From contig CAWFSF010000001.1 of assembly GCA_963818475.1 (NCBI GenBank), positions 192,001-256,000 on the forward strand: a stretch of DNA of 64,000 nucleotides, in the 5' to 3' direction. This DNA comes from Nitrospirota bacterium (lineage in GTDB: Bacteria; Nitrospirota; UBA9217). The notes beneath the pieces were generated by a model. The model saw nothing but the letters and a program-made list of their open reading frames with translations. It was not told the origin of the DNA and did no database searches. Numbering within the stretch: the first letter of the stretch is position 1; each line of letters opens with the position of its first letter. The translations under genes and the position numbers were made by a program. Shown piece after piece: positions 1 through 64,000 of the stretch.

Positions 1-113
1 AAGGACAGCACCTTCGTGATGGCCGCTGTCAAGGTCGTCTTGCCGTGGTCAACATGGCCGATGGTGCCCACGTTCACATGAGGTTTTGTCCTCTCAAATT
101 TTGCCTTTGCCAT
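1..113 (-). CDS. tuf: Elongation factor Tu, 5' end (partial)
   Basis: The reverse strand reads [36 protein letters not shown], with a GGAGG RBS, downstream of the canonical tRNA cluster. Confidence 0.98.
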
Positions 114-288
114 GCTATCTGCCTCCTGTTGAAAAGTGACTGCCTAATGCCCCGCCATTCCTGAGCAGCTTACGATAAAAAAACTGCATATAATGAATGA
201 CTGACAACAATGTACATTTCACAGGACTCGCCCCCCCCCCGGGGATGGCCCTGTTCCGCAAGAACTTTCTTGCCGCGCCCTGCATTAC

Positions 289-364
289 TGGAGCCCATGA
301 GCGGGATTGAACCGCTGACCTCATCCTTACCAAGGATGTGCTCTACCAACTGAGCTACATGGGC
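289..364 (-). tRNA. tRNA-Thr(GGT)
   Basis: GCCCATGTAGCTCAGTTGGTAGAGC...CATCC TT GGT AA GGATG...GGTTCAATCCC...CCA, 76 nt cloverleaf. Confidence 0.97.
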
Positions 365-386
365 ACTCTTCTACTGCGTAAAAACA

Positions 387-463
387 TGGAGCGGGAAACG
401 GGATTCGAACCCGCGACCCCAAGCTTGGAAGGCTTGCGCTCTAGCCAGCTGAGCTATTCCCGC
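387..463 (-). tRNA. tRNA-Gly(TCC)
   Basis: GCGGGAATAGCTCAG...CAAGC CT TCC AA GCTTG...GGTTCGAATCCC...CCA. Confidence 0.97.
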
Positions 464-468
464 ATCTT

Positions 469-533
469 ATTTCGGATTTCGGATTGTAGATTTAAGATTT
501 TAAATCCGCATTCCGCAATCATCAATCCGCATT
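469..533. repeat. Heptamer (ATTTCGG/ATTGCGG) imperfect palindrome in the tRNA spacer
   Basis: atttcggatttcggattg...atccgcattccgcaatc...aatccgcatt. Confidence 0.75.
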
Positions 534-542
534 TAACTAAAC

Positions 543-628
543 TGGTGGGGAGGGGAGGTTTCGAACCTCCGTAGGCTGACGCCGACAGATTTACAGTCTG
601 TTCCCTTTGGCCACTCGGGCACCTCCCC
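543..628 (-). tRNA. tRNA-Tyr(GTA)
   Basis: GGGGAGGTGCCCGAGTGGCCAAAGGG ACAGA CT GTA AA TCTGT, long variable arm, GGTTCGAAACC...ACCA. Confidence 0.97.
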
Positions 629-690
629 GGGACACTACAATGCAACGAACTGCTTATACAATCCTTTGCGCTTCTTGATGACATTTGTAC

Positions 691-766
691 TGGAGCCACC
701 GGAGGGATTCGAACCCACGACCTGCTGATTACAAATCAGCTGCTCTACCAACTGAGCTACGGTGGC
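691..766 (-). tRNA. tRNA-Thr(TGT)
   Basis: GCCACCGTAGCTCAGTTGGTAGAGC GCTGA TT TGT AA TCAGC...GGTTCGAATCCC...CCA. Confidence 0.97.
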
Positions 767-872
767 GAAACCCTCTGGACACCAGCCGCCGCAAATACCT
801 GAACCTGCAGGAATTTCGTTTTTCTCCGGCCGTACCCAGCCGGCTGAGGACGCATTCCGTCAAAGAACTGGA

Positions 873-902
873 ATTATAAGGGATTGTTACATGACTTGTC
901 AA
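873..902 (-). promoter_or_regulatory. Sigma70 promoter of the tRNA-tuf operon
   Basis: TTGACA-N18-TATAAT on the minus strand. Confidence 0.8.
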
Positions 903-970
903 GTGAAAAGATGAAGTGGCTCCACAACAAGAAACAAGGCGCATCCTCCTGCGAAACCTGTTGTCGAAGC

Positions 971-1711
971 TTATTTTTTCCGCTGCCGCAACACCTCATA
1001 GAGCATCACACCCGTGGCCACTGATACGTTCAAAGAGCTTATCTGACCCATGAGCGGCAGGGAAAGCGCATAGTCACAGTGCTCCCTGACCAGGCGGCGG
1101 ACACCTTTATCCTCTCCTCCCAGCACCAGCGCGATAGGACGCACAAAATCGGCATCCCAGTACTGCATATCACCATTTGCCTCTGCTGCAGCGATCCATA
1201 CCCCTGCCTTTTTGAGGTCCTCGATCGCGTTTACGATGTTCACGACCTTCACCACCGGCACATATTCGAGAGCGCCTGCAGCAGCTTTTGCCACAGTTTC
1301 CGTAAGGCCCACAGCCCGCCGCTCGGGGATAATAACACCGTGCACACCGGCGGCTTCGGCAGTCCTCAGGATTGCACCGAGATTCCGCGGGTCTTCCACT
1401 CCGTCCAGAATCAGGAAGAGCGGTGTTTGCCCGCGTTGGGATGGGATCTGCAAAATATCGTCAAGCGTAGCATACTCACGGGCGGCCGCACTGGCGACCA
1501 CTCCCTGGTGTACGGCATTCGGCGCTTCACGGTTCAACGCGTCACGTGACGCCATCCTGACCTCGACCCCCCCCTGCCTGGCGAGCCGGATGATCTCAAT
1601 GATGTCCCTGTCGGACTTGCGCTGCTCGGCGATCAACAAACGCTGAATGGGCCGGCCCGACCTGAGCGCCTCCATGACCGGATTGATGCCGATTATTTTT
1701 TCTTTTTGCAT
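971..1711 (-). CDS. rlmB: 23S rRNA (Gm2251) 2'-O-methyltransferase
   Basis: SPOUT motifs LDGVEDPRNLGAILRTA, GGEDKG and SLNVSVA; follows cysS. Confidence 0.93.
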   Translation of the reverse strand: MQKEKIIGINPVMEALRSGRPIQRLLIAEQRKSDRDIIEIIRLARQGGVEVRMASRDALNREAPNAVHQGVVASAAAREYATLDDILQIPSQRGQTPLFLILDGVEDPRNLGAILRTAEAAGVHGVIIPERRAVGLTETVAKAAAGALEYVPVVKVVNIVNAIEDLKKAGVWIAAAEANGDMQYWDADFVRPIALVLGGEDKGVRRLVREHCDYALSLPLMGQISSLNVSVATGVMLYEVLRQRKK

Positions 1712-1795
1712 GTTTGTTCATTCCAGGAAACGACAACTACGCCGGCACCACGCGGTTCATCGATCAGGCGATCATGACGCGGCAGGATGCCGGGA

Positions 1796-3271
<1,476 letters not shown>

Positions 3272-3428
3272 AGACAGGATTTCCTCGATTAAAATATACT
3301 TTGGTATCTATCTCCAACCAATTATATACTATAATAATAGCAACCGCAAACATGGTCGTGAGACCGTCAATACTATAGTTTGCCCTGGTTTTTGTCAAGG
3401 GATTTAAAGAAGAAGCAGGAGCTCCGTT

Positions 3429-3926
3429 ATGACCACAGCGCAATGGCGATTCGTTGTCCAGGAGCATAAGGCCAAGCGCCTTCACTACGACTTTCGTCTT
3501 GAGATCGGAGGGGTGCTCAAGTCCTGGGCGGTGCCGAAAGGGCCATCGCTCGATCCTGCGGACAAGCGCCTTGCGGTCATGGTGCCCGACCACGCGCTTG
3601 ACTATGCAGAGTACGAGGGGATTATTCCCGAAGGCAGTTACGGAGCCGGACCAGTCGTGATATGGGACGCTGGTGAATTCGTGCCGATCGGGACAGTCAG
3701 CCCTGAAGACGCGCTGCTGGAAGGCAAACTGACCTTTGAGCTCTACGGGGGGATATTAAAAGGCGCCTTTACCCTCGCCCGGATGAAAGGCCTGGCCGAT
3801 GGCACTGGAAAAGAGTGGCTGCTGATGAAAAAGAAGGATGCTCATGCGAGAACGCGGCTATACGATAAAAACCGCGCTCACTCCGGCGAAGCTCAAATCG
3901 CTCAAAGAACGCGTCCCTCCCTGTGA
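3429..3926 (+). CDS. Standalone LigD 3'-phosphoesterase domain protein (C-terminus possibly frameshifted)
   Basis: FVVQEHKAKRLHYDFRLE, LKSWAVPKGPSLDP, YGAGPVVIWD. Confidence 0.88.
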   Translation: MTTAQWRFVVQEHKAKRLHYDFRLEIGGVLKSWAVPKGPSLDPADKRLAVMVPDHALDYAEYEGIIPEGSYGAGPVVIWDAGEFVPIGTVSPEDALLEGKLTFELYGGILKGAFTLARMKGLADGTGKEWLLMKKKDAHARTRLYDKNRAHSGEAQIAQRTRPSL

Positions 3927-4085
3927 AACAATATAAAATGCACATAATACCCCGTCCAATCCCTGAAACTCATCTTTGCATGCAATTTCCTGCTCCCGGA
4001 CCAGCGGCACTATGGCATTAAAAGCGGTCATTCTTTTGTTAACGCCGGAAAAACACATGCCTGCCTCCAGTACTCGGGATCGCGA

Positions 4086-4364
4086 TTACGCCGTCAGCGA
4101 CTCGAGCTCCTGCAATTTTTTCAGGGCATCATACCGGCTGAAGCCGCAACACTCGTCTGTCGGGGAATAGGAACTGCATACCACCGGGCGTCCGGGTTTT
4201 TCAAAAAGCATACAGCGGTTATCAAGCGTAAGCTGGATGCAGCGAACTCCTGCGGGCTTTCCGTCCGGCATTCCGGGAATGGCCGAGGAAATCGAGGGTG
4301 CAATGCAGCAGGCGCCGCATCCGATGCGGCATAACCCGCTGTTCTTGTCAGCGTTCTGGTTCAT
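4086..4364 (-). CDS. YkgJ-family cysteine cluster protein
   Basis: CRIGCGACC...GKPAGVRCIQL...C...RPVVC...CCG. Confidence 0.85.
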   Translation of the reverse strand: MNQNADKNSGLCRIGCGACCIAPSISSAIPGMPDGKPAGVRCIQLTLDNRCMLFEKPGRPVVCSSYSPTDECCGFSRYDALKKLQELESLTA

Positions 4365-4654
4365 TCCGGCTCGATAGTTGAGATGAGGGAAAAAGACTGG
4401 AGCTGGTCCCGATGGTGTTCGGCCTGCTCCAGAGGCTCGACCGTACAGAGCGCCACACCGTGGTTATGGGTCTCAAGCATGATCTGCTCACAGCGTTCTT
4501 TTTTGAACTTGAAGACGTGCAAGAGGACACGCACCACATGCTCCATCGTGTTATGATCGTCATTATGCAGCAGGACCTTATAGAGCGGGACATGCATCGT
4601 CTGCCGGTCGGCGACCGGAGCCGTACCGGGTCGTGTCAAGGGAGATGCAGCCAT
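4361..4654 (-). CDS. clpS: Clp protease adaptor ClpS
   Basis: YKVLLHNDDHNTMEHVV...IMLETHNHGVA; ATG at 4654 has a GAGGAG RBS. Confidence 0.9.
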   Translation of the reverse strand: MAASPLTRPGTAPVADRQTMHVPLYKVLLHNDDHNTMEHVVRVLLHVFKFKKERCEQIMLETHNHGVALCTVEPLEQAEHHRDQLQSFSLISTIEPE

Positions 4655-4719
4655 CAATATCAGTCTCCTCGGAGAGTTCGGCGCGGACCAGCACCAGGAT
4701 CGCCAATGAGGGCAACGGG

Positions 4720-5256
4720 CTACTCCTGCAGCCGCAGCAGTCGGCCGCAGGACGAACAGCAATAGCAGTTGGTCCCCTGCAAAATACCCAGGAAACGGTA
4801 TGCAGGTTTTTTGCACTCACACACGGACCGCAGCAGCGCGATCCGGTAGTTCCTCAGCATGACCTGCAGCGGGGTCACGGCAGCTGACAGCACCAGAAGC
4901 CCGAAAGCATTGTTCCCCCACCACCCCATCTGCATGCCCATAAAGAGCAGAAAGGCAAACGTCATGGGTACGATGACCAGACCGGCAATGAAATCCCTGA
5001 TGATACGGTGGTTCTGTGCGGATACCGGGACGCCGGGAAAAAGATCGGCGAGCTTGCGGACCGGCTCGTCGATCAGCCGCTGCCCGCAGGCAGTGCAGGC
5101 GAGCTTGGCAAAGATCATAGCGTCACCAGCGCCCTGCGTCATATGCTGCGACCAGCCATCATAGCGCGGCATCACCCTCGTGTTGCAATGACCGCAGACC
5201 AACGCAACATTCCACCCATAGGATTGACTGACCACGCTCCGATATTTGGCGAACAC
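4720..5256 (-). CDS. Hypothetical membrane protein with Cys-rich (zinc-ribbon-like) motifs
   Basis: CGHC, CTAC, CEC and CSSC flank two hydrophobic helices. Confidence 0.6.
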   Translation of the reverse strand: MFAKYRSVVSQSYGWNVALVCGHCNTRVMPRYDGWSQHMTQGAGDAMIFAKLACTACGQRLIDEPVRKLADLFPGVPVSAQNHRIIRDFIAGLVIVPMTFAFLLFMGMQMGWWGNNAFGLLVLSAAVTPLQVMLRNYRIALLRSVCECKKPAYRFLGILQGTNCYCCSSCGRLLRLQE

Positions 5257-5312
5257 TCTTGTTTATTCCTCTCCGGCGGTCAGGGCCTATGCAGGCTCTG
5301 TCAGGCTTATGT

Positions 5313-5342
5313 AATTCGTGTTTATTCGCGAAATTCGCGGTT
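5313..5342. repeat. Half-site of a periodic element (ATTCGYG x3)
   Basis: aattcgtgtttattcgcgaaattcgcggtt resembles the right arm of 59295-59370. Confidence 0.6.
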
Positions 5343-5361
5343 CACTATCACCCTTTGTCGC

Positions 5362-5982
5362 TCACAAGGGCAATCGGATTTTATATCGTATCGCAAGCAT
5401 CCGCAACACAAATGTAACAGAGATGCAGATAATGGCGGCGAGGACATCGTTCCCCGTCGTCTGCATCACGGCCAGGTAGCACCAGGCCCCGGCGAACGCG
5501 CAGGTCGCATACAGCTCCGTCCGCTGGAATACCGCGGGGATCTCGTTGCAGATCATGTCCCGCAGCACGCCTCCGAAGACGCCGGTCGTGACGCCCAAAA
5601 GCGCTGCGATGAACGGGTGCAGCCCCGCCTGATGGGCGAGCGAGGCGCCCGTTGCACTGAACAGGCCGAGCCCGAGCGCGTCAAGCACGAGCACCAGGGA
5701 CATGGCTTTCCCGTGTTCCGTCACCTGTTTCGTGATAAGACCGCCGAGCAGCGAGAGCGCCAGAAATATAACGGGATACCAGTAATGCTCGACCCAGAAC
5801 AGCGGGTGCCGGTCCAGGATGAAGTCGCGGAGCGTACCGCCGCCGAAGGCCGTGATCATGGCCACGGCGTAAACACCGACGAGATCCATGCCCTTCTTGC
5901 GCGCTTCGATGATGCCCGTCAGCGCAAAGGCGAAGGTCCCGATAACCTCGACGGTCTTGATGAGCGTGTTCATAGGGGTCAT
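5362..5982 (-). CDS. Trimeric intracellular cation channel (UPF0126) family protein
   Basis: Duplicated GGGTLRD / GGVLRD motifs; multiple TM helices. Confidence 0.9.
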   Translation of the reverse strand: MTPMNTLIKTVEVIGTFAFALTGIIEARKKGMDLVGVYAVAMITAFGGGTLRDFILDRHPLFWVEHYWYPVIFLALSLLGGLITKQVTEHGKAMSLVLVLDALGLGLFSATGASLAHQAGLHPFIAALLGVTTGVFGGVLRDMICNEIPAVFQRTELYATCAFAGAWCYLAVMQTTGNDVLAAIICISVTFVLRMLAIRYKIRLPL

Positions 5983-6575
5983 TTCGCGAATCCGCCCTCA
6001 AAAACGATCTCTTCAAGTTTCCTTCTGTTCGAGGGGAACTCCCGCTGCTCCAACACGAACGGAAGGTCATACTTGTTGCCCGGACGTCCCACGGCGATCA
6101 TCGCCTCGACCTGATGGTCCTCGGCGACGTTCAATTCACCCTGGGCCCGATCGTAATTAAATCCCTGCATGCCGTGCACGACGAGGCCCATGAAGGAACC
6201 CTGGAGCGCCAGGCATGCCCAGGCGGCGCCGGTGTCATAGGAATGGGTGCGGGCGGGCTTGCCGTTAAAGTCGAAGGTTGTTTTCGAGACCGTGACGATC
6301 AGCGCTGCCGCATTCCTGCACCAGGACTGATTGTTCGCGGACAGGAGGCTAAAGAACTTTTCCCAATGCCCCGTGTTCCGCAAGGCATACAGGAACCGCC
6401 AGGGCTGGTTGTTCATGGACGACGGTGCCCACCGCGCCGCTTCGAAAAGGCGCATGAGCTCCTCTTTGCTGATCTCCTCGCCTGACATGGCGCGCGGCGA
6501 CCAACGATTGATGAAGATCGGTGAGATCTCATGGCCCGGTTTGCGAAACTCGGAGATGTTCGGAACGTCTGCCAT
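5979..6575 (-). CDS. Nitroreductase family protein
   Basis: RWSPRAM, FEAARWAPSSMNNQPWRF. Confidence 0.9.
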   Translation of the reverse strand: MADVPNISEFRKPGHEISPIFINRWSPRAMSGEEISKEELMRLFEAARWAPSSMNNQPWRFLYALRNTGHWEKFFSLLSANNQSWCRNAAALIVTVSKTTFDFNGKPARTHSYDTGAAWACLALQGSFMGLVVHGMQGFNYDRAQGELNVAEDHQVEAMIAVGRPGNKYDLPFVLEQREFPSNRRKLEEIVFEGGFAK

Positions 6576-6628
6576 AGGAGTATCCTTTAAACTAAGACGC
6601 AAATCTTCACACAAGGAGAAGAACATTT

Positions 6629-6722
6629 ACCGCAAAGGCGCGAAGAACGCGAAGGATGCCGGAACAAGGGGGATGTCTTAAGATCTACACGATTTCCTTC
6701 GCGACCCTTGCGTCTTCGCGGT
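6629..6722. repeat. Periodic inverted-repeat element (CGCRAAG x3 arms)
   Basis: accgcaaaggcgcgaagaacgcgaagga ... tccttcgcgacccttgcgtcttcgcggt. Confidence 0.8.
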
Positions 6723-6780
6723 TCCAAGATCTCAGTTCTGCCATTTGAATGATCCTGTAACTGCCCAGGTCAACATAGTA

Positions 6781-6864
6781 TCCGCAGATTGCACAGATTT
6801 CACAGATTAAAGCAAACCTGAATTAGGTATTTTAAAATATGCGTCCATCTGCGAAATCTGCGGA
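6781..6864. repeat. Periodic inverted-repeat element (CRCAGAT x3 arms)
   Basis: tccgcagattgcacagatttcacagatt ... aatatgcgtccatctgcgaaatctgcgga. Confidence 0.8.
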
Positions 6865-6935
6865 CAAAAGGGTTTTTCTCTGGTGCCACACCCTTATGGG
6901 TTCAGATGTGCTGAATAGTTGCATAATCCCTGTCT

Positions 6936-8864
6936 TTAAAATGCCTGCACTGCTTCCATCAGCACACCCGCGCTCCCCGGCTCATGCACTGCCGCGGTCC
7001 TTGCTTCCTTCCATCGTCTTCGCAGCTTCTTCACGTCCTCGCCCTTCGCTTCCCGCGCCTTGAGCTTTCTGTCGATCGCCTCCAGCTGCGCCAGCGCCTC
7101 GCGTATGCCCTTATCCAGGTTCCGATACTTGACCGCATCGCTCTTCGGGATCGAGAAATCACCGCTCGTCTTCCAGATGTCGCCCAACTTCATCCATGCG
7201 GCAAAATTCTCGACCTTCCCGCCTTCCATGAGCTCTATTTTCGACAAGGCTTTGATGTCTCTGACGTGAATGCCGTTTTTGTCCGCCACCACCTTCTGGC
7301 TTCCATCGAACGGCTCAGCACCCTGGTTGTCCAAATAATGCCACGTTACGCGGGAGACCTGGATCTCCGAATCATGGCAGCTCCCGCAGGTGCGCGATTT
7401 CCCAAGCGGATGCGCCACTTGCTCCACCTGGAGCCAGGCGAGGTAGTTGTTGTTCCCGCCCGGGAAGTTGAAGGTCCCGAGCTGGGCATAGGCATCGTGG
7501 GTCTCGCCTTTTGGCCAGCGGAAGATGAGGCCCGGCTTCGGCAGGACGGTCTCCTTGATCCCGCCCGCACTGTTCGGCCAGATCTTGGTCGGTATCCAGC
7601 GCTTGTTCTGGTCCTTGATCAGGATCGGCGGCTCCATGGGACCGTAATAGAGTGAGTATTTCTTAAAGGGATTCGGCTTCCCGGCAATGAAGCCTGGTCC
7701 CCACGAGGTCATCTCGTATCCGCCCAGGATCTTCACGTGGCAGGCTTCGCAGGCCAGGTTTTTGTGCATGCTGACCGCCATGGCCTGCTCGACTTCGATA
7801 TGGCAATCCTGGCACGTGGCCTTGCGCTCGATATGGCCCATGCCGTCAGGGCCGGTCTGATGGCAGTCCGTGCACTCGATCTTTTTGCTGACATGCACGT
7901 CCTCGGGCAGGCCTGCAGGCTCGGAGAACTCCTTCCCGAGATAGCTGTCGCCGCGCCTCCGCTCCATCGTGCCTGCATGACAGACAAAAGTGCTCCTGCC
8001 GCCGCCCGTGCAGTTCGCCGAAGGCGGTGTTCTGCTGAATGCGTGGCTGCCCTTCTCCCGGGAAGGCGCATAATGGCAGTCGAGGCAGCCTGCATGGCAG
8101 ATGTTGCAGGCTTTCTGCTTGGCAATGGCCTGCTCACGAGTGAGCGGCTGGTTGATCTGCTCCACGATCTTCTGCGTGTTCTCGAAGGAGAACTTGTTTC
8201 CTTCTGCCCTGCCGACCGGCAAGGTGTCTGCAAAGGATGGCCCTCAATTATTGGGGCCATGGATATCGTTCCAGATCCGCATGGACCGCTGGCGGAAGTT
8301 CGAGCCCATAATGCTGGTGCTGAACTGCTTCACCTGGTCGGGATGGCAGTTGGACTTGCCGCAGGTCTTCTTCGCAATGGCCGGATCATACCCGAGCGTC
8401 AGCCTGTTCCGGTCGTGGTACAGCAGCGTTCCCACGTCGTAATCGAGCGAACCGTCAGCCGACCGCGGCAGCATTTCGCGCAAACGATCGTCGCCGGCGG
8501 GCAGGAGCTGTTTCACGTGGCCTTTTCGCTGCACACTATTAAGATTATTATCGAGGACAATGAGCTTCAGCATGCCCTGATGGGCAGTGGCGGGATCGTT
8601 CGACAGGCCGTTCCCCAGGTGGCAGTCACGGCATTCCGTGTTCGGATGGCGCGCTTCCTTTTGCACCTGCTCGCGGGTCATCACGAACTGCGGATAGCCG
8701 AGGCTGGTCATCTTCGCAGTGTCAGCGTGGCACTTAACGCAGCGGTCGCTGGAATGATAGCCGGAGTAGAGGGTGATAAAAAGAAGAACAAGGACCAACT
8801 GGGCCATAAGGATCGCCATGCCTTGCCTTGTTCCGAACCATTTCCAAAGTTTGCCGATAGCCAT
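6936..8864 (-). CDS. Membrane-anchored multiheme cytochrome c, probable selenoprotein (in-frame TGA at 8244-8246)
   Basis: ORFs 8244-8894 and 6936-8222 are in one frame, joined by HGPNN-TGA-GPSFADTL. 8 CxxCH plus CX4CH and CX9CH motifs; N-terminal TM helix; SECIS-like hairpin. Confidence 0.85.
8199..8237 (-). promoter_or_regulatory. Putative bacterial SECIS element
   Basis: TCCTTTGC-AGACA-CCTTGCC GGTC GGCAGG-GCAGAAGGA; the GGUC loop begins 26 nt after the TGA. Confidence 0.75.
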
Positions 8865-8947
8865 AAGAACCACTTCGTCAATAGGGGGGGCCAAAAAGCA
8901 CGACCGCCCTGAGCATCATCTATATTCGCCGGCATATTCCGGACAGT

Positions 8948-9265
8948 TCATGCCACGCGAACCTTTCTATAGGTTTTTCTCATCGTGTCGATAAATTTCT
9001 TGGTGGCGAATTTTGAGGGAACCGTTCCCGCCGGCGCATCCAAACCTTCTAAAAAGGTGACATTGCGCAGCGTATAATATTCAATAATGTCCAGGGCATC
9101 CTGGCCAATCGCGGACCCATAGGTAAGATGGTATATTTCCCCATTCTTGAGATAGATCCTGACCAGGTCCTCGCTTGACTGCAAAACGGTTATAAAGAGT
9201 GAACCGCTCTTTTTGGCGTCGTGGAGCTCTTGCAGCACATCAGCGAAATTTCGATCTTGGGCCAT
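8948..9265 (-). CDS. Small hypothetical protein (DUF4388/PatA-N-like)
   Basis: FADVLQELHDAKKSGSLFI...RIYLKNGEIYH...GQDAL pattern; AAGGAG RBS. Confidence 0.6.
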   Translation of the reverse strand: MAQDRNFADVLQELHDAKKSGSLFITVLQSSEDLVRIYLKNGEIYHLTYGSAIGQDALDIIEYYTLRNVTFLEGLDAPAGTVPSKFATKKFIDTMRKTYRKVRVA

Positions 9266-9340
9266 TCTTATCTCCTTTGTACACTCTTGATCTGCTTCCG
9301 CAGCGTGAAACAAATGTCTTCTGCACACAAAGCGGCAACT

Positions 9341-10708
9341 TCAAAACAATCGCTCCATCGCCTCATCCACGGACCGTACGCCCAGAAGCTCCATCTTGTT
9401 CTTCGATGCCTTGTCCATCTTCTCCACATTGAGCGCCGGCAGCACGCACCGCTTGAACCCGAGCTTGGCAGCGTCCTTGATCCGGGCCTCGGCCTGGCTG
9501 ATGGCGCGGACCTCGCCGGCAAGGCCCACCTCGCCCATGACCACGGTCTGGGCGGCTATGGGCCGCTCGCGGAAGCTGGAGGCAACGGCAGCGATGATGC
9601 CGAGGTCGACGGCAGGCTCGTCGATCTTGAGGCCGCCCACGATATTGACGAACACATCCATGCCCATGAGCTGCATGCCGACGCGCTTTTCAAGGACCGC
9701 CAGGAGCAGCGACACGCGGTTATAATCCACGCCGATGCAGGTGCGGCGGGGCATGGTGAGCTTTGAGGGCGCCACCAGCGCCTGAAGCTCCGCCAGGATC
9801 GGGCGCGAGCCTTCGAGCGACGAGACCACGACCGAGCCGGTGGCGTCGGCCGGACGCTCGGCAAGGAAGATCTCGGAGGGATTGGCCACTTCGGCCAGGC
9901 CGCTCTCCTTCATCTCGAACACGCCGATCTCGTTCGTCGAACCGAAGCGGTTCTTGACCGCGCGCAGGATCCGGAAGGAATGGCCCTTGTCCCCCTCGAA
10001 ATACAGCACCGTGTCCACGATATGCTCCAGCACGCGCGGCCCGGCGATGGCGCCGTCCTTGGTCACGTGGCCGATCAGGAACGTCGGCATGCCCGTTTTT
10101 TTTGCATGGATCATGAGCCTGCCCGAGACCTCGCGGACCTGGCCCACGCTGCCGGGAGCGGACGGAAGCTCCGAGGTGAATACGGTCTGCACGGAATCGA
10201 CGACCAGCACCTGCGGCTCCAGCCCGTCTGCTGCACGGATGATCTCGTCGAGCGATGTCTCGGCCAGCACATAGAGGTGCTCGGCCTTGACGCCGAGCCG
10301 CTGGGCGCGCATCTTGATCTGCGCCGGCGATTCCTCGCCCGTGACATAGAGCGCCTTGCCCCGGAGCTCCGACACCTGCCGGAGCATCTGGAGCACGAGC
10401 GTGGACTTGCCGATGCCGGGGTCGCCGCCGATCAGGACAACCGATCCGGGGACGATCCCTCCGCCGAGCACGCGGTCCAGCTCGCCGATCTTCGTGACAA
10501 AACGGTCCTCGTCCCGGGCCTGGATCTCGTTCAGCAGGAGCGGTTCGGACCCGCCCTGGCGCTTCGCGCTCCCGATGTCCCTGGACTTTTCGACCTGCTC
10601 CTCGACCATGGTGTTCCAGGCGCCGCAGTCGGGGCATTTGCCCATCCACCGCGGCGACTGCGTGCCGCAGGACTGGCAAACGTAGACCGTTTTTATTCTT
10701 GTTTTCAT
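9341..10708 (-). CDS. radA: DNA repair protein RadA/Sms
   Basis: N-terminal C4 zinc finger, GGDPGIGKST, KNRFG motif, Lon-like C-terminus. Confidence 0.97.
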   Translation of the reverse strand: MKTRIKTVYVCQSCGTQSPRWMGKCPDCGAWNTMVEEQVEKSRDIGSAKRQGGSEPLLLNEIQARDEDRFVTKIGELDRVLGGGIVPGSVVLIGGDPGIGKSTLVLQMLRQVSELRGKALYVTGEESPAQIKMRAQRLGVKAEHLYVLAETSLDEIIRAADGLEPQVLVVDSVQTVFTSELPSAPGSVGQVREVSGRLMIHAKKTGMPTFLIGHVTKDGAIAGPRVLEHIVDTVLYFEGDKGHSFRILRAVKNRFGSTNEIGVFEMKESGLAEVANPSEIFLAERPADATGSVVVSSLEGSRPILAELQALVAPSKLTMPRRTCIGVDYNRVSLLLAVLEKRVGMQLMGMDVFVNIVGGLKIDEPAVDLGIIAAVASSFRERPIAAQTVVMGEVGLAGEVRAISQAEARIKDAAKLGFKRCVLPALNVEKMDKASKNKMELLGVRSVDEAMERLF

Positions 10709-10717
10709 CGTTAAAGC

Positions 10718-10746
10718 ATTTTAGTGGTTCACTGCTGGATTGTCAA
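10718..10746 (-). promoter_or_regulatory. Sigma70 promoter of radA
   Basis: TTGACA-N17-TAAAAT, 9 nt before the ATG. Confidence 0.7.
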
Positions 10747-10846
10747 ACGCATTCTGGAGTTGATGAAGCGAACAGCAGGAGCGTCTGCCTGAATACGCTC
10801 AGGTCAGATGGCGGTCGCGGCAGGAGCGGCGCAAGGCGACAAAAGC

Positions 10847-10874
10847 TTGACAAATATTGCAACCATGCTATCTT
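10847..10874 (+). promoter_or_regulatory. Sigma70 promoter of the TraF-like gene
   Basis: TTGACA-N16-TATCTT with a TGn extended -10. Confidence 0.55.
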
Positions 10875-10910
10875 TACATGAATCTATCGGCTCTTCAGGA
10901 GGACCTGGTT

Positions 10911-12119
10911 ATGAAAAAGCTCTTGACCTTTCTTGTGTTCATTGCATCGCTCACCGTGTTCACGACACACGCACCGGCAGCTCAGTTCAGCGTTGTCGGA
11001 CCACGGGCCCTCGGCATGGGGGGCGCTTCCGTCGCATCGGTGAACGACTCAACAGCCGTGTACTGGAATCCCGCGGCACTGGCCGACTTCAGGCGCGTCG
11101 ATATCCGCATCCCTGCAAGCGTGGGCACCCGGGACCATGTGGGCCTCGAGGATAAATGGGACAGGATCAACAACATCGACGCGCTCGTCCAAAGCGGCGA
11201 TCCTGCGGCGATCAATGAGACGATCAGCCTCCTGAATGATCTGAACAAGCCGAAATCCGGCGCGGACCTCGACGGATCAGCCGGCCTCCTGGTATCGGTC
11301 CCGATCGGCAATTCAGCCATCGCCCTGAGCGGAATGAGCCGGCTAAACGCAGGGATCTATCCTACCATTGACACCCTGCATACGAGCGCAACCTATACAC
11401 CGCCACAACCGGACTTCGTGGGGAACAACAACAGTGCAGTCTCCGGCATCGGCATGACCGCTGTTGAACCGGCAATCTCATTCGCCACGTCCTTTGGCGA
11501 CAAGCTCTTTGTCGGCGCGAACGCCAAAATGATCTACGCGGATACCTACGTCCACTCCGACGTTCTCACCTCGGACGACTTTGATACGTTTTCCGACAAC
11601 CTGGACAAGAGCAAGACCAGCTCCAGCAAGGCATCGGCCGATATCGGCATCCTGTTCAAGGCCTTTGACAGCCTCAGCATCGGCCTGGTCGGCCGGGACT
11701 TGACCTCGCCGTCCTTCCCGGTCGAAGGGCTGTTTGCACAAAAGCAGGCGGGCGGAGATGTGACACTGGCATCAGACACGCGTGAGATCAAGCTCGACCC
11801 CCAGTACCGGGCCGGCATTGCCTGGAAACCTCTCGAGACATTTACGGTCGCCATGGATTATGACCTGACGAAGAACAAGACGTTCACGCCAGGCTTCGAG
11901 GACCAGACCCTTGCCGTGGGATTGGAAAAGACCCTGTTCTCCGAGTATCTCAACCTCCGCCTCGGCGCATACAAGAACCTGGCAGAGAGCGGGACCAAAG
12001 CAGTATACACGGCAGGCATCGGGTTCAGGCTCTTCGCGCTTCGTCTTGATGTGGCCGGCGCCTATAACTCGGACAAGGATGAGGCCCAGGCTTCCGTGGA
12101 CCTTGCGCTCAGATTCTAA
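10911..12119 (+). CDS. Outer-membrane beta-barrel protein, TraF_2/FadL-like family
   Basis: Signal peptide, GPRALGMGGA...AVYWNPAAL motif, C-terminal Phe; AGGAGG RBS. Confidence 0.75.
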   Translation: MKKLLTFLVFIASLTVFTTHAPAAQFSVVGPRALGMGGASVASVNDSTAVYWNPAALADFRRVDIRIPASVGTRDHVGLEDKWDRINNIDALVQSGDPAAINETISLLNDLNKPKSGADLDGSAGLLVSVPIGNSAIALSGMSRLNAGIYPTIDTLHTSATYTPPQPDFVGNNNSAVSGIGMTAVEPAISFATSFGDKLFVGANAKMIYADTYVHSDVLTSDDFDTFSDNLDKSKTSSSKASADIGILFKAFDSLSIGLVGRDLTSPSFPVEGLFAQKQAGGDVTLASDTREIKLDPQYRAGIAWKPLETFTVAMDYDLTKNKTFTPGFEDQTLAVGLEKTLFSEYLNLRLGAYKNLAESGTKAVYTAGIGFRLFALRLDVAGAYNSDKDEAQASVDLALRF

Positions 12120-12170
12120 CGCAGAGGTGATCAGTGCTTTCCTCTGACCAGAATGATCTTATAACAATAG

Positions 12171-12207
12171 AAAAAGGCAGCTGGTCGTCATCGCCAGCTG
12201 CCTTTTT
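12171..12207. terminator. Bidirectional rho-independent terminator
   Basis: aaaaaggcagctgg-loop-ccagctgccttttt between convergent genes. Confidence 0.85.
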
Positions 12208-12232
12208 CTATCGCCCGGAATGACCCTGGTGC

Positions 12233-13064
12233 TCAGAAACGCGGCATCGGTTCTGTCAGTGTGCCGCCGAGCGTGAACAGATAGTACCCTTCAGCGTCCT
12301 TGTTCTTGATCAAGGAGGTGATCCAGGACTGTTCCTGCGCCATCCGCTCGGACGGCTTCAGTTTAACGGCCAGGTTCATCATGCCCCGTTCGCGCAGCAC
12401 CAGGTCACCCGTGGCCGTGATCTTGAGCTCCTTGCCGTCCATCTCCAGCTTCTTCACCATCAGCCGGTCGCCCTTCACTTCGGCTTCGAGCCAGCATTGA
12501 TCAAAATCGAGGTCCGGTATTTTGAACCCTTTGACCGTGAGGTCCCGCGACGTTACGCCTTTGATCCAGAGCCGGCCCTTGCCGGAATCGCCGGTCATCT
12601 CGAAGTTCCCGCCGAGTTTGCCGGTAAGGTGGAACCCTGCGTCCCTGAGCAGCGGATAAGCGCCCATATCGAGCCCACTGGCGTCAATGAAAAGATACTG
12701 ACTGCCGGCCCCCTGCCGCGACTTGACCAGGAGCTCCCCGCTGTACGCCGACGATTTCATGGTGAGGGCGGTCAGGCCGCGGATCAGGCCGAAAAGCGAC
12801 ACCGTGGTCCTGACCGAGGGGCTTTCGAACAGGACCTTGCCGCTTTTGTCCGGAGACCACGACATCGGAAAGCACGACCGTGTTGAAGAACCGCGGCGAG
12901 ATCCGTGTGATGGCAAGCTCGAAGGGAGTGCGCAGCCTGACCTCCGATTCGATCCGGGTCTTGATCCGGTCGAAGGGGAACTGCAGGAGGAGAAAGATGA
13001 GGAACGCTGCAACAAAATAGCCAGCGAACAGTAGTCTTCGGATGATCGTTCTTTTATCAGGCAT
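12233..13064 (-). CDS. gspN: Type II secretion protein GspN (apparent frameshift)
   Basis: The N-terminal TM/FPFDRI fragment (12684-13064) joins the C-terminal GTLTEPMPRF fragment; last gene of the gsp cluster. Confidence 0.75.
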
Positions 13065-13133
13065 GGTCGTCGGGAGTGTTGATGAGCATTTCTCCGGTTA
13101 GAGGGCCGGGCCGACGCAGGGGTAATGGATCGG

Positions 13134-13634
13134 CTATCCTGCGCTGGAAACGAGTATGGTCGCGTTCAGAAGCTTCGCGTTATCGAATCTGGGTTTAAAG
13201 TACAGCTTTTTAATGCGAAGCGTGTCCTTCTCGATCAGATACACATAGTTTACGACATCATAGAGCGTTATGTTGTCGAGCTTGATCTCGACGATGCTTT
13301 CCGTGACCCCGCCGGCCTGCACGCCCGCCTGCGGCTTGAGCGACACGATCTTGCTTGTGAGATTGGCCCGCTTCGTAAGGTTCTCGATCTCCGTGAGCAG
13401 GGGCCCGCGCTTTGACGCCGCCTCCTGGGCCTGCTGCAGCCGCAGCTGCATCTCCCGATACTGGTCGCGCAACTGTTTCATCTCGGCAAGGTCCTGCTCT
13501 TTTTTGGGAATAAGGTCACGTTTGCGCGCCAGATCGCTGGTCAATGGCGACAGGACGTAGGCATAGAGCACGATGACCAAAGCTGCGACACCGCCGATGA
13601 TGAGCGTTCTCTTGTCTTTAGGTTCAAGGCTCAT
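13134..13634 (-). CDS. gspM: Type II secretion protein GspM
   Basis: LEPKDKRTLIIGG, TM helix, coiled coil; position after gspL. Confidence 0.8.
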   Translation of the reverse strand: MSLEPKDKRTLIIGGVAALVIVLYAYVLSPLTSDLARKRDLIPKKEQDLAEMKQLRDQYREMQLRLQQAQEAASKRGPLLTEIENLTKRANLTSKIVSLKPQAGVQAGGVTESIVEIKLDNITLYDVVNYVYLIEKDTLRIKKLYFKPRFDNAKLLNATILVSSAG

Positions 13635-13692
13635 AGAAGTCCTTCAGCCGCTAAGGGTTGTATGCAATTCATGGCAATCCTGTTTTCGCAAT

Positions 13693-15020
13693 TCATGTCG
13701 TCTCTTTGATCTTGATGTCGAGCCGGAACTTGACCTTGTTGTCCACGCCCATGCGCGTGTCCAGGACCGTCACCTCTCCGAACTGTGGAACTTTCAACAA
13801 TTCGGCCTTGATCTTGTCCACGGACTCGAACGAAGGCGCATCGCCCTGGAGCTTCAGCCGGTCGCCTTCCAGATTGAACTCGCTGAAGCTCACGCGCACT
13901 TCTTTCGGGATCCCTTCCGTGACCGCCCGCATCGCATCGAGCGCCGAGTTCCCCGAACCGAGCACGCCGAATTGTTTTCTCGCATTCGCAAGCTTGTCGC
14001 GCAGATATCGCAGCGGATCACCCGGCATTGCTTCCTGGGGAAAGAGCTGTTGATAGATAGCCCTTGATCTCGCGGTCCAGTTTGCCGTAGCTCGACTGCA
14101 CCATGGTGATCTTGACCCCGATATTGGTAGCAGCAAGCATCGCAGCAAGGGCACCGGCAATGATGAGCGATGCGTTTTCTCTTGCGGGTTCCTTCATCGG
14201 CAAGCCGGAAGGCATACTCGCCTTTCCGGAAGTTGATCTCTCCGGACAGGGCAAGGCCGAGGCTCACCGGCTCTTCGACCTTCTTGCCGTTATATTCCGG
14301 AACCACATGCTCCAGGACAATGCCGAGGTTTTCCCAGCCAACCGGATGCTCCCTGCCCAGCACAAGCACTTTCTCCACCTGTACGCCATGGACGGTTTCA
14401 AGTGCCTTCAGCGTATGGGCAGCGCCACCCGTTGCCGGTGATGCGGAAAAGCTCCGAAAAGCGATCACCATCTCACCGTTCTTCAGGCAGAGATCGTTGC
14501 CGGCAACGAAGAGGACCACTCCCTCCGTAGGAACCATGCGCGACACGGCAGCTAGACCGATCGGGGAAGGCACGAGCGCCTGCGGATCCAACCCGCCGGC
14601 AGCGAGCAGATCGAGCTGCTGACGCAGCTCTTTCTTCGGAAGCATGATGCTGAGCACCGGCGTCTCGCCTTTTCCCTTGCCGTCCTGGGCTGTCTCGCCC
14701 ACGACCATGTGGTCGATCACGACGTCATCGAGAGCATAGGGCACGCTGTCCTCAAGCTCGAAGGGCAGCGCCTTTTCCAGCCTTTTCCGGTCGCTGAAGG
14801 GAAAATGCAGCAAACGCTGGCTGAACCGCTCTCCCGGGATGGACGCAATGATCTTTGCGCCTGCCCAGTCGCGGGACCGCTCCGTAAGGACCGCGATGAG
14901 CTCCGCCTCGGTGCTAAAGGACGCGCTGAACGAGTCCTTCAGCTCCGTGCTGCGAAAGCCCTTCTCGACGACCGTCGCCGAGACCCGGGCCTGCTCTATG
15001 TGCAGTCCTACGATCTTCAC
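13693..15020 (-). CDS. gspL: Type II secretion protein GspL (PilM/PilN-like; apparent frameshifts)
   Basis: Actin-like N-domain (ALPFELED), EINFRKGEYAF, TM helix, PilN-like C-terminus in another frame. Confidence 0.75.
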
Positions 15021-15787
15021 TTAACGCTCCAATAAGAACCACCGGTCGATTCGATCTGCTTGGTATAGCCGCCCACGGTTGCATGGGAATAGATCGTGAG
15101 GGTCCCGTTCGCCATAACAAGATTTGGGTTAGTCGACGGATTCAATCCAACATCCGACAGTTTTTCGATCGGTTTGTCTTTTCTGTTGTTCAAGATCATA
15201 CCCACTGCAACCTTATTATCAAGAAGAACACTGTTCAGCACCACCTCAGAGGCGGTATTAATGTTTACTACATTATCCGAGCTCACGGTTAAATAATTTA
15301 CCACTTTGCTGTAATCTTCATCGGACATGCCCTTGTGCAGCTCGGACAGCAATTTGAATGGCTGCCCATTGCTGTTTCTCAGTTCCTGCACCTGGCGGAA
15401 CACATCGGTGCTGACCCCCCGCTGAGAGAACAGCTCTGCTATCCAGTTAGCTGTTGAAGCCAAATTCACAACATTGATGTTCAACTTGCCCCGCTCGTCT
15501 TCCCATTTGATCCTGACCTCGGTGTCGCCTGCGCTTATGACCGGAACTACACCCCATTCACCCTGAGGCACCAGCTCCTTTAATTCAGGAAATTTCATAG
15601 CGATGGCAACACCCGAACGTGCAAGAAAATAGGCCCGCTGGCTGTCGCGGAAATTCACCGCCCCCCGCAGACTGACCCGCGTGCCGTAGGCGAACTCGAA
15701 GATGAGCGCGATCAGGAGCGCGGTGACAAGAAGTACGATCAGGAGGGCCACTCCCCGGTCCCTATGCACGATCCCCTGTTTTCCCAT
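15017..15787 (-). CDS. gspK: Minor pseudopilin GspK
   Basis: RGVALLIVLL, DERGKLNIN, VNINTAS. Confidence 0.9.
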   Translation of the reverse strand: MGKQGIVHRDRGVALLIVLLVTALLIALIFEFAYGTRVSLRGAVNFRDSQRAYFLARSGVAIAMKFPELKELVPQGEWGVVPVISAGDTEVRIKWEDERGKLNINVVNLASTANWIAELFSQRGVSTDVFRQVQELRNSNGQPFKLLSELHKGMSDEDYSKVVNYLTVSSDNVVNINTASEVVLNSVLLDNKVAVGMILNNRKDKPIEKLSDVGLNPSTNPNLVMANGTLTIYSHATVGGYTKQIESTGGSYWSVK

Positions 15788-15792
15788 GGCAG

Positions 15793-16525
15793 CTAAAGGG
15801 CGTCCTTCGCCCGCACCTCGGTACTATACTGTTTGCCGCTCGATAAGATCAGCGTCATCTCGACGATTGGCGGTTTCCCTTTCGTTAGACAACTGTTCTT
15901 GTCGCCCCACTCATCGACCCATGTCAACCCGTCGTAGGAATATCGGAACCGCAGTTCGTCCACCTGGTCCGTGATCTCGTATTCAACTCCGCCTTCAAGC
16001 GGCGGGAGCATCCTTGCTCAGTTCCCGCTTTTCGCGCCGCATCAGGGAATAGCCTTTGCCGCCCGCTTTTTCCGTGAAGTAGTAGTCTGCTTCGAGGAGT
16101 TCCGTTTCTTTCGAATCCGGCCTCGGAAAATTCGTGAGCGTGGTCATGGCAAGGCTGTCATGCCGGCGCTTGACCCCTTCCGTTTCGACCTCTTCCTTCT
16201 TGCCGTAGAACACGGCGCTGGGCTTGTACGAGACATGGTCGCAGTCTGCGTTCTCAATGTCATGCGACAAACGCGCGATCAGTGTCCGTGCCAGGTCGGT
16301 CTCGTCGCGAAGGGCCTCGGCGCGCTCTACGCTCTGGCCTGCGGTAGAAAAGGTTGCATAGATCACCGTCATGACCACAGCAAGGATCGACATGGCCAGG
16401 AGCACTTCGAGCAGGGTAAAACCCTTCGCATTTCGGATTGCGGATTGCGGATTGCAGATCTTATCCCTTTTCACCTGCATTCCGCAATCCGAAATCCGAA
16501 ATCCGAAATTCAGAACCTTATTCAT
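15793..16525 (-). CDS. gspJ: Minor pseudopilin GspJ (apparent frameshift near 16000)
   Basis: KGFTLLEVLLAMSIL prepilin motif; C-terminal fragment LRFRYSYDGLTWVDEW. Confidence 0.85.
16430..16510. repeat. Heptamer palindrome within the gspJ leader
   Basis: (ATTKCGG)x4 ... (TCCGMAA)x4, translated as FGFRISDCG...NPQSAIRN. Confidence 0.85.
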
Positions 16526-16911
16526 AGCTCACCAGTTCCACCATGTCAAAGCGTTCGCCTTCTTTCCAAAGCACGGCAATACGCACTTCCATGACCTGCG
16601 GGATCGGTGTGGGAGCGATCGTCTTCTTCCAGCTATAATCCTTGTACACATCCCCATACACGTCCTCGGGGAACTCGCCTTCGTCCTCGGCAGGAAGCTG
16701 CGGTTTTTTTATGAGCGTCTCGGTCATCAAGCGCTTGGCAAGGAGCGTCGCCGTGGTGATCCGCTCGGCCTTCATGACGTCTTCCATGCTCCTGTTCTTG
16801 AGCCCCAGGAGCGACACGATGACCAGTGCCAGGATGGCCACCGCGATCATGACCTCAAGGAGGGTGAACCCGCTCTGGACCCCGGACCCTCGAACTCTGG
16901 ACCCTGCTCAT
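16518..16911 (-). CDS. gspI: Minor pseudopilin GspI (apparent 1-nt frameshift in the leader)
   Basis: SGFTLLEVMIAVAIL. The ATG at 16911 overlaps the gspH stop and is one base out of frame across a GGGTCC heptamer tract. Confidence 0.8.
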
Positions 16912-17501
16912 CGTTCCTCCACTTCGCCTTCACGCAGTTCCGTGTTTCCGGTGAGCGGCTTCACGATGAGCGTGAACGGTTTGTCATCGCCGTTGCGCAA
17001 ATGGATGAGCGCGGGCTCGACCCAGCCGTCCGGCGTAAAGAGGATATAGGGATCGTCGGGGTGGCTGCCGACCTGCACATCCCGGAACGATATTTGTCCT
17101 GCCAGGCTGCCTTCGCTCGCCAGGGCGGACTTGCAGCCGCTTGAATTCCGCAGTACCTTCCGATGCTCCTTCTGAAAGGACCGTAAACTCCTCGGCCCAG
17201 TACTTGCCGCCCTGGATATCGAACTTGAGCCGGTAGACCGTTTTTTTTGCCTGCGCCTCGTCCCGAAGGAACTTGATCATCCCGGTCAGATGGCGCGAGC
17301 TCCGTTTCAGGTTCGCCTCGCCGATATCGCCGAGCTTCGGGATGACCAGCCCCATCATCACGCCGAGAACAACGATCACGACCATGAGCTCGATGAGGGT
17401 AAAGCCTTTTGATTGCGGATTGCGGATTGCGGATTGCGGATTTCGATTCTTCTAATTTAATCCGACAATCCGAAATCCGAAATCCGAAATTGTTTCAGCA
17501 T
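16908..17501 (-). CDS. gspH: Minor pseudopilin GspH (apparent frameshifts)
   Basis: KGFTLIELMVVIVVLG; C-terminal FTPDGWVE...PLTGNT in a second frame. Confidence 0.75.
17411..17491. repeat. Heptamer palindrome within the gspH leader
   Basis: (GATTGCG)x4 ... (AATCCGA)x4. Confidence 0.85.
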
Positions 17502-17504
17502 TTT

Positions 17505-17939
17505 TTACTCTATCTTCCAGCTCTCGATATCGGCGTTCTTGCCTTCGCCGCCCTGCTCGCCGTCCGGCCCGTAGGAAACGATCTCGTACTCACGGCCTTC
17601 ATTGCCCGGCGAGAAGTACAGGAAGTCCTTGCCCCAGGGGTCCTTCGGGATGCGCGCCGGTTTGAGGTATCCGCCTTCGTTCCACTTGTCCGGAATACGG
17701 CCGACCTCCGGCTTCTTGATCAGCGCGCTTAAGCCCTGGTCCGTTGTGGGATAGAAACCGTTGTCCAGCTTGAACCCGTCAAGGGCGCTTTCAATGGACT
17801 TGATCTGCACCTTGGCCGCGCTGACCTTGGCCTCTTCCTCCCGTCCCAGGATCTTGGGCAGCACTATGCCCGCAAGCAGGCCCAGAATGATCACCACGAC
17901 CATGATCTCGATAAGAGTAAATCCTCTTTTATTTTTCAT
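17505..17939 (-). CDS. gspG: Major pseudopilin GspG
   Basis: MKNKRGFTLIEIMVV, YPTTDQGLSAL, PKDPWG, SYGPDG; AAGGAG RBS. Confidence 0.95.
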   Translation of the reverse strand: MKNKRGFTLIEIMVVVIILGLLAGIVLPKILGREEEAKVSAAKVQIKSIESALDGFKLDNGFYPTTDQGLSALIKKPEVGRIPDKWNEGGYLKPARIPKDPWGKDFLYFSPGNEGREYEIVSYGPDGEQGGEGKNADIESWKIE

Positions 17940-17955
17940 TTTTGATCTCCTTTTT

Positions 17956-17980
17956 AATCCGCAATCCGAAATCCGAAATT
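17956..17980. repeat. Heptamer half-site between gspF and gspG
   Basis: aatccgcaatccgaaatccgaaatt. Confidence 0.7.
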
Positions 17981-17983
17981 TAT

Positions 17984-19205
17984 TTACCTCACCCCTGAGC
18001 TCATCTCCAGGATCGGCAGCATGATGGCGATCACGATGAATCCGACGATCAGCCCCATCAACAGGATGATGACCGGCTCCAGCAGCGACATGAGCGCGGT
18101 TATGCGCGTCTCGACGGTGCGGTCGAAGGAGTCGGAGATCTTGAGCAGCATCTTCTCGAGCTCGCCGCTCTTTTCTCCCACCGCCACCATCTGGATCACC
18201 ACCGGCGGGAAAAGGCCGCTCCGCCGGAGCGGGTCCGCGATGGGTTCGCCTTCGCGCACATTCTCGCGCGCCCGGTGCACGGCGTTGGCCAGCACCGTGT
18301 TCCCGACCACGCTCTTCACGATATCGAGCGCTGCCAGCGCCGGGACCCCGCTCTCCAGCAGCGTCCCCAGGGTGCGCGTAAAACGCGATACCGCGATCAT
18401 CCTGATGAGCCCGCCGAAGACCGGCATGTGCAGCAGCCAGCCGTCGAGCGCCTCCCTGCCTGCGGGCGTTTTGAAATGGCGCCTGAGATAGTAGACCGCT
18501 CCGGCCAGAGCGAGCACCAGTGGCCCACCAGTAGGACGACAGGAAGTTCACGATCCAGAGCAGCATGAGGGTGATGAACGGCAGCTGCTGGTTCATGTCC
18601 TGGAACATGCCGGTCACCCGCGGCATCACGAAGGCGAACAGGAAGAACAGCACACCGATGCCGATGAGCGACATGAGCGCGGGATAGGCCAGGGCTGCGG
18701 CGAGCTTGCCGCGGAACCGCACCTGCTCGTCGAGGAAATCGGAAAGCCGGTCAAGCGTGATCTCCAGCGTGCCGCTCGTCTCTCCGGCGGAGACCATGTT
18801 CACGTAGAGGTCTGAAAAAGCCTTCGGGTTCGCCTTGAGCGCATCGGCAAGCGAGGACCCTTCCCGGACCGCGTCGCGCACCGAGGAGAGCGCGGACTTC
18901 AGCGCTTCGCTTTCCTCCTGCTCCACCAGCAGGCTGAGGGCGTCCATGAGCGGCAGGCCGGACGAGAGCAGCGTGGCAAGCTGGCGCGTGGCATTCGCCA
19001 CATCGCCGAGCCGCACCCGGCCGGCCGTGGTGAAATTCCAGATCCCGCTGCGGACGGCACGGGCCCTTGCGGCTTCCTGGATCTCGAGCACCACGATGCC
19101 GTCTTTTTTGAGCCTGGCCCTGACCGCCTTGAGGCTCTCGCCGTCCTGGACCCCGGAAAGCTTCTTCCCCAGGGAGGAAACACCTTTATATTCGTAGACA
19201 GGCAT
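17984..19205 (-). CDS. gspF: Inner membrane platform protein GspF (apparent frameshift near 18520)
   Basis: MPVYEYKG, TRQLATLLSSGLPL, SRFTRTLGTLLESGVP, GEKSGEL, LLEP. Confidence 0.9.
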
Positions 19206-19213
19206 AATGTACA

Positions 19214-19326
19214 GCAAATTCCAATATCGAAATCCGAAATCCCAAACAAACACCAATCCCCTATGTTCAGAACATTTTGAACCTTGGAAATTTGACATTG
19301 AACATTATTTAGGATTTCGTGCTTGC
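19214..19326. repeat. AT-rich degenerate heptamer palindrome between gspE and gspF
   Basis: caaattccaatatcgaaatccgaaatcccaaacaa ... ttggaaatttgacattgaacattatttaggatttcgtgcttg. Confidence 0.6.
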
Positions 19327-19339
19327 TCTTTGGTGCTTG

Positions 19340-21028
19340 CTACTGCGACTCCCTCTGCGTCACGCGCACGATTTCCTCGACGGACGTGATGCCTTTGAGC
19401 ACCTTGGTGGCGCCGTCCTGGCGCAAGGTCTGCATCCCCTTTTCCACGGCCAGGGCCTTGATGGTGGAGGAATCGCTGCTCGTCATGATGAGCTGCCGGA
19501 TATCGTCGTCCAGCATCAGCAGTTCGTAGATGGCGCTCCTGCCGAGGTAGCCGGTATGGAAACAGGCATCGCACCCTTTGGCGCGGTAGACCGTTGCGCC
19601 TTCGCCCCCGGTCCTGATCTCAAGCTCGGCGCGTTCGGCAGCGGTCAGTTCGTAGGGCTCGCGGCAATGGGTGCAGAGCACCCGCACCAGCCGCTGGGCA
19701 AGGACGGCCATGACCGACGAGGAGATCAGGAAGGGCTCGATCTTCATGTCGATCAATCTCGTCACCGCGCCCGCGGAATCGTTCGTATGGAGCGTGGAGA
19801 ACACCAGGTGGCCCGTGAGCGCCGCCTGGATCGCGATCTCGGCGGTCTCGGAATCGCGGATCTCACCCACCAGGATCACGTCAGGGTCCTGCCTGAGCAC
19901 GGACCGGAGCCCGGCGGCAAAGGTCAGGTGGATCTTGGGGTTCACCTGGATCTGGCCGATGCCCTTGAGCTGGTACTCGATCGGGTCCTCGATGGTAATG
20001 ATATTCTTGTCGGGCGCGTTGATCTTCGAGAGCGCGCCGTAGAGCGTCGTGGTCTTGCCGCTGCCCGTGGGGCCCGTCACCAGGACGATCCCGTGGGGGC
20101 GGGTGATCAGTTCGTTGAACCGGTCGAGGTTATCGCCGGAGAACCCGATCTGCTCGAGCGGCAGCAGCGCGCTCTCGCGGTAGAGCAGCCGGAGCACGAT
20201 GCGCTCGCCGAAAGCCGTAGGCACGATGGAAACGCGGATATCCACATCCTTGCCGCCGATCTTGATCCGCATGCCGCCGTCCTGGGGCAGCCGCTTCTCG
20301 GCGATGTTCAGGTCCGCCATGATCTTGATGCGCGACGCAATGCTGGCCTGAAAACGCTTCTGGATCGTCAGGATGTTATAGAGGATGCCGTCGATGCGGA
20401 ACCGCGCCACCACGTCCTTTTCGAAGGCTTCGATGTGGATGTCGCTGGCCCGTTCACGGATCGCCTGCGAGAGGAGCGAGTTCACCAGCCTGATGATCGG
20501 CGCGTCGTCCGTGACATCGAGCAGGTCGGCCGGCTCGTCAAGCTCGGCCGCGAGGAACGAAAGCTCGTCCTCTTCCATTTCCTGCGCCGTGTCTTCGGCC
20601 TTGTTCATGTCTTCGCTGTGCAGGCGGTTGATCGTATCGAGGATCGTTTCGGCAGGGGCGAGGCAGAGCGCAATATCGGCGCCCAGCAGCACCCGGAGAT
20701 CGTCAATGGTCGAGAGCAGGAGCGGTTCGGCAGTAACGGCGATGATCGTGCCGTTCTCCTGGCGGATCGGCAGGACCACGGCTTTCTTGGCATAGGTGAT
20801 CGGGAGCCGGAGCGCCAGTGCACGGTCGATGTCGCCGAGGTCGGCGGTGAAGGGCAGGCCCAGCTGCGTGCCGAGCGCCTTCAGGACATCGGCTTCCGGC
20901 ACGAGGTTGAGGCGGGAAAGGATCGTACCGATGCGGCCGCCGCGCTTTTTCTGGAGTTCAAGCGCCTTTTTCAGCCGGTCGGGCGACAGCCCGGACTCAA
21001 CAAGTATCTCGCCGAGCAGCCGTTTCAC
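19340..21028 (-). CDS. gspE: Type II secretion ATPase GspE with MshEN-like N-terminus
   Basis: GPTGSGKTTT, LRQDPDVILVGEIRD, CxxC...CxxC; N-terminal RLLGEILVESG / RIGTIL repeats. Confidence 0.95.
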   Translation of the reverse strand: MKRLLGEILVESGLSPDRLKKALELQKKRGGRIGTILSRLNLVPEADVLKALGTQLGLPFTADLGDIDRALALRLPITYAKKAVVLPIRQENGTIIAVTAEPLLLSTIDDLRVLLGADIALCLAPAETILDTINRLHSEDMNKAEDTAQEMEEDELSFLAAELDEPADLLDVTDDAPIIRLVNSLLSQAIRERASDIHIEAFEKDVVARFRIDGILYNILTIQKRFQASIASRIKIMADLNIAEKRLPQDGGMRIKIGGKDVDIRVSIVPTAFGERIVLRLLYRESALLPLEQIGFSGDNLDRFNELITRPHGIVLVTGPTGSGKTTTLYGALSKINAPDKNIITIEDPIEYQLKGIGQIQVNPKIHLTFAAGLRSVLRQDPDVILVGEIRDSETAEIAIQAALTGHLVFSTLHTNDSAGAVTRLIDMKIEPFLISSSVMAVLAQRLVRVLCTHCREPYELTAAERAELEIRTGGEGATVYRAKGCDACFHTGYLGRSAIYELLMLDDDIRQLIMTSSDSSTIKALAVEKGMQTLRQDGATKVLKGITSVEEIVRVTQRESQ

Positions 21029-23088
21029 CGCTGTTCCTTCGTGGGAGTTGTTGATTCTTCCGGGATCGGAATGGTGGCGGTCGGAGCGGTCGTCACGTCT
21101 CCTGCCGCAGGCGCGGTCGGGACGCTCTCCACTGCCTCTGCCGCCGGTGCGGTCACGGTCGGAGCGCTTTGCATTCCCTCTTCGCCTCCGGTGGCCGCGG
21201 ACGGTGCCGGGCCGGTGGACTGGTCCGGCGATTTTTGGATCGAAAACGGTTCCATGTCCTTCTTTTCGATGTGATGCTCCTTGCGGAAATTCTCCATAGC
21301 ATCGGAATTGCGGCGGGTGATGTCAGCTGCATCCTGCTCGTTCTTGATGATGTAGGGCGTGATAAAGATCATCAGATTGGTCTTCTCGACCTTCGAAGTC
21401 TTATACTTGAACAGCCAGCCAAGGACCGGGATATCGCCCAGGAGCGGAACCTTGCTCTCGCTCGAGGTCACATTGTCGCGGATCAAACCGCCAATGACCA
21501 TGGTCTCGCGGTCCTTTACCACCACGGTCGTGGTCGCCGACCGCTTGTTGGTGATGAGGCCGGCCGAGTTCAGGGCGGAGGCCGCGACCACGTCGGAGAT
21601 CTCCTGGTTGATGTCCAGCCGGACGTTGTCATCGGAGGATATCTGGGGCGTGATCGACAGCTTGATGCCCACATCCTTGCGCTCGATCGTATTGAAGATA
21701 CCCTGCGTGCCGGTCGTCGCGTTCTGGGTCTGACCGACCGTGAACGGCACGTTCTGACCGACCATGATCTCCGCCTTCTGGTTGTCCGTAGTGAGAATGT
21801 TCGGCGTGGACAGCACGTTCACATCGCCGTCGGTCTGGAGCGCGCGCAGAAGCGCGCCGATATTCAGAAAGTCCTGGCCATTATACCGAAAGGTCCCCTT
21901 GATCGCCCCGATGGCAAGGCCGTTCATCGAGCCCAACGCTGCCGGTCCGCCCGCCACGACGTTCCCGATGTTGCCGAAGTTCGTGCCGCCCAGGGGAGTG
22001 GTCGGCGCGCCTGGCCCTGACTGGATCTCCCGGGGCGCGTACAGGAATTCGAAACCAAGCTCGCGCTGCTTCTGCAGGCTCATCTCGATGATCGCCGCTT
22101 CGACGTAAACCTGCCGGCGACGGATATCCAGTTTCAGGAGCACGTCTCTGACGGTCTCGTAATCGCCCGGCGAGGCCACGATGATCAGGGAGTTGGTCGC
22201 CTTGTCCGACGTGATCGAGACGGCGCCTTCGAGGATGCTTGCCCCACCGACCGCTGCACCGCCTGCAGGCGGGACAGGAATACGTGAGACAAGCGCGGCC
22301 ATGCTCTTGGCGATGTCCTCGGAACTGGCATGCTTGAGGTAGTAAACGTTGATCTTGCCCTTGCCCTCGGTGGCGGCCACGTCCATGGCATGGACCAGGC
22401 TTTCGATCTTTCTGATGTTCGACACCGAATCGGTGATGATCAGCGAGTTGGTCGGTGCATAGGCGATGAGGGAGCCGTCCTTGCTCATAAGCGGCGTCAG
22501 CGCCCGCGTGATCTCCTGGGGGTTGACATAGTTCATGCGGATGAGCTGGGTCACGTAGCCTTCACCGCCGAATTGGCCGTCCTGATACACCTTGAGGCCG
22601 CTCTGCCGGGCCTGGGCCGAAGAAATGATGCGAATGACCTTGCCGTCCTCGATCGCGGTGAACCCCTTGATCTCCAGTGCGGACTGGAACACCTGGTAGG
22701 CCTCTTCCGGCGAGATCCGCGTCGGGGTCATCAGCGTCACTTTGCCGACCACGCGTTCATCGAGGATGAAGTTCCTGCGCGTGAGTTCGCTCATCACCTT
22801 GACCAGCGCGCTGATCTCGATGTTCGTGAAATTAAGGGCGATAAAATTCTCCCCCGTTTTTGACCTCGTCTTTTCGATCTTTTCTGGCGGGGATGCAGGA
22901 GCGGAAGGAGACGGCGGAGCTGCCTCTTGTGCAGAAGGTGGCGGTGGAACAACCTCCTGTGCAGAAGGTGGAGGAGGCGGCGGAACAACCTCTTGTGCAG
23001 AAGGTGGAGGCGGCGGAACAACCTCCTGTGCAGAAACAACGCTCGTAATGACAAGCCCCACAAGGAAAAGGGCCACTGTTTTTTTCAC
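21025..23088 (-). CDS. gspD: Secretin GspD
   Basis: N0/N1 domains, QVYVEAAIIE, KVPLLGDIPVLGWLFK. Confidence 0.95.
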   Translation of the reverse strand: MKKTVALFLVGLVITSVVSAQEVVPPPPPSAQEVVPPPPPPSAQEVVPPPPSAQEAAPPSPSAPASPPEKIEKTRSKTGENFIALNFTNIEISALVKVMSELTRRNFILDERVVGKVTLMTPTRISPEEAYQVFQSALEIKGFTAIEDGKVIRIISSAQARQSGLKVYQDGQFGGEGYVTQLIRMNYVNPQEITRALTPLMSKDGSLIAYAPTNSLIITDSVSNIRKIESLVHAMDVAATEGKGKINVYYLKHASSEDIAKSMAALVSRIPVPPAGGAAVGGASILEGAVSITSDKATNSLIIVASPGDYETVRDVLLKLDIRRRQVYVEAAIIEMSLQKQRELGFEFLYAPREIQSGPGAPTTPLGGTNFGNIGNVVAGGPAALGSMNGLAIGAIKGTFRYNGQDFLNIGALLRALQTDGDVNVLSTPNILTTDNQKAEIMVGQNVPFTVGQTQNATTGTQGIFNTIERKDVGIKLSITPQISSDDNVRLDINQEISDVVAASALNSAGLITNKRSATTTVVVKDRETMVIGGLIRDNVTSSESKVPLLGDIPVLGWLFKYKTSKVEKTNLMIFITPYIIKNEQDAADITRRNSDAMENFRKEHHIEKKDMEPFSIQKSPDQSTGPAPSAATGGEEGMQSAPTVTAPAAEAVESVPTAPAAGDVTTAPTATIPIPEESTTPTKEQR
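22927..23034 (-). repeat. Coding tandem repeat (SAQEVVPPPP[P][P]) x3 plus a partial copy in GspD
   Basis: Repeated tctgcacaRgaggttgttccgccgcc units. Confidence 0.85.
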
Positions 23089-23265
23089 GCTGAGCCTCCG
23101 GTATAAGAATTACAGCAGTAGCAGCCCTTTCGGGGAAACACGAGACGCCTAAATGAACTCTTTTGGATTATGGCACAGATGGTATCCTGAGGTAAAAACC
23201 GTTAATTCGGCCCCGGGACAGGGCCCTGTTCCTGGCCCTTGACTGCCCCGTTGCCACCGCCCCGG

Positions 23266-24102
23266 TCAGCGGATCTCGTAGTTCAGCGTCTGGCGCTGAC
23301 CGTTGCGCATAAGATCGATCGAAATGTTCTTTTCTTCCTTCAGCCCCTGGTACAGCTGGAAGAACTTGCCGGGATCGTCAACGTCCTGCGCATTGACCTT
23401 CTGGATCACATCGCCGTTCTTGAGCCCGATCTTCTCATAGATGCTTCCGGCCACGATCTCGCTGATGCGGAACCCGACGGTCTTCCCCGCTTCCATGTAC
23501 GGCAGGGCGCGCGCCTGGGTCAGGATCTGGTTCATATTCTCGGTGCTCGCTGCAACCTCCCGCTGATCCAGCATATACTTGTCCCGGGACAGCTGCCGCA
23601 CGCCGGGCGAAGCCGCCGAAGGAGTTGCCATGACGATCTTCGTCGTCGTCCTCCATCTGTAGCTACGGTGACCGAACCGTCCGCCCGCTTAAGCGAGACG
23701 CTGTCGCGTTTCACTTTTACGATCCGTGAACCATCGGGCAGTTTCTCGTTGAGCCGGTAAAAGGCCTGCGGGTTCGCGGGACTGTCGAGCACGGCGCCTG
23801 AGAAGTGCTCACCCTCGATGGTCCCGATCAGGACGTACACGGAAGGCGCCGAAGCCTGGGCCGGCCCGCCTGACGGGCCTTTGCCTTCGCCAAAAAGGCC
23901 GCGCTCGAGGATAGACGAATAGTCGCTCAGCTCCCGCCGCGGTTCAAGCGCCGGACGGCTCTGTTCCCTGGGCAGACGTGATCGTCGCCGCAGCTTCGAG
24001 GCTCCTGCCGATCATGGCGTCAACGGTATCAGCAAGAAAATATGCCGACACCGTGAGGAGCGCAATAAGTATGAGGCTATAGATGGTTTTTTCTTCTTTC
24101 AT
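23266..24102 (-). CDS. gspC: Type II secretion protein GspC with PDZ domain (apparent frameshifts)
   Basis: N-terminal TM helix from ATG 24102, LIGTIEG homology region, PDZ GSIYEKIGLKNGDVI. Confidence 0.8.
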
Positions 24103-24143
24103 GACATTTACCGTATATTCGAGTTTTCACGTACACGTACAAA

Positions 24144-24172
24144 ATTATACTCCTTGGGGCACGGCTTGTCAA
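24144..24172 (-). promoter_or_regulatory. Sigma70 promoter of the gsp cluster
   Basis: TTGACA-N17-TATAAT, perfect consensus. Confidence 0.8.
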
Positions 24173-24229
24173 TTCCTAACCGATTGACGGAAAAAGGCTT
24201 TTCCATTTGCCAAAGACGCCGGATAACGT

Positions 24230-24916
24230 TCAGGGTTTGAAGAACGCGCTATAAAAACCCTTGGCCCGTGAGCGGTAGGCAGGGTAGATCCTGTCGGATT
24301 GTGCGGTGATACTGTGGAGATCGATGCCCTTCTCGTGCTCAAGCCATCCACTCACCATCAGAAGGGGTAACCTCGATATGGAACTGGAGCGCATAGACCC
24401 GGTCGGAGAAACGAAACGCCTGGTTCTGGTACAGGCCCGACGATGCCAGTCGCACAGCGCCGCCGGGCAGGTCAAAGGTGTCGCCATGCCATTGGAACAC
24501 CTCGGCAGCCTGCCTGCCCTGCATGGCCAGCGGTGCCATGACAGGGTCCTGCATGGCGGCGTCGCTCAGCTCCACCTCGTACCACCCGATCTCCTGCTGA
24601 GCTGCCGGCGTAGACCCGGGCCCCGAGCACGTGGGCGATCATCTGGGCGCCGAGACAAACGCCGAGCACCCGCTTCCCGTGCCTTGATGGCCTGCTCGAT
24701 CAGGAGGGCTTCGTTCTTCAGATGCTGATGGAGATGCATCTCATACACGGCCATGGGCCCGCCCATGATGACCAGATGGGTAAAGCTGCCGGGATCAGGC
24801 AAGGGATCGCCCCTTCGCAGGTCAATGACTGTTGCGGCCAGTCCCTGAGACCGGAGGTGGTCCTCGATGGTGCCGGGGCCTTCTGCAGCAATGTTCTTGA
24901 CGATAAGGACGTTCAC
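24230..24916 (-). CDS. Type 1 glutamine amidotransferase (GMP-synthase-like; apparent frameshifts)
   Basis: Fragments EGPG, MGGPM, LGVCLGAQ, QWHGDTF, LQFHIE. Confidence 0.8.
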
Positions 24917-25098
24917 GCCTGTTCTCCGTTTTCCACGGCTGAGGTAAAAAAGATAAAAGCCATGCCCGGCCTGCGCGATGACTCGGTGGTGACGAAATGT
25001 ATGCTCGAGAACAGGTACCCCTGCGCGGTCCAGTGGTTCAGGATCGACTCGATCGATTCATCGGTCACCATGCTCGTTTCAACGACTTTGTAGGCCAT
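24913..25098 (-). CDS. Small protein, DUF4177-like
   Basis: YKVVETSMVTDESIESILNHWTAQGY; upstream TTGCAA-N17-TATAAT. Confidence 0.7.
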   Translation of the reverse strand: MAYKVVETSMVTDESIESILNHWTAQGYLFSSIHFVTTESSRRPGMAFIFFTSAVENGEQA

Positions 25099-25192
25099 GG
25101 GGCATTATAAGCAATTTCGGATCATATTGCAATTCGCAGAAAGACGACGGTGTACTGGAGCTTTTTGAAAAAACCTTTTCCTGAAAAAGATC

Positions 25193-25318
25193 TTTGGACA
25201 CGGAAGGAGCGGATTAACAGCGGATAAATCATAAACAACGCACTCACCTCTTGGGTGAAACAGGTATCAGGAAAAAATCCGCCGTTATCGACTCTTATCC
25301 GACTTGATCAGTGTCAAA
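25193..25318. repeat. Periodic inverted-repeat element (GGACACGGA type)
   Basis: tttggacacggaaggagcggattaacagcggat ... atccgccgttatcgactcttatccgacttgatcagtgtcaaa. Confidence 0.7.
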
Positions 25319-25401
25319 GGATGTTTTGTAGGTTTGACAGGGTTTAGCTGGATTTTCGTGATGGAATGGTTTTATCGGATTTTGTCCTGCCTGTTGGCAG
25401 A

Positions 25402-25440
25402 ATAAACCAACGGCGACCGATACTGCACGGCCGCCGTTGG
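25402..25440 (-). terminator. Probable terminator after the response regulator
   Basis: ccaacggcg...cgccgttgg stem followed by TTTAT on the minus strand. Confidence 0.55.
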
Positions 25441-25489
25441 AAGGAGGAGGTGTTCAGAAGAAGAGATACGGGACGCCGTTCTCAGCGCG

Positions 25490-26113
25490 TCAAATGACGC
25501 CGCTCTTGCGGGCTTTGACCAGCGCTTCGGTCCGGTCCTTTGACTGGAGCTTTTCGTAGATCCTTTTGATATGCGAGTGGACCGTATGGGAACTGATGCT
25601 CAGGTCCGTGGCAATCTCCTTATAGGTCATGCCCAGCTCAATACATTTGAGGATGCTCTTCTCGCGCTGGCTTAAAACGAACTGCTCGGCGATTTCCGCG
25701 TCCTGGAACTCGTGGATCACCTTCCGGGCGATCTTCGGGCTCATGGGTGAGCCCCCCTGGTGGAGTTCGTAGATCGCCTCGATGATCTCACGCGGACTGC
25801 ATCCCTTCAGGAGGTAACCCGAGGCGCCTGCCTTGAGCGCGGAAAAAACGTTTTCCCGGTCGTCGAAGACCGTGTGCGCCATGATCTCGAGCGAAGGCGA
25901 TTCGGCCTTGATCTTTTTTATGAATTCGATCCCCGACATGCCGGGCAGGCCGAGATCGCACAGCACGACCTCGGGCAGGGACTTCTGCAGGGATTAAAGG
26001 GCGTCCTCGCCCGACGGATAGGCGCCGTCCACCGTAATGCCCGGATCCCCGCCCAGGAGGAGCTTGAGATTATCGCGCAGGAGCGGATCGTCTTCAACGA
26101 TTACGAGTTTCAT
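25490..26113 (-). CDS. NarL/LuxR-family response regulator (apparent frameshift)
   Basis: MKLVIVEDD...DLGLPGMSG...GASGYLLK...LSQRE HTH. Confidence 0.9.
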
Positions 26114-26276
26114 GAGAATGAACTGTACCATACCCTTCCTCAATGCGCTATACCCCGAACGGGGTATTTTCGGGCTAATGCGACGGACGCACAGGAGAAC
26201 CGCAAACAGGACGGGGTTGCGTATAGAGCACTACTTTCCTGTTGCTATTCATGGTCAGAGTCAATATAATCTGCGC

Positions 26277-27464
26277 ATGTCCACGGGCAAAAAAACGGTA
26301 TTAACCGGTCTTGACCAGCTGCAAAAGCTCTGGCCAAAGGACCTGCGGGGCGCGCGCATCGGCCTCGTGGTCCATCCCGCGTCCGTCAACCGAAAATTAG
26401 AACACGCCGTCGACCTCTGTTTGCGCTCGAAAAAGTTCAGACTCACCACGCTCTTCGGACCGCAGCACGGCATCCTGGGCCAGACCCAGGACAACATGGT
26501 CGAGTGGGAAGGCTTCCGCGATCCGGCAACAGGCCTGCGCGTTTACAGCCTCTATGGCGCAACGCGGAAACCTTCGACCGAGATGCTTGCTGACGTCGAT
26601 GTGCTCGTCGTCGATCTGCAGGACGTGGGCAGCCGCTACTACACCTTCATCTGGACCCTGGAGCTCTGCATGCAGGCCTGCCACGAAGCGGGAAAGACCC
26701 TGGTCGTGCTCGACCGGCCGAATCCCCTGGGCGGCAGCCTCGTTGAAGGGCCCCTGGTCGAAGAATCCTATGAATCCTTTGTCGGATTGCGGCCGCTGCC
26801 GGTGCGCCACGGCATGACCATCGGCGAGATCGGACTGTATCTCTGCGCAGCATACCACCACGGCCTCGACTACCGCGCCGTGGCCGTGCAGGGCTGGAAG
26901 CGCGGCATGTGGTTCGACCAGACCGGCCTTCCCTGGGCCATGCCGTCCCCCAATATGCCGACGATCGACACGGCGCTCGTCTATCCCGGCATGTGCCTGC
27001 TCGAAGGCACGAACCTCTCCGAAGGCAGGGGCACGACCCGGCCCTTCGAGATCTTCGGCGCGCCCTTTATCCATGCCGAGACCATCGTGCAGTTGCTGAA
27101 GGAGTATAAACTGCCCGGCGTGGTGTTCCGGCCGCTTTCGTTCCTGCCCACCTTCCAGAAACATGCGAACACGCTCTGCCACGGCGCCCAGATCCATGTC
27201 ACGGACCGCTTGAAGTTCAAGCCCTTCAAGACCGGCGTGGCCATCCTGAAGGCGATCCACAACACCTACCCGCGGGAATTCGCCTGGAAACAGCCGCCCT
27301 ATGAGTATGAGGAGATCAACCTCCCGATCGACATCCTGGCCGGGTCCAAACGGCTGCGCATGGATATCGAGTCGTGGAAGGACCTTGACGCCATGGAGAA
27401 GTGGTGGAAGGAAGAGGCGAAGTCGTTTGAGAAAGTGCGGAAACAGTTTTTGATCTATAAATGA
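26277..27464 (+). CDS. DUF1343 / NamZ-like exo-beta-N-acetylmuramidase
   Basis: LFGPQHG, DLQDVGSRYYTF, VLDRPNPLGG, SEGRGTTRPFE. Confidence 0.9.
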   Translation: MSTGKKTVLTGLDQLQKLWPKDLRGARIGLVVHPASVNRKLEHAVDLCLRSKKFRLTTLFGPQHGILGQTQDNMVEWEGFRDPATGLRVYSLYGATRKPSTEMLADVDVLVVDLQDVGSRYYTFIWTLELCMQACHEAGKTLVVLDRPNPLGGSLVEGPLVEESYESFVGLRPLPVRHGMTIGEIGLYLCAAYHHGLDYRAVAVQGWKRGMWFDQTGLPWAMPSPNMPTIDTALVYPGMCLLEGTNLSEGRGTTRPFEIFGAPFIHAETIVQLLKEYKLPGVVFRPLSFLPTFQKHANTLCHGAQIHVTDRLKFKPFKTGVAILKAIHNTYPREFAWKQPPYEYEEINLPIDILAGSKRLRMDIESWKDLDAMEKWWKEEAKSFEKVRKQFLIYK

Positions 27465-27486
27465 AGTTCCAATAGTTAACGAATTT

Positions 27487-27696
27487 AACCGCCGAGACGC
27501 GGAGACGCTGAGAGAGATCAACGACAACAGCCTTGCACACGGAAGAGGCAGAAAATTCGGATTACCAGAAGTAGGCGCTTCCAAGCGACGCGGATAAATC
27601 CTCAGTTTGGTTTTAAACTCAGGTTTGGGCTTCTGACCTATCCGCCGTTTCCGCCGGCACCGCGTCCAAAGCTGTTGACTTCCCCGCGTCCGCGGT
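27487..27696. repeat. Nested periodic palindromic elements between the NamZ-like and MurU/AmgK-like genes
   Basis: Outer aaccgccgagacgcggagacgc...cgcgtccgcggt; inner ttgcacacgga...cgcgtccaa; 28-bp motif at 27563-27590. Confidence 0.65.
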
Positions 27697-27704
27697 AAAA
27701 AACT

Positions 27705-29669
27705 ATGAATCAATACCCCATCACCCTTTTCCTCCCTGCTGCCGGGCTCGGCGAGCGCCTCAGGCCGGTCACGAACCATCTGCCCAAACCGCTCATGCCG
27801 GTGCTCGGAAAGCCGCTGATCGAGATCATCCTTGAGCGGCTGACCGCTGTCTGCTCCGGCGCGATCGGCATCAATCTCCATTACAAGCCGGAGCTGCTGC
27901 GCGGCTGGGCGGAACGTTCTCCCTACGCCGGCCGGATCCGATTCTTTCCCGAAGACCCCATCCTCGGCACCGGCGGAGCGCTCAAGAACGCTTCCCCGCT
28001 GCTTGCGCAAGGCCCCTTTCTGGTCCACAACTCGGACATCCTGCTGGATATCGATTTCACCCGTTTGATCGAGACCCATCTGAAGAACGGGAACATCGCC
28101 ACGCTCGTGACGCACAGGCATCCGACGCTGAGCAACGTGGTGGTTGATGAGAACAACCATGTTATTGACGTGGAGAACCCCGGCGCTTCCCGTCCGGACC
28201 CTGACCGGATCGCCTCAAAGGTCGCCTACACCGGCATCGCCCTGTACTCGCCCGCCATCCTCGGTTTCCTTCCCGAAGGCGTGTCGCACGCCACGGTCGC
28301 CTGGATCGATGCGGCAAAGGCCGGCCACAAGGTCGAGGCCCTTGACTTCACCGGCTCTTACTGGAACGACATCGGCACGCCCGCATCCTATGCCGCCGCC
28401 GTGCTTGATACGCTGCGGGAAAACGGCGAGACCGTTTTTTGCTCACCCAACGCGCAGTGCGGGAAGGCCGAGATCGATGGATATGTGGTCATCGAATCAG
28501 GCAGCACGATCCATGACAACGCCCGGCTCAGGAACTGTATCGTGCTTCCCAACGCGCAGGTGACCGGAAGCCAGGCAAACAGCATTATCGGGCCCGACTA
28601 TGCCATCAGCCTCACCGAGACCGAGATGCAGCCTTCGGCCCACGCGTCAGAGCAGAAAAAGGTCGCGCTCTCAGCCCCTCTTTTCACCCACTATTTCGGC
28701 GTAACCGGTGATTTAGCGTCCGGGGATGCCATCGAAGCCGACGCCCTTCTGATCGGCCTCGGCGGCTCCGACCGCCGCTACTTCCGCGTTCGCAACGTCA
28801 ACAGGACCGCGGTGCTCATGGAGTGCAGGCCCGATGATGCCGACTTCGAGCGCCATCTGGTCTACACCCGCTTCTTTTCAGCCCACCTGGTTCCGGTGCC
28901 CGACCTTCTGGCCGTGGATGATACGCACAAGAGCGCGCTGTTCGAGGACCTGGGCGATACAAGCCTGTTCTCCTATATGAAGCTGCCGCACAACAGCGGG
29001 CATATCGAGGACGTATACGAGCGAGTGCTCGACATTCTGGTCGCACTGCATGGCAGTGTAACTGAGCATGTCCATGAATGTCCCTTGCTCCAGGCGCGGA
29101 TCTTTGACTTTGATTATCTCCTTTGGGAAACAGGCTATTTTCTTCAACAGTTCGTTGTGGGCCTGAAGAACATACCGCCTGGCGATCGGCAGTCGCTTGA
29201 GCAGGAGTTCCACCGGCTCGCGCGGAGAACGGATGCCTATCCCAAAAGCGTTATTCACCGCGATTTCCAGTGCCAGAACATCATGGTCGCCCGGCACGAC
29301 GTCCCGCGCGTCATCGATTTTCAGGGGGCACGGATGGCCCCGCCAGCCTATGATGTCGCTTCCATCCTCTGGGACCCCTATCACCGGCTGAACGACAGCA
29401 TGCGTGAGCGCTTGATAGATTATTATGTGGAAGAGATGAAGCAGAAATCGGCGGGATTCAATGAAGCGTTGTTCAGGGAAAGCCTTCTCCCCTGCCGCCT
29501 TCAGCGCCACATGCAGGCGCTCGGGGCCTACGGATTCCTGTCGAGGGTGAAGGGAAAAAAGTATTTTCTAAAGCACATTCCGGAAGCGCTCAGACTGCTG
29601 AAGGAAGAATCATCAGCTGCGAAAAAAGATTACCCGGAGCTGTACAAGCTGGTGCAGGGACTGGGATGA
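27705..29669 (+). CDS. Fused nucleotidyltransferase (MurU-like) and sugar kinase (AmgK/APH-like)
   Basis: N-terminal AAGLGERLRP..LPKPL and LGTGGAL; C-terminal GGSDRRYFR, HRDFQCQN, IDFQGAR, LQRHMQALGAY. Confidence 0.85.
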   Translation: MNQYPITLFLPAAGLGERLRPVTNHLPKPLMPVLGKPLIEIILERLTAVCSGAIGINLHYKPELLRGWAERSPYAGRIRFFPEDPILGTGGALKNASPLLAQGPFLVHNSDILLDIDFTRLIETHLKNGNIATLVTHRHPTLSNVVVDENNHVIDVENPGASRPDPDRIASKVAYTGIALYSPAILGFLPEGVSHATVAWIDAAKAGHKVEALDFTGSYWNDIGTPASYAAAVLDTLRENGETVFCSPNAQCGKAEIDGYVVIESGSTIHDNARLRNCIVLPNAQVTGSQANSIIGPDYAISLTETEMQPSAHASEQKKVALSAPLFTHYFGVTGDLASGDAIEADALLIGLGGSDRRYFRVRNVNRTAVLMECRPDDADFERHLVYTRFFSAHLVPVPDLLAVDDTHKSALFEDLGDTSLFSYMKLPHNSGHIEDVYERVLDILVALHGSVTEHVHECPLLQARIFDFDYLLWETGYFLQQFVVGLKNIPPGDRQSLEQEFHRLARRTDAYPKSVIHRDFQCQNIMVARHDVPRVIDFQGARMAPPAYDVASILWDPYHRLNDSMRERLIDYYVEEMKQKSAGFNEALFRESLLPCRLQRHMQALGAYGFLSRVKGKKYFLKHIPEALRLLKEESSAAKKDYPELYKLVQGLG

Positions 29670-29689
29670 CCTTTTACAAAAGTTCGAAC

Positions 29690-29740
29690 ACCCCCTCACC
29701 TTTATCCTCTCCCCCGAGGGGAGAGGGTAGGGTGAGGGGT
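29690..29740. repeat. REP-like GC-rich palindrome (CCCTCACC...CCTCTCCC/GGGAGAGG...GGTGAGGG)
   Basis: Long near-perfect hairpin between convergent genes; may also act as a terminator. Confidence 0.75.
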
Positions 29741-29780
29741 TTTCATTCGTTGTTATCAGACTATCGCTGACTGTGAACCA

Positions 29781-30458
29781 CTACTTCCCGTCCTTCGCTC
29801 CCATCAGCTTCCTGAGTTCCTCGAGCGGCACAAATCCGTCAAAGCGCTTGCCGTTCAGATAGAACGTCGGCGTACCGGTGATCTTTTTCTTCACCCCGTC
29901 CTCATGCTGCGCTGCAACCGCACTGCTGTGCTTTCCGGAGTTCAGGCACACCGAGAAGGCCATCCAGTCAAGCTTCAGGTCCTGTGCAACTTTCAGGAAC
30001 GTGCCCTCGTTCATCGGAGCTTTGAGCTCGAACAAGGCATCGCTGTATTCCCAGAACTTTTCCTGATCTCCTGCGCACTCGGAAGCCTCGGCTGCTTTTG
30101 CCGCGAACGGATGGGTGGGGATCGGGAAATGGCGGAACACCCATCGACTGTCTGTTTCCTTTATAACACTCCTCATTGCCTCATGCATCTTCGTGCAATA
30201 AGGGCATTGGAAATCCGCATATTCGATGACCGTGAACTTTGCTTCAGGATTGCCGCGCACATGGTCGGTCGGAAGGACCTTGGGTGCAGGCAGGAGCAGG
30301 GCCTGTATCGCATTGAACTTGTCCGGATACCTGAGCTTCGTAATCAGGACGATATTTGTAAGAATGCTGATAAACAGCAGAATAATGAGGAATGTTTTTG
30401 AAAATATTACACGATGAGCTGTCTCTGGCGTTTTCATCGATCCCTCCACAAAAAACAA
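29781..30458 (-). CDS. DsbA/BdbD-family thiol-disulfide oxidoreductase
   Basis: EYADFQCPYC, FRHFP, GTPTF; N-terminal TM helix. Confidence 0.92.
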   Translation of the reverse strand: MFFVEGSMKTPETAHRVIFSKTFLIILLFISILTNIVLITKLRYPDKFNAIQALLLPAPKVLPTDHVRGNPEAKFTVIEYADFQCPYCTKMHEAMRSVIKETDSRWVFRHFPIPTHPFAAKAAEASECAGDQEKFWEYSDALFELKAPMNEGTFLKVAQDLKLDWMAFSVCLNSGKHSSAVAAQHEDGVKKKITGTPTFYLNGKRFDGFVPLEELRKLMGAKDGK

Positions 30459-30486
30459 ACTCGCCGGACAGTATTACTGTCCGGCG
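30450..30486 (-). terminator. Hairpin/terminator between the lipoprotein and DsbA genes
   Basis: cgccggacagt-att-actgtccggcg followed by AGTTTGTTTTTT on the minus strand. Confidence 0.65.
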
Positions 30487-30524
30487 TTCACTGAAATTCA
30501 ATGGTAGTAAAGTACTAGAGAGTA

Positions 30525-30824
30525 TTACTCAACGTAGCATACCTCATAAGAGCCACCACCACCCTGACTTTGACAAACAGTGGTATTAGGAATTGACGAA
30601 TAACACGCATTAGTACCTACACAATGATAAGGCGATCCAGATGGACAACAGGTTGTATCATTTGAGCAATAATACGGGTAAGCAGAGTCGGTGCAGTTTT
30701 TATATATGCCGGCGAAAGGGTCTGCCTCCGAGCCGCATGCCGCGACTAAAAGCCCTAGTACCGACAGTACCATAAAAATCTGAACCCCAATTCTAAATCC
30801 TGACTTTTTTGCTAAATTCGACAT
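30525..30824 (-). CDS. Small cysteine-rich putative lipoprotein
   Basis: Lipobox LVAAC, 8 further Cys; GGAGG RBS; AT-richer than its neighbours. Confidence 0.7.
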   Translation of the reverse strand: MSNLAKKSGFRIGVQIFMVLSVLGLLVAACGSEADPFAGIYKNCTDSAYPYYCSNDTTCCPSGSPYHCVGTNACYSSIPNTTVCQSQGGGGSYEVCYVE

Positions 30825-30993
30825 AATTAAATCCTCCCTCCAAGACATCATCCTTTTTTATTACGGTATATATATAACCGTTCGAGCGCAGGCTGTCAAC
30901 AATTTTTTCAGTGAATGCGCAAATAAAAAAGGTGTTCTATGCGGGAAGGTTTCGCAAACATTAAAACTTCATGTTTTCAACAAGATGAAATTC

Positions 30994-31527
30994 CTATTCT
31001 CCCTCAAACTCCGTCAGACAGAATATTTTATACCCCTTATCCAGCAGTTTTTTCCTGCCGCCCACCTCGGGCAGGTCGACAATGAACGCCATTTCAACCA
31101 CCACACCGCCGATCTTCTCGATAAGCGCGGCTGCTGCCAGCGCCGTGCCTCCCGTGGCGAGCAGGTCATCCACGAGGATCACCCGTTCGCCTTTTTTGAG
31201 CGCGTCTTTGTGGATCTCGATGCGGTCCGTGCCGTACTCAAGCGCGTATTCCTGTGACTCGACCTCGGCGGGAAGCTTGCCCTTCTTGCGGATGGGGATA
31301 AACCCCTTTCCGAGAGCGTAGGACAGCGCGGCGCCGATGATAAAGCCGCGCGACTCGATGCCGACGATCGTATCGAACTGATAGCTCGAATGGATATAGC
31401 GCTGGGTCAGGCTGTCGACGACGAGCCTGAACCCCACGGGGTCCTTGATGAGCGTCGTGATGTCGCGGAACATGATCCCCTTCTTGGGGTAATCCGGTAC
31501 GGTCCTGATCTTTGACTTGATGGGCAT
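30994..31527 (-). CDS. apt: Adenine phosphoribosyltransferase
   Basis: PDYPKKGIMFRDIT, ESRGF, LEYG, VDDLLATGGT. Confidence 0.96.
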   Translation of the reverse strand: MPIKSKIRTVPDYPKKGIMFRDITTLIKDPVGFRLVVDSLTQRYIHSSYQFDTIVGIESRGFIIGAALSYALGKGFIPIRKKGKLPAEVESQEYALEYGTDRIEIHKDALKKGERVILVDDLLATGGTALAAAALIEKIGGVVVEMAFIVDLPEVGGRKKLLDKGYKIFCLTEFEGE

Positions 31528-31584
31528 GGTTCTCTCCTTGGACAATGATGTATTGTAAACGGGAACTACCGAAAGTAATTGCTG

Positions 31585-31676
31585 AACCACGAAGGTCACG
31601 AAGACCGCGAAGAAATTCTCGAAAATAAGTATGCTTCACTATTAAGGCTTACTTCGTGCTTCGTGTTCTTCGTGGT
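31585..31676. repeat. Gene-less (CACGAAG)3 inverted-repeat element
   Basis: aaccacgaaggtcacgaagaccgcgaag ... cttcgtgcttcgtgttcttcgtggt. Confidence 0.85.
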
Positions 31677-31708
31677 AGATTGCCTTTGTAGTGGAGTTGG
31701 ACCTATTT

Positions 31709-32287
31709 TCAGCAGGCATCATCCTCGACACCGCCTTCTCTGTACTGCTCCACACCGATCCGGTAGAGGTCCGCGCCATGCACGTCATTCACCACGATGG
31801 CCGGGAAATCCACTACCTCGAGCCGCATCACCGCCTCGGTCCCGAGCTCGGGGTAGGCGATCACCTCTGCCTTGCGTATCGCCTTCGAGATAAGCGCGCC
31901 TGCGCCGCCGATTGCCGCAAAATAGACAGCATGGTGTTTTACGATCGCGTCCTTCACTGCCTGTCCGCGCGGCCCCTTGCCGATCATGCCCTTGAGCCCC
32001 AGTTCGAGGAGAACTGGCGTGTACTTGTCCATGCGGTAGCTCGTGGTCGGCCCTGCTGAGCCGATAGGCCTTCCCGGAGGGGCGGGAGAGGGACCGGTAT
32101 AGTACAGGATCTGGCCCCTGGGGTCGAACGGCAGCGGCTGGCCCTTCTGGTGCGCCTCGACCATGTACTTGTGCGCCATGTCACGGCCGGTGTAGATCAC
32201 CCCGCTCATGACCACGCGGTCTCCCGCCTTCAATGTTTCGATAACGTCGTCGGTCAGCGGTGGAAACAGCTTGATTGTTTCAGTCAT
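31709..32287 (-). CDS. Fe-S fumarate hydratase (class I) beta subunit
   Basis: GVIYTGRD, GPTTSYRM, MIGKG, LGTEA. Confidence 0.92.
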   Translation of the reverse strand: MTETIKLFPPLTDDVIETLKAGDRVVMSGVIYTGRDMAHKYMVEAHQKGQPLPFDPRGQILYYTGPSPAPPGRPIGSAGPTTSYRMDKYTPVLLELGLKGMIGKGPRGQAVKDAIVKHHAVYFAAIGGAGALISKAIRKAEVIAYPELGTEAVMRLEVVDFPAIVVNDVHGADLYRIGVEQYREGGVEDDAC

Positions 32288-32321
32288 TGAAGCACCCCTA
32301 TCCCTGCCAGGAAACCGCATC

Positions 32322-32788
32322 AACCACGAAGAGCACGAAGCTCACGAAGGAGTTCACAGTACAAACCTCTTGATTCCATTCCTCAGGTATTTCTCGTTGA
32401 AATTGATCAAAAGCCCGATGGGAATATTTGCCAGTTTCATATAGGTAAGGACCTGCGCCTCATGAACCGGATTTAACGAATCAACACTTTTCAATTCAAC
32501 GATGAGCTTGTTGTCGACGAGCAAATCGATCGATAACCGCAAGATATGCGCGTATCCTTATAGACAACCGGCAATTCCGCTTCCAAAATAAACGGGATGC
32601 CTGCGCGACTCAATTCATAAGCGAAACAGTGCTTGTATGCATTTTCAAGCAGGCCGGGACCAAGCACCTTGTGTACTTCAAGGGCATGACCGAGAACCTT
32701 ATGAGATAGTGCATCGAATTCCATCAGCACACCCGATTTATTCCTTCGGAATATGATCTACTTCGTGACCTTCGTGTGCTTCGTGGTT
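32322..32788. mobile_element. Putative insertion element: 28-bp periodic inverted repeats enclosing a GxxExxY gene
   Basis: Arms at 32322-32349 and 32761-32788 (25/28 match as an inverted repeat); splits the fumarase alpha and beta genes. Mobility is inferred. Confidence 0.6.
32354..32724 (-). CDS. GxxExxY protein (PD-(D/E)XK-like nuclease; apparent 1-nt frameshift near 32530)
   Basis: VHKVLGPGLLENAY ... GYR/IDLLVDNKLIVELK ... HEAQVLTY ... GLLINF. Confidence 0.92.
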
Positions 32789-32793
32789 CCCGT

Positions 32794-33633
32794 TTATAAT
32801 ATGATCGTTTTGTGCCGCGCCGCATGGCAGTTGATATTCACCGCCACCGGCAGGCTCGCGATATGACAGGGATAGCTTTCCACATGCACGGCCATTGCCG
32901 TCACCTTGCCGCCCAGGCCTTCGGGGCCGATGCCGGTCTTGTTCACGGCCCTGAGCAGCATCTCCTCGAGGGATGCCAGCTCGAGCTTCGCGTTCGGGCT
33001 GCCGATGGTGCGCAGCAGCGATTTCTTCGCAATGAGCGCCGCCTTCTCGAAATCGCCGCCGATGCCGACGCCGATCACCACCGGCGGGCAGGGATTGGCG
33101 CCTGCACGCTGCACGCACTCGAGCACGAAGTTTTTGATCCCTTCGACGCCCTCGGTGGGGCGCAGCATGCGGATGACGCTCATGTTCTCGCTGCCCGCGC
33201 CTTTGGGCATGAACGAGATCTTGAGCTTGTCGCCGGGGACCAGCTCGGTATACACGATCGCCGGCGTATTGTCGCCGGTGTTCCTGCGCGTGAGCGGATC
33301 GACCACGGACTTCCGGAGATACCCTTCTCTGTATCCTTTGCGCACGCCGTCATTGATGGCGTCGACAATGAACCCGTTCTTGATCCGCAGGTCCTGGCCG
33401 ATCTCGACAAAGAAGATGGCGATGCCCGTGTCCTGGCAGATCGGGATGTGCTCATCCTTCGCGATGCGCGCGTTTTCCTTCAGCAGCCCGATGATCTCCC
33501 TGGCTGCGGGAGACGTCTCGGTCTCGATGGCGCGGTCGAACGCCGTGAGCACATCGTCGCTCAGGTGGTATGCCGCTTCGATACAGATCTGGGCGACCTG
33601 GTCCCGGATCTCCTCTACGTGAATTTCTCGCAT
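32794..33633 (-). CDS. Fe-S fumarate hydratase (class I) alpha subunit
   Basis: [38 protein letters not shown]. Confidence 0.93.
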
Positions 33634-34544
33634 GCCGTCCTCACCGCGTCAACGGACTTCATGAATCCCGTTTTCTCATCGGCGTTTAATTTGACCTCGA
33701 TCACCTGCTCCACGCCCTGTGCGCCGAGCTTCACCGGCACGCCGGCAAAGGTCCCGGTCACGCCGTACTCGCCGTTCAGCTGGACGGAACAGGGAAGGAT
33801 CTTTTTCCGGTCCTGCAGCACTGCCTCGACCATCTCGAGCGTCGCGGCCGCCGGCGCGTAGTAGGCGCTCCCGGTCTTGAGCAGCGCAACGATCTCGGCG
33901 CCGCCGTTCCGCGTCCGTTCGACCAGGCGGTTGATCTGGTCCGCGCTCATCAGCTCCGTGATGGGGATGCCGGCCACGGTCGAATACCGCGGCAGCGGCA
34001 CCATGGTGTCGCCATGCCCGCCGAGCACAAAAGCATGCGTGTTCTCCACCGACACGCCGAGTTCCATGGCGATGAACGTTCGGAACCGCGCCGAATCGAG
34101 GACCCCGCCCATGCCGAATACCCGCTCCCGGGGGAAGCCCGTCACCTTCATGGCAACGTGTGCCATCACGTCCATGGGATTCGTGACCACGATCATGACC
34201 GCCTTGGGCGAGCGGCGACCGGTCTCAGCGGCAACTTTTTTGACGATCTCAACGTTGGCGGCAAGGAGGTCGTCGCGGCTCATGCCCGGCTTCCGCGCCA
34301 GTCCGGCCGTAATGACAATGACATCGGAACCGGCGGTCTCATCATAGCCGTTGGATCCCGTGATCTTCCAGTCGTATCCCATGATCGGCCCGGACTCCAT
34401 GAGGTCCAGCGCCTTGCCCTGTGGCACGCCCTCCGCCACGTCGACCATGACCACATCGGCAAGCCGCGCCTCGGCGATCCGCTGCACCAGCGTCGCACCT
34501 ACGTTGCCGGCCCCCACTACCGTTACTTTCTTTCGCACGCACAT
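33615..34544 (-). CDS. mdh: Malate dehydrogenase (LDH-like)
   Basis: [34 protein letters not shown]. Confidence 0.95.
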
Positions 34545-34596
34545 ACCTCCATCGAGAATTGTTTCCCAAATCCGGAAAACGGGACTAAAACCTTTT

Positions 34597-34693
34597 TACC
34601 ACGAAGGACACGAAGAGCACGAAGATTTTTATTATTTTTAAATAAAAATGAGTGTTAGCATTAAGCTTCGTGAACTTCGTGCTCTTCGTGGTA
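34597..34693. repeat. Gene-less (CACGAAGNN)3 inverted-repeat element with a 41-nt AT-rich loop
   Basis: taccacgaaggacacgaagagcacgaag ... cttcgtgaacttcgtgctcttcgtggta. Confidence 0.9.
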
Positions 34694-34715
34694 AATTATT
34701 CCTGCCAATTTAAGG

Positions 34716-35993
34716 TTACAGCTTTGTTATTTTCACCTTGCTGATCTTCCTGCCCTCAAGCTCCAGCACCTCCAGCTTGAGGTTCTTATACTTGAGCAGC
34801 TCCCCCACTTTCGGCATTCTGCCGAACAGTCCGAACACGAACCCGCCGAGGGTATTGAAATCAGGGGACTGGAGCGACGTGTCGAGCATTTCGTTCACTT
34901 CATCGAGGGCCGACTGGCCCGACACGACAAAGTTCTTTTCGTCCACGATCTCGACTTCTTTTTCGGCCGATTCCAGCTCATCGTGGATGCTGCCCACGAT
35001 CTCTTCGATCAGGTCCTCAAGCGTCACCAGACCGGCCGTACCGCCGTATTCATCGATCACGATGGCCAGCTGGAACCGCTCGCGCTGCATCTCCGACAGC
35101 AGTTCGCTCACCCGCTTGTTCTCGGGGATGAAGTAGGCGGGCCGGATGAAGTTCTTGATGGTCTCGCTGCGATCGACATCGCCCGCGGCCATGGCGACCA
35201 GGATGTCCTTGATGTAGAGGATGCCGACCACGGTGTCCACCGTGTCCTCGATCACGGGATAGCGGGAATAGCCGTACTCCGAGACAAGGCTGAACACGTC
35301 CTCGAGCACGGCATCGGTCGGCACGCTCACGATCTCGGTCCGGGGACGCATGGCCTCCGCCGCGAGGGTGTCGCCGAACTCGAAGACCTTGTGGAGGAGT
35401 TCCTTTTCTTCTTCGTTCAGCGTCCCGCCCTCTTCGCCGAGGTTGATCATGGCCTTGATGTCTTCTTCGGTGACCACCGCGGTGCAGGTCAGGCCCTGTG
35501 GTCCCGGGCCGGCAAAGGTGTCCGCAGCACCCGCCAGCAGACGCGCCGCAGGAGAGAGCAGCGCCATGACGGTCCCCATGGGACCGGCCACGGCCAGCGC
35601 GACACGGTCGGGATTCCGCGCTGACAAGCCCTTGGGCGCCAGTTTGGCGAAGACCACGACCACGAAGGTCATGGCCACTGCAGTGACCGCCACTGCCGCT
35701 GAAGTATTTTCGAACAGGTGCATGGCAAGCGCGGCGAAGATCGCAACAGCGACGGTGATCGACAGGTTCTCGGCCAGCAGCAGCGTGGCATGCAGACGGT
35801 CACGCTGCTCAAGCAGTTTCAGGACGGCCGCCGCCCGGACATCGCCCGCATCGGCAAGATCGCGCAGATGCGTTTTGTTGGCGAACACGATAGCCGTCTC
35901 CGATACTGCAAAGAACGCGGCGATCAGGATTGCCAGGCATGCCAGCACCAGGTAGATGCCATAGGTCGATAGGAATGTCGTCAGGGTTTCCAT
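34716..35993 (-). CDS. CNNM/DUF21-CBS-CorC (hemolysin-family) transporter
   Basis: AFFAVSETA, CBS pair with YSRYPV and DEYGGTAGLVTLEDLIEEIVG, CorC domain. Confidence 0.92.
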   Translation of the reverse strand: METLTTFLSTYGIYLVLACLAILIAAFFAVSETAIVFANKTHLRDLADAGDVRAAAVLKLLEQRDRLHATLLLAENLSITVAVAIFAALAMHLFENTSAAVAVTAVAMTFVVVVFAKLAPKGLSARNPDRVALAVAGPMGTVMALLSPAARLLAGAADTFAGPGPQGLTCTAVVTEEDIKAMINLGEEGGTLNEEEKELLHKVFEFGDTLAAEAMRPRTEIVSVPTDAVLEDVFSLVSEYGYSRYPVIEDTVDTVVGILYIKDILVAMAAGDVDRSETIKNFIRPAYFIPENKRVSELLSEMQRERFQLAIVIDEYGGTAGLVTLEDLIEEIVGSIHDELESAEKEVEIVDEKNFVVSGQSALDEVNEMLDTSLQSPDFNTLGGFVFGLFGRMPKVGELLKYKNLKLEVLELEGRKISKVKITKL

Positions 35994-36039
35994 GATTGAT
36001 CAGAATGCATAACTCCGTTCAGTGAACGTCAAAATTCTC

Positions 36040-37836
36040 TTACTGCTTCTCCCCCGTTACCCGGATCACTTCGTCAAAGGTGGTCTCGCCCTTCAGCATC
36101 TTGCGGACGGCTGCTTCGCGCAGCACCACCATGCCGTCCGCGATGGCCGCCTTGGCGATCATTTCTGCGTCGGCCTTTTCCCGGAGGACCGCCCGGATCC
36201 GCTCGTTCACTTCCATCACCTCGAAGATGCCGGTCCGGCCCATATATCCCGTGCCTCTGCACTGCACGCAGCCTTCGCCGTACTTGACCGTTATTTTTCT
36301 GTGCTTGTCCCAGGCCAGTCCCACCGCCTCCGCCTCTTCAGGCAGCAGGTCATGGGTCGCTTCGCAGTGTTTGCAGATCTTGCGCACGAGCCGCTGTGCC
36401 ATGACGCCGATGATCGTCGAGGAAAGAAGGTACGACGGGATGCCCAGTTCCATGAGCCGCGTGATGGAGCTCGCGGAATCGTTCGTATGCAGGGTCGAGA
36501 AGACCAGGTGGCCCGTAAGCGCGGCCTGGACCGCATTTTCCGCCGTCTCCAGGTCGCGGATCTCTCCCACCATGATGATGTCCGGGTCCTGGCGCAGGAT
36601 GGTCCTGAGCGTGCTCGCAAAGGTAACGCCGATCTGCGGCTGCACCGCCACCTGGTTGAAGCGGTCATGGACCATTTCGATCGGGTCCTCGATGGTCACG
36701 ACGTTCACTTCGGGCGTGGCCACGGTCTTGAGCGCCGAATAGAGCGTCGTCGTTTTGCCGCTGCCCGTGGGGCCGGTCACCAGGATGATGCCGTAGGGCC
36801 GCGTGATGAACGATCGGAACAGTTCGTATTCCCTCGCATCGAACCCGATCTCCTCCAGGTCCTGCAGCAGGATTTCCGGATCGAAGATCCTGATCACGAC
36901 CTTTTCACCGAAGGCCGTCGGCATGGTCGAGACGCGGAGCTCAACCTCGCGGGACTTGTACTCGGTCTTGATCCGTCCGTCCTGAGGCCGCCGCTTTTCC
37001 GCGATGTCCATGCGGGAAAGCATCTTGATGCGGGATACGAAGGCCGGGTGGACCGCCTTGGGGATCTTGTGGATCGTATGGAGCATGCCGTCGATCCTGA
37101 GCCGCACCTCGCTCGCCTCGCGCTTGGGCTCGATATGGATGTCGCTGGCCCGCTGGTCAAAGGCGGACCGGAACAGGAACTCCACGGCGTTCACGACGTG
37201 TTTGTCCGTGGCCTCGATCTCCGTCACCGACTTCATTTTCACGAATTGTTCGAGGTTGCCGAGGTCGACGTCGGAGGACATTTCCCTGGCCGCGGCGGTG
37301 ACGGAAGAGCGGAACCCGTAGAACTCGGTGATGATCTTGAGAATGTCCGTCTTCGACGCGATGACCCGGCTGACCTTGTAGCCCATCCGTTCGACATTCT
37401 CGATCACTTCGATATTGTAGGGGTCCGCCACGGCGAGGGTGAGTTTGTCGTCCGTGCGCTCGATCGGGACCGAAACGGTGCGCCGCGCAAAAGCGCGGGA
37501 AAGGATCTGCGTTGTCACATCGGGGTTTAGCTTGAGCGGGTCGATCTTCTTGAAGGGGAGGCCGGCGTGTTCCGCGACCGCTGCGGTGATGATGTCCTCG
37601 GTCAGGGGGTGGCCCGGCTCGCCGGGTAATTCGAAATTGAGCGAGGCGGCAACCTCGATGGCCGAAACCTCGTCCTCGAGGTGCATCCGTCCGCGCTGCA
37701 GCGTTTCACCCCGCGCTTTGAGGACTTTCATCCGCTGCACATCCTGCTTGACCTTGATCTCCCGTGCCTGATCGGGCGTGATCTTACCGGTCTTGAGCAG
37801 GATTTCGCAAACGAGGTCTGTAGTGAGTCTGGTCAT
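36040..37836 (-). CDS. GspE/PilB-family secretion ATPase (second paralog)
   Basis: ASDIHIEP, GPTGSGKTTT, LRQDPDIIMVGEIRD. Confidence 0.92.
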   Translation of the reverse strand: MTRLTTDLVCEILLKTGKITPDQAREIKVKQDVQRMKVLKARGETLQRGRMHLEDEVSAIEVAASLNFELPGEPGHPLTEDIITAAVAEHAGLPFKKIDPLKLNPDVTTQILSRAFARRTVSVPIERTDDKLTLAVADPYNIEVIENVERMGYKVSRVIASKTDILKIITEFYGFRSSVTAAAREMSSDVDLGNLEQFVKMKSVTEIEATDKHVVNAVEFLFRSAFDQRASDIHIEPKREASEVRLRIDGMLHTIHKIPKAVHPAFVSRIKMLSRMDIAEKRRPQDGRIKTEYKSREVELRVSTMPTAFGEKVVIRIFDPEILLQDLEEIGFDAREYELFRSFITRPYGIILVTGPTGSGKTTTLYSALKTVATPEVNVVTIEDPIEMVHDRFNQVAVQPQIGVTFASTLRTILRQDPDIIMVGEIRDLETAENAVQAALTGHLVFSTLHTNDSASSITRLMELGIPSYLLSSTIIGVMAQRLVRKICKHCEATHDLLPEEAEAVGLAWDKHRKITVKYGEGCVQCRGTGYMGRTGIFEVMEVNERIRAVLREKADAEMIAKAAIADGMVVLREAAVRKMLKGETTFDEVIRVTGEKQ

Positions 37837-37975
37837 TATTTATAGTTCCCTGGTGACCTATGCGCATTCGGACGACGTCTGTCCGACTGGACAGATTCGT
37901 GTTTCAGTTGTGAGCTGCACGATCATCGCAGGATACTGAACCCGGGTAGTAGGGCTTTTGACTATGAAAGAATCC

Positions 37976-38002
37976 AAATAAAAGGCCCCCTCGAGGGGGG
38001 CC
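37976..38002 (-). terminator. Rho-independent terminator
   Basis: GGCCCCCC-TCGA-GGGGGCC followed by TTTTATTT. Confidence 0.75.
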
Positions 38003-38034
38003 GTGTTAACAGCATGGTCAGCAGATACACGAGC

Positions 38035-38223
38035 TTACTTCTTGGCCGGTTTTTCAGGTACGGGCGCAGGGGCCGGCGCAACCGGCTCCGGTGCAGGCGC
38101 CGGCGCCGGCGCAACTGCAGGCTGCTCTGCCGGTTTCGGAGCTTCCGATTTCTTTTCGCAACCGAAGAATGCGAAAGACAATGCCAGAACAAACGACAGC
38201 ATAATGATGGATATCTTTTTCAT
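38035..38223 (-). CDS. Small Pro/Ala-rich lipoprotein
   Basis: Signal peptide with FFGC lipobox, then (PA)n; GAGGAGG RBS. Confidence 0.8.
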   Translation of the reverse strand: MKKISIIMLSFVLALSFAFFGCEKKSEAPKPAEQPAVAPAPAPAPEPVAPAPAPVPEKPAKK

Positions 38224-38298
38224 GAAGATTCACCTCCTCTCGCGAGCAAGATCATCAAGGCAAGGTACCCATGATAAGGCAGCTGCAACGCCCGGTGC

Positions 38299-38526
38299 TT
38301 ACAGGATCCGTGTTGCCACCGAACGGGTAACCGTCAGCTCTTTCACCTTCTGCCCCAGCTTCTCATCCAAGAGCTGCTGCTGCTCCTCGCTGAGGCGAAG
38401 CCTGAACACTCGCAGCTTGTTCAGCGATCGTTTCGTCAGGTTTATCTCCCGCAGCTCAAAACCGATCTGCTTCTTGATCTCAGCAGATTGTTGAGGTGTC
38501 AATTCAAGGACAACGATTTCATCCAT
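38299..38526 (-). CDS. Hypothetical 75-aa protein with an internal duplication
   Basis: GGAGG RBS; upstream TTGAAT-N17-TATAAT (38551-38579). Confidence 0.65.
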   Translation of the reverse strand: MDEIVVLELTPQQSAEIKKQIGFELREINLTKRSLNKLRVFRLRLSEEQQQLLDEKLGQKVKELTVTRSVATRIL

Positions 38527-38602
38527 TCAATAGCCCCTCCATGTTGTGCAATTATAGGCATTTATCTTGTTGAATTCAAGTTATTTTTAAATAGGTGCAC
38601 AT

Positions 38603-38863
38603 TTATGGTTTCGGGGCCACCACAATTACCTGTTCCACCCAGGTAAATTCAGACTTGAGCCGCTCCTGCAGGCCCCGGACCAGGGCCACACGGGTGACAT
38701 GTCATTGCCAGCAGAACCCTGCCGGAGCGATCCTGACCGTGCCGTTTTCGATGCCGGCGAGTGCAACCTCGCCGCCGCGGTGCGCGTATTGTTTATTCTT
38801 TTCCGCAATGATCGCCCTGATCTGCTCGATGTCGTGGTCCTGGCCGGGCCTCTCATTTCGCAT
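38603..38863 (-). CDS. NifU/Nfu-like domain protein, probable selenoprotein (CxxU, TGA at 38702-38704)
   Basis: HRGGEVALAGIENGTVRIAPAGFCWQ-TGA-HVTRVALVRGLQERLKSEFTWVEQVIVV; GGUC-loop hairpin 20 nt downstream. Confidence 0.75.
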
Positions 38864-38888
38864 TCCGCAATCCGCATTCCGCAATTGT

Positions 38889-40580
38889 TTACCCCTCCAT
38901 CACCAGCTTTTTTATGATCCTCTCGACAGCTTCCTCGACCTTTACTTTCTCAACCACGCCGGTCTTTCGGTCCTTGAGTTCAACAAGACCTTCCTTCAGG
39001 TTCTTTTCGCCGATGATGATCCGGTACGGAATGCCGATAAGGTCGGCGTCCTTGAACTTCACCCCGGCGCGTTCATCGCGGTCATCCATCAGCACCTCAA
39101 AACCCTTTTCCTCCAGCGCGGTGTAGAACTCTTCCGCAACATCCATGGACCTTGCGTCCTTCACGCTCACCGGAACGATGAGGATCTGGTAGGGCGCGAT
39201 CGCAAGCGGCCAGATGATGCCGTTCTCGTCGTTCCCCTGCTCGACGGCCGCGGCTGCAATGCGCGCCGGGCCGATGCCGTAGCTGCCCATGACGATCGGC
39301 TTCTCCGCGCCGTTCTCGTCCAGATAGTTCGCCTTGAGCGGGACCGAATAGCGCGTCCCGAGCTTAAAGATATTGCCGATCTCGATCACTCGTTCGGTCC
39401 GGAGCGTCTTGCCGCACTTCGCGCACCCGTCACCCGCTTTTGCCTCGTGAATGTCAGCGAACTCTGCATCACTGAAGTGCAACGCGGCGGTCACGCCCTT
39501 TACGTGGAACCCTTCCTTGTTCGCTCCGGCAATGAACACGCCCTGTTTGAGCGTGGGGTCGGCGATCTTCCTGACCTTGTGGCCCATGGGTCCGATGAAC
39601 CCGGCAGGTATGCCAAGCGCAGCCTTTACCTCGTCCTTTAGCGCGGGACGGTGGGAGCCGATAAGCTTTGCCAGCTTCTTTTCATGAACGGCCTGGTCGC
39701 CGCGCACCAGCGCGAGCACCGGCCCCGTGTCGGTCATCACGAGGATCGACTTGAGCAATGCATCGGGCGTCACCTTCAGAAAGCGCGTCACCTCGTCGAT
39801 GGTCCTGCGTTCGGGGGTGGCGACCTCCTCGAAAGCCGCTTCCGTGGATTTTGATGCAGGCGGCATTGATTCGGCAAGCTCCACATTCGCGGCATACCCG
39901 CAGGAATCGCACAAGGCGACCACGTCCTCGCCTGCTGCTGAAGGCGCCATGAACTCGTGGGCGCCCGTGCCGCCCATCATGCCCATGTCGCTCTGCACCA
40001 CATAGAACTTGATGCCGCACCGGGAGTAGATCTTCCGGTACGCTTCGAGATGGGTATCATAGGATTTGTCCAGGCCCGCCTCGTCTCGATCGAAACTGTA
40101 GGAGTCCTTCATGACGAACTCGCGGGTGCGCAGGATGCCGCTCTTGGGTCGCGCCTCATCGCGGAGCTTGGTCTGGAGCTGATACCAGATCTGCGGAAGG
40201 TCCCGGTAGGACCGCAGGTCGTGCGCAGCAAGCCAGGTCATGACCTCCTCGTGCGTCATGGCAAGGCACATGTCGCGTCCGCCGCGGTCCTTCAAACGGA
40301 ACATCTCGTCGCCGATCGATTCCCAGCGGCCTGTCTGCTGCCATACTTCGGCAGGGTGCAGCACCGGCATGGTCACTTCCTGCCCGCCGATGGCGTTCAT
40401 TTCCTCGCGCATGATCCGGTCGATCTTGTCCATCACGCGCTGGCCCAGCGGCAGGTAGATATAGAGCCCGGCCGCAAGCTGGCGCACGAAACCGCCGCGC
40501 ACCATGAGCTTGTGCGAGATTGCTTCGGCCTCGGCAGGCGCATCTTTTAACGTTGGGATGAAAAGACGGGAATAACGCAT
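38889..40580 (-). CDS. proS: Proline--tRNA ligase
   Basis: SYRDLPQIWYQ, RDEARP, REFVMKDSYSF, YGIGPAR, INS editing domain. Confidence 0.97.
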   Translation of the reverse strand: MRYSRLFIPTLKDAPAEAEAISHKLMVRGGFVRQLAAGLYIYLPLGQRVMDKIDRIMREEMNAIGGQEVTMPVLHPAEVWQQTGRWESIGDEMFRLKDRGGRDMCLAMTHEEVMTWLAAHDLRSYRDLPQIWYQLQTKLRDEARPKSGILRTREFVMKDSYSFDRDEAGLDKSYDTHLEAYRKIYSRCGIKFYVVQSDMGMMGGTGAHEFMAPSAAGEDVVALCDSCGYAANVELAESMPPASKSTEAAFEEVATPERRTIDEVTRFLKVTPDALLKSILVMTDTGPVLALVRGDQAVHEKKLAKLIGSHRPALKDEVKAALGIPAGFIGPMGHKVRKIADPTLKQGVFIAGANKEGFHVKGVTAALHFSDAEFADIHEAKAGDGCAKCGKTLRTERVIEIGNIFKLGTRYSVPLKANYLDENGAEKPIVMGSYGIGPARIAAAAVEQGNDENGIIWPLAIAPYQILIVPVSVKDARSMDVAEEFYTALEEKGFEVLMDDRDERAGVKFKDADLIGIPYRIIIGEKNLKEGLVELKDRKTGVVEKVKVEEAVERIIKKLVMEG

Positions 40581-40596
40581 GGAACCTCCGTTTAAT

Positions 40597-40681
40597 CAGG
40601 AGCCAGGAGCCTGCATACAAAAGCCAGAATACACCTGCCTTGAAATTATTCTGACTTCTGACTTCTGACTTCTGACTTCTG
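40597..40681. repeat. Heptamer (TCTGACT)n imperfect palindrome between ispG and proS
   Basis: caggagccaggagcc...aagccagaata ... tattctgacttctgacttctgacttctgacttctg. Confidence 0.8.
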
Positions 40682-40685
40682 TTTT

Positions 40686-41751
40686 TTAACAATCTCTTCC
40701 ACTTCCTTTACCAGCGCATCGGCAAGGTCCTCTTCGGACAAGTTTCTTTACGATGTCGCCATACTTGAACAACAGGCCGACTCCCTTGCCGCCCGCGATC
40801 CCCGCATCGGCCTCGCGCGCTTCGCCCGGTCCGTTCACCACGCAGCCCATGACCGCGACGGTGATCGGTTCCTTGATATGCGCCAGCCGTTTCTCAACCT
40901 CCGATGCAAGGCCGATGATGTCGATCTCGGTCCTGCCGCAGGTGGGGCAGGAGATGATGTTCACCCCGCGCTGACGGACCTTGAGGGATTTCAGGATCTC
41001 GATAGGACACGCGCACTTCTTCGACCGGATCGGCCGTCAAAGAAACTCTCATCGTATCGCCGATGCCTTCGGCAAGCAGGATGCCGAGCCCTACGCTGGA
41101 CTTGATCGTTCCGGAATAGAGCGTGCCTGCTTCGGAGATGCCGATATGCAGCGGATAATCGGATTTTCCTGCAAAGAGACGGTACGACGCGACCGTGGTC
41201 ATCACGTCGGAAGCCTTGAGCGAAACCTTGAGGTCCGTGAAGTTCAGGTCCTCAAGGATGCGGATATGGCCGAAGGCGCTCTCGACGATCGCCTCGGGCG
41301 TCGGATGCTTATATTTTTCGAGCAGATGTTTTTCGAGCGAACCGGCATTCACGCCAATACGGATCGGGATGCCTTTGTCCTTGCAGGCCCGGACCACTTC
41401 GGACACTTTGTCGACCCCGCCGATGTTGCCGGGATTGATGCGCAGTCCGTCAACCCCCTGTTTGATCGCCTCGAGCGCAAGGCGATAGTCGAAGTGGATG
41501 TCCGCGATCAGCGGAAGCTTCGTGTGCTTCCGGATATCGCCCAGGGACTTCGCCGCCGCCTCATCAGGCACGGCAAGCCGCACGATCTCGCAGCCCGCCT
41601 GTTCGAGGTGGCTGATCTGTTCGAGCGTTTTCGCCGCGTTCCGCGTGTCCGTGTTGCACATGGACTGGACAGCGACCGGCGCGCCTCCGCCGATCTTGAC
41701 GCCGCCGAGGGTGATCTGTTTTGTCTGTTTGCGGGTTATGGGGCTGTCCAT
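40686..41751 (-). CDS. ispG: (E)-4-hydroxy-3-methylbut-2-enyl-diphosphate synthase (apparent frameshifts)
   Basis: [37 protein letters not shown]. Confidence 0.95.
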
Positions 41752-41786
41752 AGCGCGGTCTCCTGCCGCAACAAAAGAACAAACCT

Positions 41787-41908
41787 TTGACACGGATAAA
41801 ATCCGAAAAAGGCTATGATCAGAGCAGAAAAGTCAAAGATGCTGTCCTGCCTCTTCATACTAAAATCCGCCGTCGCTTAGAAGCGCCTACTTTTGGTATC
41901 CGTGTCTA
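41787..41908. repeat. Periodic inverted-repeat element (GACACGGAT type) carrying the 28-bp motif
   Basis: tgacacggata ... atccgc-cgtcgcttagaagcgcctacttttggta-tccgtgtcta. Confidence 0.7.
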
Positions 41909-41985
41909 AGATTCTTTTATTTTTTACCCTTCGCGAGTCCTTCACTGATCCTGCCGAGATAGCGGATCGAGGTGAGGTGTGGTTT

Positions 41986-43270
41986 TTACTTGCTGAAAAA
42001 CATTCTCATGATGTCGTTATAGGAAACCACGACGATCAGGGAGATCAGGACCGCCGCGCCGATGTTCTGCGACACTGCCATCACCTTCTGACTGAGCGGT
42101 TTCTTGCGGATCGCCTCGATCGCCAGGAACAGCAGCAGCCCGCCGTCGAGGATCGGGATCGGCAGCAGGTTCAGGATGCCGAGTGAGATGCTGATCATGG
42201 CCAGGAGCGACAGGAACGACGACAGCCCGGCAGCAGCAGCCTTGCCCGACATCTGGGCGATCATCACCGGCCCGCCAAGCGTCTTGATCGACAGGTTGAG
42301 CGTCAACAGCTTCTTGAGCGTTACGAAGGTGAGGTCGATGTACTCGATGGTCTTATCGAATCCCAGCCGCAGGGAATCCAGGAACCCGTACTGCTTGAAA
42401 ACGAGCCTCATGAGCGGCTCGACGCCGATGACATACTTCCCGTCCTTCTCGACCGGCGTGACCGTGACCGTACAGGGGCTTTCCCTCGCGTTCTACGGTG
42501 AGCGTGAGCTTCTTCCCTTCGCTTTTTTTGACCGCGGCTGAGAACTGGTTCCAGTAATAGACCGTCTTGCCGTCAACCTCGACGATCTTGTCATTCACCT
42601 TGATGCCCGCTTTCTCCGCGGGAAGCCCCGCCATCACCCCGCCGATCTCGGCAGGAAAATCCGGGTACAGGCCCGAGACGCCGATCTTTCTTTCCTGGTC
42701 CAGCTTCGGCCGGAGCGCCAGCGTCTTTCGTTCACCGTTCCGCTCGATCGTAACCGGGATATCCGTGTCCGGGTTGACGGCGAACAGCATTTCAGCCTTT
42801 TCCCAGTCCACCACGCTTCTCCCGTTGACCCGTTCAATGGTATCGCCGACCAGGAAGCCTGCCTGCTCCGCCGGCGAGTCTTTTTCCACATACCCCACCC
42901 GGGCCGCTCCCAGCGTATAGGTGCCGACCATGAACACCAGCGGCATGACCAGAAAGGCAAGCACGATATTCGTGAGCGGACCCGTTGCCGCGATCTTTGC
43001 GCGCTGCCACACGGTCTTGGACTGGAATTCGTCGGTCGCGCCGGTGGGCTCTTCGTCGGGATTCTCACCGGCCATCTTCACATACCCGCCGAGCGGGAGC
43101 GCCGAAAGAACGTACTCCGTATCGCCCTTCTTGAACCCGAAGACCTTGGGCCCCATGCCGAGCGAGAATTTCTCGACCCGCACCCCGGCCCGTTTTGCCA
43201 TGATGAAGTGGCCGAACTCGTGCACGAACACGAGGATGCCGATCACGATAAGAAAATAAATAAGTGTCAT
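41986..43270 (-). CDS. rseP: RIP metalloprotease RseP (apparent frameshift)
   Basis: HEFGH, two PDZ domains, NLLPIPILDGG. Confidence 0.95.
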
Positions 43271-43366
43271 TGTCTCCTCTTTGGTTAAAGCCGGATCGAA
43301 CCGGCACCGTCACGCTACCCTCTGCCACACGGGGAGAGGACTGTTGAGAAGATTTCATTCTGCATT

Positions 43367-44557
43367 TCATTCCGCATTCGATACATTCCGCACTCCGCAA
43401 TGCCGAAATGCCGCAATGAACTTCTCCGCTTCCTTCCTCGCCCAGAGGTCGGCTTTGAGCGCGTCCTCAACGGTCGTGATGGAGAACGGCGTATGGGCGT
43501 CCATGACGGACCGGATCACCCGGGCAATATCGGTATACCGGATCTTCTCGTCCAGGAAGTATTTGACCGCCACCTCGTTCGCTGCCGAAAGCACGGCCGG
43601 CATGCTGCCCCCTGCCTGAAGCGCATCGTAGGCGTAGGCAAGACAGGGAAAGCGTTCCATGTCCGGCTCCTCGAAGGTGAGCGTGCCGATGGCGGCAAGG
43701 TCGAGCGCGGGAGAGACATCATCAAGCCGCTCGGGATAGGAGAGCGCGTAGGCGATCGGGCCCTTCATGTCCGGCATGCCGAGCTGCGCCACGACCGCGC
43801 CGTCCGTGTATTCGACCATGGAATGGATGATGCTCTGCGGGTGCACCAGCACGCTGATCATCTCCGGCCGGAAGCCGAAAAGCCACCGCGCTTCGATCAC
43901 TTCCAGCCCCTTGTTCATGAGCGTGGCGGAATCGATGGTGATCTTCCTGCCCATGCTCCAGTTCGGGTGCTTCAGCGCCTGGGCCAGCGTCACCTGTTCA
44001 AGCTCTTTTTTTGCGAACGTCCTGAAGGGACCGCCCGAGGCGGTCACGATCAGCTTCCGGATGTCCTGGTTCGCGCCTGCATGGAGGCACTGAAAGATGG
44101 CGCTGTGCTCGCTGTCCACCGGAAGGAGTCTGACACCGCGGCTCCGGCACTCGGCCATGACCAGCTCGCCGGCGGTCACCAGCACTTCCTTGTTGGCCAG
44201 CGCGATCGTTTTCTTTGCATGGATCGCCGCCATGGTCGGCACGAGCCCGGCGGTCCCGACAATGGCGGAAACGGTGATCTCCGCTTCGTCCATGGCCGCC
44301 ACCTGGACCATGCCCTCGACGCCGGAGAGGACGGTGACCTTCAGATCGGCGCACCGCTGTTTCAGTTTTTCCGCAGAGGCCGGACTGACCACGGATACCA
44401 GCGACGGCTTGAACCGCCGCACCTGCTGTTCGAGGATCTCGATGTTGTTCCCCGCAGCAAGCGCCACGACCTTGAAACGGTCCGGATACTTCTCCACAAC
44501 CGCAAGCGTCGACTGCCCGATGGACCCGGTGGAACCTAATAGTGCGATGTTTTTCAA
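43367..44557 (-). CDS. dxr: 1-deoxy-D-xylulose-5-phosphate reductoisomerase
   Basis: LGSTGSIG, LANKE, PVDSEH, HPNWSMG, NKGLE. Confidence 0.97.
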   Translation of the reverse strand: MKNIALLGSTGSIGQSTLAVVEKYPDRFKVVALAAGNNIEILEQQVRRFKPSLVSVVSPASAEKLKQRCADLKVTVLSGVEGMVQVAAMDEAEITVSAIVGTAGLVPTMAAIHAKKTIALANKEVLVTAGELVMAECRSRGVRLLPVDSEHSAIFQCLHAGANQDIRKLIVTASGGPFRTFAKKELEQVTLAQALKHPNWSMGRKITIDSATLMNKGLEVIEARWLFGFRPEMISVLVHPQSIIHSMVEYTDGAVVAQLGMPDMKGPIAYALSYPERLDDVSPALDLAAIGTLTFEEPDMERFPCLAYAYDALQAGGSMPAVLSAANEVAVKYFLDEKIRYTDIARVIRSVMDAHTPFSITTVEDALKADLWARKEAEKFIAAFRHCGVRNVSNAE

Positions 44558-44567
44558 TGCCGTTTAC

Positions 44568-44598
44568 TCCGCAATCCGAAATCCGCAATCCGCAATCG
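44568..44598. repeat. Heptamer half-site between cdsA and dxr
   Basis: tccgcaatccgaaatccgcaatccgcaatcg. Confidence 0.75.
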
Positions 44599-44599
44599 A

Positions 44600-45399
44600 C
44601 TATCGCATCCTGAGATAATAATACAACACCGGCGCTGCGAAGAGCATGCTGTCCATGCGGTCCAGGATGCCGCCATGCCCGGGAATGATCGTCCCCGAAT
44701 CCTTGACCCCTGCTGCGCGTTTGAACAGCGACTCCACCAGATCGCCGATCGTGCCGGCCACTGCCAGCGCCAGGGCGATCCCGACAGCAGAACCCGTGTC
44801 GATGGACGGCATGAACCACCATCGGCAGAGCAGTGCCATGCCCGCGGACGCGACCAGCGCGCCGATCAAGTCCTTCAATGCTTTTCTTGGGACTGATCTT
44901 TTCGTACAGCCGGTGCCTGCCGAAGGGTATGCCGATGGAATAGGCCCCGATGTCGGATGCCCAGATGATGAAATACAGGAACACCAGCCATTGTCTGCCG
45001 TCACTTCCCGTGCGGATGGAGACCTGAAAGCTGAACAGCAGCGCCACGTAGACTATTCCCATGAAGGTTGCTGAAACATCCTCGATCGCCCCTTCGACCG
45101 GACGGGCTGAAAAAAGACGGGCAACCATGATCGCGAGCAGGCATGCGCCGAGCAGGAACGCACCTGCGGCGGGAATCAGCGGATGATAGGCATCCAGGAT
45201 CACCAGCGCGCCGAGCGCGCTCCCGAGGAGGGCGCTCGGAGCGGATGCCGCGTGCCTGCGCCATGCGGTAGAACTCGTACTGCCCCAGGACGGCAGCAAC
45301 CATCACGAGCGCAAGGAAATAGATCGGCGGCAGTTTCCAGGTGAACAGATAGAAGATGGGAAGGAACAGGAGTCCCGACAGCACCCGTTTGTAGAGCAT
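44600..45399 (-). CDS. cdsA: Phosphatidate cytidylyltransferase (apparent frameshifts)
   Basis: WASDIGAY, ISPKKSIEG, GDLVESLFKRAAGVKDSG..PGHGGILDRMD. Confidence 0.93.
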
Positions 45400-45429
45400 G
45401 CATTTCTCCCTTGCTGCGGACCGCGGCCG

Positions 45430-46187
45430 CTACTTGCGCACCAGTTGTTCCTGGGTGAGTCCAAAGCGCCGCTGACGCCCCTGGTAATCGAGGATGGCGC
45501 GCAGCAGATCCTCGGCTTTGAAGTCGGGCCACAGGATGTCGGTAAAATAGAGCTCCGCATACGCCGCCTGCCACAGGAGAAAATTGCTGATCCGCTTTTC
45601 GCCGCTCGTCCGGATAATGAGGTCCGGGTCCGGGAGGCCCGCTGTATCGAGATGGGCGGAGAAGGCCTCTTCCGTGAGATCGCCGGTCAACCCGCCGGCC
45701 TCGGACAGCCGCTTGATCGCCTCGATGATCTCGCCGCGGCCGCCGTAGGACAGCGCCAGGTTCAGGACCATGCCGGTGTTGCCGGCGGTCTCGGTCATGG
45801 CGCGGTCGATCCATGTCCGCACCGTTTCAGGCAGCCGTTCGGTCCTGCCGATGGTGCGGAACCGGATGCCGTTCTTTTTCATGGTCGCGATCTCGGACCG
45901 CAGAAAGGAGCCGAGCATGTCCATGAGAAAGCCCACTTCTTCGCGGGGCCGTCCCCAGTTCTCGTCGGAAAAAGCATAGAGGGTCAGGACCTTCACCCCG
46001 AGCGCACGGCACTCCTCCGTGACCAGCCGTACCGTATCGGCGCCCTTCTTGTGGCCGGCGATGCGCGGCATGCCGCGCTGCATGGCCCACCGGCCGTTGC
46101 CGTCCATGATGATGGCAACGTGCTTCGGCAGACCGTTCCGGCCACGCTGGCGCGAAGTTCTTCGACCGTCGGCATTTTGTTCTTCAT
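45430..46187 (-). CDS. uppS: Undecaprenyl diphosphate synthase (apparent frameshift near the start)
   Basis: MDGNGRWA, YAFSDENW, IRTSGEKRISNFLLWQ, RRFG. Confidence 0.95.
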
Positions 46188-46236
46188 GCGTGCTGCATCT
46201 CCATCCCCGGGCTGCGCGACCTTGCCACGCAGCCGT

Positions 46237-48060
46237 TTACTTCATCGAATAGCTCATGACCTGCATGGCGTCTCTGGTGAACAGCCCGCCTTTGGCCTTT
46301 ACCAGGGCTGCAACCTGCGGCGCTGCGGCGCCCTGGGGGATGATCGCGATATCATAGACCGGCCCGCTTATGTCCTTGACGCTCCAGACCTGTTCGAGCC
46401 GTGCGCCGGTCCAGGCCAGACCGTTGAGTTCGGCCCCGGTGAACGCGCCGAGCATGCTTGAGCCGATATTCTTCTGGACAACGATCTCGTCCTTGCCGTC
46501 GTTGTTCAGGTCGCCCGCGACGACCCGTCCCCGGATCTTGACCCGTTGCGACTTGTCCAGCGCTGTTGCCTGCCGGGACAGCACGGCGTCGATCCCGGTG
46601 ACCGGCTTGTAGACAAAGAGCCCGACGCCGGCATACTGTTCCGCGCTCTTCCAGACCATGGTCTGTCCGGAATAGACCATCAGGTGGTCATCATCATCAA
46701 GCGCCACCAGCAGCGGCTGCCGGTCTCCCAGGTTGGCATAGGTCCAGCCGTACAATCCCAGCTCCTTCGGCAGCGTGAACTCTGCGCCGGCAACGTATTT
46801 CCCTTCAACCGCGGAATAGACCTTCGGCTGCCCGGCAAAGAAGGTCACCGGGTCATAGGCCTGTCCGATCAGCACCGCACCCTTCCCGGGATAACTGAGC
46901 ACGCGGAGGAAGCCGGGGACGTCGGCGATGCGGCGGTAGCCGCCCTCCTGGAATTCGATGACGTAGGAAAAGACCTTGCCGCCGAACATGGCCGTCACAA
47001 AGATCTCAGGCCTGCCGTTGCCGTTCATGTCCGCGCTCTCGACGTTGATCTGCTCCATGGTCGAAGCCGGGTCGGCCTGCGCGGACTGCCCGAACCATTC
47101 CAACGTCGCGGCATCGCGCTTCACCGCGGTTTCGGTCCAGACCTCATGCCAGCCGGAAGGTTCGTTCCGGTAGAGGTGAAGCCTGGTCCCGTCGGAAAAC
47201 GCGTAGACCGGCTTGCCGTTCCCTTCAAAATCGCCGTACACAAAAGCGCGCGCCAGAAAGGGCAGCTCAGGCGCTGCACTGCTCTTCTGTTCCCCTGCCG
47301 GGACCGGGGCGAAAAAAGGTTTGATGTCGCCCAGGGCCTCTTTCCCTGATTTCTCATCAAGCAGCGCCACGATGGTATCGAGCTGCCGGCCTTCTTCGGT
47401 ATAGAATATCCGCGCCATCACCATCAGCCTGCCCTCGGTGGGATAGAGGCCGAGCACCACGACCGCATCGACATTCAAAGCACTGCCCATGTCTTTGATC
47501 ATCGAACTATCCATGAATTTGCGCTCTTTGACGAACGCGGCGGTCTTGCTGCTCTCGAGGACCGAGAACCTGCCCGATGCGGCCAGCTGGTCCGCGAGCT
47601 GCTGCACCAGTTCAGGACGGCCCGCCGTGAGCGGAACGATCGCAAGGTTGATCTTTTTCGGCGTGATCCTCGCCCGGTCGCCCGGTTTGGGGTCCTTCTG
47701 CTTCTTCCTGACCACTGCCGTCGAGGAACCATCCCCAACAACGGTCACCTCAACGGTCCCGATCTCCTCCTCTTCCCGTCCGAGCACGATGCCGGAAACA
47801 GGATGCAGGATCTCCTTGCCGTCCCGCCAGAGCGTGAGGGTCATGCCGGGCATCAGCCCCTCTCTGGTGCCGAGCGCGATCGTGAGGCGGTCCGCCTGCA
47901 CAGCCTTCACCTCGCCCTGCACCTTCGGAAAATAGAACGTGATCTCCGTCGCCAGTTCATCAATGGAGCGAAACTCTTCGGGGCCCAGCGGCTTGTCTGC
48001 GGCAAACACCGGCGAACCGAGTGATGCTGCCAGCAGGACCAGTGCGATTATCGTTCTCAT
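46237..48060 (-). CDS. Exported protein with FG-GAP/VCBS-like repeats
   Basis: Signal peptide; GDFEGNG, ADMNGNGRPEI, GDLNNDGKDEI. Confidence 0.75.
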   Translation of the reverse strand: MRTIIALVLLAASLGSPVFAADKPLGPEEFRSIDELATEITFYFPKVQGEVKAVQADRLTIALGTREGLMPGMTLTLWRDGKEILHPVSGIVLGREEEEIGTVEVTVVGDGSSTAVVRKKQKDPKPGDRARITPKKINLAIVPLTAGRPELVQQLADQLAASGRFSVLESSKTAAFVKERKFMDSSMIKDMGSALNVDAVVVLGLYPTEGRLMVMARIFYTEEGRQLDTIVALLDEKSGKEALGDIKPFFAPVPAGEQKSSAAPELPFLARAFVYGDFEGNGKPVYAFSDGTRLHLYRNEPSGWHEVWTETAVKRDAATLEWFGQSAQADPASTMEQINVESADMNGNGRPEIFVTAMFGGKVFSYVIEFQEGGYRRIADVPGFLRVLSYPGKGAVLIGQAYDPVTFFAGQPKVYSAVEGKYVAGAEFTLPKELGLYGWTYANLGDRQPLLVALDDDDHLMVYSGQTMVWKSAEQYAGVGLFVYKPVTGIDAVLSRQATALDKSQRVKIRGRVVAGDLNNDGKDEIVVQKNIGSSMLGAFTGAELNGLAWTGARLEQVWSVKDISGPVYDIAIIPQGAAAPQVAALVKAKGGLFTRDAMQVMSYSMK

Positions 48061-48114
48061 ACCTGATATCCTCTTTTCTATCATCGTAACCCGTATAAAC
48101 CGCAACCCAACTAT

Positions 48115-48218
48115 GCCACGAAGTCACGAAGGCACTAAGAAATCGAAATCATGGAGCAGATTTTTCTTTTTATCTAGGCGGTCATTTATTCTACTTCGTA
48201 TCTTCGTGCCTTCGTGGC
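48115..48218. repeat. Gene-less CACGAAG inverted-repeat element (8-nt period)
   Basis: gccacgaagtcacgaaggcactaag ... cttcgtatcttcgtgccttcgtggc. Confidence 0.85.
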
Positions 48219-48324
48219 AAAAAGATTTGACGATCAATCTTTTGATTTTAACTGCCGTTATCCGATGTTACCGGCTCTTCCGTGTAAATCCGTGTCCAAA
48301 AGACTCTTTCCCGTATTGCCCGGA

Positions 48325-50534
48325 TCACTCCACCTTCACCCGGATCTCCGTCTCCCACGTGGCGCCCGCGCCGAGCGAGATGCGCCAGAGCGGCATCACC
48401 ATCGAGCTCTGGTACACGCGCTCGAACCCGGATTCGGACTGCGATACGGTCTCGACCGGCGCGCGCCAGAGCACCACGGGCTGCGAGAACAGGAGCGACA
48501 GCTTGAGCCTGAGCCATTCATCGACGAGGCTCACCTGCTTCACGTTGTTCGTTTCCCCGCTCGACGCGAGATGCCGTTTGTCCAGCGTATGGCCGGGGAT
48601 GTCGTAATAGCGGTCATGGGCATTGCCGGCCAGGAGCGAGAAATTGAACTCGCTGCCGAAGGTCGTGTTCAGTTCTTCGCTGCTCAGGTTCGTTATGGCA
48701 TACCGCGCCAGGAACCCGCGCCTCGCCGGAGCGCAGGAGCAGCTCCTTCCGCAGGCTGACGGCCAGGCCGGCGACCGTGCCGCTGCGCTCCAGCGTGACG
48801 ATCGCGGAGCCGCCCGCTCTCCGGGACGTCATGCGGTAGGCCCCCAGCACGAAATCGCCGGTCTCGTAATATTCGGACCGCATGAAGCTCGCCAGATCAA
48901 CGCCCGACCCCAGGAAATGGTCGAGGAGCGAACCCCGGGTGTACCAGTCGTACTGCAGATGGTGCTGCAGGCCTTCTTCCTTGACCGCCACGCGTTCGTG
49001 AATGGTCTTTGCGCCGTCAACGGACGCGCCGGCTGCCGCGCCCTTCACCGCATCAAGAAGCTTGCTGTGATAGCACTTCTCGTCTGCGCGTGAGCGTGTT
49101 CGTCAGATTGAACGACCGCGGCTTCCAGTCGATCTCCGTGATCCTGCCGCCCTCCGCCGGATCGATGAACAGATTGAGCAGCTCCGAGTTCATCATGACC
49201 TCGTCGCGTCCATCCCGGTCAAAGTCGCCCTTCTTCGATCTCGAGCCAGGAAGGTGTCGTCTGCTCTTTTTTCTGTTTTCCCTGACCCCTGGACCCTGGA
49301 CCCTGGACCCTGCAGGTTCAGCACACTGTCCGCCAGATACTCCGCCTGGATCAGCTGCTCGTAGATGCCGGTGCGCAGATGCGGCAGGTAGAGGCCGCCG
49401 AACACGCCGTGCCAGTAGGCGTCGTTGCACTGCGCCTGGTACACATGGTCCAGCATGCGGGCAGCCTCGGCGCCTTTTTTCACGCCCTGCGCCTCGAGCG
49501 CGGCCAATGCCGCACCGGCCTTCCGGCTTGCCATGAGCATCCGCTTGTGCATGTGGTTGCTTTCGGAATACTTGGTGAAGAAGTTCCGCCAGATGCCGCC
49601 CTTGGATGAATGGCCGGAGCCCGCTGAACTCCGGCTTGCCTTTGACCGTTTCGAGCGCGTCGTCGTACTCTTTCATGGCGCGTGTGGGCAGCGTCCACTC
49701 GCCCATCTCCATGTACGACGCCGTGGGCAGATAGACCCTGCCGCGCGGCGGCTCCTGGTCCGCGAATTCCGAAAACGTGGTCGTCTCGAGCCATTCGCTG
49801 TTCTGTTCGATGAGCGTGAAGAACCGGTCGAGCCAGCCCTCTTCGTACACGGTGCGGTAGGTCTCGGGCCAGACGCCGAACTTCTCGCCGTCGTCGGCCA
49901 TGACCGACAGCCGGTATCTCGAGGGAGAACGCAGCGTTGCCAGGTATTCGAGCGTCTCCTCCGGCGGGTGGAACGGGATGAGGTACCGGAGCCGTTCGCT
50001 GCCCGGGAACACGCGCACGATCCCGTTCTGCTCTTCCGTCAGGTAGTAGCCGTCCAGTTCGTCGTCGTGCAGGCCGGCCATCTTGAAATGAAAATCATCG
50101 ACCACCACATGGTCGATGCCCGCTTCGGCGATGAACTTCGGCAGATGGGGTTCCCAGACCCGCTCGGCGAGCCACATGCCGCGGGCCTGGTATCCCAGCG
50201 TCGTGTCGATGAAGGCGGAGAGCTTCCGGATCTGGCCGATCTTGTCCTCGTCAGGAAGCACCGCGAGGATCGGCTCGTAGAACCCGCCGGACAGGATCTC
50301 GGCGCGGCCCCCGGCAACGAACCGCTTCAGCATATCGATAAACTCGGGATGTTTCTGCTCAAAGAACCGGTAAAGGATGCCGGTGTAATGCAGCGTGATC
50401 TTGATCGACGGGTGCCGGTCAAGGACCTTCAGGAACGGGAGGTAGGATTTCTGATAGGCTTCCTCTGCCACGAAATCAAAATTGCCGACCGGCTGATGGT
50501 TATGGATGGCAAATATAAATTGAACCTTGGGCAT
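48325..50534 (-). CDS. GH57 alpha-amylase/4-alpha-glucanotransferase (apparent frameshifts)
   Basis: HNHQPVGN, WLAERVW, ADDGEKFG, QCNDAYWHGVFGGLY; C-terminal YQSS domain. Confidence 0.9.
49282..49312. repeat. (GGACCCT)n heptamer tract inside the GH57 gene
   Basis: ctgacccctggaccctggaccctggaccctg, translated QGPGSRVQGSG. Confidence 0.75.
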
Positions 50535-50584
50535 GTCCGGTGTCCGTCTTTTCCGCTATTTTTCCGCTGCGAATGCAAAGTGAA

Positions 50585-50613
50585 ATAGTAGCCCTACAGC
50601 CGGGAAAAGTCAA
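50585..50613 (-). promoter_or_regulatory. Sigma70 promoter of the GH57 gene
   Basis: TTGACT-N17-TACTAT. Confidence 0.6.
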
Positions 50614-50713
50614 CCAAAATGAGAGGATAGAGCCATGGTAGGCATCGATGCTCCTGAGGGAAGAGGCCGGCGGCGGCTTATCCAGCTGCCGCGACCAGGG
50701 TCAGAAGCGGCGC

Positions 50714-51445
50714 TTAAGCCGTTCTCTTTACGAGCCTCCCTGCAAGATACAAGAACATCGCTGCATAGGCGGCAAGGATGAGCACGGAACCCATAGCCGG
50801 ACTGCTGCCTCCTGCCAGCCCGCGAAGCACGATGCTGGCATGCGTCAGCGGATAGACCATGATCATGCTCTGGAAGGGCTGCGGCAGCCGGTCCGGCGAA
50901 AAGAACGTGCCTGCCAGGAACGACATGGGGATGATGAAGAAGCTGTTGAAATTCGCCATGTCCTCATGGGAGTGGGCAAGCATGGCCGCGGCAACGCCCA
51001 TGGCCCCGAAACAGAAGGCAGTGAGCGCCAGCACGGCAAAGAAAGAAAGCGAGTAGTGCAGGTGCACGCCCGTGGCCAGGCCCACCAGCACCAGCATGAG
51101 CGCCGAGAACAGCCCGCGGCCCAGGCCGGTCAGCGTCCTGCCCAGGGCGATGTCCCAGGGGCTCACCGGCGAAACGAGCACCTCTTCGATCGTCTTGGTG
51201 TAGAGCTTGCTGATGTTGAGCGACGTCGAGACGGGGCCGAAGCTGTTGTTCATGGCCGAGAGCGCCAGGATGCCGGGCAGCACGAATTCGAGATAGGTGC
51301 CGCCTCCCACGTTCATGCCGCGGCCCAGGCCCCAGCCGAAGGTCACGAGGTACAGAAGCGGCATGACCAGGCTCGACGCCAGGAACCGCCAGGGCTTCTT
51401 GCGGATCAGCATGATCTCTTTCCAGATGATGGGGTAGAAGTTCAT
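50714..51445 (-). CDS. ABC-2 type transporter permease
   Basis: YLEFVLPGI, six TM helices, FLAGTFF, YPLTH. Confidence 0.9.
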   Translation of the reverse strand: MNFYPIIWKEIMLIRKKPWRFLASSLVMPLLYLVTFGWGLGRGMNVGGGTYLEFVLPGILALSAMNNSFGPVSTSLNISKLYTKTIEEVLVSPVSPWDIALGRTLTGLGRGLFSALMLVLVGLATGVHLHYSLSFFAVLALTAFCFGAMGVAAAMLAHSHEDMANFNSFFIIPMSFLAGTFFSPDRLPQPFQSMIMVYPLTHASIVLRGLAGGSSPAMGSVLILAAYAAMFLYLAGRLVKRTA

Positions 51446-51475
51446 GACAATCCTTATAATTCATGAAATCGTTCC

Positions 51476-51621
51476 GCCACGGAGTCACGGAGACACGGAG
51501 TGAATAAAATCTTTTGCATATTACATCACAAAAAGATACCATCCACCCCAAAGACGCTGAGACACAGAGAAAAGCAATCCGAAAGAATGTGGTTCTCTCC
51601 GGCCTCCGTGTCTCCGTGGTT
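51476..51621. repeat. Periodic inverted-repeat element (CACGGAG type) between the ABC subunits
   Basis: gccacggagtcacggagacacggag ... ctccggcctccgtgtctccgtggt; heptamer half-site at 51649-51668. Confidence 0.8.
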
Positions 51622-51669
51622 AAACCGTGCTTGCAGTTCGTCTTTTTGAATCCGAAATCCGCAATCGAT

Positions 51670-52513
51670 TCATCCTTCGATCCTCTCGCCCGTCAGATTG
51701 ATGAACACATCTTCGAGCGTCGACTCGCGCACAACGATGTCCTCGCACACGTCGCGGCGAAGCGTCGATCGCCTCTTCCCGCGTGGGGAAGAACTTGCGC
51801 GGGATATCGTGCCTGCCGAGGCATTCGAGGGAGTATTTGCCCACGCCTGCCTTGAGCACGGACGGGCGGTCGAGCGCGATGATCCTGCCGGTCTGCATGA
51901 TCGCCACGCGGTCGCACGAGCGCGTCCGCCTCCTCGATATAGTGCGTCGTGAGCAGGATGGTGATGCCCTTCCGTTTCAGCGACTCCAGCAGCCCCCAGA
52001 TCATGCGCCGCGCCTGCGGATCGAGCCCCACCGTCGGCTCGTCCATGAACACCACCTGCGGCCGGTGCATGAGGCCCCGGGCGATCAGGAGCCTCCTGCG
52101 CATGCCGCCCGAGAGATGCTCCACTGGCGTGTCCTTCTTTTCCCAGAGGCCGACGAAGCGCAGAAGCTCCTCGATCCGGCTGGCCCGGTCCGCGGGCTCC
52201 ATCTTGTGGAGCCTGCCGTGGTACTCAAGGTTCTCGGCGCAGGTAAGGTCGATGTCGAGGTTCAGCATCTGCGGCACCACGCCGATGGCCCGCCGGACCT
52301 CGAGCGGGTCGGCCGTGACATCGTAGCCCGCCGACCAGCGCCGTGCCTTCCGACGGTCGTCAGCAGCGTCGTCAGCATGCGGATGGTCGTGGTCTTGCCC
52401 GCCCCGTTCGGCCCCAGGAGGCCGAAGACCTCCCCTTTGCCGACGGAGAAGCTGACGGCGTTGACGGCAGCGAGCGTGCCGAAGTAGCGGGTGAGGTTGG
52501 TGAGCTTGATCAT
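51670..52513 (-). CDS. ABC transporter ATP-binding protein (DrrA/NodI-like; apparent frameshifts)
   Basis: [29 protein letters not shown]. Confidence 0.9.
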
Positions 52514-52540
52514 GAGTTATAAGACCAAATAAAAGGCGTC

Positions 52541-52638
52541 TCTCGCAAAGGCGCAAAGTTCGCAAAGAAAGACAAATCTTTCAGGGTTAAACACCAGGAT
52601 TTAAGGATTTCCTTTGCGTCCTTTGCGCCTTTGCGAGA
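52541..52638. repeat. Periodic inverted-repeat element (CGCAAAG x3 arms)
   Basis: tctcgcaaaggcgcaaagttcgcaaag ... ctttgcgtcctttgcgcctttgcgaga. Confidence 0.9.
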
Positions 52639-52654
52639 AAACTTATTGCCTTTT

Positions 52655-54082
52655 TTAATCGTTCTTCAGTTCGGCTTCCAGTCCCTGTCTCAATCTTCTA
52701 TTTCGATATCCAGCGCCTTGATCTTGCGGTGCAGGTTGCTCCGCTCCACGCCGATCGCGTCCGCGGTCTTGCTCACGTTCCCGTCGCTCTCCTTGAGCTT
52801 CCGAACCAGATACTCCCGCTCGAAGGCGGCCCGCGCCTCTTTCAGCGTCGGAAGTCGCCAGATACGACTCAGTGGTATTCTTCCCTTCCGCTGCTTTCCT
52901 GGCTGCAGCAGTCCTGTTCAGCGGCGGCGGCACATCGGAAACGCGTGATCGTCTGGCCCGGTGACATGATGATGAGCCGTTCGATGATGTTCCGGAGCTC
53001 GCGCACGTTGCCCGGGCCAGTGATAGCGCAGAAAGAGCGCCAGGGCGTCGTCTTCGACGATCTTCGGCTTCTGGCCGTACTCGCGCGAGAACTCCTGCAG
53101 GAAATACCGGACGAGCCGCGGAATATCGTCAATGCGTTCGCGGAGCGACGGCACCTCCAGGGGGATCACGTTCAGCCGGTAGTAGAGGTCCTCGCGGAAA
53201 GTGCCTTTTTTGATCTCCTCCGCAAGGTCCTTGTTCGATGCGGCGATGACGCGCACATCGGCCTTGAGCGTCCTCGTCCCGCCGACGCGCTGGAACTCCT
53301 GCCCTTCGAGCACGCGCAGCACCTTGGCCTGCGTGGCAAGGCTCATGTCCGCGATCTCGTCCAGAAAGATCGTCCCCTTGTCGGCAAGCTCGAACTTGCC
53401 GCGCTTCATGCCGGTCGCGCCGGTGAAGGAGCCCTTTTCGTGGCCGAAGAGTTCGCTCTCGATCAGCTCCTGCGGGATGGCTGCGCAGTTCACTTCCACA
53501 AAAGGCCCGGAAGCGCGTTTGCTCGCGCGGTGAATGGCTCGCGCCACCAGCTCCTTGCCCGTCCCGCTCTCGCCGTGGATCAGCACCCAGCCGTTCGTGG
53601 GCCCGGCGAGCGAGATCTGGTGCTTCAGGGCCGCGATCGCCGCGCTCTCGCCCACGATCTCGTAGCGGCGTTCGATGCTCTTTCTGAGCGACTCGTTCTC
53701 TTCGCGCAGTTTGCGGTCATCCAGCCCGTGCTTGACCGAGAGCAGCACCTGCTCCAGCGCCAGCGGCTTCTGGATGAAATCGTAGGCGCCCATCTTGATC
53801 GTCTTGACCGCGGTCTCGATCTCTCCGTGGCCGGTTATCATGATGACCGGCAGCTCCGGCCTCATCTCCTTGATGCGCCGCAGCGTCTCGATCCCGTCGA
53901 TCCCGGGCTCCATGGAGATGTCGAGCATGACGATGGAAGGCTGCGCCTCCTGCAGAAGATCGAGCCCTTCCTGACCCGAAGCCGCGGTCGCGATCTCGTA
54001 CCCCTCGTCGGCCAGCACGCCTGCCAGGCGTCTTCCGGATGCTCTCTTCATCGTCAATGATCAGTACTGTTGGGCCGGGCAT
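52655..54082 (-). CDS. Sigma54-interaction response regulator, NtrX-like (apparent frameshifts)
   Basis: Receiver domain (LIIDDE), GESGTGKE, ELFGHEKGSFTGA, C-terminal Fis-type HTH. Confidence 0.9.
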
Positions 54083-54141
54083 ATGGTTTCCTTATGGTTC
54101 AAGATTCTAAGTCACCTGGGACTTGTCGCCTGCTTCTCAGC

Positions 54142-54250
54142 GACGCAGATGAACGCAGATTTAAAAACAATTCAGGCCTAATCATCCGCGAATGCACTCA
54201 AATAGACGCCAATATTCTTTCTGAATTCGCGTTTATTCGCGTGCATTCGC
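54142..54250. repeat. Periodic inverted-repeat element(s) (CGCAGAT / CGCGAAT types)
   Basis: gacgcagatgaacgcagatt ... cgcgaatgcactcaaatagacgccaat ... attcgcgtttattcgcgtgcattcgc. Confidence 0.8.
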
Positions 54251-54270
54251 TCAGGTTTCCAATCTTCGCT

Positions 54271-55391
54271 TCACCTCTTTAATCCCTTTCCCAACAACTC
54301 CACCACCCGGTCGATCTCCGCCTCCGTCGTTTCCCTGCCGAGACTGAACCGTATCGCCCCCCGTGCGAGCGAAAGGTCCGTACCCATGGCAACCAGCACA
54401 TGCGAAGCCTGGACCGTATCGCCGTGACAGGCGGCTCCGGGCGAAACGGCAATGCCCGTTAAGACCTCCATCACCTCGGACGCGTTGTGGCCTTCGAAAC
54501 TGATATTCCAGGTATTAGGAAGCTTTTTCTCTGGATGGCCGTTCAGATGCACCTTCAGTCCTGCGCGCTGAAGCCCTTCGAACAAACGCTTGCCCAGCTG
54601 TATCTGGCGATTGCCTTCAACATCGAGCAGCGGCATGGCTGCCATGGCAGCGGCGCCGAGTCCAACGATGAAGGCCGCATTCTCCGTGCCGGGCCGCAGG
54701 CCCCGCTCGTGTCCCGCGCCGTGCATGAGCGGTTCCAGTTTCCGTCCGGACCTGATATAGAGCGCGCCGATGCCTTTGGGCGCATAGAACTTGTGGCCTG
54801 CCACGGTCAGGAAGTCCACGCCGAGATCATCCACTTGCACGCGTACTTTCCCCACGCTCTGCGCTGCATCCGTATGGAATGGAATGTTCTGGGACGATGC
54901 GATCCGGCTAAGCTCCTTTGATGTCCTGGACCGTCCCCACCTCGTTGTTCGAATGCATGATCGAGATAAACGCCGTATCCGGAGTGATCGCCTTCACGAG
55001 ATCACCGGGAGCTACTATCCCGTATTTATCAACAGGCAGATAGGTCACCTTATATCCAAGGCGCTCGAGGTAGCGGCACGGTGCCAGCACCGCAGGGTGC
55101 TCTATTTGGGACGTGATGAGGTGCTTTCCTGCCTTCTAGCATGGCGATCCCGTTGATCACCATGTTGTTCGACTCGGTCGCACCGCTCGTAAAGATGATC
55201 TCCGAGGATTCGCATCCCAAAAGGAGCGCCAGCCGCTCCCGCGCCTGCTCGATGCCCGCCCTGATCGCGACGCCGAAGCTGTGGCTGCTCGACGGGTTGC
55301 CGTACTTCTGCTTGAGATAGGGCAGCATCTCGTCCAGGACCTGCGGGGCGATCGGCGTACTTGCGTTATAGTCGAGATAGATTGGGTTCAT
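54271..55391 (-). CDS. Cysteine desulfurase-family PLP enzyme (apparent frameshifts)
   Basis: IYLDYNAST, YGNPSS, NNEVGT, HTDAAQ, GHKFYAPKG, GAACH. Confidence 0.9.
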
Positions 55392-55414
55392 GGGTATCCT
55401 TCCGGATTACTCGC

Positions 55415-55443
55415 CGTCATTACGAACGAAGCGAAGCAATCTC
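55415..55443. repeat. Short GTCATTRCGA..CGAAGCAATCT repeat remnant
   Basis: cgtcattacgaacgaagcgaagcaatctc resembles, from memory, a widespread palindromic intergenic repeat; single copy here. Confidence 0.45.
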
Positions 55444-55483
55444 GTGTTCCTCTTTGAAGGCCGTAAATATTTATTTTGTTGTC

Positions 55484-56065
55484 TCAGACGATTGTGCTCA
55501 TCACAAGCGACTCAAGGAAATACTCCCCGAGGTTCATAACACCGACCAGGACCGCTGCCGCGAGAAACGATGCAACAGCATATCCTGCTGATTGTTTTTT
55601 CGACGTTCCCGCTACACCTGCGATGCCAAGATACAGAAGATAGATGCTGTACAGCATCGCCGCATAGATCGCCCAGCCCATCTTCGGAATGACCGAGATG
55701 AACCCGGCAATAAAAAGCGGCGTGAACGAGTATGCCGCGACTTTGAATCCCTGGAGGCCGGCCCATCGAGCATCAGGAGCCGTGACGATCGCGGTAATGA
55801 CCGCACCGACGACCATGACGTTCAAGACATACATGCAGTACCAAAGCAGATTGGTTATCAGGAGATGGGCAAGAGCGTTGTCGGGAAGGTTCTTACTAAA
55901 GACAAAGCTGCCGGCGATCACTGCCAGCGGCGGGATTGCGGCAAGGGGGGCGACATATTTCAGGAGAAGATCCGCATAGGCGACCGGCTCATCTCTGATC
56001 ATCTGCCACTCATCCCGGGGATGGACAAGGATTTGCAGCATGCGGTTCAGGATCGTTCTCATCAC
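55484..56065 (-). CDS. Yip1-family membrane protein
   Basis: ILVHPRDEW, AAYSFTP, YSIYLLYLG. Confidence 0.85.
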   Translation of the reverse strand: MMRTILNRMLQILVHPRDEWQMIRDEPVAYADLLLKYVAPLAAIPPLAVIAGSFVFSKNLPDNALAHLLITNLLWYCMYVLNVMVVGAVITAIVTAPDARWAGLQGFKVAAYSFTPLFIAGFISVIPKMGWAIYAAMLYSIYLLYLGIAGVAGTSKKQSAGYAVASFLAAAVLVGVMNLGEYFLESLVMSTIV

Positions 56066-56084
56066 GATAGTACCCCGCTCCGCA

Positions 56085-57786
56085 CTATGCCATGCCCCGG
56101 GCGATCATTTCCTGGGCATGCTTGATGGTCGCGTCGGTGATGGTCTTGCCGCCGAGCATGCGCGCGATCTCGTCGACCCGCTCCTGCTTGTCCAGCAGCC
56201 TGACCTCGGTGCTCGTCCGGTCCTTTTTCACGGACTTGGACACGCCGTAGTGGCTGGCTGCCATGCTCGCGATCTGCGGCAGATGGGTGATGCAGAAGAC
56301 CTGGCGCTTCGCCGCCACGCGCTTCAGCTTTTTCCCGACCTCTTCGGCCACCGCGCCGCCGATGCCGGCGTCCACCTCGTCGAACACCAGGGTCGGGATG
56401 GGGTCTCCCTCGACGAGGATGGTCTTGAGCGCCAGCATGATGCGCGAAAGCTCGCCGCCTGATGCGGTCTTGGCAAGCGGCTTCGGCTCCTCGCCGGGGT
56501 TGGGAGAGATCAGGAACTCCACGCGGTCGGCGCCGCGCGGTCCGAGCTTGTGGCCGTCGAGCGTGTCGTCGCCTGCCTCCTGCGTGATCTTGACGGTAAA
56601 GATCGTCTTTTTCATGCCGAGATGCGTAAGCTCCGCCTCGACCTTCTTCTCAAGATCGCGCGCTGCCGAGCCCCGCTTTTTCGTCAGCTGCTGCGCTTGC
56701 GAGGTCAGGCCGGACTTGATCGTCTGAACTTCCTTCTGCAGGCGCGCGATCTCTTCGGTGCTTCGCTCCATGCGCTCGAGCTCCGCTGCCGCCTGCTCGC
56801 CGAAGGCAATGACCTCGTCGATGGTGCCGCCGTATTTCTTCTTGAGCTTCTGGATCAGGTCCAGCCGGTCGCCGATCTGCTCCAGCCGGTCGGGATCGAA
56901 CTCGACCTTCCCGGCATAGGCAGATACTTCGCGCGCCGCTTCTTCGATCTGGGCGCGGCCTGCTTCGCAGAGCTCCAGCACCGGCGCCAGCCGGCTGTCG
57001 ATGGCAGCGATCTCGCGAAGGCTGTTAACGGCCTTCTTGAGCTCGGTCAGCACTGCGTGGTCTGCGGAATAGAGCACCTCGTCGGCAGCACGGGAAAGGC
57101 CGGCGATCTTTTCCGAGTTGGCAAGCAGCTTCTGCTCGTTCGCAAGCGCTTCGTCCTCGCCTGGCTTCAACGGTGAGGCCTCGATCTCGTTCTTCTGGAA
57201 ACGAAGCATGTCCTCGCGCTGCGCCCGGTCGCGCTCCCCGGTCTCAAGCTCCGCAAGCTCTTTTCTGATCTCCTGCAAGCGGCGATAGGCCTGGAACAAA
57301 GCCTCGCGGAGCGCATCGAGGCTGCCGAAGGAATCGAGCATTTCCATCTGGCGCTCCAGGGACAGGAGCGACTGATGCTCGTGCTGACCGTGGATGTCGG
57401 CCAGATGTCGCGCCGAGCGCAGACAGCGTGGCAAGGTTGGCCAGGCTGCCGTTGATGTAGACCTTGTTCTTGCCCGATGCCGCAAGCACCCGGCGGATGA
57501 TCAGGTCCTCGCCGGACTCCATCTCGATCCCCTGCTCGCCGAGCAGGTCCTTGACCTCTTTCGTTGCGCGGCCGTTCAGCTCGAACGCCGCTTCCACGAC
57601 CGCTTCCTGGCAGCCCGTCCGGATCAGGTCCGCGCTGGCACGCTCGCCGAGCGCAAGGTTCAGGGCATCGACGACGATGGACTTGCCCGCGCCGGTCTCG
57701 CCGGTGAACACGTTCAGCCCCGCGGTGAATTCCACGCGGAGCTGGTCGATGATGGCAAAATTCTTTATGTTCAGTTCTTTTAACAA
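56085..57786 (-). CDS. recN: DNA repair protein RecN (apparent frameshift near 57400)
   Basis: TGETGAGKS, IHGQHEHQ, ASGGELSR, FDEVDAGIGG, ITHLPQ. Confidence 0.96.
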
Positions 57787-57804
57787 CGGGTGCCGCTCCC
57801 CTTG

Positions 57805-58377
57805 CTACTTGCCCCTTGCAACTTCTCGCACATTCTCAGCCTTCTTCAGTGCGAACTGCCCCTGTGTGGATTTGCCGTTCCCTCCGGCTTTTTTGTAATA
57901 CTGCAGGGCCAGTTCTTTCTTCCCCTGCTGTTCGCAGGAACGGCCTGCCCAGTAGTACGCCGTACTGACCCACATGCCTGCCTCGGGATAGAGCTCCGGG
58001 ATCTTCAGAAACTCGCTCACTGCCTGATCGTGCCGGCCCAGAAGAAAATTGCAGAACCCGATCCAGTACCGGGTCCCGGGCTGGGCAGCGCGGTCCTGAT
58101 CGGCAAGTGCGGCCTGATAGGCATGGATGGCGTTCTGGTACGAACCGAGCCGGTAATAACTGTCGCCGATCCTGGTATACACATCACTGGCAGGGATCTC
58201 TTCTGAAAAGGAGGAAAGGACCAGCTCGTACAGCGGGAGCGCTTCATTATACTGCGCTGAAGAGAAGAGCGCATTTGCTTTTTTATAATTATCGGCTGCA
58301 GAAGTTTCGCTGGACGCGAACGTTTCTCCGCACGGCAGGAATGCAGCTATGATCAACAGAACAAGCGCTTTTCTCAT
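57805..58377 (-). CDS. Exported TPR-repeat protein
   Basis: Signal peptide followed by several TPR-like helical repeats. Confidence 0.8.
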   Translation of the reverse strand: MRKALVLLIIAAFLPCGETFASSETSAADNYKKANALFSSAQYNEALPLYELVLSSFSEEIPASDVYTRIGDSYYRLGSYQNAIHAYQAALADQDRAAQPGTRYWIGFCNFLLGRHDQAVSEFLKIPELYPEAGMWVSTAYYWAGRSCEQQGKKELALQYYKKAGGNGKSTQGQFALKKAENVREVARGK

Positions 58378-58478
58378 GCGGCCCCCTGAAAACTGTTGCA
58401 AATTTACCACAAACCATGGGGGTATTCAAGAATAATCTAGGACATGCTCTGTTCTGCACGAGACACAAAAAAGCGGCA

Positions 58479-58613
58479 TTGGACACAGATCAAATCGGGT
58501 AAGAACCGGATAAAGTCGGATTTTTTGGGAAGGAGCTTCACCTCTTTTTGTGAGGATTCCATTCTCGTTTTTTCCGCCTTTATCAGACGTTAATCCGAAC
58601 CTTCCGTGTCCAA
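58479..58613. repeat. Periodic inverted-repeat element (TTGGACAC type)
   Basis: ttggacacagatcaaatcgggtaagaaccggataaagtcgga ... tccgcctttatcagacgttaatccgaaccttccgtgtccaa. Confidence 0.8.
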
Positions 58614-58652
58614 ATGATTTGTTTTTGAAGAACTGCGCTTGCAGGTAAGGAG

Positions 58653-59285
58653 CTACAGCGGATTGATGCGGATGGAGGCCGTGCTTCGCAAGTCAGCCAG
58701 GTACTGCTCTAGCTGCTTGCCCGTCTCCTGGTCCATGAGGAAGGCCGTTATCTGTTTTTGCACTTCCGGGAACTCTTTGCCCTGGAACTGGGCTGCATGG
58801 GAATCGAAGTAGCGCTGGGCTTCCTCGCGGCCAATGCGGATGTACAGGCCGATCTTCTTTTCAATGAAGCGCTCCACCAAAAGCCGGTCGCCCATCATGC
58901 GCTCCAGGTCCTGGCTGGATAGACGGGAGTTGGACAGGAATGCATCGAACGCCTCGGCCGACCCCAGCCGTTTCTTGAATGCTTCGACCTGGGCCCGCCT
59001 GTCCTGCTCGGACAGCATCGACGAACTTGAGCCGCCGCGCCTCCTGGAGCAGCAACAGCCGGTTGATCAGACCGTCTCGCGTTTCCTCTTTCAGCCGGTT
59101 CCGGTCCTGCGCAGGCCCCGACAGTGCCTCGTTGATGCTTACCGCCTGCTCAAGATCGCATGGCCGTGATGACGTCGTTATTGACCGCGGCCACGATGTG
59201 GTCGATCCGCTCCGCCTGCGCAATGGAGAATCAGGAAGAGACCGAAGAGTCCGGCGAAAAAGGCCGTCAACAACAGCCTCTTCAC
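58653..59285 (-). CDS. SurA N-terminal-domain-like periplasmic chaperone (apparent frameshifts)
   Basis: RIDHIVAAVNNDVIT, LINRLLLLQEARRL, YLADLRSTASIRI. Confidence 0.7.
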
Positions 59286-59294
59286 TCCCCTATC

Positions 59295-59370
59295 AACCGC
59301 GAATGAACGCGAATAGACGCTGATAATTTCTTTTTTCTTGATTCGCGTTCATTCGTGTTCATTCGCGGTT
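59295..59370. repeat. Periodic inverted-repeat element (CGCGAAT type)
   Basis: aaccgcgaatgaacgcgaatagacgc ... attcgcgttcattcgtgttcattcgcggtt. Confidence 0.88.
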
Positions 59371-59410
59371 CCAACGCCTCTCCGCTGTTTGTATTCAATC
59401 CGCACTGGAA

Positions 59411-61343
59411 TCATCCTTCTTTCAGGTCCGTCATCTTGACGCCCTTGAGATAGTCCACGGTCTTTTCCTTCTTGATCCCCTCAAGCCGCTTCACGATCTC
59501 GGCGATCCTGAGCGCGTTGTTCAGGATCGTTTCAAGGCGCACGAACAGGTCTTTGTCCTTGTCCTCGTAGCGTTCCATCAAAAGCTCGATATTGCCGATG
59601 ACCGTGGTGAGCGGGTTGTTGATCTCATGCCGCACCGCCACGCCCACCTGGCCGATGGCCCCCACCCGCTCGGCCTTGACGAGCATCTCCCTCAGGTGCT
59701 TCTGCTCCGTCACATCGCGCGCAGACAGCTGGTAGCCGACGGCGACGCGGTTCTCGAACATCGCGCGCGCGCTCACTTCTACATAGGCGTGGCTGCCGTC
59801 CCGCTTCAGCACTTCAAGCTCCACGATCCTCCGCATGCCGGCGCGCTCACCGAGGAGCCTCTTGCGGGCCGCGTCCGCGCTCTCGGTGGTCAGAAAATCG
59901 AAGACGCTCTTGCCGTGCAGCTCTACCTTGGAGTAACCCAGAAATTTTTCCGCCGACCGGTTGACCGCGGTAAAGTGTCCTTCCCCATCCATGGTAAACA
60001 GAATATCGCGTGCGTTCTCGAAGAGGTCCCAGAACTTTTCGCTCGATTCCTTCACCTCGACGTAGAACCGGAAGTTCTCGATCGCCATGCCGAGCTGGGC
60101 GCCGATGGAGTCAAGCATCTGGATGTCCGAGGGCTGCAGGGTAAACTCTGTGGTCGGGTAGAGGAACATGACGCCGAGCACCACGCCGCGCGATTTGATC
60201 GGGACGATAACGTGGGCATGGTCGGTGCCGCCCGGCCTTCCGGCTATGGCGCGGGTCCTTGCACCCCTGTTCGGCGAACAGCAGTTCACCGCTCTGGGCG
60301 ACCATGCCGCACAGACACTCACCCATCTGGATGGTCTGTTCGTGCTCGACGAAGTCCGCGGGCAGCCCCTGCTGGACCACGAGGCGCAGCTGCCTGCCGT
60401 CAGGCTCGACCAGAAAAATTCCGCCCTGCGGTTGCATGTTCGTCAGGCTGCGCATGATCACGGCCAGCGAGTTCTGGAGCACCGCGGACAGGCTGCCGGC
60501 CTGTCCCAGGGTCAGGGCAACGGAATTGAGGGCGCTGATCTCCCTCGTCCGGTCGGAAAGCCGCTGTTCCAGCTCGGCGTAGGATTGTTTCAGTTTCTGC
60601 GCCATGTCGTTGAAGCGCTGGCCGAGCTTGCCGATATCGCTTTCCGAGTAGATCCTCATCTGGTAGTCAAGGTTTCCCTGGCTGATCGCCCGGGTCCCGT
60701 TCCAGAGCTCGTACAGAGGGACCGACACCGTGCGGTGAATATAGACGCCAAACCCCGCAAGAAAGGTGACCGCCGTTGCCAGGATGACGAGGAACAGCAA
60801 GTTGATCCTTGTCTTGGTGGCATGAAGTTTGTCCATGATGGCGCCCAGCTGGAGTGTGCTTTCTTCTTTAAAAACGTCGATGTCCCGGCTGGTCATCGCC
60901 ATGGTCAGGTCAAGTTCGCTCAGCAGGGACTGCACCAGCACCCGGTTCCTGCCGTGCGGATCGTCGACCGAAAAGATCCGGGACGAATTTTTATCGACCG
61001 TTTCAAGATCGACGCTGAGCCTGGAAAGGAGGTCCTTTTCCCTGCTGCTGAGATCCAGTTTCTCTATATCACCGACCATCTGATGCGCATCAAAACGCGA
61101 AAGTTCGAAGCTGTTCCGGGCCCGGATATCGCTGGTCGCAGCATAGCGACGGGCGGACCGTGACATCTCCTCCACCTGTTTCTCGATCTCCCAGATCTTC
61201 TGAAACTCGACCGAGACATGGCTGACCGCCTGCGTGGTGAGCGAAAAGACCGAGGTCATGTTCAGGAGGGAGAGCACGGCTATCGTCAGGATCAGCAGTA
61301 TGCCGAAGCCGACGAGCCCTATGAGCCTTCGTTGTATCCTCAT
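59411..61343 (-). CDS. Membrane sensor with HAMP-GAF-PAS-HisKA domains and no ATPase domain (apparent frameshift near 60230)
   Basis: Two TM helices, HAMP (DIGKLGQRFNDM), GAF (CLCG), PAS, H-box RHEINNPLT; stop about 60 aa later. Confidence 0.8.
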
Positions 61344-61412
61344 GGTTTGCCTGGAAAATTCACTTACGTTATTCCGTACGACCTGACTCGAACAAGCCGG
61401 ATTAGAATCTTC

Positions 61413-61500
61413 GACAGGATAACGGTCACCGACCACAGGCACGATAAAATCCGATAAAAAAATTTCATCCCGAAAATCCTGTCAATCCTGTTATCCTGTC
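61413..61500. repeat. Periodic inverted-repeat element (GACAGGAT type)
   Basis: gacaggataac ... atcccgaaaatcctgtcaatcctgttatcctgtc. Confidence 0.7.
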
Positions 61501-61569
61501 CGGACTTTGCTTGATGTCCGACTGATGAATAATACCACTGTTCAGCGCACCCGTCCAGTACCGCACCCG

Positions 61570-64000
61570 CTAGAACATATTGCCGATATTGAAATGCAGT
61601 TCGCCCGGGCTCTCGCCGGAACGGCGGTTGATTTTCTGTCCGTAGTCGAGCCGCAGCGGCCCCACGGGCGTATTGTAGCGGATGCCTATGCCATAGGAGG
61701 CGCGGTAAGGAGGCGCATCGACCTGCACGATGACTCCGGGCACTGTCGCGTCTGCAAGATCCGGCCTCCGGACCCTGCCGGCATCGGCAAAGAACACCAT
61801 GCCGAAGCCTTCGATCTGGTTCAGCCGGAGCTCGGCGTTCGCCATGACCATGCTCTCGCCGCCCAGGGGCGATCAACTGTGCCGTCGGGAGCTTTCGCTG
61901 CCGGACCGACGGAGTCCTGCAGATACCCCCGCAGCGTGGTCGCGCCGCCGAGGTAGAACCGCTCATGGATCGGGATCGTCGTCGTATCCCGCTGGGGCAC
62001 GGCCACGCCACCGCGTCCTGACAGGGCCAGGACCGATTTGCTCGTGATCGGGAAAGTACCAGCTGGTCTGGGCAGTCAGTTTCGTAAAGTCGGCCTGGGA
62101 ACCGAGCATCTTCAGCGCCTCCTTGACCGCAAGACCATGGAGCGATCCTCTGCGCGGATTGAAGGGGTCGTCCCGCAGGTCCAGGACAACGCCCGGCGTA
62201 ATGCTGCTCACCCGCACCCTGCCGCTGTCGTCGGCCGACAGGATCGCGGCGGGACGGACATTATAGTTGTCCACGTTCTCGTACTGGTAAATGAGCGAAA
62301 GCTTAAGGCCGTTGTCGTACAAGCGGGACAGCCCCGTGGCAACCTCGGTCTTCCGCGTCTGGTAATAGATATCGCGCGTATCAGCGTTCAATCGCTTCTC
62401 GTCGGACCAGGCCACGCGAACGCCGGCCTCGAGCCGCTGGTTCAGGAACCAGGGTTCCCTGAAGTTCACCACCGCCTGCTCAACAATGTCGCTTGCGGCG
62501 ACGCGAAGGCCCAGGAACTGCGCCTGCCCCCAGAGGTTGCGGTAGGTGACATCGACGGAGCCGCGAAACCGGTCCAGATCGCCGTAGCCCACGCCGATCT
62601 CCACGGAACCGGCAGGCCGTTCCTCGACGGTCAGGAGCATGTCCCTGCTGTACTCTTTTTCGCCGGCGCGCAGCGGCTCGAACCTGACCAGGCTGAAGAA
62701 GCCCAGGCGGTAGATGTGCTGCTGGCCCGAAAGCACCGCGCCGTAATCGTAGGGGTCGCCGGGATGCACGTTCACCTCCCGCAGGATGACCTGGTCGTCG
62801 GTGCGCTCGTTGCCCCTCAGAATGATCCTGCCGACCCTGACCATCTGATCTTCGGTGATCCGGAATACCAGGTCGATGCTGCTCCCCTCCTCGGTCCGCT
62901 CCACGTCGACGCGGGAATACAGGTAGCCTCGGGACGCATAGGCCGACAGAATGCGGTACCGTTCCTCTTCCACGAGCCGCTCGCTGAACGGAGAGCCGCG
63001 CTTGAGGCCAATCCTGGACTGCAGGTCGGCACTGCTCAGCGCACTGTTGCCCTCGAAGATGATGTTTCTGATCGTCGTACGCGGCCCCTCCGTGATATCG
63101 ATCGTAACCAGAGCCTCCGTCCCGTCCGCCGAAATATCGACCCTGCTCTTTGCCACAGCAGAAAGGAACCCGGCGTCCACATAGCGATCATGGAGATATT
63201 CCGTGTCGTTGGCAAGCTGGTCATCGCGGAAAGGCCGCGAGGTGAACCAGCCCGGCTCCTGCAGGCCCAGCTCTTCCTTGAGCTGCTTCGGGGACAGGAA
63301 GGCAGCGCCGGTGATTTCGATCTTTTTTATCGTCACGCGAAGGCCTTCGGTGATCGTAAACACCAGGTCGAGCGTCCCCTTTTCCTCGGCGCTCTTCGCC
63401 GTAACATCCACATCCCGGTATCCCGCCTCCCGATAGGCCGTTTTGATCTTTTCGACGCTGCTCTCGATGATCGCGGGGGAGTCGTCATGCTCCGACCAGA
63501 TGAGCAGGAGCCCGTTCAGTTTTTTATCGCTGAACGCATGATTGCCCGAGAACCGCACCTGCACCCTGCGGCCCTCGATGATCTGCATGCGGACAGCGGC
63601 CTTGCCGTCCCTGAAGCTGATGTCCACGGGCCCCGGCCTGGCAGCAGGGTACCCCGCCTTCGCATATTTTTCAACGATGGCAGACCTGTCCGTATCCTGC
63701 AGCAGGCCGCTCTTCACTGGTTTTCCGGGCCGGCTCTTCATCACGCGCAGCAGGTCCTTGTCCTGAAACACCGTATTTCCCGTAAAGGTGATCGCTTCGA
63801 TGACGGTCGGCTCGTTCTCCCGGATGGAGATCGTCAGCATGGCACGGTGGGGTTTCCTGGCGGGTGAGGCGGCAATGGCGACCTCGGCAGCATCGTATCC
63901 TTCGGCCTTGTACAGGGCAAGGACCCGCGCTCTGAGACCGGGCAGCCTGTCTTCCCGGAGTTCCCGGTTCTCAAGCCGGGGCAGCTCCGCCTTGATAGCA
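61570..64000 (-). CDS. BamA/TamA-family outer membrane assembly factor (5' partial; apparent frameshifts)
   Basis: Multiple POTRA domains, ERFYLGGATTLRGY, TPVGPLRLDYG, C-terminal FNIGNMF. Confidence 0.9.

Follow-up and report, generated by a model that had tools for sequence, protein, structure and literature searches.

Why should a small gene of the GxxExxY family lie between fumA and fumB, the genes of the two fumarate hydratase subunits, and why should it be enclosed there by two inverted arrays of a single seven-nucleotide word? The question arises from a 64,000-nt stretch of a Nitrospirota genome (hereafter the window), in which inverted (CACGAAGNN)3 arms flank such a gene within the fumA-fumB spacer, the whole unit measuring 467 bp. 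The original prediction, made from the letters of the window, took the unit for a candidate mobile-element system in which the encoded protein recognises the periodic arms and mobilises or maintains the elements. The present analysis adds orthologous-site turnover, a period contrast between two cargo families, a word-labelled tree, measures of selection and a resolution of the frameshift in the gene.

The cassette between fumA and fumB

The features concerned are collected in Table 1. They belong to a minus-strand gene run made up of the gene at 34716-35993, mdh, fumA, the unit, fumB and a phosphoribosyltransferase gene; mdh and fumA overlap, and their junction is therefore without a spacer. 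The start of fumB was chosen from an alignment with relatives.

Both arms are 28 nt long and all six of their heptamers are exact copies of CACGAAG, while the spacers between the words disagree at three of four positions. The original prediction of a gene enclosed by inverted word arms that differ only in their 2-nt spacers was therefore correct, as was the claim that the unit is richer in AT than its flanks (GC 0.454, compared with 0.613 for fumA and 0.617 for fumB). The two-word pattern CACGAAGNNCACGAAG, with one mismatch allowed at most, occurs 11 times in the window against an expectation of 0.02, and none of 100 shuffles reached 11 occurrences. No direct repeat was seen outside the arms; arm complementarity often extends a few variable bases past ACC/GGT.

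Table 1. Positions in the window of the cassette, its host genes and the hairpins discussed in the text
Feature	Position	Strand	Remarks
fumA, fumarate hydratase alpha subunit, upstream host gene	32794..33633	-	PF05681
5' arm (operon mRNA sense)	32761..32788	-	minus-strand reading: AACC, then three CACGAAG words separated by CA and GT
GxxExxY / PDDEXK_3 gene, in two frames in this assembly	32354..32730	-	PF13366, TIGR04256
1-nt shortfall site	32529..32531		within the YRIDLL (catalytic Asp) motif
3' arm (mRNA sense)	32322..32349	-	plus-strand reading: AACC, then three CACGAAG words separated by AG and CT
fumB, fumarate hydratase beta subunit, downstream host gene	31709..32287	-	PF05683
Gene-less hairpin, fumB to phosphoribosyltransferase gene	31585..31676		CACGAAG, period 9
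Gene-less hairpin, between the upstream gene (34716-35993, -) and mdh	34597..34693		CACGAAG
Hairpin	48115..48218		CACGAAG heptamer at period 8

The GxxExxY gene and its product

In this assembly the gene is broken into two frames, with a likely ATG at 32724, an N-terminal part that runs to about 32531 and a C-terminal part from about 32530 to the stop at 32354. The PDDEXK_3 profile is matched at its positions 2-62 by 32491-32730 and at positions 61-117 by 32354-32542, and both halves pass the cut-offs of Pfam PF13366 (57 and 74 bits, cut-off 22) and NCBIfam TIGR04256 (59 and 74.5 bits, cut-off 35). A frameshift near 32530 had been predicted, and it is indeed present here, but it has no support in any of the three metagenome runs that cover the site: one contig each from X1, X2 and X3, which belong to three studies, carries an extra base behind 32530, by which the reading frame would be restored. 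The ortholog in a relative of the same genus (G005) likewise has an intact ORF of 124 codons (124 aa) between its arms. Given the additional base in the contigs from all three of these runs, the frame break belongs to this assembly alone and is no feature of the element; its source could be either a recent mutation or a mistake in the assembly where two like bases adjoin. With a dN/dS of 0.065 and a dS of 0.51 between this genome (G000) and G005, the gene appears to be under purifying selection.

The GxxExxY motif of the window copy reads GLLENAY. Among 48 GxxExxY sequences, G25, E28, Y31, D68, E78 and K80 are invariant or nearly so, with E28, D68, E78 and K80 invariant throughout. These last four residues make a metal-dependent nuclease activity likely, and the conservation of the D-ExK metal site suggests a DNase. 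The AlphaFold model of the protein is confident (pLDDT 95.9) and has a PD-(D/E)XK fold of a generic, restriction-endonuclease-like kind; together with the invariant residues and the low dN/dS, it gives the picture of a functional protein. A sequence search of solved structures gave no match at E<=1; for the model, lambda exonuclease was the best Foldseek match (7e-4) and the BpuSI nuclease domain the best in VIA-align (Z 7.9, with Hjc at about 5-6). The fold searches gave generic PD-(D/E)XK matches only, and no specific nuclease subclass could be assigned. PF13366 appears as a large family with function 'Unknown' in the available part of a survey of PD-(D/E)XK proteins (PMC3424549).

The same site in relatives

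The fumA-fumB spacer was compared among 17 relatives of the same family in which both genes were located. An orthologous cassette occupies the spacer in one of them (G005), and in two others (G022, G021) the spacer measures just 15 nt or 23 nt, from which it follows that fumA and fumB are normally adjacent, as had been claimed. The 14 longer spacers (60-332 nt) contain, as judged by eye, unrelated periodic repeats or hairpins of the types CGGATT, TTCGAAG, CTTTGCG, GAGCAGA/CTATGC, CGCAGAG and GCGTGAG, and short CACGAAG hairpins are found in two of the 14. In a metagenome contig (run X5) position 32230 is joined to 32801 with 142 unrelated letters between them. A search for empty sites in relatives had been proposed; neither the relatives' spacers nor the synteny with G003 and G005 yielded a target-site duplication, an excision product or a precise empty site. 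Since whole spacers are replaced and not interrupted in the relatives, no exact junctions can be defined.

A similar picture emerged for the window as a whole when it was compared with G003, whose genes are about 90% identical. Hairpins of this kind are present in many intergenic gaps of one species or of both, and orthologous gaps are occupied differently in the two; G005, too, has a different hairpin upstream of mdh. The arms of the fumA-fumB cassette differ between G000 and G005 at none of 42 word bases, as against three of eight spacer bases. It follows from the comparison of spacers that these turn over much faster than the genes; the findings at the fumA-fumB site also support the interpretation of the unit as a discrete insertion of foreign composition between genes which are adjacent in some relatives. 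An extra stretch of 679 nt at 55402-56080 was considered as a similar element and rejected, as it holds an ordinary ORF of 193 aa.

Gene-less hairpins and other GxxExxY loci of the genome

The short-loop hairpins of the same word that had been noted on both sides of the operon are real; each has a loop of about 40 nt, and the two fill spacers of the fum gene run. The more distant variant proved to be a CACGAAG hairpin at period 8, the word and period of which match a GxxExxY cassette elsewhere in the same genome (C6:314275-314753).

This genome (4.66 Mb, 7 contigs) contains about 11 GxxExxY loci. A flanking inverted-repeat score of at least 13 was obtained for eight of the 11, compared with none of 300 random pseudo-genes. 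Each copy has a word of its own, among them CACGGAG at period 8, CGCAAAGG, CACGAAG at period 8, CGCAGAGG and one of a 10-nt type, and at least eight word types exist side by side in the genome. The predicted layout of autonomous and non-autonomous elements was also found, in that each main gene-bearing cassette is accompanied by gene-less hairpins of its own word. There is one gene with 10 such hairpins for CACGAAG at period 9 and likewise for CACGAAG at period 8, one gene with 14 hairpins for CACGGAG at period 8, and one gene with 6-10 hairpins for CGCAAAG.

Two of the period-9 CACGAAG hairpins lie within 2 kb of the cassette gene. A subfamily of about 10 period-9 hairpins forms part of a dispersed repeat, about 190 nt long, whose copies are highly similar, suggesting a recent spread. 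Inspection by eye revealed no similarity of the loops to sub-terminal parts of the cassette, as would point to an origin as deletion derivatives. Hairpins nested inside the loops of other hairpins were also observed. Two hairpin words, TGCAAA (4 hairpins) and CAGATT (2 hairpins), were present without a gene found in this genome.

Across 41 genomes the association between the number of hairpins and the cognate gene is only partial. CACGAAG word pairs at period 9 number 25 in G013 and 19 in G009, two incomplete MAGs in which the search returned no homolog more than 44% identical to the query, and conversely G006 and G002, again incomplete MAGs, possess the cognate clade, yet have 4 and 2 word pairs only.

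Recurrence across phyla and selection on the words

When the relatives and the own genome are taken together, arms are present at 30 of 35 GxxExxY loci. A scan of one genome per species with the G005 protein confirmed 552 relatives, of which the best 80 (58-68% identity) were analysed; as a single protein served as the query, the CACGAAG clade is over-represented in the cross-phylum sample. Among these best 80 of 552, which cover 13 named phyla, 54 of the 72 loci with sufficient flanking sequence have inverted arms, compared with one of 263 shifted control windows, and nearly all of the armed homologs carry the same word at period 9. That GxxExxY genes in general have periodic inverted flanks, as the original prediction implied, thus held in the genome (8/11), in its relatives and the genome taken together (30/35) and across phyla (54/72), with 0/300 and 1/263 in the controls. 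The shuffle, pseudo-gene and shifted-window controls rule out that the arms arose by chance or as an artefact.

Word statistics were obtained from 44 loci in which both arms are at most four mismatches away from three CACGAAG words. The heptamer is exact in 224 of the 264 words (85%) and the period is 9/9 in 74 of the 88 arms. In the same loci, ORF identity amounts to 38.6% at third codon positions and 77.5% at first and second positions, and 78 of 154 spacer positions (51%) are complementary between the arms. Because the words are 85% exact against 39% at third codon positions, and the spacers are only half complementary, the words must be held by selection on their sequence, stronger than that on the protein, and not by pairing alone.

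Word type and protein phylogeny

A maximum-likelihood tree of 45 GxxExxY proteins was labelled by arm word, with 11 labels in all. The labels require 14 changes on this tree (minimum 10), as against a mean of 30.4 after shuffling, and none of 200 shuffles came as low; the co-variation of protein and repeat that had been proposed is seen here as a clustering of word types. Proteins with 10-nt-period arms constitute a deep clade apart from those with 8-9-nt types (support 100/100), and the CGCAAAG type forms one clade. Within the CACGAAG period-9 clade, one-base switches have led to CACAGAG (three rows of the tree) and CATGAAG (one clade of three), and the switched word is present in both arms of a cassette.

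Phyla are freely mixed in the CACGAAG clade, where G005 groups with a Schekmanbacteria MAG and a Nitrospirales MAG with a gammaproteobacterium, a pattern that indicates horizontal transfer. The clustering of words with proteins could be pure co-descent of the 450-bp unit. Co-descent does account for part of it, and fails to account for the conservation of the words or for a switched word in both arms.

A second cargo in the same packaging

A genome-wide scan for periodic inverted arrays returned a gene of the PF05635 family (the 23S rRNA intervening-sequence protein family, a four-helix bundle) that lies between CGGATT(T/G) arrays. This genome has five PF05635 genes that pass the cut-off, four of them armed, and the CGGATT word at period 7 is represented by one gene and 21 gene-less hairpins. 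In the relatives and the own genome together, 20 of the 29 PF05635 loci that could be tested carry arms, and 17 of these 20 have period 7, whereas the arms of GxxExxY genes have period 8, 9 or 10 in 29 of 30 cases and period 7 in none of the 30. The packaging is therefore common to two unrelated proteins, but the arms take their style from the cargo. Since PF05635 genes are packaged alike without a nuclease, the architecture cannot in general be driven by the nuclease; and since the PF05635 words have a hairpin population of their own, hairpin spread does not generally need a cassette-encoded nuclease.

Transcription and the predicted RNA stem

The start codon lies at most 1 nt from the arm in 26 of 44 cassettes, and in 14 loci that were inspected the stop is mostly followed by the other (right) arm at a distance of no more than about 10 nt. 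As start and stop abut the arms, the cassette has no room for a promoter of its own. Crude ORF calls place the gene in the orientation of its neighbours in 16 of 18 cassettes with co-directional neighbours. The long RNA stem that had been suggested stands as a prediction: the minimum-free-energy fold keeps the arm-arm helix, with a z-score of -2.78, and none of 100 shuffles folds as well. Rfam returned no family, its sub-threshold matches being chance ones to miRNA and snoRNA hairpins only. Among public sequencing runs no RNA run containing the locus was found, and the best DNA run contained 0.22 of the words. The 23S rRNA of this genome is uninterrupted, with one 3002-nt match to all 2925 model positions.

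Proposed explanation and its alternatives

The explanation preferred here, to which we would give about an even chance, is that of a horizontally moving, promoter-less hairpin cassette, the protein of which reads its own word arrays; such a cassette would be built like an rRNA intervening sequence and would work like a REPIN/RAYT system. A minimal PD-(D/E)XK nuclease gene between inverted arrays, each with three 7-nt words spaced at 9 nt, would have entered the fumA-fumB spacer before this species and G005 split, and would have been kept there by purifying selection, most likely being transcribed together with the mdh-fumA-fumB operon. The encoded protein would bind its own word arrays sequence-specifically, each word probably being contacted by one subunit. 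Gene-less hairpins that share its word may then be non-autonomous partners that are spread or maintained by the cassette protein, according to the logic of RAYTs and REPINs. In the transcript, the arms would pair into a long-range stem which buries the translation start region and which would be a likely substrate of RNase III, as in the ORF-bearing 23S rRNA intervening sequences.

The data themselves establish the architecture and its recurrence across phyla, the selection on the words, their clustering on the protein tree and the differences in occupancy of the site. The binding, the cutting and any chemistry of mobilisation are what we infer from these patterns, and the weakest step is that the nuclease itself moves the hairpins, because PF05635 genes do without a nuclease, the association of hairpins with genes is partial and the junctions could not be defined. 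No strand-transfer chemistry is known for a PD-(D/E)XK nuclease alone, and a single gene copy per word family does not fit well with an efficient self-copying element.

The word arrays might instead be a general vehicle that is moved or made by a host function or an unlinked enzyme, with the GxxExxY and PF05635 proteins as cargo that serves some unconnected purpose, such as that of a defence or addiction nuclease. Two unrelated small proteins in identical packaging would agree with this, and so would the words without a gene found in the genome (TGCAAA, 4 hairpins; CAGATT, 2), the many CACGAAG hairpins of G013 and G009 without a close cognate gene, and the nesting of hairpins within the loops of others. 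A single external reader, however, cannot account for at least eight word types in one genome. It is also at odds with an arm period that follows the cargo family (period 7 in 0/30 GxxExxY against 17/20 PF05635 loci), with word labels that follow the protein tree, and with words which are more conserved than coding positions across 13 phyla, and we regard this alternative as unlikely.

Another possibility is that the unit acts at the RNA level in the manner of rRNA intervening sequences: RNase III would cut the stem, separate the fumA and fumB messages, stabilise the upstream mRNA and gate translation of the ORF, the protein might bind the RNA stem, and mobility as DNA would be secondary or ancient. 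Its size and layout equal those described for the Coxiella intervening sequence (428-444 nt, 28-bp stem, one small ORF; PMC4990558), the predicted stem is stable, an arm abuts the start codon in 26 of 44 cassettes, the orientation is biased 16 to 2, and hairpins occupy all three spacers of the co-directional gene run. Yet a constraint on pairing alone should let compensatory changes alter the words, whereas these are 85% exact while the spacers are 51% complementary; the conserved D-ExK metal site suggests a DNase; and the 23S rRNA of this genome is uninterrupted, and a mainly RNA-level role is considered quite unlikely. Even less credible, and in our opinion very improbable, is that the word arrays are operator-like sites of a global regulator without any mobility, GxxExxY being the regulator or irrelevant to them. 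A repeat of Geobacter metallireducens that is the reverse complement of CACGGAG does bear the name 'predicted global regulator binding sites' in the available part of its description (PMC2700814), but orthologous spacers hold different occupants among species of one genus, the unit is of foreign composition, its phylogeny crosses phyla, and a position between co-translated subunit genes and in many unrelated operons is unlike a regulon.

Returning to the cassette whose protein reads its own words, a wider generalisation can be put forward tentatively and with some doubt. Minimal GxxExxY nucleases and the four-helix-bundle 'IVS proteins' may both be sequence-specific readers of the periodic 7-10-nt word hairpins with which intergenic spacers are filled in many uncultivated bacterial lineages, each clade owning a word; the cassettes would then be replicators of one class that extends across phyla, of which the ORF-bearing 23S rRNA intervening sequences are an rRNA-resident special case. 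At orthologous sites the hairpins turn over faster than coding sequence diverges, perhaps because the nuclease cuts cognate hairpins with short loops and repair then copies or replaces them. The tie of each protein clade to one word offers a testable protein-DNA or protein-RNA recognition pair, and with it a candidate mechanism for a widespread class of intergenic periodic repeats; repeats of this heptamer type had been noted earlier without explanation in the available parts of the literature (e.g. PMC2700814). The same package is found in many bacterial phyla and looks like selfish DNA of which no description was found in the literature searched, and the 23S rRNA intervening sequences would be linked through it to a broader class of elements. 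In these lineages repeats turn over rapidly within intergenic spacers, even those between co-translated subunit genes, with consequences for operon expression, annotation and the assembly of MAGs. Should the nucleases prove programmable through a code of 7-nt words, they could be of interest for applications as well.

Relationship with known systems

Several known types of element share some of these features. Like homing endonuclease genes and MITE/IS elements, the cassette places a small nuclease gene between conserved genes and has gene-less derivatives with inverted termini; unlike them, it has yielded no recognisable target-site duplication and no sign that empty alleles are cleaved, it lacks a DDE or HUH transposase, and homing endonuclease genes do not need arms. 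In an integron gene cassette, a promoter-less ORF is followed on its 3' side by one attC hairpin, at which IntI recombines the cassette, whereas here arms are present on both sides of the ORF. In the open-access literature searched, no account was found that ties GxxExxY genes to flanking periodic repeats.

The repeats themselves have a close parallel in the 'predicted global regulator binding sites' and multicopy nucleotide sequences of Geobacter metallireducens, in which arrays of 3-5 tandem repeats, each of 7-9 nt, are paired in opposite orientation with a variable distance between them (PMC2700814). The class 2 repeat of that species, TCTCCGTS[Y], corresponds to the reverse complement of the CACGGAG word found here (PMC2700814). 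The available part of that account gives the repeats an unknown or regulatory role only and draws no link to GxxExxY or four-helix-bundle genes (PMC2700814).

In its construction the cassette resembles the ORF-bearing intervening sequences of 23S rRNA. The helix-45 intervening sequence of Coxiella burnetii with its S23p ORF is described as 428-444 nt long, with a 28-bp terminal stem within which RNase III cuts (PMC4990558). As far as the available part of that source goes, both are about 430-470 nt in size, with terminal inverted repeats that form a stem of about 28 bp and a loop filled by one small ORF, and both have a higher AT content than their hosts, a patchy distribution and a presumed horizontal origin (PMC4990558). 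The S23p family (PF05635) of the intervening sequences is moreover found in the same packaging between ordinary genes in this genome and its relatives. Intervening sequences of 23S rRNA sit in helix 25 or 45 and are excised by RNase III. The cassette differs, however, in lying in an mRNA operon of a genome with uninterrupted 23S rRNA, in carrying a PD-(D/E)XK nuclease as its cargo, in having arms of a word repeated three times at period 9, and in being accompanied by gene-less hairpins.

In its logic the cassette is akin to the REPIN/RAYT systems. There too, according to the parts of the reports available, a single-copy gene is flanked by its own repeat, with dispersed gene-less inverted doublets that form hairpins (PMC3116915), and several gene/repeat pairs co-exist in one genome (PMC3116915, PMC3337134); the corresponding figures here are one gene and 6-14 hairpins for each of four GxxExxY words. 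The enzyme is nevertheless a PD-(D/E)XK protein by Pfam and by fold, and not a HUH Y1 (IS200/IS605-like) transposase. The gene sits inside the hairpin, and the arms are periodic word arrays instead of REP palindromes. RAYTs are described, in the accessible parts of PMC3337134 and related work, as mostly vertically inherited, whereas the phylogeny of the cassette crosses phyla. The cassette between fumA and fumB thus belongs to neither of the two systems that it most resembles, being situated outside rRNA and encoding an enzyme that is not a HUH transposase.

Same-word hairpins and other repeats in the genome and its relatives

CACGAAG, the period-9 word of the cassette between fumA and fumB, has its left arm joined to its right arm across 11-30 unrelated letters in many contigs of three public metagenome runs (X2, X3 and X5). 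In these communities, hairpins built on this word but with different loops are therefore common. In the source genome (G000), a period-9 hairpin of this word also forms the core of a roughly 190-nt composite repeat, present in approximately 10 highly similar copies and flanked by the conserved modules TAGTAACTAAAGAATAAAATTCTTCTCAAAATGGCAAG... and ...GGCTCCGGCTTGTCCGGGTTAGG. In G003, a related genome, the second of these modules also adjoins hairpins with other words. The fumA-fumB spacer of another relative, G009 (locus L039), carries about 17 tandem GAGCAGA copies and then a run of CTATGC-type words. Such arrays can evidently lengthen in place through slippage.

Hairpins of other words were also recognized in the window. 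The word of the CACGGAG hairpin encloses a GxxExxY gene at G000 C2:99403-99916; the orthologous spacer of G003 is only 46 nt long and has other repeats. The double-hairpin spacer bears words of the ACCGCAAAGG/CGCGAAG and CAGATT period-9 types, and unrelated repeats occupy the matching spacer of G003. The CGGATT(T/G) hairpins lie on the flanks of a pseudopilin-like gene, and the same word encloses a four-helix-bundle (PF05635) gene at G000 C6:1993523-1994046. Adjoining these hairpins, the spacer at 16872-16907 is a 36-nt TGGACCC-type repeat in G000, whereas G003 has a CGGATT hairpin there.

Larger length differences from G003 were also noted. The 679-nt stretch at 55402-56080, replaced by 11 nt in G003, looks like ordinary gene gain or loss. 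At 8945, 2 nt in G000 compare with 2.3 kb in G003 (C3 ~347040-349350); in the reverse case, the 1411 nt at 10759-12169 are matched by a G003 stretch of 429 nt, within which lies a CACGGAT-word hairpin.

Locations of hairpins, composite repeats and an open reading frame (window positions unless a contig is named)
Feature	Location	Strand	Description
CACGGAG hairpin	51446-51648		Period 8, long loop
Double hairpin	6591-6949		Two neighbouring hairpins with differing words, filling one spacer
CGGATT(T/G) hairpins	16434-16509, 17411-17490, 17956-17975		Period 7
Composite-repeat copies	G000 C2:726337, C2:780477, C6:106004, C6:168459, C3:188647, C6:2183116 and others
193-aa ORF	55484-56065	minus	Inside the 679-nt stretch missing from G003
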